Assembly (NCBI GenBank): GCA_963758295.1
Contig: CAVWUU010000004.1
Coordinates: 384,001 to 448,000, forward strand
Length of the DNA: 64,000 bases
From: Candidatus Eremiobacteria bacterium
Lineage (GTDB): Bacteria; Vulcanimicrobiota; Vulcanimicrobiia; Vulcanimicrobiales; Vulcanimicrobiaceae
Direction of reading: 5' to 3'
The position numbers were made by a program, and so were the translations under genes. Of this stretch, positions 1 through 64,000 are shown piece after piece (positions within the stretch are counted from its first letter, which is position 1; each line of letters opens with the position of its first letter). The notes under the pieces are model-generated. The model saw only the letters and a program-made list of their open reading frames with translations, was not told the origin of the DNA and ran no database searches.

Positions 1-2
1 CT

Positions 3-413
3 TGCACGAACACCAGCTCTCGACGTCCGCGTCCGTTCACGACAACGACGACGTTTGCGATGGATCCGGACGGCTATTGGATCGATCAAACTAGCACCTC
101 GCAAGGCGTTCCGTGGTTCCCGCATCCGACTACGACGAACGACAAAATCACGTACGATACGCAGATGAAACGCTGGGTCGACGTGAGTTACGGCACGCTC
201 GGCGGGTACGGTTACTCCGTTTCTGCACCCGGTTCAACGCCGGCACGTATCGTTTGGCACGATATGAGCGGCACGACGGGCGATCCAACTGTCGCAACGC
301 AAAACGACATCGTGCAGACGCAAGAAAGTCCAACGCACGTCGTTCAAAAATCGGACTTCAAAGAAACGAGCGGGCGGACCGTTTCATTTGTAACGGATTG
401 CAAGAAACAATAA
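3..413 (+). CDS. Hypothetical, probably secreted protein (5'-truncated at window edge)
   Basis: Frame of ORF 60..413 is open back to base 3 (CTNTSSRRPRPFTTTTTFAMDPDGYW...); followed by an intrinsic terminator. Confidence 0.6.
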   Translation, partial: CTNTSSRRPRPFTTTTTFAMDPDGYWIDQTSTSQGVPWFPHPTTTNDKITYDTQMKRWVDVSYGTLGGYGYSVSAPGSTPARIVWHDMSGTTGDPTVATQNDIVQTQESPTHVVQKSDFKETSGRTVSFVTDCKKQ

Positions 414-433
414 ACTCGTTGCTGCGCAAGAAC

Positions 434-464
434 GAAGGCCCGCAAAGCGAGGCCTTCTTTTTTT
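434..464 (+). terminator. Intrinsic terminator
   Basis: GAAGGCCCGC-AAA-GCGAGGCCTTC hairpin followed by a T7 tract. Confidence 0.75.
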
Positions 465-505
465 GGATCTTAGAAGCAGCCGTCGCGAAGCCTTAAACGG
501 GCTGG

Positions 506-1363
506 TTAAATATCGCGTGTTTGAAAAGAAAGGGCGCATGCGGTGAGCGCAACGGCAAGCCAAGCGCAACACCACCACAGAAAGGCCGTGGCCGGCGGCC
601 CTGCGGGAAAGAACGGGTTTGAGCTTCCGGCGTTCCCGCCCGCATTTGTCGCGATGAGGATGGCCGGCTGCATCGCAAAAGCCGCAGCGCGCCAAAGGCC
701 GTCGGTGGGAATCAACAAACTAACGACTACGGTGGAAGTCTGAAGCGTGCCGTTGTGCAGCGCCCCTGCAATGTCCCCGATGACGCCGCTTATCCAAGCA
801 ATGCCGAAGAGCACGACCGTCGCGAAGCCGGCCGCCAGCGCCGAAATCCGCACGCTTAACACCATCGTCAACGTGAGCAGTATGGCGCTTTCCGCAATCA
901 GGAAGCCGACGGCGATGAATGGATGAGGTGGGAAATACCCCGTCATCGCCTTCACCGCACCGAATTCTGCAAACGCAATGAAAAACGCGTATCCGCCGAT
1001 GAGGACGAGGTTGCCAAGCCATTTTCCGGCGACAATTTCGAGACGGCGCAGCGGCCGCGGGACGATGGCCAAGAGCGTTCCGTTTTCGATTTCATTCCCC
1101 GTCGAAAGCGAGCCCAGAAACGAAGCTCCTAGAGCCAATACAAAGCTGAACATGAAGGCCATCATGACTTCGAGTTGACTCGAAGCCGTAAGGACGCTCG
1201 AGTGCGCGACCGGTTTCCCGTTCGATGTGTGAAGCGTTGCAAGCGCATGGAAGCCCCAGGCGGTGAGCGCGACAAGCGCGACACTAACGATGATGAGCGT
1301 CAGCACCAGCTTTCGCCTCGACGATTCACGAATCGTGAGCGATGCTATCAATAGCACGTTCAT
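506..1363 (-). CDS. ABC-2 type transporter permease
   Basis: About 6 hydrophobic segments; EIENGTLLAIVPRPLRRLEIVAGKWLG ABC2 motif; start set at MNVLLIAS. Confidence 0.85.
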   Translation of the reverse strand: MNVLLIASLTIRESSRRKLVLTLIIVSVALVALTAWGFHALATLHTSNGKPVAHSSVLTASSQLEVMMAFMFSFVLALGASFLGSLSTGNEIENGTLLAIVPRPLRRLEIVAGKWLGNLVLIGGYAFFIAFAEFGAVKAMTGYFPPHPFIAVGFLIAESAILLTLTMVLSVRISALAAGFATVVLFGIAWISGVIGDIAGALHNGTLQTSTVVVSLLIPTDGLWRAAAFAMQPAILIATNAGGNAGSSNPFFPAGPPATAFLWWCCAWLAVALTACALSFQTRDI

Positions 1364-2219
1364 GAACGTTGTTACTCCCGACAATTTCAAGAAACCGCTC
1401 TTCGAGCGTCTGGCGAAGTGGAATGACGGAAACAATCTGCGCTCCGCGGGCAACATAACTAGCGACTATCTCCGGAATCCGCAGCGCCGGTACGTCTTCC
1501 ACGAGCACTGACTCGCCGTTGGCAAACGATATCCGAACGCCCGGTTTGCCGAGCAACTCGTCGAGCTTTCCCATTGCGCGGATTCGTCCATCGAGAATCA
1601 CGGCGATCGAGTCGCTTACCGATTCGACTTCCGTGAGCAGGTGGGAATTCAAGAAAACCGTCGTGCCACGCGCCTTGAGCTCTGCCAGCAATGCGCGCAC
1701 GTCGGCACGGCCTACGGGATCGAGCGCGGATGTCGGCTCGTCCAACACGATGAGTTCCGGCGATCCTAAAACGGCTACGCCGAGCCCCAATCGCTGCTGC
1801 ATGCCTTTCGAGAACGCGGCGATCCGTTCGCGAGCACGCCCCGCTAATCCGACGCGCGATAAAACATCGTCGATTTCGCGACTCCGCGAGCGACGCGGAA
1901 TGCGTAGCACTGCCGCATGCCATCGTAGGATCTCTTCGGCCGTGAGCCATTCCTGATAGCGAAAGAGTTCCGGCAAATAGCCGGTCCGCTTTCGCGCGTC
2001 AAGCGATCCCAGACGCTCGCCTAAGATCGCCGCGTCCCCGGCACTTGGATACACGAGGCCGAGCAGCATCTTTACGGCCGTCGTTTTGCCCGCACCGTTT
2101 GGGCCGAGGAAACCAAAGACCTCGCCACGCGCGACGCGCATGGTGAGGTCGTTCACCGCGCAACGGTCCCCGTAAAATTTTGTGAACCCGCGCGTTTCGA
2201 TGGCGTAGCTTGCGCTCAC
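1326..2219 (-). CDS. ABC transporter ATP-binding protein
   Basis: Walker A GPNGAGKTT, signature FSKGMQQR, Walker B IVLDEP, H-loop NSHLL. Confidence 0.95.
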   Translation of the reverse strand: MSASYAIETRGFTKFYGDRCAVNDLTMRVARGEVFGFLGPNGAGKTTAVKMLLGLVYPSAGDAAILGERLGSLDARKRTGYLPELFRYQEWLTAEEILRWHAAVLRIPRRSRSREIDDVLSRVGLAGRARERIAAFSKGMQQRLGLGVAVLGSPELIVLDEPTSALDPVGRADVRALLAELKARGTTVFLNSHLLTEVESVSDSIAVILDGRIRAMGKLDELLGKPGVRISFANGESVLVEDVPALRIPEIVASYVARGAQIVSVIPLRQTLEERFLEIVGSNNVHERAIDSIAHDS

Positions 2220-3355
2220 GGTTTCAGGGAATCGGCGACTCGCATGATCTCGTCGGCCGTAAATGCGCCGGCGACTGAATAGATTATGTTATGGCTCTGC
2301 CACACCACGATGCTCCCGATGCCCGTGTTGTCCCCGATCAACAAGCCTTGGGCACCCTGGATGTTTACGGCGCGCGCCGTTTCTTTCGAAACTACGATCG
2401 GGACGGGCAACGTTGAGGACGGGTCTGAAATGGCGCGGATCTGCGCCTTCACGTTCTCCGGAACCTCGGGTAACGACAAGAGGTACGACTCGATTTGTGC
2501 CGGGTTTCCCGTAGTCGAACGAACGGCCGGGACAGGCGCTTGCGCGATGACGATGGTGTTCTCCGGCAGGTGATGGTCGCGACGAACTCTCGAAACGGCG
2601 GTTTTGTCCGGAACTTCCCCGTACGACTGGACGATGACGGGACCGACGGTGGCCGTTAACGTGGCGCCGTCGATCTGCGGCGGAACCGGCGGTAGCTTTG
2701 CGTGTGCGCGTGCCGCGGCGGCAGCCGCCTTTCGGCGATCGAAGGTGAAACTCACGCGGTTTTGCTGCGAAACCCGGTACGTTGGCGCGGTTGGGACCTT
2801 CGCCGGCAAGTATGCCGGACGCAGAACCGTCTGATGCGCGGCATTCACCGCCGAATCCCACGACTTAAACGTGCTTACGCCGCGGTCGCGCGTAGCCCGC
2901 ACCGTTCCGAATTCCCGCAGTTCCGGAATCGTGCGCATTCGATCCAGGTCCGCCTGCGATACCGAAATCGGCGTGAAGTGGCGCGGCTCGAAAATCGTGA
3001 GAAAATTGGCCGCGTGTGCCCGGAACGGCGCGTACGACAAGAGGCCGGCGATTACGAGAGCGGCTGCAGCAGCCACCGCCCATTGCGGCATCCGCGAGCG
3101 TCGCCCGGCCTTCGTTTCGGTACTCCGCCCGCGATTCGAGGTTACGGCGCGTTGCAATATGCGTTCGCGCGCGCCTCGCATATCGACGGACCGGCTGTCG
3201 GCAAGCGCGCGTCCGGCGCAGACGGCATTGGCGCTCAGTTCTTCCAAGCGTGCGCGGCAACGGCCGCAATTCAACAAATGTTCTTTCTCGTACGAAAGCA
3301 ACGCGTCGGGATTATCGACGTAGTCACGGAGAACGGCATCAGCGAGATGAGACAC
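2216..3355 (-). CDS. Membrane-anchored zinc-finger (zf-HC2) anti-sigma factor with extracytoplasmic domain
   Basis: N-terminal H...HLLNCGRC (HxxxCxxC), one TM helix, large C-terminal domain; immediately downstream of the ECF sigma; GTG start. Confidence 0.8.
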   Translation of the reverse strand: MSHLADAVLRDYVDNPDALLSYEKEHLLNCGRCRARLEELSANAVCAGRALADSRSVDMRGARERILQRAVTSNRGRSTETKAGRRSRMPQWAVAAAAALVIAGLLSYAPFRAHAANFLTIFEPRHFTPISVSQADLDRMRTIPELREFGTVRATRDRGVSTFKSWDSAVNAAHQTVLRPAYLPAKVPTAPTYRVSQQNRVSFTFDRRKAAAAAARAHAKLPPVPPQIDGATLTATVGPVIVQSYGEVPDKTAVSRVRRDHHLPENTIVIAQAPVPAVRSTTGNPAQIESYLLSLPEVPENVKAQIRAISDPSSTLPVPIVVSKETARAVNIQGAQGLLIGDNTGIGSIVVWQSHNIIYSVAGAFTADEIMRVADSLKP

Positions 3356-3839
3356 GGCTAAGCTCCTTTTTGAACGCCGCTTCAGCACGAACGAGCGTTA
3401 TGCCGACGCGCTCCACCGGAACGTCCAATATTTGAGAGATCTCTTTATAGGGAAGGCCGTTGTGCCGCAAACACAAAACCGCCGCGTACTGCGGGTTCAG
3501 GCGGCGTAACGCGCGCTGCACCAACTCCACGTCTTCGCTTCGCTCCGCCGCCTCATCCGGACGTAGAGGTTCTTGGGCGAGGGAGAAGCTGCGTTCACGC
3601 CGGCTTCTATTGCGGTCGCGCTTAACTAAGTCTAGCGCTCGATGAACGGCGACGCGGTAGAGCCAGTGCCGCGCACGATCGGGATCCGACACGCCGGCGG
3701 AAAACAAAGCGGCGAAAGTCTCTTGGGCGACGTCGTCGGCGGCAGCGGGTCCGACGATGCGGCGCGCCACGGAGAGCACCCCCCGGTACTCTTTGGAAAA
3801 CAGCGTCTCGAAAAGCGGCTGCTCGATAGACTGTTGCAT
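3339..3839 (-). CDS. ECF RNA polymerase sigma factor
   Basis: Region 2 ADDVAQETF...WLYRVAVHRALD; region 4 GLPYKEISQILDVPVERVGITLVRA; start at MQQSIEQ. Confidence 0.92.
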   Translation of the reverse strand: MQQSIEQPLFETLFSKEYRGVLSVARRIVGPAAADDVAQETFAALFSAGVSDPDRARHWLYRVAVHRALDLVKRDRNRSRRERSFSLAQEPLRPDEAAERSEDVELVQRALRRLNPQYAAVLCLRHNGLPYKEISQILDVPVERVGITLVRAEAAFKKELSRVSSR

Positions 3840-3850
3840 TCTATCGAGTG

Positions 3851-3878
3851 ATACGACGCGCCCCCGTGATTTATTACA
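3851..3878 (-). promoter_or_regulatory. Putative autoregulatory ECF promoter
   Basis: TGTAAT-N17-CGTA on the minus strand just upstream of the sigma ATG; resembles SigW/SigX-type elements. Confidence 0.5.
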
Positions 3879-4083
3879 CCCGCCCGCGGCCGATTTCCAA
3901 CTTTTGACCGGCCCGAAGAGAAATGGACCTCGCCATGCGCTCCAGCGTCCTTGCGCGCCCATTGGCTTCAATCCATGAGACGACGCCCAAGCGCATCACT
4001 GACAACGACACGAAGCTAAATAAGTGCTGCTATCCCAAAACGGCGCACATTGCGCGATCGTCGCTCCGAGGAATTGAACGGCG

Positions 4084-4545
4084 TTACGGTTGTTGCGGCG
4101 GCGGGCTCGGCCGATGCCCGTTGAGCATCAGCAAGAACCGCCCCGCGTCGGGAGCGCGGCGCTGAGCTGCGCCCGGAGGTCCACCCGGTCCACCGGGGCC
4201 GCCGTCGTTATTGCGCGCAGCCATCGCGGCGTGCATCGCGTCGCGCATCTTTTGCATTTGTCCGAGAACGGCTTGTTGTTCTTGCGGCGTTAGAATGCGG
4301 TCGATCTGCTTCGACGCATCTTCGCGCGAGAGCGATCCGTTCTCGACCTGCGACACGATCGCTTGAACTTTGGCGCGATGATCCGCGCTGAGCGCGTTCA
4401 TGGCATTGTTCTTAGCGTCGGTGCGCGCTTGTTCCATTTGTGCGCGAACTTCCGGAGGCGGACCGTCGCCCGGGAACTGTTGGGCCGGCGCCGCGACCGG
4501 CAGCGCAAAGAGCGCTAGAGCTAAAGCGGGGAGCAGTTTCTTCAT
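4084..4545 (-). CDS. Spy/CpxP-like periplasmic protein
   Basis: Signal peptide MKKLLPALALALFALPVAAPA; ILTPQEQQ (LTxxQ-like) motif; downstream of the two-component system. Confidence 0.65.
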   Translation of the reverse strand: MKKLLPALALALFALPVAAPAQQFPGDGPPPEVRAQMEQARTDAKNNAMNALSADHRAKVQAIVSQVENGSLSREDASKQIDRILTPQEQQAVLGQMQKMRDAMHAAMAARNNDGGPGGPGGPPGAAQRRAPDAGRFLLMLNGHRPSPPPQQP

Positions 4546-4546
4546 G

Positions 4547-5956
4547 CTACGATGCTAAGCTAGGGGTCTGGGGAAGTGTTGGGACTGCCGGCAAGGCGAT
4601 GATGCATCGCAAGCCGCCCCCATCGCGGTTTTCTACGGTAATTCGTCCGCCGGCGCGTTCGACGCTGCGCCGAACGATAGCAAGCCCCAGACCCGTTCCC
4701 ACCGTGCCGTGACTCGTTTCACCGCGATAGAAGCGATCGAAGACCCGCGTGCGATCGTTTTCGCTTAGGCCCGGACCGTTGTCTTCGACGATGATTTGCG
4801 CATCGTTATCGCGAGTTTGCACGCGCACCGCTACGTTGCTTCCCGGCGCGTACTTCAGCGCGTTATCAACGAGCGCAGATACCGCGCTGAAGAGTTCCGT
4901 TTCGGCTCCCAGCACGTACACGTCGTCAGGCGCATCAACGAAGGTCATCCGACCGGAACCAAGACCCTTGAACGAGGCGACGACGCTCGAAATGAGCGCG
5001 TTGAGTTCCAGGGCCGACGTTTGCTCGGTTTTGGCGTGTTCCAGCCTCGCAAGCACGATCAGGTCGTCGATGAGGGCTTTCATACGCCGGCTTTCATCCA
5101 GCATCCGATGCACGGTGGCGGGATCGACCGGCCGGCCGTCGCGCGATGCGAGCGCGCTCAAATGGCCCATTACGACGGTAAGCGGCGTGCGAAGCTGATG
5201 CCCGGCATCCGCGACGAATTGGCGCATCTCTGCTTCGGCCTTCGAACGCTCGTCGAAAGCAAACGTAATCTGCTCGACGGCCCCGTTATACGCTCGCGCG
5301 AGCTGTCCGAGTTCGCTTCGATCGTCCGTGTCCACGGACTGCGGCGTAAAATCGCCGCCGGCAAACCGTTGCAACGCATGCGTCGTGCGCAGAAGCGGCG
5401 CAAGCGCATGCGCGGCGATTACTTCGGCAATGCGCCATGCAACAAAGAGCACGATGGCAATAAAAATGCCCGATGCAAGTGCAAAACGCGAAACGAAGAG
5501 ATTGATGCGATCCGGATCGACGAAAAGAAAGAAGTCGAGGTTCTTGGCACGCACGTGCTCCGGCCGGACATTTAGCTCCAAGAGTCCCGCGATCGGCGAA
5601 AGCTTGAAGTTTCGGTCCCCGAAGAACGGACCACCGCCGCGCGGCGGAGGCGGCGCGCCCGGGCCGCGCTTCATCATTGCGGGGTTCGGAAAAACGTGCG
5701 CCCTTACGGCGATACCCATCTCCGAGTAGCGGCGTTGCAACGTCGCTTGCAGATTCGCGGGGTCGTTTGAACCCGCCGCGCCGGAATTGACCGACGACTC
5801 GATCTGGCGCCCGGCGTAGGCGAGCATCTGGCGCGCGTTTGCGGAGTAGACTTGCACCAGCACGACCGCGGCTAACGCCACGAACGCGAGCGCGACGACG
5901 CCGGCGATGCAAACGTACCAGGTGATTAAGCGCGCGCGAAACGAGTTGGCAAACAC
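4547..5956 (-). CDS. HAMP-domain sensor histidine kinase
   Basis: 2 TM helices, HAMP, H-box DAGHQLRTPL, N-box LVDNALKY, G1 EDNGPG, G2 GTGLGLAI; GTG start. Confidence 0.95.
   Translation of the reverse strand: MFANSFRARLITWYVCIAGVVALAFVALAAVVLVQVYSANARQMLAYAGRQIESSVNSGAAGSNDPANLQATLQRRYSEMGIAVRAHVFPNPAMMKRGPGAPPPPRGGGPFFGDRNFKLSPIAGLLELNVRPEHVRAKNLDFFLFVDPDRINLFVSRFALASGIFIAIVLFVAWRIAEVIAAHALAPLLRTTHALQRFAGGDFTPQSVDTDDRSELGQLARAYNGAVEQITFAFDERSKAEAEMRQFVADAGHQLRTPLTVVMGHLSALASRDGRPVDPATVHRMLDESRRMKALIDDLIVLARLEHAKTEQTSALELNALISSVVASFKGLGSGRMTFVDAPDDVYVLGAETELFSAVSALVDNALKYAPGSNVAVRVQTRDNDAQIIVEDNGPGLSENDRTRVFDRFYRGETSHGTVGTGLGLAIVRRSVERAGGRITVENRDGGGLRCIIALPAVPTLPQTPSLAS
4552..4585 (-). promoter_or_regulatory. 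OmpR-family direct-repeat box plus -10 element (leaderless promoter of the Spy-like gene)
   Basis: GTCCCAA-N4-TCCCCAG-N10-TAGCAT-N6-ATG, same geometry as the site at 6648..6681. Confidence 0.55.
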
Positions 5957-5957
5957 G

Positions 5958-6641
5958 TTAGTCTGCGCGAAGCGAGTATCCCACACCGCGCACGGTGTGA
6001 ATCAGGGGATTTTTGTAGGGAGCGTCGACCTTGGAACGCAGATAAGAAATGTACGTTTCAACGGCATTTCCCGAGACTGCAACTTCCGAGCCCCAAACGA
6101 AGTCCATAAGTTGCTCGCGCGTGAAGACGCGGCGCGGCTGTCGTACCATGGTTACGAGCAAATCGAATTCGCGACGCGTTAGGGCAATAGGCTTGCCTTC
6201 ACGCGTAACGGTGTAGGAACGCAAATCGACGACCAGGTCCTGGTACGCGAGCGTTTCTCCATCGTCAAGCGCGGGCCGGCGCATCGCAGAACGAATGCGG
6301 GCGATCAATTCCGGCATCTCGAACGGCTTCGCGATGTATTGGTCGGCGCCGCGTTCGAGACCAAGCACTTTATCTTCGGTGCCGCCCTTCGCGCTCAAAA
6401 TGAAAATTGGCGCCTGCGTCAAGGCGCGATAGCGCGGGATGATCGAAATGCCGTCGACTTTTGGCATCATCACATCGAGCAGGATTAGGTCCGGCTCCCA
6501 TTCACGAATGACGGCAAGGCCCTCCAGCGCGTCGTTCGCTGAACGGACGTCGAAGCCGGCGTCACGTAATTCGGACTCAAGCAAGGCTCGAATGCCGGGC
6601 TCGTCGTCCACAACTGTAATGCGAGGTAACGTACCGTTCAT
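5958..6641 (-). CDS. OmpR/PhoB-family response regulator (MprA-like)
   Basis: Receiver VVDDE, LLDVMMP, AKPF; winged helix LTRREFDLL...IHTVRGVGY. Confidence 0.95.
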   Translation of the reverse strand: MNGTLPRITVVDDEPGIRALLESELRDAGFDVRSANDALEGLAVIREWEPDLILLDVMMPKVDGISIIPRYRALTQAPIFILSAKGGTEDKVLGLERGADQYIAKPFEMPELIARIRSAMRRPALDDGETLAYQDLVVDLRSYTVTREGKPIALTRREFDLLVTMVRQPRRVFTREQLMDFVWGSEVAVSGNAVETYISYLRSKVDAPYKNPLIHTVRGVGYSLRAD

Positions 6642-6647
6642 TGGAGC

Positions 6648-6694
6648 ACCCTAGCGAGCCACACTGAGAAGTGCTTGGGAATGCCGGCTGAGAA
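6648..6694 (-). promoter_or_regulatory. Autoregulatory direct-repeat box plus -10 element of the response regulator (leaderless)
   Basis: TTCTCAG...TTCCCAA-N4-TTCTCAG-N10-TAGGGT-N6-ATG. Confidence 0.55.
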
Positions 6695-6803
6695 GCTCTA
6701 CCGGGCGGATATCGGCGGCTCGCTTGCCGCCTTCAGGGCAGGCTTCGACGCACAGATTCAATCCGCTGTTTTCAACGGATCCCCGGAACTCGCTGCGCGT
6801 ACG

Positions 6804-7109
6804 CTACTCCGAGCGCTCTAAGGAATCGCGTTTGGCGCGCCGCTGAATCGCAAGCGCCACTTCTTCATCCGTACCATTAAGGCGCATGCCGGCGGCACGT
6901 GCCGAGCGCACGAATTCCACGATTTGTTCGATGGGAGCATTGCCCATTGCCGAGAGCGCCGCAGGGACGGCCGACCTCAACCGTTCTTCGGCGGGCCGTT
7001 CGGATTTAGGATCGGTCAAGGACGACGCAAGATGCACCAAGTCGACGAAAGCATCGCTGTCACTCATAGGTTCGGTTGATTCTACCCGTTCTCTTGAAGC
7101 GTTGGACAT
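6804..7109 (-). CDS. Hypothetical protein
   Basis: 101-aa ORF, last gene of a minus-strand run; no recognised motif. Confidence 0.5.
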   Translation of the reverse strand: MSNASRERVESTEPMSDSDAFVDLVHLASSLTDPKSERPAEERLRSAVPAALSAMGNAPIEQIVEFVRSARAAGMRLNGTDEEVALAIQRRAKRDSLERSE

Positions 7110-7584
7110 GGCTTAGAATAAACCGTCCGAACTCCACGCTCAAGAACGCCACGTTGTCGACGGTCAATTCGTGTGCGCCCGTGGAATCCAATGCAGCGGT
7201 TACGTCGCGTGCCTGCTCCTCGGAAACTCCCGATGCGAAGGTTACGTGAGGCAACCATTGCGCCGTTGCATAGCGCTCGTCCACGTGGTGCGCGTATGGC
7301 GCAAGAGCACCGACGATGCGATCGTGCATCTCCCGAAGCGCCGGATCTTCCCGCAGAAGTCCGACCACGGCAAACCGGTCGGTCGCAAAGACGTGAGCGC
7401 GAAGGACGCGTGCTTCGAACGGCTCGCATTCGGCAGCGATTCCGTCCAGCACGTCCGCTGCTTCAGCCCAATCGTATGCCGCCGCTACATGCCAGGTGAT
7501 GTGAAGGGGTGGCAACCGCGCGCCTTCGGGAACCCTAATGTCGTCGAAAAGGCCGTTTTCGAGGATGGTGGCCGTAGCGATCAC
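7060..7584 (-). CDS. 2H phosphoesterase / 2'-5' RNA ligase family protein
   Basis: Two HxT motifs: PLHITW and WLPHVTF. Confidence 0.8.
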   Translation of the reverse strand: MIATATILENGLFDDIRVPEGARLPPLHITWHVAAAYDWAEAADVLDGIAAECEPFEARVLRAHVFATDRFAVVGLLREDPALREMHDRIVGALAPYAHHVDERYATAQWLPHVTFASGVSEEQARDVTAALDSTGAHELTVDNVAFLSVEFGRFILSHVQRFKRTGRINRTYE

Positions 7585-9698
7585 GCGCGCTCGGATTGGC
7601 GGCGCGGAATATCGAGCTCGGCGCGCGTTTCGTTCACGCCTCCGAATAGACGCGTCACGTGAAAAGTCCGTGCGAGCAATCCGACGATGTAGAGTCCGCG
7701 GCCCGACTCGCTAAACGGATCTTCCGGCACCACGAGCGAGGCGTCGTATGGCGGTCCGTAATCCAACATAGCAATATCCGGATACTCACTGCTCCACGAG
7801 AGATGCAGTTCCACCGGACCGCTTGCGTGCCGTACCACGTTCCCGAGCAGCTCGCCAAGAACCAGCTCTGCGCCATCGTAGTTTGCGTCTTCGGTTCCGT
7901 ACGCTCGCAAAAATTCGGTAATGAACACGCGCAGATCGCGAGCCATCCGCGCATCGCGCGAATTGAACTTGATCTCCAGCACATCGCGCAGCCGCAGAAC
8001 GCTCGGCGGACTGTGCCCGCCGTCGAATTGGAGTGAAAGCAGCGCGACATCGTCGCGCGAACCGCTCGGTAAGAGCGCCTGTTGAATGTACCGTGCTGCG
8101 TCCAACCGGTACGATGGCAGCTGCGCGAAAACGCGTTTTGTCGCCTCTTCTCCGGCAATTGGATCTTGGGCCACTTCCGTCAGCCCGTCCGTATAGAGCA
8201 ACAACGTATCCCCCGGCAACATCCGGAACGTTACCGAGGAACGATTTTCGTCGTACGAGCGCAAACCGAGCGGCAAGCCATGACACGGCAGCGTGAGAAC
8301 GATACCGTCGGCGCGACGAACGAGCGGCGGCGGATGGCCTGCGCTCGCATAGATAAATTCGCCCGAATGGGGATCGAAAATGCCGACGATCGCGGTAACC
8401 AACGAATCGGGATGACGCCGCATCAACGCCATTTCCGCAACGTCGAGCAGTTTCACCGGATCCGTTTCGTAATACGAAAGGCCGGAGATCGTTTGGCGGA
8501 CTTTTCCCATGATCGCTGCAGCGGTGGTTCCACGGCCCGTGACGTCGCCGATCGAGACGGCGATTCGCCCGTCGGGAAGCTCAAAGGCATCGTACCAGTC
8601 TCCGCCGATCAACGCGCGATCATCACCGGGCGCGTACACTGCGTCGAACGTAAGGCCGGGTGCTTTCGGAAGCGTAGCCGGTAGCAACACTTCCTGGAAA
8701 ATCGTCGACGCGCGTTCGTGATGCGCGAAAAGTTCGGCATTCTGCAGCGCCGCGGCCGCCCGGCGTCCAATCTCTTCGAGCATTCGAAGGTCATCTTCGC
8801 TATACGCGTTTGGTGTGGCGGAGAGCGCTATGAGCACGCCGGCCATGCGGCTCTGACTGTTCATAGGGACGGCGATGTAACTCGCGATTCCGACCGCATC
8901 AACAATGGCTTGGGTGAACTTTTGATATTTGCCGTTGGTCCGCTCGACGATCGCCTCGCGATCGCCCACAAATTCCGCGCGATTGGTTTGCGCAACGCGA
9001 TTGGCCGTCTCGAAAAGTTGCGGCGTGATGCCATGGCGCGAGCGCAGCCGCTCGATCAAGGCGGCCTTATGCGGGTCTTGGTGCGTCATGCGTACCTGCT
9101 GCGGGCGCCCTTCTTCGTCGAGCGTCATCATTAAGAGCATCATGCACATCTGCGGCACCAACACCCGAGCCAACGCTTCAAAAATTGCCGCGGCGTTGAG
9201 CGCCTCCGAGAGTTCTTGCCCTATTGCCGCCAAAAGCCGAAGGCGTTGCGCGCTGCGTTCCTCCGACCGCCGCAGATCCGTGACGTCGAGAAAGCCCGCT
9301 ACGGCGCCGGAGAGCGTACCGTCCGCCTCGCGGATAGGTGCAGCGAAGGCCAGCACCGATATGCATCGCCCGTCGGGAAGCTCGAAGTCATAAGGTTCAC
9401 CGACCAGCTCTTCGCCCCGCGCCGCGCGCACCAGGGGCGCCTCATCGCGCAAGATTCGCCGGCCATTCCGGCGGACCACGTAGGGAGCCGTATGGAAATT
9501 GATCACGCGCTTCGATGACGCGATGCCCAAGAGGCGACGCAACGTCGAGTTGACGTACGCGCGCGTAACCTCCGGATCGAGCGCAACCAAAGCCGGGATC
9601 GGCAAAGCATCGACCAAAGCGACGACTTCGCGGGCGCTCCGCGGGGCTGGTTGATTCACTTCTGTGCCATACCCAACAGCGGCCCGCTTATGCGCCAC
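7581..9698 (-). CDS. PAS-GAF-SpoIIE (PP2C) phosphatase fused to an anti-sigma-type HATPase_c domain
   Basis: IGGDWYD, IGDVTGRG, SAGHPPPL, YTDGLTE, RDDVALL; C-terminal ELLGNVVRHA...ESGRGL; exact start uncertain. Confidence 0.9.
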   Translation of the reverse strand: MAHKRAAVGYGTEVNQPAPRSAREVVALVDALPIPALVALDPEVTRAYVNSTLRRLLGIASSKRVINFHTAPYVVRRNGRRILRDEAPLVRAARGEELVGEPYDFELPDGRCISVLAFAAPIREADGTLSGAVAGFLDVTDLRRSEERSAQRLRLLAAIGQELSEALNAAAIFEALARVLVPQMCMMLLMMTLDEEGRPQQVRMTHQDPHKAALIERLRSRHGITPQLFETANRVAQTNRAEFVGDREAIVERTNGKYQKFTQAIVDAVGIASYIAVPMNSQSRMAGVLIALSATPNAYSEDDLRMLEEIGRRAAAALQNAELFAHHERASTIFQEVLLPATLPKAPGLTFDAVYAPGDDRALIGGDWYDAFELPDGRIAVSIGDVTGRGTTAAAIMGKVRQTISGLSYYETDPVKLLDVAEMALMRRHPDSLVTAIVGIFDPHSGEFIYASAGHPPPLVRRADGIVLTLPCHGLPLGLRSYDENRSSVTFRMLPGDTLLLYTDGLTEVAQDPIAGEEATKRVFAQLPSYRLDAARYIQQALLPSGSRDDVALLSLQFDGGHSPPSVLRLRDVLEIKFNSRDARMARDLRVFITEFLRAYGTEDANYDGAELVLGELLGNVVRHASGPVELHLSWSSEYPDIAMLDYGPPYDASLVVPEDPFSESGRGLYIVGLLARTFHVTRLFGGVNETRAELDIPRRQSERA

Positions 9699-9735
9699 TT
9701 AATCATCGGGGCGGCCCTGCCGAAATACCCAAGGT

Positions 9736-11847
9736 ATGGAAGCACGCCGCACGAGTCTAGAACGTGGGCTCACAATGGCTTTTGGCCTTGTGATCCTGGT
9801 TATCGTTCTCATGGTCCCCCTGATGCTTTTCGCGATGAACGGCATCGTCAGCCAAGCTGAGGTCCTTCACAACCAGGTCGTAAAGGGCCAGCTCGCCTAC
9901 GCAAAGGTCGCGGCCGACGCGGACAGCCTTCGCGCTGCGACGCTTGAAGCCGCTACGAGCGCCGACCCGTCGCGGTCCGCGGCCCAGCTGTCTGCCGCGA
10001 AAGACCTCGTTAAGCAGTTTCCGGATGACGCTCGTAAGATGACCGAACTGTTCTGTCCGAAGGTTGCGGTTGCCGCAGGCGCTTCGCCTGCCGCCGACGC
10101 CGACACGACGTCGAACTGCGCGGCGCGCCACGACGAGATCGGAAAGCTGGTCGATACGTTCGGCACGAGCGCCAGCGCATTCGATTTCCAAGCGCTCTCA
10201 GGGGTCAGCTTACTTCAGCAAGGCCGCCGCGCAGATGCCCTCAAGCAAATCAACGGCCCGTCTTCCGACGCTTACGAAAAGCAAAACCAAGACGGCGAAT
10301 CGATGCTGGGCGCGCTGAACCGTCTCTCCGACGACCGCTACGGCAAGCTTATTCAAGCGCGTAATCTTGGCTTCATTATCCTTCTAGTGGGCCTTGCGGT
10401 CGCCGTCGTGCTGGTGTTCACGCTCGGCCAGTGGCTGCGCCGGATCGTGCTGCGCAGCATCGGCCGCTGCGTCGAAATCTTCGAAGCGATGGGGACGGGC
10501 GATCTTTCGCAACGCGTCAACTGGCACGGCAGCGATCTCCTCGGCCGCCTCGGTCAAGCTATCGACGACTTCGCCAACCGCCTGAGCACCATGATCGTAC
10601 AGATTCAGCGCGCTTCCATCACGGTGCAAAACGCGTCGCAGCAGAGCAACGCGATCGTCGCGCAGGTCGACTCGCGCGTTAAGGAAGAACTTGCAGCGCT
10701 CTCGCAGGCGCTTTCGTACTCGGGCGATCTATTTTCGGCTTCGGGCACGGTTGCCGACAACGCCGAAGCGGTGGCACGCCGTGTTTCCGACATCTCCAGC
10801 TCGGTCGCCGAAATGACCGCATCGATTCAAGAGATGGATCAGAACCTGCTCAATCTCGCTACCGTCGTCGAACAGGCCGTTGCGAACACCCAAGAAATGT
10901 CGGCCTCGATCGTGCAAGTCGCCGGCAACGCCGACCGCGTACGTTCCGAGTCGAACGTTACGGATCAAAAAGTCCGCGAAGGCCGCAACGAAGTGCTCGC
11001 GCTCTCGAAGGGCATGGGCTCCATCAGCGACACCGTCGCCGACGTCGTTACCGAGATGCAAAATCTCGACGGGGCCTCCCGCCAGATCGGCGAGATCCTC
11101 GGGCTCATCGAGGAGATTGCCGACCAAACGAACCTCTTGGCACTCAACGCCGCCATCGAAGCGGCCCGCGCCGGCGAACACGGCCGCGGCTTCGCGGTGG
11201 TTGCGGACGAAGTGCGGAAGCTCGCTGAAAACTCAGCCAGCTCAACCAAGCAAATCGGCCAGCTCGTCGCCGACATCCAGCGTCGCACTTCCGCCGTTCT
11301 AGATAGAACCGCGCGGGCGAATTCGCTGGTTCAGAGCAACGCAGAGTCGGCCCGCAACGTTACCCAGATGATTGAGACGATCAGCAACCGCGTTACGGAA
11401 GTCGCTCAACTCGTCAGCGAAATCAGCATCGCCACGACCGAGCAAGCTCGTTCTTCCGAAGAGCTTGCGAAGGCCAGCGAGCAGATGGGAGCCATGACGC
11501 ACGAGGCGGCTGCCACGATGCGCGAGCAGGCGATCACGTCGAACCAGATTCTCGAAAGCGTTTCGGAAATCGAAGATCGCACGGCACAAGTAGCCCGGGC
11601 CTCGACGGAACAACAATCGGCGATCGAAGGGCTCGGGGAGCGAATCCAACAATCCTCGAACCTCGGTTCGCGGAATTCCGAAGCAGTCGCGGGCATGGCT
11701 GCCAGTGCCGACCAGGTGCACTCGCAAGCAAGCAGCTTACGAGACCTCGTCGGCCAGTTTCAAACCGGGCGGACGTCATTCGAAAATTCCGGATCGGCGG
11801 CCCAGCAGGCCCTAGACGATCCGGGCGCCCTTGCGCTATCGTCTTAA
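9736..11847 (+). CDS. Methyl-accepting chemotaxis protein
   Basis: TM-periplasmic domain-TM-HAMP; hairpin tip [38 protein letters not shown]. Confidence 0.95.
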
Positions 11848-11892
11848 ATCAAATATAAATCAAAATTAATCAGCGTTCTTCTTGGAGTAGCC

Positions 11893-12186
11893 GTGCAAAA
11901 GACACTTGGAATTTTAGCCCTCGCGGCGGTGCTCGCAGCGCCGGTCGTAGCTCTCGCCGCGAACAACGTGGATGCGAGCCTCATTCCCGACGGGACCTAC
12001 ACCGTCAAAGTAGAGAAAATCGTCGATTCCAAACACGTTCAAGTAACGATGGACAATGGAACCGAAACGACGCTGCCGGGTGGACGCGATTCCGTTGACT
12101 TTACGAAAGTAAAAGTCGGCGATCAGCTGAAACTTTCGCTGATCAAAGGCTCGGTTATGGTCTACCTAGACCTCTCGAACCACTAA
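11893..12186 (+). CDS. Small secreted hypothetical protein (beta-rich, possibly OB-fold-like)
   Basis: GGAG RBS, GTG start, signal peptide, terminator downstream. Confidence 0.7.
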   Translation: MQKTLGILALAAVLAAPVVALAANNVDASLIPDGTYTVKVEKIVDSKHVQVTMDNGTETTLPGGRDSVDFTKVKVGDQLKLSLIKGSVMVYLDLSNH

Positions 12187-12211
12187 GCAAAAGAACGAAC
12201 GATCGTTTCGT

Positions 12212-12241
12212 AAAAGAGAGCGGCGAACGCCGCTCTCTTTT
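12212..12241. terminator. Bidirectional intrinsic terminator
   Basis: AAAAGAGAGCGGCG-AA-CGCCGCTCTCTTTT between convergent genes. Confidence 0.85.
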
Positions 12242-12999
12242 TATTTCTGATACACGACGATCGGGGTGTTGATCGCTCGCAGATCCAGAGCGCTGACGGG
12301 TCGGCCCGCGCGCTGCAATTTAGCGAGGATCGGGTTGACGAGCGGAATCTTCTTCGCTAAATCTTCGTCGTCTCCGAAGAGCAACCGAATCCCGTCGTGC
12401 AGTGTCGCGACGAGTTCCCCATACTTGTCGAATGCCACGGCTGCAGGGACGATGTGCGCAGCGACAAGTGTTTCATCGTCGTCGCGCAATGATTTCAGAG
12501 CAGCGGTTGCGATGAAATGACCCGGCTCGAGCGGTTCTGCGACGGTTGCCGTAAGTGTTGGCAGAGAGGGCATTGCTTCGTCGGCGCTTTCCAGCACGCG
12601 AAGGTCGCGGTCGACGACGACTCGAGAGCCGTCGGAATTCACAACGGCAAAAGGCCGGCGTTCGGTTACATCGATAAAGACCGTTCCCGGTGGACGGCGG
12701 TGAACGGCCGCCGTGGCAACGTAGGGAATCTGTTCGATCCGTGCCGCGATTGCATGGGTGTTTTGCAGCCAGATATTTTCGTCGGGCGATACGGCCGCTT
12801 TCGCCATGATTTGTGATGACGGCACCACACGGTTTCCATAAACGGAGACGCCGTGCGGGCGCAAAGCGGGCCAGGTAGCAAAGAAATAGCCTGCTACGCT
12901 TGCAACGATCAACAGGATAACGATCAATATCCAGAACGGGCGAAGCTTCGCCGCGGCTGACGCCTTGCGTCGGCGCTTGGGCTTCGGACGAGTGCTCAC
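12241..12999 (-). CDS. ftsQ: Cell division protein FtsQ/DivIB (POTRA domain)
   Basis: Basic N-tail, one TM helix, POTRA (VYGNRVV...IEQIPYVATAAVHRRPPGTVFIDVTER), C-terminal LDLR; GTG start overlapping the HAD stop. Confidence 0.8.
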   Translation of the reverse strand: MSTRPKPKRRRKASAAAKLRPFWILIVILLIVASVAGYFFATWPALRPHGVSVYGNRVVPSSQIMAKAAVSPDENIWLQNTHAIAARIEQIPYVATAAVHRRPPGTVFIDVTERRPFAVVNSDGSRVVVDRDLRVLESADEAMPSLPTLTATVAEPLEPGHFIATAALKSLRDDDETLVAAHIVPAAVAFDKYGELVATLHDGIRLLFGDDEDLAKKIPLVNPILAKLQRAGRPVSALDLRAINTPIVVYQK

Positions 13000-13799
13000 G
13001 CTAATACGTACCGTTCGATCGCTTCCGCAACCCCGTCGCCGGCCACGTCTGAAACGATGGCTTTTGCTACGCTGCGCAATTCGTCGGGGGCGTTGCCCAT
13101 CGCTACGCCAAAGCCGGCAGCACGCAATAACGGCGCGTCGTTCCAAGAGTCGCCAATCGCCGCTACCTCCGCGGTGTCGATTCCGAGGTGATCCGCGATG
13201 AACCGTAACGCATCACCTTTATCTACCGCCGGATTCACGATTTCGACGAATTCCGGATAACTACGCGTCACGTAAGCGTCCTTGCCGAACGTCGTCTGCA
13301 TCCGTTTGACGTAAGCGCTGGCCTCCGGCGGGTCGGTAATGATCACGGCCTTCGTGGCGGGACTGAAAGCAAAACTCTCGCGCAGCGACGGCACGATCAC
13401 GGGCTGAACGCTCGAAAGCCGTGCATACAAGTCGGAAAACCGGTTGCGCTGCTCGCAGTAGTATTCGTCGTTCCGGTATAGCTGCAAGTGCATGCGATCG
13501 CTTTCGACGACATCGATGATGCGCCGGACCGTATGTACGGGAAGCGGCGTATCGCGGAGAATTTTGTCCGTCTGGGGGTCGATCACCGCCGCGCCCTGGT
13601 AACAAACGATCGGCGCCGTTAGACCGAGCTCGCGAGCGAACGGAATCGCCGCGCGATACATTCGTCCGGTAACGATGCAGCCGTTGATCCCGGCCTCGAG
13701 CATTTTTGCAATCGACTCTTTGACGCGGGGCGTAACCGTGAGGTCCCGCCCCACGAGTGTGCCGTCCAAATCGAAGGCAACGAGCTTCAATCGTTTCAC
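12996..13799 (-). CDS. Cof-type HAD-IIB hydrolase
   Basis: AFDLDGTL, VTGR, DKG, IGDSWNDAPLL motifs; GTG start overlapping the hisD-like stop. Confidence 0.92.
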   Translation of the reverse strand: MKRLKLVAFDLDGTLVGRDLTVTPRVKESIAKMLEAGINGCIVTGRMYRAAIPFARELGLTAPIVCYQGAAVIDPQTDKILRDTPLPVHTVRRIIDVVESDRMHLQLYRNDEYYCEQRNRFSDLYARLSSVQPVIVPSLRESFAFSPATKAVIITDPPEASAYVKRMQTTFGKDAYVTRSYPEFVEIVNPAVDKGDALRFIADHLGIDTAEVAAIGDSWNDAPLLRAAGFGVAMGNAPDELRSVAKAIVSDVAGDGVAEAIERYVLA

Positions 13800-15082
13800 A
13801 GACCGCTGCGCATGCGGGCGGTTTGAGCGTGCTGCGGATGCCCTTCGAAGTCGGCGAGTGCGGCGAGCGGCTGAGCGTCGTGCAGCATGCGTTCGCGCGA
13901 GTTTTCGACAACGCTGATGGTCCGCAAGTAGGCGCCCAAGGACAGAGCCGAGGAGAACCTGGCTGCGCCCGAGACCGGCAGCACGTGATTCGTTCCGGCA
14001 AGATAATCGCCGCACGCGGCCGGCGTCATGTCTCCGACGAACACGCATCCCGCCCGGCGTATCCGCGCAAGATACGGCTCTGCGTCCCGCACCATGAGCG
14101 AAAGCGAGCCCGGCGCAAAAGCTTCGACGACGTCGATGACTTCGTCGCGACTTTGCGCGTGCACGAGATAGCAGGATCGCGCCATCACTTCACTCATGAT
14201 TTCGCCGCGCGGTAAGGTCTTTACATCGAGCGTGTCAAGCAACTGCGCTACCGCGTCGAGAAGCGGCCGCGACTCGGAAACGACGGCGACGCGCGCGAGT
14301 TCATCCTGCTCCGCTTGCGCGAGCAGTTCGCCGGCGATGTATTCGCTGTTCGCGCCGTCGTCGGCAACGACCAGGATTTCGGACGGCCCCGCTAAGCCGT
14401 CGATCGCGCAAACGCCGAAGACTTGGCGTTTCGCCTCGGTGACCCAAGCGTTGCCGGGCCCAACGATCTTGTCGACCGGCGCGATGCTTTGCGTCCCGTA
14501 AGCCGCCGCCGCAATGGCTTGCGCGCCGCCAACGGCGTAGAGCTCGTCGACTTCACAAAGGCTGCATGCAAAGAGCACCGCCGGATGCACGCGTCCGCTA
14601 GCTTGTGGCGGCGTAAGAACCACCGTGCGGTTCACGCCCGCGATCTTCGCCGGAACGATGCTCATGATAACGGATGCCGTCAATGTCCCGCCGCCTGCGG
14701 GAACGTAGGCGGCGATCGAGTCGAGCGCCCGGTAATGAAATCCGTAGCGGGTTCCGTCTTCGTCGACGTAGTTGAGATCGGCGTGGCGTTGCCTTTCGTG
14801 AAAGCGCGCCACCCGCTCTTTGGCAAGCCGCAATGCGTCGGCAATCTCCGGCGGGACGAGATTCTTCGCGCCTTCCTGCATCGGTATGGGCACTCGAAGG
14901 CGTGAAGAATCGAACGACGGATCATCCAAACGGCGCGTGTGCTCGACCAATGCTGCGTCGCCACGCGTACGCACGTCTTGCAGAATCGCCGAAACGCCCT
15001 GCGTCAATTCGGCGGACGCGTTCCATCCGCCGCGATACAGCGCGGCTAGCCGCAGCCGGTCGGCCGCGTCGATCACGTTCAT
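13796..15082 (-). CDS. hisD: Histidinol dehydrogenase homologue with substituted catalytic residues
   Basis: VGGAQAIAAAAYG, VDKIVGPGN, AGPSE, GDYLAGTNHVLP are present; QAEH reads QAEQ and APEH reads APGS. Confidence 0.85.
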   Translation of the reverse strand: MNVIDAADRLRLAALYRGGWNASAELTQGVSAILQDVRTRGDAALVEHTRRLDDPSFDSSRLRVPIPMQEGAKNLVPPEIADALRLAKERVARFHERQRHADLNYVDEDGTRYGFHYRALDSIAAYVPAGGGTLTASVIMSIVPAKIAGVNRTVVLTPPQASGRVHPAVLFACSLCEVDELYAVGGAQAIAAAAYGTQSIAPVDKIVGPGNAWVTEAKRQVFGVCAIDGLAGPSEILVVADDGANSEYIAGELLAQAEQDELARVAVVSESRPLLDAVAQLLDTLDVKTLPRGEIMSEVMARSCYLVHAQSRDEVIDVVEAFAPGSLSLMVRDAEPYLARIRRAGCVFVGDMTPAACGDYLAGTNHVLPVSGAARFSSALSLGAYLRTISVVENSRERMLHDAQPLAALADFEGHPQHAQTARMRSGL

Positions 15083-18000
15083 ACGAGGTCCGGCGCTCCT
15101 TCGCGCACGTTTCCCCGGCCGAATATCCGTTCCAATTCGCCTCGTAAACGCACGTCCGAAGAGGTCGTTCGATTCAAGAGTTGCGAACGCCCGCGCGCGT
15201 GCATCACAAGCGGGACGTCTCCCGGCCACTCATCGACGAGCGCAGCGAGCCGGTCTATTTGATCGCGTGACGTTGCGTCGACGTGCCAGCCGCGGGCCGG
15301 CGGCGCCTCATATCCCCGCGCCGGCGGCTCGAATACCGTTACTTCATTTGCACTCACCGAAAGCTCGATCGGCGGTTCTTCGCCAGGCGTGGCACCCGGC
15401 CGCTCGCGCAACCGAAGGCGGCCCTTCACGACTACGATTTGGTCGGCGTTAAAGAAATGTTGCACCGACGGATAGATCTTCGAAAAGACCACCACGTCGC
15501 AGCTGCCGCTCGTGTCTTCAACCTGCGCGATGAGAATTTGCTGGCCGGTCTTGGTGAGGGTTCGCCGCACGGTCGTCACCATGCCGGCGATCGTGACGAA
15601 CGCGTCGTCCTCTACGTTCCGCAGATCCTTGATAAGCGTTGCGCCTTGACGCACGAGCATTTCTTGAACTTCAGAAAGCGGGTGACCCGAAACGAAAATG
15701 CCAAGCGTCTCTTTTTCCCACGCCAGTTGTTCGCGGTTGGTCGGGGCCGGTAATACGGGAAGCACAGGCGCAAGTGACGGCGCATGCTCGCCGACATCCC
15801 CAAAGAGCGAGACCTGTCCAAGCTCCGCCTCGCGAGCCTTATGCGCGGCGAGATCCAGCGCGGTGTCCAGCGCCGCCAATTTCTGGGCGCGATTTCCCGG
15901 AAGCTGATCGAGGGCGCCGCACTTGATCAAGGCTTCGAAGACGCGGCGATTGACTTGTTTCGTATCGACGCGATTCGCGAGATCGAAGAAATCGTTGAAC
16001 GGCCCTTCCGCAGCCCGGGCATTAATGATGTTCTGCACCGCGCCTTCGCCGACGCCTTTGACGGCTGCGAGTCCGAACCGGATATGTTCTCCGACGACGG
16101 CGAAATCGACGAGCGACTCGTTCACGTCCGGCGGAAGCACTTCAATCCCGATCTTCTTCGCTTCGTCGATATACTCGACGAGCTTGTCGGTCTTGTCTTT
16201 CACCGAAGACATCAGGGCGCTTAGATATTGAAGCGGGTGATTCGCTTTTAAATACGCCGTCTGGTACGAGATCCACCCATATGCAGCCGCGTGCGACTTA
16301 TTGAAACCATAACCGGCGAACGGTTCGATAAACGCGAAGATCTGCTCGCCGAGCTCTCGCGTAACTCCTGAAACGTCCATTGCTTGCGTAACGAACTTCT
16401 CGCGATAGACGGGAATCTTGTCTTTCTGCTTCTTTCCCATTACCTTGCGAAGCTCGTCCGCTTGCCCCATCGTGAAGCCGGCGACATCGCGTGCCATCTG
16501 CATGACCTGCTCTTGATAGCAGTTGTGGGTTGCTATGCCATTCGCGATGAAGTACGGCGACGACTGATCTTCCATCTGAAGATCGAAACACTCATATTCA
16601 CCAACGTCTTCAATCGAATCGATGTAGACCGGGCGCGTATCGCGATACGGCTGCTCGTAGGCGCGTTCGTAAGAATCCCGAAGTCCAACGATGTCCGAGC
16701 CCCGTTCCGCATAAACGTTCGCCTCGGTCATCGTGCCGCCGGTTACACGCGAGAAGATTTTTGCCGAGCCGAGATGCTCGCTGCCGCGCTTATCAGGCAT
16801 CCTCGTTCCATCGACGACCCGCATAAAACGGCCAACGTCTTGCACATGGACCGCGCTTTCGCTGACGTAATATGCGATTTTCAGCGTCGATAGAAGGCCG
16901 CCCACTTGAGCGAGGAGCTGTTTCGATGTCGAACGGAAATACGGGGACGATGATCGATCGCTCCCGTCGCTATCCCAAAGCCCGCGCAAGAGCGCTATGC
17001 GATCTTGTTCGGGCCAGTGAACTGCGCTATCGGTTAGCCGCTTGTTTTCGGAGTTTTGCTTCCACGAGCCCTCGCGGGCCAACACGCCCAAAAGATACGC
17101 GCGATCGCTGCCGACCACGAGCTTGGGATCGTTGTTGGAGCGCACCCAGGCTTCGTAAAGAATCGAATCTGTTTGACTGTCATGATAGCGCGTCCGGTTT
17201 CCGTGACCGTTCGTCCTTAGGTCGCGCGCCATCAAGTCGCCGCCCGGCGTTGGAAAACGATGGTCTTCCGAACATTCGACGGTGGTTCCGGTTGAAAGCT
17301 TTATTCTCAGCACGCGTTTCTTGCCGCTGGGCCAAATCTTCTCGACCTTCGCCGGCTTGGTGCTGCCGGTTGCCGTATCGAACGTTACAACCTCATCCCC
17401 CGCTGCGACATCGCAGATCTGCTTCGCCCCGCCGTCCGCGGTCCAAACCGGCACGTCGTACTTCAGGCAAGCCACTCCGTACGTTTCTGCGAGGATAGGC
17501 TCCAGCTTCGGATGCAAGTACGTCGGCTTGGAGCGTCCATGCTTGTTGCTGATGTACTGCGGGATCCAATCCATTGGGCCGGGGCGATAAAGGGCGACGA
17601 GCGCGATGATATCTTCAAAACGCGACGGCTTCAGCTCTATGCAAACGCGTTTCATGCCGTCCGATTCGAGCTGGAATACGCCCATCGTTTCGCCGCGCCC
17701 CAGCATCTCGAAGGTGCGTTGATCGGTATCCGAGATTTTCGCCAAATCGAAATTTGAATCGACGGTGCGGCGGATTTCGGTGACCGCACTATTCATGACG
17801 GTGAGGTTGCGAAGGCCCAAGAAATCCATCTTGAGCAAACCAATTTTTTCAACCCACACCATGTCGAACTGCGTATTGACCCCGCCATCGCCGAACTTGA
17901 CGAGGGGTGCGTAATCGATCAGCGGCCCCGCCGAGATGACGACGCCCGCGGCATGGGTGCCCGCGTTGCGCGCCAAGCCTTCGATATCTTTGGCGGTGTC

Positions 18001-19491
18001 CAACAGCTTGCGAATTTGCGGATTGCCGGCGTAGGCAAGCTTCAAATCAACGATCTGTTCCAGCGCCGCGCCGATCGAGAGCCCTCCGGGGCCCGACGGG
18101 ATCATCTTTGCGACCTTGTCGACTTCGGGTAGCGGAACGCCAAGTGCGCGGCCCGCATCGCGAACGGCGGCACGCGCGGCCATCGTACCGAACGTAACGA
18201 TTTGCGCCACGCGTTCTTTGCCGTACTTCTCGGTGACGTACGCAATGACTTCGTCGCGCCGCTCCACGCAGAAGTCCGTATCGATATCGGGCATCGAAAT
18301 ACGATCCGGGTTCAGGAATCGCTCGAAGAACAAGCTGAATTTGAGCGGATCTAGATCGGTGATTTTCAGACAGTAGGCGATCACCGAGCCGACCGCCGAG
18401 CCGCGTCCCGGTCCCACCGGAATATCGTGATCGCGAGCGTACTTGATGAAGTCCCAAACGATCAGGAAGTACGATGCAAAACCCATCTTGTTGATGATGC
18501 CGAGTTCGTATTCGAAGCGCTCGCGCAAGGCCGTATCCGACGTTGCGCGTTCATCACCGTACCGCTCGATCAAACCGGCTTCGCAAATTTCGCGAAGATA
18601 GTCTTCTGCCGAGCGTTCCTCTTCGGGCGCGGGTGCCGGTACCGGATATTGCGGCAGATGGAAGATCTTCTCCGGAATTTTGATGTCTATCCGGTCGGCG
18701 ATCTTTACGGTGTTCTCGCAAGCTTCGGGCAGATCGCTCCACAGCTCGCGCATCTCTTCCGCGGATTTAACGTAGAACTGGTCGGAGTAGAACTTCATGC
18801 GGCTCGTGTCGGCGACGGTTTTGCCGGTGCCGATGCAGAGCAGCACGTCGTGCGCGGGCGCGTCGCGTTGTTCAAGGTAATGCGAGTCGTTTGTCGCGAC
18901 AATCGGTACGTTGAGCTGCCGCGCGACCTTCACCAGCCCCGTGTTGATGACGTCTTCCTCGGGCATGCCGTGACGCATCACCTCGATGTAGAAGCGGTCG
19001 CCGAAGATCTCTACGAAGGTTTTCGCATTCTTTACAGAGGTATCGTAGTCGTTTTTGAGCAGCGGGGCGGCAACGAGTCCCGACATGCACCCGGACAAAA
19101 CGATGAGGCCATCGTTGTGCTCCGCAAGCAAATCCAAATCGATCCGCGGCTTGTAGTAGTAGCCTTCGAGAAAGCCTTTGGAGATGAGCGCGGTTAAGTT
19201 TCTGTAACCAACCAGATCGGCGGCCAGCAGCGTAACGTGCGCTTCATCGCGCACCGTCCGATCGAAACGGCCGCGCGGCGCGATGTAGGCTTCGCATCCG
19301 ATGATCGGGGTTAGCTTCGTGTCCCGTGCGGCATAATAGAACTCCATGGCGCCATACATGACGCCGTGGTCAGTCAGCGCAACTGCCGGAGAGCCGTCTT
19401 CGGCGGCTCGATGACAAAGCCGGTCCACGCGGCAAGCCCCGTCCAACAGGGAGTATTCGGAGTGAACGTGGAGATGAACGAACTGACTCAA
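15079..19491 (-). CDS. dnaE: DNA polymerase III alpha subunit, intein-containing
   Basis: PHP HLHVHSEYSLLDG; GPGRGSAVGS; MPDIDTDF; GLLKMDFLGL; GFNKSH; C-terminal OB fold. Confidence 0.98.
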   Translation of the reverse strand: MSQFVHLHVHSEYSLLDGACRVDRLCHRAAEDGSPAVALTDHGVMYGAMEFYYAARDTKLTPIIGCEAYIAPRGRFDRTVRDEAHVTLLAADLVGYRNLTALISKGFLEGYYYKPRIDLDLLAEHNDGLIVLSGCMSGLVAAPLLKNDYDTSVKNAKTFVEIFGDRFYIEVMRHGMPEEDVINTGLVKVARQLNVPIVATNDSHYLEQRDAPAHDVLLCIGTGKTVADTSRMKFYSDQFYVKSAEEMRELWSDLPEACENTVKIADRIDIKIPEKIFHLPQYPVPAPAPEEERSAEDYLREICEAGLIERYGDERATSDTALRERFEYELGIINKMGFASYFLIVWDFIKYARDHDIPVGPGRGSAVGSVIAYCLKITDLDPLKFSLFFERFLNPDRISMPDIDTDFCVERRDEVIAYVTEKYGKERVAQIVTFGTMAARAAVRDAGRALGVPLPEVDKVAKMIPSGPGGLSIGAALEQIVDLKLAYAGNPQIRKLLDTAKDIEGLARNAGTHAAGVVISAGPLIDYAPLVKFGDGGVNTQFDMVWVEKIGLLKMDFLGLRNLTVMNSAVTEIRRTVDSNFDLAKISDTDQRTFEMLGRGETMGVFQLESDGMKRVCIELKPSRFEDIIALVALYRPGPMDWIPQYISNKHGRSKPTYLHPKLEPILAETYGVACLKYDVPVWTADGGAKQICDVAAGDEVVTFDTATGSTKPAKVEKIWPSGKKRVLRIKLSTGTTVECSEDHRFPTPGGDLMARDLRTNGHGNRTRYHDSQTDSILYEAWVRSNNDPKLVVGSDRAYLLGVLAREGSWKQNSENKRLTDSAVHWPEQDRIALLRGLWDSDGSDRSSSPYFRSTSKQLLAQVGGLLSTLKIAYYVSESAVHVQDVGRFMRVVDGTRMPDKRGSEHLGSAKIFSRVTGGTMTEANVYAERGSDIVGLRDSYERAYEQPYRDTRPVYIDSIEDVGEYECFDLQMEDQSSPYFIANGIATHNCYQEQVMQMARDVAGFTMGQADELRKVMGKKQKDKIPVYREKFVTQAMDVSGVTRELGEQIFAFIEPFAGYGFNKSHAAAYGWISYQTAYLKANHPLQYLSALMSSVKDKTDKLVEYIDEAKKIGIEVLPPDVNESLVDFAVVGEHIRFGLAAVKGVGEGAVQNIINARAAEGPFNDFFDLANRVDTKQVNRRVFEALIKCGALDQLPGNRAQKLAALDTALDLAAHKAREAELGQVSLFGDVGEHAPSLAPVLPVLPAPTNREQLAWEKETLGIFVSGHPLSEVQEMLVRQGATLIKDLRNVEDDAFVTIAGMVTTVRRTLTKTGQQILIAQVEDTSGSCDVVVFSKIYPSVQHFFNADQIVVVKGRLRLRERPGATPGEEPPIELSVSANEVTVFEPPARGYEAPPARGWHVDATSRDQIDRLAALVDEWPGDVPLVMHARGRSQLLNRTTSSDVRLRGELERIFGRGNVREGAPDLV
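16522..17469 (-). mobile_element. Intein (316 aa) with degenerate LAGLIDADG endonuclease remnant
   Basis: Interrupts ETYGVA|CYQEQ; starts CLKYDVPV, block B CSEDHRF, ends YFIANGIATHN followed by +1 Cys; YLLGVLAREG and LLRGLWDSDG motifs. Confidence 0.93.
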
Positions 19492-19540
19492 GTTTATGCC
19501 GACCTAAAGAAATTACAGCAGCTAGACGTTACCTTAATCG

Positions 19541-20689
19541 ATGGCCGCCAACTTGTCCCCCGGTGCGAGCGGGCTTTCAACCGGCTTCCCCACAGCCGCC
19601 GAACTCCAAGAGGAGATCGAGCGGCTCCGAAGCCGTGTTGCGATTTTGGAGGCTGAACGCGACGAGTACGCCCAACAGAATGCCGAACTCTTCGTCCTCC
19701 AACAAGTTTTCTCCACCATCAACTCCACGCTCGAGATAAACGACATCCTGTCGATGGTTCTTCGAGGCGTGGTCGAAGCGCTGAAATTCAAGCGCGTCAT
19801 TCTCTTCGACGCGCTCGAGGGCGGCACCATCATCCGCCGGCTCGAATGTGACGTAAACGGCGCCGTCGTTCATGCCGTCGATCCCCGAGAATTTCGTCTG
19901 AACTCGGCGCTGCATGATGTAGCACACGGCGATCTACAGTTGGCTTACGGGAACGCCGACGATCCGGACCGGCCGCTCGACGATGCGCGCGGCTTCTATT
20001 GCGTAGCGCCCCTCGTTGCGCGCGACGTGGTCCGCGGGATGCTCTATGCCGACGATCCGCCGGGCGAAGAAATCACAGAAAACCAGCTTCGCGTCTTGCT
20101 CGACTTCGCGTCGCAGGCGGCAATTGCGGTCGAGAACGCGCGTTTATATGAAGAGACGCGCCGGCTTCTGGAAGAAACGCAGCGTCTGGCGAATACCGAC
20201 AGCCTCACCGGCATTCCGAACCGCCGGGCGCTCAACGACATGCTGGATCGCGAGTTGCATACGTCGGAGCGTTACGATACGCCGTTTGCGTTCGTCATTC
20301 TCGATCTCGACGACTTAAAGAAAATCAACGACTCCGGCGGTCACAGCCTTGGAGACTTGGCGCTCAAGCGATTCGCGCAAGTTTTGAAGAAAAACGCCCG
20401 TAAAGGCGACATCGTCGCGCGCTATGCCGGCGACGAATTCGTGCTCATCATGGCACAAAGCGATCGCGAACAGACGTCTAAAGGCGTCGAACGCATCATG
20501 TCGGCCCTGCGGCGCAACGGGCTTGCTTCGTCGATCGGCGTTGCGATGTTCCCGCTGGACGGCACCGACGGTCAGACGCTCTTCTTTGCGGCCGACGAGG
20601 CGTTGTACCAGGCTAAGCAAGGCGGCAAGAACCAATTCCGATTCTACGACCGCAAGAAGCCCGACACCGCCGAGGATGCGAGCGCCTAG
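19541..20689 (+). CDS. GAF-domain diguanylate cyclase
   Basis: Coiled coil, GAF, TDSLTGIPNRR, LDLDDLKKIND, RYAGDEF, ADEALYQAK. Confidence 0.92.
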   Translation: MAANLSPGASGLSTGFPTAAELQEEIERLRSRVAILEAERDEYAQQNAELFVLQQVFSTINSTLEINDILSMVLRGVVEALKFKRVILFDALEGGTIIRRLECDVNGAVVHAVDPREFRLNSALHDVAHGDLQLAYGNADDPDRPLDDARGFYCVAPLVARDVVRGMLYADDPPGEEITENQLRVLLDFASQAAIAVENARLYEETRRLLEETQRLANTDSLTGIPNRRALNDMLDRELHTSERYDTPFAFVILDLDDLKKINDSGGHSLGDLALKRFAQVLKKNARKGDIVARYAGDEFVLIMAQSDREQTSKGVERIMSALRRNGLASSIGVAMFPLDGTDGQTLFFAADEALYQAKQGGKNQFRFYDRKKPDTAEDASA

Positions 20690-20907
20690 CCTCGAGCCTT
20701 TGGACGGCCGGCCGAAACGGCCGTTCGCAAGCCAAGGCGTTAACGGGTCGATCGCCCGGTCCCAAATCGGAGTGAACGCTCGACCGCCGCGAGCAACGCT
20801 AGGGCAGCGGTCACGGGCGGGTAAGCTTACCTACCATTGTAGTGGTCACCCACGCGGAACGAGAGTATAAAGAAGCAAACTCCCTGTAGTCCTGGGAAAG
20901 GCTCACG

Positions 20908-22593
20908 TTGATCAAGCACGACGTCGTCGTCATTGGTGGCGGTCTGGCCGGCATGCGCGCCGCAGTCGAAGCTGCGGAGCTCGGGGCCGACGTCGCTATC
21001 GTTTCAAAGATGCACCCGGTGCGCAGCCACTCCGGCGCCGCACAGGGCGGCATCAACGCCGCACTCGGAAACCGCGAAGAGGACAGCCCGGAAGCCCATA
21101 CCTTCGACACGGTGAAAGGCTCCGACTATTTGGGTGATCAGGACGCCATCGAAGCGATGTGCGAAGATGCGCCCAAACAAATCATTTGGCTCGAGCATCG
21201 CGGCTGCATCTTCTCCCGTCTGCCTGACGGCCGGATTGCCCAGCGCCCCTTCGGCGGCGCCGGCGCTCCCCGCACGTGCTACTCCGCGGACGTAACCGGC
21301 CTCGTTATCCTGCACACCCTTTGGGAGCAGCTCGAGCGCTTCGGCGTCAAAGTCTATGAAGAGTACTTCTGCACGGCACTCGCGACCGAAGACGGCATCG
21401 GAACCGGCGTGGTTGCGTACAACATGCGCAATGGACAACTCGAGCTGATCACCGCCAAAGCGACGATCTTCGCGACGGGCGGCGCGGGCCGCATGTACCT
21501 CAAGACAACCAACGGCTACGCATCGACGGCCGACGGCATGGGGATTGCATACAAGGCGGGCATCCCGCTGATGGATATGGAGTTCATGCAATTCCATCCC
21601 ACCACGCTCAAAGAGAACGGCGTGCTAATGACCGAAGGTGCGCGCGGTGAAGGCGGCTACCTGATCAACGCCGATGGCGAGCGCTTCATGTTCAAGTACG
21701 CGCCAAATAAAGGCGAACTCGCTTCGCGCGACGTCGTTTCCCGCGCTGAATGGACGGAGATTCTCGAAGGCCGCGGCGTGAACGGCTGCGTCATGCTCGA
21801 CCTGCGTCACCTCGGACGCGAAAAGATTCTCGAACGTCTCCCGCAGATTCGCGAGCTCGCCCTCGACGCAACCGGCAAGGATGCGATCAACGAGCCGATT
21901 CCGATTCTTCCCGGCGCTCACTACACCATGGGCGGCATCGAAACCAACAAGTTCGGCGCAACTCGCATCCCCGGCGTCTATGCCGCGGGCGAGTGCGCGT
22001 GTGTCAGCGTCCACGGTGCAAACCGGCTCGGCGGCAATTCGCTGCTCGACACGATTGTCTTCGGAGCGCGTTCGGCACGCCACGCCGTCGAGTACATCAA
22101 GCAAGTCGGCGACGTAAAGCCGTCGGAACGCACGCTCAAGCAAGAACAGGACCGCGTCAAGGAACTGCTCTCGCGTACGAGCGGTACGCGGGCGCCGCAG
22201 CTGCGTCACGCCATGAACGTCACGATGAGCGATAACGCATTCATCTTCCGCGACGAAGAGGGCCTTCAGGCCGCTGTCGACGAGCTCACGCGCGTTCGCA
22301 AGGAATTCGATGCGGGCGTTTACGTGATGGACAAATCGTCGACGTTCAATACCGACCTCGTCTCGACATTCGAGACCGACTATCTCATCGACGCGGCACT
22401 TTCTCTCGCGACCGGCGCGCTCAATCGCAAGGAATCGCGCGGAGCCCAATCGCGTACGGACTTCCCCGAACGCGACGACGCCAACTGGATGAAGCACACG
22501 CTTGCGTGGCGCCAAGAAGACGGCACGCCGCGTATGGATTACTCGCGAGGCATTACGATCACGAAGTTTGAGCCGCAGGTGAGAACGTACTAA
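20908..22593 (+). CDS. sdhA: Succinate dehydrogenase/fumarate reductase flavoprotein
   Basis: [16 protein letters not shown] (covalent FAD His), [27 protein letters not shown]. Confidence 0.97.
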
Positions 22594-22596
22594 ACG

Positions 22597-23568
22597 ATGG
22601 CAAATATTAAACTCGATATCTTCCGTTTCGACGAAGCGACCGACACGATTCCGCATCGCGATGTCGTTGAAGTCGACGTTCCCGAGACGATGACGGTGCT
22701 CGACGCCCTCGAAACCGCCAAAGCGGAAATCGACGGATCGATCAGCTTCCGCCGTTCGTGCCGTTCCGCAATCTGCGGTTCGTGCTCGATGAACATCGGC
22801 GGCGTCACCAGCCTCGCTTGTAAGACCCCGTGCAACGCGGTCATGGACGAAGACAACGTCGTCAAGGTCGACCCGATGCCGAATTTCCAGCCGATGAAAG
22901 ACCTCGTCGTCCATATGGACCCGTTTTGGGACAAATATGCGCGTCTGAAGCCCTATCTCCAGCCGAAGGACAAAGACTCGGAGCACCAGACCGAGCGCCG
23001 CGTTTCGCCCGACGACATGAAAAAACTCGTCGACGTCGCGAACTGCATCATGTGCGCAACGTGCTACGCGCTTTGCCCGGTCGTGAGCGTCGACCCGGCC
23101 TTCGCCGGGCCCGCGGCGATCGCGTATGCGTACCGCTTCATCGAAGACGTGCGCGACGGCAAGCGTGAAGAGCGCATCGGCCAGATTTCCGAAGATTATC
23201 TCTGGCTGTGCGCGCACTGCTACGCGTGCTCGTACTGCCCAAAACACGTCAATCCGAACGATCGTATCGTCGATGTGAAACGTGCCGCGGTGAAGGATCG
23301 CGTTATGATGGACGAACGCGGACCGCGTCACGCGCTCGTCGTAGCAAAGACGATCAAGCAGACCGGTATGCTTGCGGAAACCGAAGTCATTCTGGGGACC
23401 GTGGGACGCTTCAACATCAAGGGCATGCTGAAAGTCACATTCCTCGGCGCGGCGCTCGGCGCACGCATGGGCCTTAAAGGCAAACAGCCGCCCATCTTCG
23501 TTAAGCCGATTCCGAAAGTGGACGAAGTCCGCACAATTTTTGAAGCCCTGGAGGTCCCGGTCAGCTAA
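22597..23568 (+). CDS. sdhB: Succinate dehydrogenase iron-sulfur subunit (type E-like, C-terminal extension)
   Basis: CRSAICGSC...C (2Fe-2S), CIMCATCYALCP, CAHCYACSYCP. Confidence 0.93.
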   Translation: MANIKLDIFRFDEATDTIPHRDVVEVDVPETMTVLDALETAKAEIDGSISFRRSCRSAICGSCSMNIGGVTSLACKTPCNAVMDEDNVVKVDPMPNFQPMKDLVVHMDPFWDKYARLKPYLQPKDKDSEHQTERRVSPDDMKKLVDVANCIMCATCYALCPVVSVDPAFAGPAAIAYAYRFIEDVRDGKREERIGQISEDYLWLCAHCYACSYCPKHVNPNDRIVDVKRAAVKDRVMMDERGPRHALVVAKTIKQTGMLAETEVILGTVGRFNIKGMLKVTFLGAALGARMGLKGKQPPIFVKPIPKVDEVRTIFEALEVPVS

Positions 23569-24518
23569 TGTCTGCCACTCTTCTTCCCGAAGACCGCGCC
23601 GTCGATTCGCACAAGGCATCGAAGTCGCGTGAAACCAAGCGGTACGGGTTTTTCCCGGGCTGCGTCGCCAAAGAGTCTTGCAAAGAACTTTTCAACTCGA
23701 CGATGCTTCTTGCCGACAAACTGGGCATCGAACTGATCGAGCTGACCGCGGCATCGTGCTGCGGCGCATCGGTTGTCAACGACGTGAACCGCGACGTCGC
23801 CCGCGTGCTCAACGCGCGCACGTACGCTCAAGCCGAGGCCCTCGGTTTGGACGACGTCATCACGATCTGCTCCACGTGCACCGGCCACATGCGCGCGGCC
23901 AACAAAGAACTGCTCGAGAGCGAAGAGCGCATGGACCATGCCAACGCCATCCTCGGCAAGTTCGGCGCGAAGTACAACGGCGGCGTCATGGTGCGCCACC
24001 TGTTGTGGATGCTTATCGACGACATCGGGCTCGACAATCTGCGTAAGATGGTCGTGCGTCCGCTCAACGGCCTTAAAGTTGCGCCGTTCTACGGCTGCCA
24101 TATCATCCGTCCCGAAAACGTCAACGGCTGGGAATCAGCCCGCAATCCGCATTCGCTTGAAGACGTCATCGAAGCACTCGGCGGTGAAGCCGTCGACTAC
24201 GCCGGCAAGACGCGTTGCTGCGGCTTTCACATCCAGCTCGAAAAAGACAACACCGCGGCAAACATGGTCGGTCAGAACATGCGCATGGCGAAGGACCACG
24301 GCGCGGAAGCCGTGATCACCCCGTGCCCGCTGTGCCATCTTGCGCTGGACGGCTATCAACAAGATTCTGCGGCGCGTTGGGGCCGCACGGATCTGCCGAC
24401 GTTCCACCTTCCGCAGCTCGTCGCGTTCGCGCTCGGCGTTGCCCCGGAGAAACTTGGCTTGAACAAGCACCTGATCGATCCGCGCACCATCATGGTGGAA
24501 CGCGAGCTCATTAGCTAA
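23568..24518 (+). CDS. CCG-domain (HdrB-like) subunit of type-E succinate:quinone oxidoreductase
   Basis: FPGC...SCCG...CSTC and YGC...RCCG...CPLC tandem CCG domains. Confidence 0.9.
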   Translation: MSATLLPEDRAVDSHKASKSRETKRYGFFPGCVAKESCKELFNSTMLLADKLGIELIELTAASCCGASVVNDVNRDVARVLNARTYAQAEALGLDDVITICSTCTGHMRAANKELLESEERMDHANAILGKFGAKYNGGVMVRHLLWMLIDDIGLDNLRKMVVRPLNGLKVAPFYGCHIIRPENVNGWESARNPHSLEDVIEALGGEAVDYAGKTRCCGFHIQLEKDNTAANMVGQNMRMAKDHGAEAVITPCPLCHLALDGYQQDSAARWGRTDLPTFHLPQLVAFALGVAPEKLGLNKHLIDPRTIMVERELIS

Positions 24519-24549
24519 TCGTTCATTTCTACTCCGAAAACAGATGAAC

Positions 24550-24579
24550 AAGCGCCGTAAAGCGGCGCTTCTTCTGTTT
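24550..24579 (+). terminator. Intrinsic terminator of the sdh operon
   Basis: AAGCGCCG-TAAAG-CGGCGCTT hairpin plus CTTCTGTTT. Confidence 0.6.
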
Positions 24580-24591
24580 CAGGCGCTCTTG

Positions 24592-24614
24592 AAAAAGCCG
24601 CCCGGAAGGGCGGC
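24592..24614 (-). terminator. Intrinsic terminator of the 72-aa gene
   Basis: Minus strand GCCGCCC-TTCC-GGGCGGC-TTTTT. Confidence 0.7.
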
Positions 24615-24621
24615 GATTGGT

Positions 24622-24840
24622 TCAGACTACTTGATACGGGACCACGACTTCGATCCGGTCCACGTTTTGGGCGGGTATTTCTATCTGGTCGCCGTCGAAG
24701 CACACCAGCGGCATCGAATGACTGATGCGCTCAAGCATGTTTTCGCGCACGAATTCCGCCATTTCCCGTTGATTGTAGCGCTCGCATACGCTCTTACCGT
24801 CACGTAAACGAACCCAAAGCTCTACTGCAGCGTTGTCCAT
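24622..24840 (-). CDS. Small hypothetical protein (72 aa)
   Basis: GGAGG RBS before ATG (MDNAAVELWVRL...); candidate -10 TACCAT at 24860..24865; own terminator. Confidence 0.7.
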   Translation of the reverse strand: MDNAAVELWVRLRDGKSVCERYNQREMAEFVRENMLERISHSMPLVCFDGDQIEIPAQNVDRIEVVVPYQVV

Positions 24841-25030
24841 GTCGTCCTCCGAGATGGAGATGGTACCCACAAAATGGAAAGCCGCTCTCGGCTTCCAGCC
24901 GGAGAGCGGCCTTTTCTCGTCTGCGATCGTAGGTTTTCGCCGATTCGTGAACGCCGCCGGGGCGGAGATTCACGGGCGGCCCGAACCGAGGCACGATGCC
25001 GGACAAACGCCGGGGCTTTTTCTTTGCCAT
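24800..25030 (-). CDS. Small basic protein (76 aa), candidate ArfA/BrfA-like alternative ribosome-rescue factor
   Basis: GGGAGG RBS, extended -10 TGnTACTAT (25048..25056), MAKKKPRR...HESAKTYDRRREK; terminator hairpin inside the ORF. Confidence 0.6.
   Translation of the reverse strand: MAKKKPRRLSGIVPRFGPPVNLRPGGVHESAKTYDRRREKAALRLEAESGFPFCGYHLHLGGRHGQRCSRALGSFT
24871..24914 (-). terminator. Intragenic intrinsic terminator within the 76-aa ORF
   Basis: GCCGCTCTC(C)GGCT-GGA-AGCCGAGAGCGGC followed by TTTCCATTTT. Confidence 0.65.
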
Positions 25031-25082
25031 AGTAGACCTCCCACGGGATAGTAACACAGAGGTCGAACCACCCCGTTGCAAT

Positions 25083-26800
25083 ATGACGACCGCTGCCGTG
25101 CCTGCCGCGACCATCGATGGCCATCTGGAAGAGTTGCGCGCCGGCGCCGGCCGCTGGATCGCCATCCGACCCGCCCAAAAAGCCGCTTTGCTTACAAGCG
25201 TTCGCCAAAGCGTGGCAGCGAGGCCGAGCGCTGGGCGGAGGCCGGCTCGCGCGCAAAGGGAATCTTGCGGGCACGCCCCTTGAGGGCGAGGAATGGATAT
25301 CCGGGCCTTGGGCGGTGCTTTACGCGCTCAACCGCTATATCGACACGCTGCAGCAAATCGATCGAACCGGCGCACCGGGTTTCCCGCAACGCGTCTGCGC
25401 GAACGGCCCGGCGGACAACTCGTCGCCGACGTCTTCCCGTCTCGCTCTACGAAAGGTGCTGTTCAACGGCATTCGTGCCGAGGTGTGGATGGAGCCCGAC
25501 GTAAGGCGCGCAAGTTTGCGGAAACGCTCGGTATTTGGTACTGCAGCGCTCATCGCGACGCCAAGAGTCGCGTTGGTGCTCGGTGCAGGGAATATCTCTT
25601 CGATCGCCCCGCTGGACGTCTTCTACAAACTCGTTGCCGACGGCACGTTTGCATTCTGAAAATCAATCCGGTGAACGAGTATCTCGGGCCCGATTTTCGA
25701 GGCGGCCTTGAAACCGCTCGTCGACGGCGGATACTTGCGTTTCGCGTACGGAGGCGCGGAAACCGGCAAGTATCTAACCAATCATCCCAACATCGACGAG
25801 ATTCACATCACCGGAAGCGACAAGACGTTCGACGCGATCGTGTTCGGTGAGGGAGCCGAAGGCGCGCAACGGAAGCTTCGCGACGAAGCGATGCTTGAGC
25901 AAGCCCATTTCGAGCGAGCTTGGAAACGTCAGCCCGACGATCGTGGTTCCCGGGCCGTGGAATGATGACGATTTTGCGTTTCAAGCCCAAAACATCGTCA
26001 CCCAAAAGATGCACAACGGCGGGTTCAATTGCATCGCTTCACAGGTGTCGATCGTCCCTCCGATTGGCCCGGCAGCCGCCGATTGCTCGACGCAATTGCG
26101 CGCGTCATGGAACGCTCGCGGATCGGCCCGCCTACTATCCTGGAGCGGAGCACGGCAAGAACGCCTCACCATAAAGGATGCGGCCTTCAACGCTATGGCC
26201 GGAGTGGCGATGGCTTTGTTGCGCGAACCGTTCTGCACACCGCCCCGGATGAAACCGCGCACATCGCGTTTCGCAACGAAGCTTTCAGCAGCGTCCTCGC
26301 GGTGAAACGCTTGCCGGCGATACCGCCGCCTATCTGAAGCGGGCAGTGGATTTCGCAAATGCCGCTCTGTGGGGCACGCTTGGCGCAAACTCATCGTGCA
26401 TCCGGAAACAATGCGCGATTTCCCGGAAGACGTAGATAACGCGATTGCGAGTTTGCGCTACGGTTGCATCGGCGTGAATGCATGGACCGGAGTGGGATAT
26501 TTCATTGCTGAAACGCCGTGGGGCGCGTATCCAGGCCACGCGCAAAACGACATCCAAAGCGGAACCGGCGTAGTCCATAACAGCCACCTATTCTCCAGAT
26601 CGGAAAAGAGCGTCGTCTATGCGCCGTTCGCGCCGTTTCCACGAAGCTTCGCCGGATACGGCAACACGTTGCTTCCGAAGCCACCGTGGTTCGTAACGAA
26701 TAAAATGGCGGCGCACATCGGGCGCGCGCTTTGTGATTTTGAGGTGCGAAAAAACCCAATTTCCATGTCGCGCGTCGCTTTGTTAGCCCTGCTAGCCTAG
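25083..26800 (+). pseudogene. Aldehyde dehydrogenase family gene broken by more than 10 frameshifts (probably sequencing errors)
   Basis: Fragments across all three frames: LGAGN, LKINPVN, HITGS, SELGNVSP, GFNCIA, LRYGCIGVN, PWGAYPGH. Confidence 0.8.
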
Positions 26801-26861
26801 ACGCTGCCGCGCGGCGGCCCGCTTGCATTATCCCTTAAAAACGGGGCACAATAGCCCTGTT

Positions 26862-28247
26862 ATGACGGTGAGTGCTATTACGCGTGACAGCGTAGAGCCT
26901 GAAGATGTTGCGATCCTCTCGTCGTTCATCCTGACGGCAACCTTCTGGCTGCTGCTCGCAACGGCAGTCGGACTGCTTCTGAGTTTCAAGTTCCCATATC
27001 CCGATTGGGCGGCGAATCCGTTGCTGTCGTTCGGACGCTTGCGTGCTATTCATACAAACGGAACATTTTACGGATGGGCTTCGATCGCGCTTTCCGGCGC
27101 CGCCATTTACGTCGCTGCGCGCACTTCCGGCATCGCGATCGCCGGCAAGCGCTTCGCGTGGCTCAGTTTGATTCTCTATAACGTGGCGGCCATCTGCGGA
27201 ACGATAACGCTGGACCTTGGCATGAACTACGGCGATCAAGAGTATCGCGAATGGATCTGGTGGGTGAAGCTCATCTTCCTCGCGGCCGTGTTTTTCAGTG
27301 GTTTGACGGTCGTACGCACGGTCGATGCAACGGGTCGAAAGCGAGATCTACATTTCCAACTGGTATACGATCGGCGGTTTCGTTTTCACGATTATCCTTA
27401 GCATCGTAGCCTTCATTCCGACGTACCAAAACGGCTTAGGGCAAGTCGCCGTTCAGGCGTATTTCATGCACAACGCCGTCGGAATGTGGTTCACGTTTCT
27501 CGCCCTCGGCGTTACCTATTACGTCTTACCGAAGCTCTTGAACCGGCCGATCTATTCATACGCACTTGGCGTGCTCGGTTTTTGGACGAACCTCGTCTTT
27601 TATCCGGTCATCGGCGCGCATCATTACGAGTACACGCCGCTGCCATGGTGGTTCCAGACCCTAGCCATCGTCTTTAGCGTCGGCATGCTCGTCCCGGTTT
27701 GGGCGGGCACCGCGAACTTTGCGCTGACGATGCGCGGGCATGGCGAGGCGATCCGGCGATCGTACGCATTGCCGTTCATCGTTGTCGGCGTGGCCTATTA
27801 TTTCTTGGGTTCGACGCAAGGAACGATCGAAGCGTTTCGGAGTCTTCAGGCGATCTGGCATTTGACGAATTATACGGTCGGGCATTCGCACGCCACGATG
27901 TATGGATTCATAACGTTTCTCGCGTGGGGCGGAATTTATGCGCTCTTGCCGCGCGCGACCGGAAAACAGCCGAATCGCATCGCGACCGGCTGCATTTCTG
28001 GTTTGCGACTATCGGCGTGACGTTTTACGTGCTTTCGCTTTCCGTCGCGGGCACGGTGCAAGGACTCACCTGGGCGGCGGGTAATCCGTTTATCGCATCG
28101 GTCGATGCCGCAGCGCCCTACTGGGCGGGACGCGCCGTGGCCGGCTCGTTGATGTTCCTTGCGCATTTGCTCTTTGCATACAACGTGTTATTTAATGACA
28201 CTCGGCACGTCGCGCGTGAGTTCGAAATGGGAGACGCCCGCGCGTAA
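26862..28247 (+). CDS. ccoN: cbb3-type (C-family) heme-copper oxidase subunit I-like, frameshifted near 27330 and 27990
   Basis: FGRLRAIHTN, MHNAVG, YPVIGAHH, VGHSH: six His ligands spread over three ORF fragments. Confidence 0.8.
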
Positions 28248-28262
28248 GGCGGCGGCCGAAGG

Positions 28263-28845
28263 ATGAATCGCGGCATGAACAACGTTTGGAGCCTCGTTGC
28301 AGCCTGCGCGCTGATTTACGGCAGCATTAGCAATCTTGATGGGCGTCGTTCCCGGTATCGTCCTTTCGCAAAGTGCGCCGGCGCCGGGGCTGCGGCCGCT
28401 GAACGCGCAGGAGCAGCATGGACGCGAAATATACGTCGGCGAAGGGTGCGCCTATTGCCACACGCAGAACGTGCGGCCGCTGCAGCAAGATTTGGTCTTT
28501 GGGCGTCCTTCGATTGCGGGCGATTACGCGTACTCCACGCCGCAACTCCTAGGCACCGAACGAACCGGTCCGGACTTGAGCAACATCGGCGCACGGCAGC
28601 CGAGCGAAGTTTGGCAATATTTGCATTTGTGGAATCCGCGTTCGGTGGTCAACGCTTCGATCATGCCCCGATACCCGTGGCTTTTCATCGTTAAGGAGAA
28701 AGCCGATCCGCAAGACACCGTTGTTGCTGTTCCGGCTGCGTACGCGCCCGCGCATGGTGTTGTTGTAACGACGTCGGATGTACGCGATCTAGTAGCATAC
28801 CTCAAGGCACTCAAACAAGTGTCGCTGACGGCAGGCAAACAATGA
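28263..28845 (+). CDS. ccoO: cbb3-type oxidase subunit II-like monoheme cytochrome, frameshift near 28330
   Basis: GREIYVGEGCAYCHTQNVRP, GTERTGPDL, SIMPRYPWL. Confidence 0.85.
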
Positions 28846-29015
28846 ACGGAATGTCCATGCAGCCGCCTCACGGCGATGCCTTCGGCTGGATTGTAATAGC
28901 CGCCGGCACGCTGGCAACGGTCTGGACGATCGCCGCGGCAATTTACTGGACGGCAAGGCCGGGTGAACAAAGCGCCGACCATCCGAAACGCTTGATTCTA
29001 AAAGACGATCGATGA
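28842..29015 (+). CDS. Small single-TM protein (57 aa), probable oxidase accessory subunit
   Basis: MNGMSMQPPHGDAFGWIVIAAGTLATVWTIAAAIYWTARPGE...; ATGA overlaps at both ends; not in the ORF track. Confidence 0.65.
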   Translation: MNGMSMQPPHGDAFGWIVIAAGTLATVWTIAAAIYWTARPGEQSADHPKRLILKDDR

Positions 29016-29895
29016 TGCAAGATTCCGGATTAACGCCGAACGAACCGGTCTCCGTTACGCTCTTCCTCGACGAGTCGATAGAACCGTTCGCGACTTACAA
29101 GCCGCCGGCGGTCTTCCGGCTCGATACGACAACCTTGGCGGACGGCGAGCATTGGCTGCGCATTCAAGCGGTCGACGCCGTGGGACACGTTGGTGTGCGC
29201 CGCATCCCGTTCATCGTTTCGAATGGTCCCGGCATCACCGTGACCGGGCTACGCGCGGGCTCGCGAGTGCGGGGCGAAATCGAAGTCAACGTCAACGCTT
29301 TCGGATCCGAGGAACCGTTCGATCCGATACGAGCCGAATCCGAAGGGCCCGTCCCGGTATGGACCTGGGTTTTCTTTGCGATTATCGCCACGTGGGCGGC
29401 CTGGTATGGAATCGAGTACTTCAAGACGCCCGAAGCGTTCGCAAAAACTGCCGACGTACGCGGTGAATCCGGCTCTTGCCGCCGCTAACGCGCCCGCAGC
29501 ACAGATCGGCGCCCGCAACCCAGGCGCCGGTGGGCAAGAACGCGGCGCTCGGAAGCAAGAACGTCGCCGCCTTCGACTATGCGTCGCTTGGCATGCAAAC
29601 CTATGCTGCAAATTGCCAATCCTGCCACGGCGACGGCGGCGCGGGCGTCCCTGGAACGTTTCCGCCGCTGGCCGCCGATCCGGTCGTAAACGGCTCGGAC
29701 GGCGACGCTCAAGTGAAAATCGTGCTTCACGGATTGAGTGGGAAGACGATCGGCGGCACGCACTACGCCGCGCAAATGCCGCCGTTCGCGCAACTCAACG
29801 ACGCGCAGATTGCCGCGGTCATCGATCACGAACGCACGTCTTGGGGCAATAACGGCGCGCTCGTCACCCCGGATCAGGTGAAACGCGATCGCTAG
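29012..29895 (+). CDS. Ig-like domain + TM + class I cytochrome c fusion (frameshifted near 29450-29500)
   Basis: LDTTTLADGEHWLRIQAVD Ig-like strand pattern, TM helix, then CQSCH...FPPLA...QMPPF in downstream frames. Confidence 0.7.
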
Positions 29896-29901
29896 CGGGC
29901 T

Positions 29902-55237: not shown

Positions 55238-56164
55238 TTAGGAAAGACGCAGCGAGAGCCCCCTCTCCTGAAGAACTTGCTTGATTTCGTCGAGCGACTT
55301 CTTGCCGAAGTTGCGCATCTTCATGATCTCGTCTTCCGTCAGATCGAGGAGTTCCGAGACTTTCGAGATGCCGGCGCGCTTCAGGCAGTTGAACGAACGC
55401 ACGGACAGGTTGAGCGATTCCACCGGAATGTCCCATTCGTTCGGCGGCGCTTCGGGCAGCGGTTCTTCGCGGTTCGTAAAACCGACGAAGAGATCGAGCT
55501 GCTCTTGCATGATCGTCGCGGCCGTTGCGAGCGCCTCATCGGGTGTGATCGAACCGTTCGTTTCAATTTCGAGAACGAGACGATCGAAGTCGACGCTCTG
55601 TCCGACGCGCGTGTCGTCCACCGAGAAGTTCACCTTCCGGATCGGCGAGAAGATCGAGTCGAGCGGAATGAGTCCGATCATGTGCTCGATGTTGCGCTGC
55701 TTGTCGGCCATAACGTAGCCGCGGCCTTTTTCGATACCCAGTTCCATCGAGAGCTTCGCGTCCTTCGACGAAAGCGTCGCGAGGTGGTAGTTCGGGTCGA
55801 GAATTTCGACGTCCGCATCCTGGGCGATGTCGCCCGCGGTGACGTCTTTGGGTCCGTTGACCGAAAGGTTCAGCACGCGCGGTTCGTCGCTGTTGAGCTT
55901 GACCGGCAAACCTTTGAGGTTCAGCATCAGCGCGATCGTGTCTTCGACCATTCCGGGAATCGTCGAGAACTCGTGCAGCACGCCGTCGATCTTCATGTAC
56001 GTGACGGCAGCGCCCGGGATCGAGCTAAGCAGAATGCGACGCAGCGCGTTGCCGAGCGTAATACCGAAACCGCGCTCGAGCGGTTCGATCACGAACTTGG
56101 CATAGTTCTCGCGGCGTTCGCGGACTTCAATGGTCGCGCCGGCGGGCGTCTCCAACGTGTTCAT
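55238..56164 (-). CDS. rpoA: RNA polymerase alpha subunit
   Basis: EPLERGFGITLGNALRRILLSS, LSVRSFNCLKRAGI, NFGKKSLDEI. Confidence 0.98.
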   Translation of the reverse strand: MNTLETPAGATIEVRERRENYAKFVIEPLERGFGITLGNALRRILLSSIPGAAVTYMKIDGVLHEFSTIPGMVEDTIALMLNLKGLPVKLNSDEPRVLNLSVNGPKDVTAGDIAQDADVEILDPNYHLATLSSKDAKLSMELGIEKGRGYVMADKQRNIEHMIGLIPLDSIFSPIRKVNFSVDDTRVGQSVDFDRLVLEIETNGSITPDEALATAATIMQEQLDLFVGFTNREEPLPEAPPNEWDIPVESLNLSVRSFNCLKRAGISKVSELLDLTEDEIMKMRNFGKKSLDEIKQVLQERGLSLRLS

Positions 56165-56269
56165 GTCTTTTCGATGTTCCTTTATTGCCGTTTACGTTAT
56201 CCGGCATCGTCCCCGACGACCCCGATCCTACGCCTAACGGCGGCTGGTGGCTTTTATTTGTCTAAGGCA

Positions 56270-56349
56270 GTCATGGTGAGCTTGTCGGACCATAGGCACA
56301 TACAAGCCTTTACTGGTATGCGCGTGTCCTTCGACGAGCTCACGATGAC
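56270..56349. repeat. Inverted doublet of CGTC-type REP-like repeat in the rpsD-rpoA spacer
   Basis: GTCATGGTGAGCTTGTCGGA ... TCCTTCGACGAGCTCACGATGAC long imperfect inverted repeat. Confidence 0.7.
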
Positions 56350-56355
56350 GAAGAG

Positions 56356-57012
56356 TTAGCGGCTGTAGTATTCGACGATAAGCTGTTCGTCGACGGGCGT
56401 GTCGATTTGCTCGCGCGACGGAATCTGAGTGACCTTACCGGTGTTCTCGGCATCGTTCCACTCGAGCCACTCCGGAGGACGGCGCGAACGCGCGACTTCG
56501 AGATTGGCCTCGAAAACCGGCGCCTTGAGGCTGCGCTCAGCGATCGTAATCACGTCGCCGGGCTTCACGATGATGGAGGGAACGTTGACGATCTTGCCGT
56601 TGAGGCGGAAGTGACGGTGCGTCACGAGCTGACGCGCTTGGGCGCGGCTCGTCGCAAGGTTCAAACGGTACACGACGTTGTCGAGACGGCGCTCGAGCAG
56701 CTGAAGGAACGTACGTCCCGTCTGACCCGGAACGCGGGCCGCATCGCGGAAGTAGTTCTCGAACTGCGTTTCGTGCACGCCGTAATAGCGGCGCATCTTC
56801 TGCTTCTCGCGCAGCTGACGGCCGTATTCCGAAATCTTGGTGCGCTGCTTGCCGGTGGTCTTTTGACCCGGCGCAGTACCGCGACGCTCGACCGCGCACT
56901 TGCGCGAGAGGCAACGGTCACCTTTAAGGAACAGCTTGATCTTTTCGCCGGTCTTGCTCGACGCCGTTTCGCGGCGGCACAGACGGCAGACAGGTCCGGT
57001 ATAACGCGACAT
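56356..57012 (-). CDS. rpsD: 30S ribosomal protein S4 (zinc-binding Cys type)
   Basis: MSRYTGPVCRLCRRE, QLREKQK, LERRLDNVVYR, IVEYYSR. Confidence 0.98.
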   Translation of the reverse strand: MSRYTGPVCRLCRRETASSKTGEKIKLFLKGDRCLSRKCAVERRGTAPGQKTTGKQRTKISEYGRQLREKQKMRRYYGVHETQFENYFRDAARVPGQTGRTFLQLLERRLDNVVYRLNLATSRAQARQLVTHRHFRLNGKIVNVPSIIVKPGDVITIAERSLKAPVFEANLEVARSRRPPEWLEWNDAENTGKVTQIPSREQIDTPVDEQLIVEYYSR

Positions 57013-57033
57013 TTATTCTCTCTTCAAACCTTA

Positions 57034-57430
57034 TTACACGCGGCGCCGTTTCGGCGGGCGGCAGCCATTGTGGGGAATGGGCGTAACATCTTTGATCATC
57101 GTGATCTCGAGGCCGGCGGCTTGCAGCGAACGAATTGCCGCTTCGCGTCCCGCGCCTGGACCTTTGACCATCACTTCCGTGGATTTCATGCCGTGGTCGA
57201 TCGCCTTACGCGCGGCCGACTCGGCAGCCATTTGCGCGGCAAACGGCGTCGACTTCTTCGAACCCTTGAAGCCGAGATTACCGGCCGAGGCCCACGAAAC
57301 GACGTTGCCGTGCGGATCGCGAGATCGTGACGATGGTGTTGTTGAACGACGCATGAACGTGCGTCACGCCCGATTGGACGTTTTTAACCTCACGCTTTTT
57401 GCGCGACTTGGTTTGCTTTTTGGCAGCCAA
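57034..57430 (-). CDS. rpsK: 30S ribosomal protein S11 (one extra base near 57320, likely a sequencing error)
   Basis: TTG start; ...[14 protein letters not shown] [+1 nt] [13 protein letters not shown]...GPGAGRE...[15 protein letters not shown]; span is 397 nt = 396 + 1. Confidence 0.95.
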
Positions 57431-57618
57431 CAGAAAACTCCGATGCTCTGTTTATCCTGTCCCCGAACGACGGGGTGTCGTCGCCTCGACCAGCGTTCCG
57501 CAGGAGCGGAAACCCGATCTTTGCTCCCGATGCCCGGCGAAAGCATCGGTCTTCGGACCCTAAGGCCCGAAGGGCATAAAGCCGCGTGCGCCGCCTGAAG
57601 AGAGAGGCGCGGCGCCAA
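57431..57618 (-). promoter_or_regulatory. Structured ~190-nt 5' leader of the rpsK operon (candidate r-protein autoregulatory RNA)
   Basis: Several hairpins (GCCC-TTCG-GGC, CCGATGC...GCATCGG, TTCCGC...GCGGAA) between the promoter and rpsK start. Confidence 0.5.
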
Positions 57619-57624
57619 GCTGAT

Positions 57625-57653
57625 ACTCTACCTTAACCCCCGCTCCCGGTCAA
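57625..57653 (-). promoter_or_regulatory. Sigma70 promoter of rpsK-rpsD-rpoA-rplQ
   Basis: TTGACC-N17-TAGAGT. Confidence 0.75.
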
Positions 57654-57923
57654 GTGACGTAGTCGCCCTTGCCCTGCTTAGGAGCAGCCTCCCGGGAGTG
57701 TGGAAGCTTGCGCGCCGAAGCGAGGCGGCGATTGCCGGCTCCCGGACGAGTTCCATGCAAGCGACGTGGTCGCCCGCCAGCGTCATCGTGAGCAGCGGCG
57801 CGTGCCGCGTAGTCGAAGGAGAGGCGCATCCCGGCTCCTGCTCGATCTATCCGCCGCTGCACAACGCGCCTATTGCGTCAGCAACACCGGAACAGTTGCT
57901 CGATCCACTTTCCTTCTTGGAGC

Positions 57924-58499
57924 TCACGCGTCATAGAAGGTCTTCGGTGCCACCCATCCATCCTGCGCAATCGAGGCAATCCAGCTTCGTAGAGCCGCAC
58001 GCAGCAACTGAAAGGTCAATAGCAGGCATACTAAGCCGAACGATACTTCCGTTAACACGCAGATTGTCCAAACAAAGCTACGCGCGTCGTTTTGCGGCTG
58101 GCTCGCAATCATCAGGAGCATCAGTGCGCCGAACGTAAGCGCGCTCAATGCAAAGGCGGGCGCGGCAATGATCTTTTTGGCGGGCGCCATACGGACTGCA
58201 AAGTTGTATATGGTAACGGTAAGCCAGCCGATGGAGAAAATGAATGCTCCCAGCACCCATACAAAACGCTCCCCGGCGGAAGCGACGATCGCTGGCCATA
58301 GAAACATTGTCAAGTAGGCCAGCACAGCGCATGCCCAGCGCACGGAATTCGGCCATCCCAACGCTTTTCGTAAGAGAATACTCGGCTTACGGCTTGGCCA
58401 GCCTTCTTCGAAAAGCTGCACGATCGACCGGTTCGCGGGCGGCGCATTGGAGTCGACGCCCATGTGACGCGAGCTGCGCGACGCGCTATTATCGCGCAA
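57924..58499 (-). CDS. Hypothetical membrane protein (about 4 TM helices)
   Basis: Four hydrophobic segments; start uncertain. Confidence 0.55.
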   Translation of the reverse strand: MRDNSASRSSRHMGVDSNAPPANRSIVQLFEEGWPSRKPSILLRKALGWPNSVRWACAVLAYLTMFLWPAIVASAGERFVWVLGAFIFSIGWLTVTIYNFAVRMAPAKKIIAAPAFALSALTFGALMLLMIASQPQNDARSFVWTICVLTEVSFGLVCLLLTFQLLRAALRSWIASIAQDGWVAPKTFYDA

Positions 58500-58620
58500 T
58501 GTGAACTCTTTGGGAATCCAGTGTTCGCACCACGCGCTGCCTCCGTACCCAAGCCGCTTACGGTTTTTCTTGCGGCTGTTTTAGCCGCTAATTCAAAAGC
58601 GAGATTATTATATGCGCCTG

Positions 58621-58644
58621 CCCTTCGACAATCTCAGGGTGACG
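58621..58644 (-). repeat. CGTC-type REP-like repeat
   Basis: Minus strand CGTCACCCTGAGATTGTCGAAGGG just after the stop of the 58651 gene. Confidence 0.65.
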
Positions 58645-58650
58645 GAGTTT

Positions 58651-59622
58651 CTAAAGTTGCGTGTGGAAGTCGAGTTTGAGGACGCCGAATGCGAGCCGGA
58701 GATTGTCGGGCGGAGGAACGCGCTCGATGCAGCGACAGCTTTGAATGTTGAAATTCGTGTAGCTGAACGTGATGTTCTTCGAAAAGACTTTCGTGACGCC
58801 CCAAATGATGCCGCGATAGGCTTCGGGCACGGCGGAATCATGATAGAGCACGGGGAGATTGATGTACGTAATCGTCGGGATGAGCGTCGTCGAATACAGC
58901 AACGGAATCTTCGCGGTAATCGAATACGGGAAGAGCGTTTGCGTTCCAACCCACGCGGGCAGTCCGCCTAAGGCCGCGCCGGGCGGCGGAAGGTCGGGAC
59001 GCGGCACGTACTTGATGTCGCCGGTTACATTGAAGATTCGGCCGATACGCGAATTCGGACCGAAGTCCCACGATCCGCCAATCGTATAGCCGTGTTCGTC
59101 GATCGAAAGCGGATTCGGTTGTTGCTGGCCGGTTACGGTGTCCGGGCAGTCCTTTTGATTCAAACAAAGGCCCGTTACGTCTTGGCGTTGATGGCTGAAG
59201 TACGTGGCGTGCACGCTGAATCCGCCGCCGACTACGTGGCTCAACGCAATCGTGTCCGTGTAGTCGTACAAAGAGCCGGAAACGAACGAGGTGAGCGGCG
59301 CGAGCGTTAAAATCCGTCCGAGCGCATAAGCGACGTTGCCGTGCGAAAGGGATAAATGCGTCTTCTCATCGAGTTTGATGTCGATGCCATAGTCCACGCG
59401 CACGTCGTTCGGCACGGGATGATCGTGCGTATATCCGAGTCCTATGTAACCGGGCGGCGGTGGCGCGTTGACATCCCCGTTCGTTCCCATGAGATAAACG
59501 GGCGCGACGCTGACGGTAATGCGCTTGAGGACGTCGTCGGCGCGCGCGGTTTGCGTGTTTTGTATCAACAGCGACAAAACGGCCGTAATGACTGCCGAAA
59601 TACGCAAAAATCGTCGAAGCAT
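58651..59622 (-). CDS. Secreted hypothetical protein, possible outer-membrane beta-barrel
   Basis: GGAGG RBS, signal peptide ending ARA, alternating beta-strand patterns, two Cys pairs. Confidence 0.7.
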   Translation of the reverse strand: MLRRFLRISAVITAVLSLLIQNTQTARADDVLKRITVSVAPVYLMGTNGDVNAPPPPGYIGLGYTHDHPVPNDVRVDYGIDIKLDEKTHLSLSHGNVAYALGRILTLAPLTSFVSGSLYDYTDTIALSHVVGGGFSVHATYFSHQRQDVTGLCLNQKDCPDTVTGQQQPNPLSIDEHGYTIGGSWDFGPNSRIGRIFNVTGDIKYVPRPDLPPPGAALGGLPAWVGTQTLFPYSITAKIPLLYSTTLIPTITYINLPVLYHDSAVPEAYRGIIWGVTKVFSKNITFSYTNFNIQSCRCIERVPPPDNLRLAFGVLKLDFHTQL

Positions 59623-59736
59623 GGCGGCACCTCCGCAGCTTGATGATAACGCGGACGAGCGGTGTTCCCAATCGTACAAACTGCTGAGTTAGCCAAGCGG
59701 CGGAAGGCTAGGTGTTCCGTCCAAGCGGCATAGAGA

Positions 59737-59766
59737 AAACGGGCCCGGCAGAAGCCGGGCCCGTTT
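59737..59766 (-). terminator. Intrinsic terminator
   Basis: AAACGGGCCCGGC-AGAA-GCCGGGCCCGTTT perfect inverted repeat. Confidence 0.85.
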
Positions 59767-59787
59767 GCCGTTTAGCCAAGTTCCCGA

Positions 59788-61086
59788 TTAGAACTTGATG
59801 CCGATGCCCGCGTACGGGCCGTTGTGCGAGAAGTCGCTGGGCGCGTTGGTTTTGTTTTTGCCATTGTCGCCCATCCAGCCGAGGTCGAGGAAGACCGGGC
59901 TCTTACCGAACGCCACGGTGGCGCCGATTTGGTACTTCAAGATGTTGTACGCGAGTTGGTATCCGACGCCCGTGCCGGGATCCGTGTAGTTACCCTTCAC
60001 GTTCGGATAGTAGAACGCACTACCATAGAGCGAGAACGACTGGTTGAGGTCGGGCAGTTTTTCTGCACCGAAGCCAAAGCCGTTCTGCTTCGGATAGCCG
60101 TAGTTATTCGTACGCCACAGATATCCGACACCGATGTAGATGCGCGGATCGGCAACTTTCAGGCCGAAGCGTGCATCGACGTCTTGATCGCGCGCGGTGA
60201 ACGCCGGAACGAACGTCTGTCCCGTTTGACCGATGGTCGTCACGTTACAGCCGAGGTCGCCGAGGCCGGCGCAATTGTGCGGATACTGGAAGCGTTCGAA
60301 GTTGCCGGCAAGCATCCAGGGCAGGTTGAACGCATCGAACTCGATAGCGCCGCGAATCGAATACGAGTTGGTGCCCTTATTACCGGGGCTGAACTCGTTG
60401 TACACCTTCGGTGAGAAGATGTAATCGCCGGCGACAAAGATGTCCTTATACGGCGTCGCCGCAGGAGCCGGGGTCGGCGTGGGTGCGGTGGTCGGCGCAG
60501 TCGTCGGCGCTTCGGTCGGAGCCGGAGCGGGCGGCGGCGGCGTCGCGGTCACGTAACGCACGACAACGACTTGCTTGTCGGGAACCCATTGGACGTACGC
60601 GCCCATGCCTTCCGAAATTACGCGAACCGGCACGAGGACGTTGCCCTGGTACATGATCGGCGCGACGTCCAAAGGACGCGATTCACCGTTGATGACCACT
60701 TCCGGCTTTCCGACAGTAACCTTTACTTCGGAACCCGGCTTGCTGACGGTGACCGTTTTACTTCCCGCATCGAAAGAAACCGATGCGCCCATTTGTTCGA
60801 ACATCGAACGCAACGGGATGAGAACGGTGCCGCCCTTCACGAGCGCAGCGAGAACGCGACCTTGCTTCAGAGTGTCGGGTTTGCTGTAAACGTGATGGTC
60901 GTTGAAAAGAATCGGGATTTGGCCTGACGGCGGAGTTCCGAAGTTCGCCGCCGGGGCAGAACCCGCTTGCGCAACCACAGCTTGTCCATTGTTGCTCTGT
61001 GCTTGCGTTGTCGGAGCTGCCACCGCGGTGAGCCCGCACGACGCTGCGATCAGCGTCGCCAGGACTCCGGTGCTCAGTCGTTTCAC
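59788..61086 (-). CDS. Copper amine oxidase N-terminal (stalk) domain + Pro/Thr linker + outer-membrane beta-barrel
   Basis: Signal peptide; LIPLRSMFEQMGASVSFD and LVPVRVISEGMGAYVQW repeats; PAPTEAPTTAP linker; C-terminal GPYAGIGIKF barrel signal. Confidence 0.85.
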   Translation of the reverse strand: MKRLSTGVLATLIAASCGLTAVAAPTTQAQSNNGQAVVAQAGSAPAANFGTPPSGQIPILFNDHHVYSKPDTLKQGRVLAALVKGGTVLIPLRSMFEQMGASVSFDAGSKTVTVSKPGSEVKVTVGKPEVVINGESRPLDVAPIMYQGNVLVPVRVISEGMGAYVQWVPDKQVVVVRYVTATPPPPAPAPTEAPTTAPTTAPTPTPAPAATPYKDIFVAGDYIFSPKVYNEFSPGNKGTNSYSIRGAIEFDAFNLPWMLAGNFERFQYPHNCAGLGDLGCNVTTIGQTGQTFVPAFTARDQDVDARFGLKVADPRIYIGVGYLWRTNNYGYPKQNGFGFGAEKLPDLNQSFSLYGSAFYYPNVKGNYTDPGTGVGYQLAYNILKYQIGATVAFGKSPVFLDLGWMGDNGKNKTNAPSDFSHNGPYAGIGIKF

Positions 61087-61196
61087 AAAAGCCTCCTAGT
61101 TATATTTGCTTATCTGCGGAGCGAGTGTTCAACCCGTTCCTTGATTCATAACGCGTTGGGCGCCTGAATGGTTCCCATGCGACTGAACCAATGGGC

Positions 61197-62411
61197 TTAT
61201 TTCCCCGGTGAATTACCGGGTAAACGCCAAATCCAAGCGATTCCTATCAGGATTTCCACAGAAGCGACAAGAAATGCGATACGCGGGCCGACTGTTGTCG
61301 CAAGTGCGCCAAAACGCGCAAGAATAGCAGTCGCAATAACAGGCGCAATCATTTGCGGCCCGACAACAGCGAGATTCCAAATACCCATCGTCGTTGCAAG
61401 TGCGTCCGGCGGCAATAGCCGGCACGCAAATGCCCAATCAGCACACAAGAAAATGCCCCAACCGACGCCTGCGAAAAGAATTGCTACGGGCATGCCGGCA
61501 ATTACGTGTAACGACGCGAGAGCTAACGACGCTGCTGCTACAATACCGCCGCCGATCGTTACGACGAGCCGTTCGTCCAAACGATCCGACGGCTTCGCAG
61601 CGGCGGCGGCGCCTGCCGTTCCAACGAGCGTAAATAATAAAATGGCAATGCCCGTAATTGTCGTCGCATCGACGTGCATCGATGGCGAGAGCGCATTGCG
61701 AACGTAGAAAAACAAATACCCGAGGATCGTATAGAAGCCGACGTAGACGAAGGCGCGCGACACGAAGAGATCCCCTAACGTACGAGTCACGGCGATCGTT
61801 CGCTCTTGCGTCGGCGCTCGAAGCGGCAGCGCCCGCACGTGTATCACGGTGATGGCGCACGTACCGAGTAACGCAATGCCGATAGCCACACCCAGCGCCA
61901 TGCGGCTTCCGAGAATCGTTGCAATCAGCGCGCCGGCAGCGTTTCCGGCGCTTTGCATTGCAGCCATCCAGGCCGAAGCGCCGCCGAGCCGGGAACTCTC
62001 GACGGTGTCCGGAAGAATCGCCTGATACGGTCCGATTGCAAGATTCAGTGCGAATTGCAATGCGATAAATGTTGCCAGCAATTGCAGCGGCGTCGCCGCG
62101 AGGTAAAACGCCACGATGGCCGCGGCGCCACCCAGTGCACCGGCGACGTAGAAACCGCAGCGATTGTTCCCACGCCGCCGAAGCGTGTCGGACCAAATCC
62201 CGATAGGAATCTGCGTAACCGCCGCGGTTAGCGCTCCTAGCGCGGAAATTTCACCATAGGTTGCGAGCGAAGCGGGACCGGCAAGTTGCACGCAGCGCGC
62301 CTGCAACGAAATGCCAAGCACTGCACCCCACACGAGTTGGATGCCGAACCAGTACGCCGCAAGTTTGGGCGCAGCCGCGTTACCAGTGCGTGCGCGCGTA
62401 CCGGTACTCAT
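61197..62411 (-). CDS. MFS transporter
   Basis: About 12 TM helices; GIWSDTLRRRG and PSDRLDER loop motifs; PYQAILPD. Confidence 0.88.
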   Translation of the reverse strand: MSTGTRARTGNAAAPKLAAYWFGIQLVWGAVLGISLQARCVQLAGPASLATYGEISALGALTAAVTQIPIGIWSDTLRRRGNNRCGFYVAGALGGAAAIVAFYLAATPLQLLATFIALQFALNLAIGPYQAILPDTVESSRLGGASAWMAAMQSAGNAAGALIATILGSRMALGVAIGIALLGTCAITVIHVRALPLRAPTQERTIAVTRTLGDLFVSRAFVYVGFYTILGYLFFYVRNALSPSMHVDATTITGIAILLFTLVGTAGAAAAAKPSDRLDERLVVTIGGGIVAAASLALASLHVIAGMPVAILFAGVGWGIFLCADWAFACRLLPPDALATTMGIWNLAVVGPQMIAPVIATAILARFGALATTVGPRIAFLVASVEILIGIAWIWRLPGNSPGK

Positions 62412-63114
62412 CTACCGAGTCGGCATCGTATCCCAGCTCGGGTGCAGCCTCGCGTATCGCGACAGCGGGCGTTCCGAGCACCACACGTGCGCGCCGTTCC
62501 ACGTCCTCAACGGTAAGACGCCCGATTGCGAATCGCGCGAGAAGCGCCGGACCGGCCAGTGATGCCATCTTCCATGGGGCTTTCCGCGCATCGAAGAATG
62601 CGGAGGCCACGGTGGATACCCGTTCTACCGCGCCGGGCGGAATGTGAAAGATACCGCCGTTCACGACGCGTTCACCGGCCAGCGTAATACCGCATGGCGG
62701 CGCATCCGGAAATCGCGTCGTGAAGGCTTCGTAGCTACTGAGCGGCATCGAAACCGCATCCGCCGGCGATCGTACGATGAAGTCCGTCAATGCGGGCGCA
62801 CTCAAATACGGCATGTCGCTGGTGAGGTATACCAGCGATTCGCCGTCTTCGGGCCATGCACGCAACGCACGCAGGACGTTTTGCGCGCCGGTCGGCGCAC
62901 CGTCGATGATCGCGTCAACGCGACCATTTACCGCCTCCCGCACCAACGGCTCCGCGATCACCGCAATCCGGGTTATGTTGCATTCGCGCAAGACATCGAT
63001 CGTGCGCTGCAGCATCGTGGCACCGCGTATTTCGGCAAGGGCTTTGATCGGCGTGCCCGCTTCTGCCGCGTAGGCTCCGTCGATGCGGCCGCCGGTAGTA
63101 ATAACGGCTTTCAT
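62380..63114 (-). CDS. MobA-like NTP-transferase family protein
   Basis: MKAVITTGG...KALAEIRGATML; TSDMP; YDAD. Confidence 0.8.
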   Translation of the reverse strand: MKAVITTGGRIDGAYAAEAGTPIKALAEIRGATMLQRTIDVLRECNITRIAVIAEPLVREAVNGRVDAIIDGAPTGAQNVLRALRAWPEDGESLVYLTSDMPYLSAPALTDFIVRSPADAVSMPLSSYEAFTTRFPDAPPCGITLAGERVVNGGIFHIPPGAVERVSTVASAFFDARKAPWKMASLAGPALLARFAIGRLTVEDVERRARVVLGTPAVAIREAAPELGYDADSVDEYRYARTHW

Positions 63115-63986
63115 TGCTCCTCACCCGGCGCCGGAAATCCCGGAAACATCGCCTGTTCCGGATTACCGCCTTCGCCTCGTGCAACGTAGGCTTCTGCCGC
63201 TTCTCCATAGCGGTCGTTCAAGAGTTCCTCCAGCATCTGCGCGTTTTGCGCGGCCTTGCCACCCGCATGGTTATTGAAGAAGACGTACGTTTCCTCAACC
63301 TGCGCATCGATTTCGGCAATACGATCGGACCATGGTTCCAATTCCGGAGCGCTGTAATCGTACTGGTAGCGCGTAGCGTTCGTACCGGTCCACCATTGCT
63401 TGCTGTTGCGTCCGTGCAGCCGCACGTAGCCTACGGCACTCGTTGCATCGGACGCCGAATGCGGAAGCTCCTCGAAAGAAGGCATGTCGACGTTGCAGAA
63501 GCCCACGTTCAGTTCACGCAACAGCCGCAGCGTCTCGGCCGTCTGCCATGCGCGGTGACGAAACTCCACGACGACCGGAATGTCTTCGAACGCGCCGGCC
63601 ACGCGAACCAAGTAGTTGCGATTGCGTTCATCCGGTTTGAAACCGTTGGGAAATTGTGCCAGGACGCACGCAAGTTTGCCCGATGCTCGTAGCGGCTCCA
63701 GCGCTTCGCACAGGAGCGCAGCATCGGGATGCACGGGGGCAGCGCTGTCGGGCGCATGGGTCACCGTTTGCGGGGCTTTGAAACTGAACCGGAATTCTGC
63801 CGGCGTGCGACGGTCCATCGCGGCCACCGCTCGCGGCTGCGGCACGCCATAATAGCTCATGTCGATCTCGACGGCCGGAAACTGCCGTGAGTAGAACGGC
63901 AGCATCTCCTCGGAGCGCGTGCGGGGCGGATAAAACGGCCCGATCCAGTCCTTGTAAGCGAACCCGCACGTCCCGACGTAGATCAC
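63111..63986 (-). CDS. DUF72 family protein
   Basis: IYVGTCGFAYKDW, VEIDMSYY, FSFKAP, VEFRH, YVRLHGRN, YVFFNNH. Confidence 0.93.
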   Translation of the reverse strand: MIYVGTCGFAYKDWIGPFYPPRTRSEEMLPFYSRQFPAVEIDMSYYGVPQPRAVAAMDRRTPAEFRFSFKAPQTVTHAPDSAAPVHPDAALLCEALEPLRASGKLACVLAQFPNGFKPDERNRNYLVRVAGAFEDIPVVVEFRHRAWQTAETLRLLRELNVGFCNVDMPSFEELPHSASDATSAVGYVRLHGRNSKQWWTGTNATRYQYDYSAPELEPWSDRIAEIDAQVEETYVFFNNHAGGKAAQNAQMLEELLNDRYGEAAEAYVARGEGGNPEQAMFPGFPAPGEEQ

Positions 63987-64000
63987 GCGTCGGGCTTCGC

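Follow-up and report, generated by a model that had tools for sequence, protein, structure and literature searches.

A conserved small basic gene of Eremiobacterota with a terminator-like hairpin inside its reading frame: a candidate trans-translation-gated ribosome rescue factor

The minus strand of the 64,000-nt stretch of Candidatus Eremiobacteria bacterium DNA analysed here (the window; contig CAVWUU010000004.1) carries a small basic gene whose conserved coding part ends at a GC-rich, terminator-like hairpin located well upstream of its stop codon. This is a genuine gene on which selection acts at the level of the protein, and the hairpin is itself under selection at the RNA level. It is proposed, with a probability of roughly 0.5 and largely by analogy, that the small protein represents a new, non-homologous ribosome rescue factor that is gated by trans-translation and regulated in the manner of ArfA and BrfA. 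If this proposal is correct, the gene would provide a candidate back-up rescue system for the whole uncultured soil phylum Eremiobacterota.

Release-factor-dependent rescue factors are small, fast-evolving and mutually unrelated, and to our knowledge those described so far have all come from genetic screens in cultured bacteria. The present case suggests that they might be sought by their regulatory signature, namely a covarying terminator hairpin in a small basic ORF together with protein conservation that ends there. It also provides a clear example of an RNA structure that dictates the amino acids encoded on both of its arms.

Organization of the locus

The elements named in a preliminary description of this region, namely an extended -10, a GGGAGG ribosome-binding site, a 76-codon ORF, a hairpin and a T-run, were all located as described (Table 1). 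The hairpin and the adjoining TTTCCATTTT tract together span codons 41-54, and an A-run (a Lys codon) is found 5′ of the stem. Codons 1-52 likely constitute the real product, and the remainder of the ORF, to judge from the sequence, is probably absent from most transcripts. This tail crosses the initiation signals of the next gene, P0002, again as the preliminary description had it: both the P0002 ribosome-binding site GGAGGA (24850-24845) and its ATG start codon at 24840, only ∼40 nt past the hairpin in the window, are overlapped.

Table 1. Positions of the small gene, its putative signals and the neighbouring gene within the window.
Feature	Position	Strand	Details
Candidate extended -10 of the small gene, TGtTACTAT	25048..25056	-	TG 25056-25055, TACTAT 25053-25048
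Shine-Dalgarno sequence GGGAGG	25037..25042	-	6 nt 5′ of the ATG of the small gene
76-codon ORF	25030-24800	-	ATG 25030-25028; TGA 24802-24800
Conserved coding part, codons 1-52	24875..25030	-	MAKKKPRR...GPPVNLRPGGVH...KTYDRRREKAALRLEAESGFP
Intragenic GC-rich hairpin, 13 pairs	24881..24910	-	Codons 41-50 (AALRLEAESG); core GCCGCTCTCCGGCT-GGA-AGCCGAGAGCGGC at 24910-24881
T-rich tract TTTCCATTTT, directly 3′ of the hairpin	24871..24880	-	Predicted transcript 3′ end
Unconserved ORF tail, codons 53-76 and TGA	24800..24874	-	
Candidate -10 of P0002, TACCAT	24860..24865	-	Putative assignment
P0002, acidic, conserved neighbour gene of no recognised family	24622..24840	-	72 aa
Canonical terminator of P0002	24614-24597	-	

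Comparable signals precede many of the related genes described below. A TAnnnT box is present 8-35 nt 5′ of the start in 50 of the 81 loci with enough upstream DNA, and is extended by TGn in 25 of those 50; an SD-like GGAG, GAGG or AGGA lies within 20 nt 5′ of the start in 47/81. The start, ribosome-binding site and frame of the small gene are kept across genera. Nearby in the window, the coding sequence of an aldehyde dehydrogenase is broken up among several frames.

Distribution and coding character of the small protein

Among 41 related genomes searched, matches at E ≤ 1e-5 were detected in 16, all belonging to the same taxonomic family. These matches span query residues 1 to ∼45-65 only and never cover the tail, and the corresponding ORFs (49-82 aa) share the sequence M.KKKRR..VPRLGPPxNLRPAGAHxSKKxYxRKRxKAALRREAESGF, after which they diverge completely. 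A profile search of 1.84 billion representative proteins recovered 116 clusters at E ≤ 1e-3, including 46 at E ≤ 1e-10, with proteins of 34-184 aa in which the match mostly begins within the first 10 residues. Homologues of the kind anticipated by the preliminary description therefore exist, in 16 genomes and 116 clusters, and its expectation that annotation pipelines would miss such a gene was not borne out, since relatives are already present in protein collections as "hypothetical protein" entries with over-long C-termini.

A pattern scan of species genomes, which used members containing NLRPAGAH and is thus biased to the motif [PA]xNLRPAGAH, yielded 78 loci. Nearly all of these derive from MAGs titled Eremiobacterota, Vulcanimicrobiota, Baltobacteraceae, Tumulicola, Aquilonibacter or Rubrimentiphilum, and a few from MAGs labelled otherwise. 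When the phylum was sampled evenly, matches came from 94 of 301 genomes and were restricted to the family of the window (93/206); no match came from the 94 genomes of the 20 other families of the phylum, with 22 candidates scored per genome and a miss not being equivalent to absence. As far as sampled, the small-protein family is hence confined to one family of Eremiobacterota/Vulcanimicrobiota. The tallies given here and below include three genomes flagged as unpublished (G004, G024 and G036, with locus L005 originating from G004), and no claim depends on these alone.

Identity at codon positions 1 and 2 is 79% and at position 3 is 46%, as determined over 91 pairs from 14 loci that were hand-chosen from the window's own genus and the AAL/ESG stem class (see below). 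In the conserved core, GC content by codon position is 0.66/0.51/0.73 (54 loci). It is because of the matches in 16 genomes, the 116 clusters and this coding-type substitution pattern that the small gene is regarded as real. The family-wide invariant core is GPPxNLRPAGAH, and a K.Y.RK segment further along is kept within the main clade only.

No match to the small protein was found in Pfam (E ≤ 10) or NCBIfam, and its family profile returned no match at E ≤ 10 among all PDB chains. Rfam matches (E ≤ 1) to RsmW (24.8 bits vs. 52) and RefA9 (25.5 vs. 49) were sub-threshold and taken as chance. A language-model search placed the family nearest to clusters that in part carry DUF7230 (PF23876; 18% and 44% of members, scores 0.89), and the distant member P0069 matches the DUF7230 model over HKDRKKYDRKAKNAEEN with 17 bits against a cut-off of 27. 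None of 114 family members exceeds the Pfam gathering cut-off for DUF7230, however, and only one touches the model. DUF7230 was likewise found in none of 101 genomes of the phylum, where the controls were also without match, and the literature search retrieved no paper mentioning it.

The AF2 model, built from 114 sequences, has a mean pLDDT of 75 and contains no secondary structure over residues 1-35, a single helix at residues 36-48 and pLDDT values of 56-59 past residue 50. The product is a basic, largely unstructured protein of ∼52-55 residues, modelled as extended and as being of the kind that would fold only on a partner such as rRNA.

Conservation and covariation of the intragenic hairpin

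The 66 nt around the hairpin have a predicted folding energy of -31.7 kcal/mol, compared to -19.6 ± 3.1 kcal/mol for shuffled sequences (z -3.9), none of the 200 shuffles being as stable; the hairpin core by itself has an energy of -23.0 kcal/mol in the window. A total of 94 loci were pooled, 84 of which are distinct, and were scored for a hairpin with an energy of ≤ -12 kcal/mol that starts 15.5-21.7 codons past the invariant Asn, a rule in which the stop codon is not used. A hairpin is present at the homologous position in 64 of the 84 distinct loci, although ∼10 of these 64 calls are doubtful by eye (L013, L054, L064, L071, L075, L087, L095, L102, L107 and L108).

Imposing the window's stem on an alignment of 83 loci of all classes gave pairing in 73% of cells, as opposed to 33-45% when the partners were slid by 1-3 columns. 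The covariation score was 0.219 vs. 0.058-0.127, and double-sided changes numbered 89 cells vs. 39-62, for the same comparison. Not one of 500 shuffles attained the value seen for any of these three measures. The recurrence and covariation of the hairpin are thus far beyond chance, and its conservation in 64/84 loci agrees with what the preliminary description had foreseen.

The stem is realized by several combinations of codons. Ala-Ala-Leu (GCC GCT CTC) pairs with Glu-Ser-Gly (GAG AGC GGC) in 15 loci, such that Ala GCT is opposite Ser AGC, and in 7 loci GCC GTC/GTT CTC, with a central Val, pairs with GAG GAC/AAC GGC, with a central Asp or Asn. GCC GCC CTC is found opposite GAG GGC GGY in three loci, while a fourth locus of this type combines GCCGCTCTT with GAAGGCGGC and has one mismatch. 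Thr ACC is paired with Gly GGT in a further three, and ATC GCC CTG with CAG GGC GAT, matching Ile ATC to Asp GAT, in another three. The largest class, AAL/EDG (15 loci), retains one C.A mismatch, and 7 further loci have other stem solutions (KAAL.KAAF or AAL..AAL). A synonymous change of Ala on one arm is accompanied by replacement with Ser, Gly or Asp on the other, and because a synonymous change is thereby coupled to an amino-acid change, it is the RNA structure and not the peptide that is being kept.

Within the 9 nt past the GC core, at least 4 T residues are present in 50 of the 64 hairpin-type loci and at least 5 in 40/64, with 6 in the window; in the other 14 loci the tract is poor (≤ 3 T of 9). 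A GC-rich stem followed by a U-rich tract, the hallmark of an intrinsic terminator, is therefore encoded here, and canonical terminators appear to be used in this lineage because the neighbouring gene P0002 ends with one.

The 20 loci in which no hairpin was detected (of 84) belong to sub-families with conserved acidic C-termini ending ...DLNVD* or ...AEAEEQE* and have ordinary stops. Many of these members directly follow a GNAT (Acetyltransf_3) gene rather than a promoter of their own. The function of the family therefore does not require non-stop expression.

Stop codons, downstream tails and the neighbouring gene

RNA release by intrinsic terminators occurs ∼7-9 nt after the stem. With the final G-C pair of the core stem as the reference, the first 9 nt include the whole stop codon in only 3 of the 64 hairpin-type loci and the first 12 nt in six; in the remaining 58 it lies more than 12 nt beyond the stem, up to 929 nt away. 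The earliest stops are found at +1, directly after the core, in L013, the hairpin of which is doubtful, and starting 4 nt after the core in L050. A stop ahead of the hairpin in homologues, which the preliminary description had named as counting against it, was seen in none of the 64 loci, either before or inside the core. Given release at this distance and a stop codon this remote, most terminated transcripts would lack a stop codon, and a non-stop mRNA architecture is considered probable from these sequence features.

The DNA beyond the hairpin does not behave as coding sequence. Protein conservation is limited to approximately the first 52 residues, in keeping with the earlier suggestion that it would cease at the hairpin: matches cover residues 1 to ∼45-65 and the tails then diverge. 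Tails in relatives range from 0 to >300 codons and cannot be aligned, their DNA identity of 27% is that of random sequence, and their GC content by codon position (0.65/0.67/0.57 for 42 tails, leaving out the 10 doubtful loci and tails of <3 codons) reveals no coding periodicity. In some genomes the frames extend for 130-358 codons and overlap other genes, on the opposite strand or in another frame.

These properties bear on a further explanation, namely that the gene encodes an ordinary small protein ended by the downstream stop, the hairpin not ending most transcripts but affecting mRNA stability, offering an RNase site or acting as a translation-coupled attenuator of read-through into P0002. 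Such an arrangement would fit the proximity of P0002 to the hairpin and the location of its RBS and ATG inside the ORF tail, as well as the weak T-tract of 14/64 loci. It would also fit the shorter distance of in-frame stops from the hairpin, with a median of 26 nt against 97 and 65 nt for the two remaining frames (Mann-Whitney p = 1e-5), a comparison in which downstream genes inflate the control distances. Some selection for a back-up downstream stop is likely on this evidence, and transcripts that read through are therefore probably translated. Against this explanation stand the tails, which are 27% identical, lack coding periodicity and in some genomes run to 130-358 codons, and the resemblance of most of the hairpins to canonical terminators. 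An attenuator for P0002 is difficult to reconcile with the 59 of 84 loci that have no P0002 downstream, the gene being upstream in 3, and with the conserved -10-like box that follows the hairpin at a varying distance and precedes P0002. On balance the ordinary-protein explanation is regarded as unlikely.

The box in question, TGGGTA(C/G)(C/A/T)AT, is kept within the window's own genus in loci L001-L004, two of which (L003 and L004) have 28 nt inserted between it and the hairpin; because it is retained at a variable distance, a separate promoter for P0002 would fit. Of the 84 loci, 28 encode a P0002 homologue on the strand of the small gene, following it in 25 and preceding it in 3; hairpin-less sub-families are among them. 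The AF2 model of P0002 has a pLDDT of 88.7. Pfam and NCBIfam contained nothing significant, the sole row being ACT_ACR9_3rd at E 0.1 with a longer GTG-start form. Foldseek likewise returned nothing at E ≤ 0.001, Lsm/Hfq and Rv3208A appearing at E 0.04-0.06. The VIA-wide best match was Rv3208A (7rur_A; Z 6.8, rmsd 3.0, 61 aligned residues), a result in the common range, and comparison of the P0002 profile with the PDB gave noise only.

Cellular setting and proposed mechanism

The source genome, which is 82% complete, encodes SmpB, RF1 (PAT) and RF2 (SPF), and contains a tmRNA locus that scores 119.7 bits with the Rfam model; ARAGORN reported no tmRNA in this locus and the Rfam result was kept. 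It also carries an RqcH-like gene (NFACT_N, 54.7 bits), so another back-up pathway may exist. ArfA was found in 0/41 related genomes. A match of the ArfA model in the source genome (C1:105026-105085, 17.4 bits) falls in a frame rich in K and G on the strand opposite a 273-aa ORF and was dismissed as chance. Genes with an RF-1 domain number two in 36 of the 41 genomes, three in G008, one each in G022 and G039, and none in G005. Their open frames are ∼345-446 aa long, and short frames represent contig-end or RF2 fragments. No extra RF-1-domain copy of ArfB size was identified in the 41 genomes, one 126-aa RF-1-domain frame, in G029 from a different family, being left unassigned.

It is proposed that a strong promoter and a short leader would drive transcription of the small gene, and that transcription would mostly end at the hairpin and T-tract inside the ORF, ∼25 codons short of the stop codon, which the main mRNA would therefore lack. 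Ribosomes would then reach the mRNA 3′ end, where tmRNA-SmpB would tag the product and thereby lead to its degradation. When trans-translation is saturated or failing, untagged product would accumulate, and its Lys/Arg-rich segments may bind the empty mRNA channel of stalled ribosomes and recruit RF2 or RF1, resulting in peptide release, both steps being modelled on what ArfA and BrfA do. We infer that transcripts end at the hairpin, that tmRNA exerts control and that the product binds ribosomes and recruits a release factor. Of the considerations bearing on the rescue-factor reading, first put forward in the preliminary description, the existence of homologues, the conserved hairpin, the presence of tmRNA, SmpB, RF1 and RF2 and the failure to find ArfA or ArfB speak in its favour, while the 20 of 84 loci that are hairpin-less and the proposed equivalence of a basic motif to that of ArfA (see below) do not.

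The same evidence for non-stop architecture would apply if the mRNA were non-stop and trans-translation-gated as proposed but the protein were some other stress-induced ribosome- or RNA-binding factor and not a recruiter of release factors, such as one resembling a hibernation factor or one that modulates tmRNA-SmpB or RQC, perhaps in concert with P0002. Consistent with such a role, the protein has no similarity to any Arf and its GPPxNLRPAGAH segment is unlike anything in known Arfs, P0002 is linked in 28/84 loci that include the hairpin-less sub-families, and the hairpin-less members follow a GNAT (Acetyltransf_3) gene. Conversely, the size, charge and predicted disorder of the product fit the rescue-factor class, ArfA and ArfB were not found in the searched genomes of the lineage, and deliberate production from non-stop mRNA is described in the sources consulted for two rescue factors only, ArfA and BrfA (PMC6881298, PMC8012679). 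A non-recruiting factor is accordingly considered improbable. The third alternative, in which the ORF arose by chance in GC-rich DNA or reflects indels in an error-rich assembly and the hairpin is the terminator of a non-coding RNA, draws on the split aldehyde dehydrogenase gene nearby, which indicates that indel errors or decay exist, and on the frequency of long chance ORFs at this GC content, but is contradicted by the 116 clusters and coding-type substitutions, by the preservation of start, RBS and frame across genera and by the lack of an Rfam match at gathering score, and can be set aside as very improbable, including the indel artefact against which the preliminary description had cautioned.

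The rescue-factor proposal can be extended to an independently evolved, trans-translation-gated module in which a ∼53-aa factor with the core GPPxNLRPAGAH, produced from a self-terminating non-stop mRNA, would operate together with P0002. This extended form is speculative and rather doubtful; if it were true, the sister sub-families that lack the hairpin would testify to evolutionary shifts between expression that is constitutive and expression gated by tmRNA. The literature search found no paper joining Eremiobacterota with trans-translation and, since 2020, no new non-stop-regulated rescue factor of this kind.

Comparison with known rescue systems

According to a review, ArfA, BrfA and ArfT probably evolved separately from one another, and more small factors that recruit release factors are to be expected, although sequence similarity is a poor guide to them (PMC8012679). 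In arfA, a stem-loop gives rise to non-stop mRNA via termination or RNase III cleavage (PMC8012679), and the small gene similarly has a predicted stem-loop inside the ORF with the stop some codons downstream. The preliminary description had taken KTYDRRREK to be analogous to the ArfA segment KGSYxRK, and a short-motif resemblance is indeed evident when E. coli KGKGSYMRKGK is set beside AKTYDRRREK, which is located just before the hairpin-encoded residues. The equivalence is not upheld by the wider comparison, as hhalign of the 114-sequence profile against an alignment of 15 enterobacterial ArfA sequences (PF03889) gave a probability of 0.09% and the invariant core lies elsewhere, in GPPxNLRPAGAH. 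The KH motif described as common to ArfA and BrfA, and located in the basic C-terminal segment of ArfA that contacts the mRNA entry channel (PMC8012679), is absent from the small protein (P0001) and is not conserved in the consensus ...AGAHxSKKxYxRKRxK, where a basic segment is nevertheless present. ArfA also differs in its distribution, being a protein of beta- and gamma-proteobacteria and thus of another phylum, and it has no counterpart of GPPxNLRPAGAH; this most conserved segment of the small protein is without counterpart in any known Arf.

ArfT of Francisella is a small charged protein that has been proposed to sense the empty channel and to recruit RF1 or RF2 (PMC6514570, PMC8012679), and it is reported to be part of a wider family with a charged helix (PMC6514570). 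It can be likened to the small protein by description, no Pfam family matching the latter at E ≤ 10. Leader-peptide attenuators also involve a short ORF that overlaps a terminator hairpin upstream of another gene, but differ in that here the peptide is conserved over 116 clusters, mostly without the downstream gene.

The closest parallel in gene organization is provided by BrfA (YqkK) of Bacillus subtilis. The brfA gene consists of 71 codons with an internal Rho-independent terminator, gives rise to a basic product of ∼62 aa and is repressed by trans-translation, and BrfA is described in the same report as being without similarity to other Arfs (PMC6881298). N-terminal helices are noted for BrfA in the review cited above, which refers to entry 6SZS (PMC8012679). 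The small protein is predicted instead to be extended over residues 1-35 with its helix at 36-48, and neither its model, which lacks N-terminal helices, nor the PDB profile search described above indicates a relation to BrfA. The source genome holds tmRNA/SmpB and an RqcH-like gene, a likeness to the setting of BrfA. The brfA mRNA lacks the encoded tail; the small gene likewise has its predicted terminator ahead of the stop and inside the coding region, and the ORFs are both small (71 vs. 76 codons) and encode basic products. Furthermore, arfA and brfA also keep a back-up stop. The small gene of Eremiobacterota is thus, on sequence grounds, brfA-like in its gene architecture and belongs to neither the ArfA nor the BrfA family.

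Open frame beyond the hairpin

At five loci recovered by a pattern scan of species genomes (L039, L046, L054, L066 and L087), the small gene's reading frame stays open for 130-358 codons beyond its internal terminator-like hairpin. In some genomes such tails cross neighbouring genes or run antisense to them, and at L054 the tail spans the entire P0002 gene in a different frame. Entries for the family in databases, 34 to 184 aa in length in the profile search, therefore bear long C-termini that are spurious. Among the 64 hairpin-type loci, the nearest in-frame stop downstream of the hairpin lies at a median of 26 nt, compared with 65 and 97 nt in the other two frames, and this proximity suggests that a back-up stop for read-through transcripts is under selection.

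Location of features discussed in the text
Feature	Location	Strand	Remarks
Aldehyde-dehydrogenase-like gene	window 25117-26800	+	divergent; broken into at least four ORFs in differing frames
Three-gene operon	window 20908-24518	+	converges on the P0002 terminator
P0002	window 24622-24840	-	72-aa acidic protein; family without a name
Hairpin-less sub-family, C-terminus ...VDLNVD*	L079:1501-1620; also L067, L071, L073-L075, L080, L081, L085, L088, L089, L093		
RF-1-domain match	G029:C25:2652-2924	-	111 bits; open frame only 126 aa
Rfam tmRNA-model match (L023)	G000:C3:45733-46087		119.7 bits

Hairpin-less loci

In the VDLNVD sub-family, the small-gene homologue at L079 begins where a GNAT (Acetyltransf_3) gene has its stop codon, and by eye the 70 nt upstream at the other VDLNVD loci encode the same C-terminus as that GNAT gene. 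The DNA coding for VDLNVD is a palindrome, GTCGACCTCAACGTCGAC, which forms a 6-bp hairpin immediately ahead of the stop.

Release-factor and tmRNA matches

The genome that holds the short RF-1-domain frame is fragmented and belongs to a neighbouring family; the frame could be either an RF2 fragment at a contig end or an ArfB-like gene. ARAGORN detected no tmRNA at L023, where the Rfam tmRNA model matches; the disagreement may reflect an unusual or permuted tmRNA, or a miss by ARAGORN.

Surrounding genes

The L079 counterpart of the split aldehyde-dehydrogenase-like gene is a single ORF (470-514 aa, PF00171), which points to frameshifts through assembly indels, or to decay of the gene, as the probable origin of the fragments in the window. 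A completeness of 82% for the window's own genome, despite just six contigs, is consistent with indel errors. The operon presumably encodes, judging by its translations, a succinate dehydrogenase/fumarate reductase flavoprotein together with iron-sulfur and Cys-rich (CCG-type) subunits.

P0002 is linked on the same strand to the small gene in 28 of the 84 family loci, hairpin-less sub-families among them. Its 18 homologues are confined to Eremiobacterota, and every named one is 'hypothetical'. AF2 predicts a strand-strand-helix-strand-strand-strand fold (pLDDT 88.7), for which the top structural match, though not a decisive one, is Rv3208A (Z 6.8).
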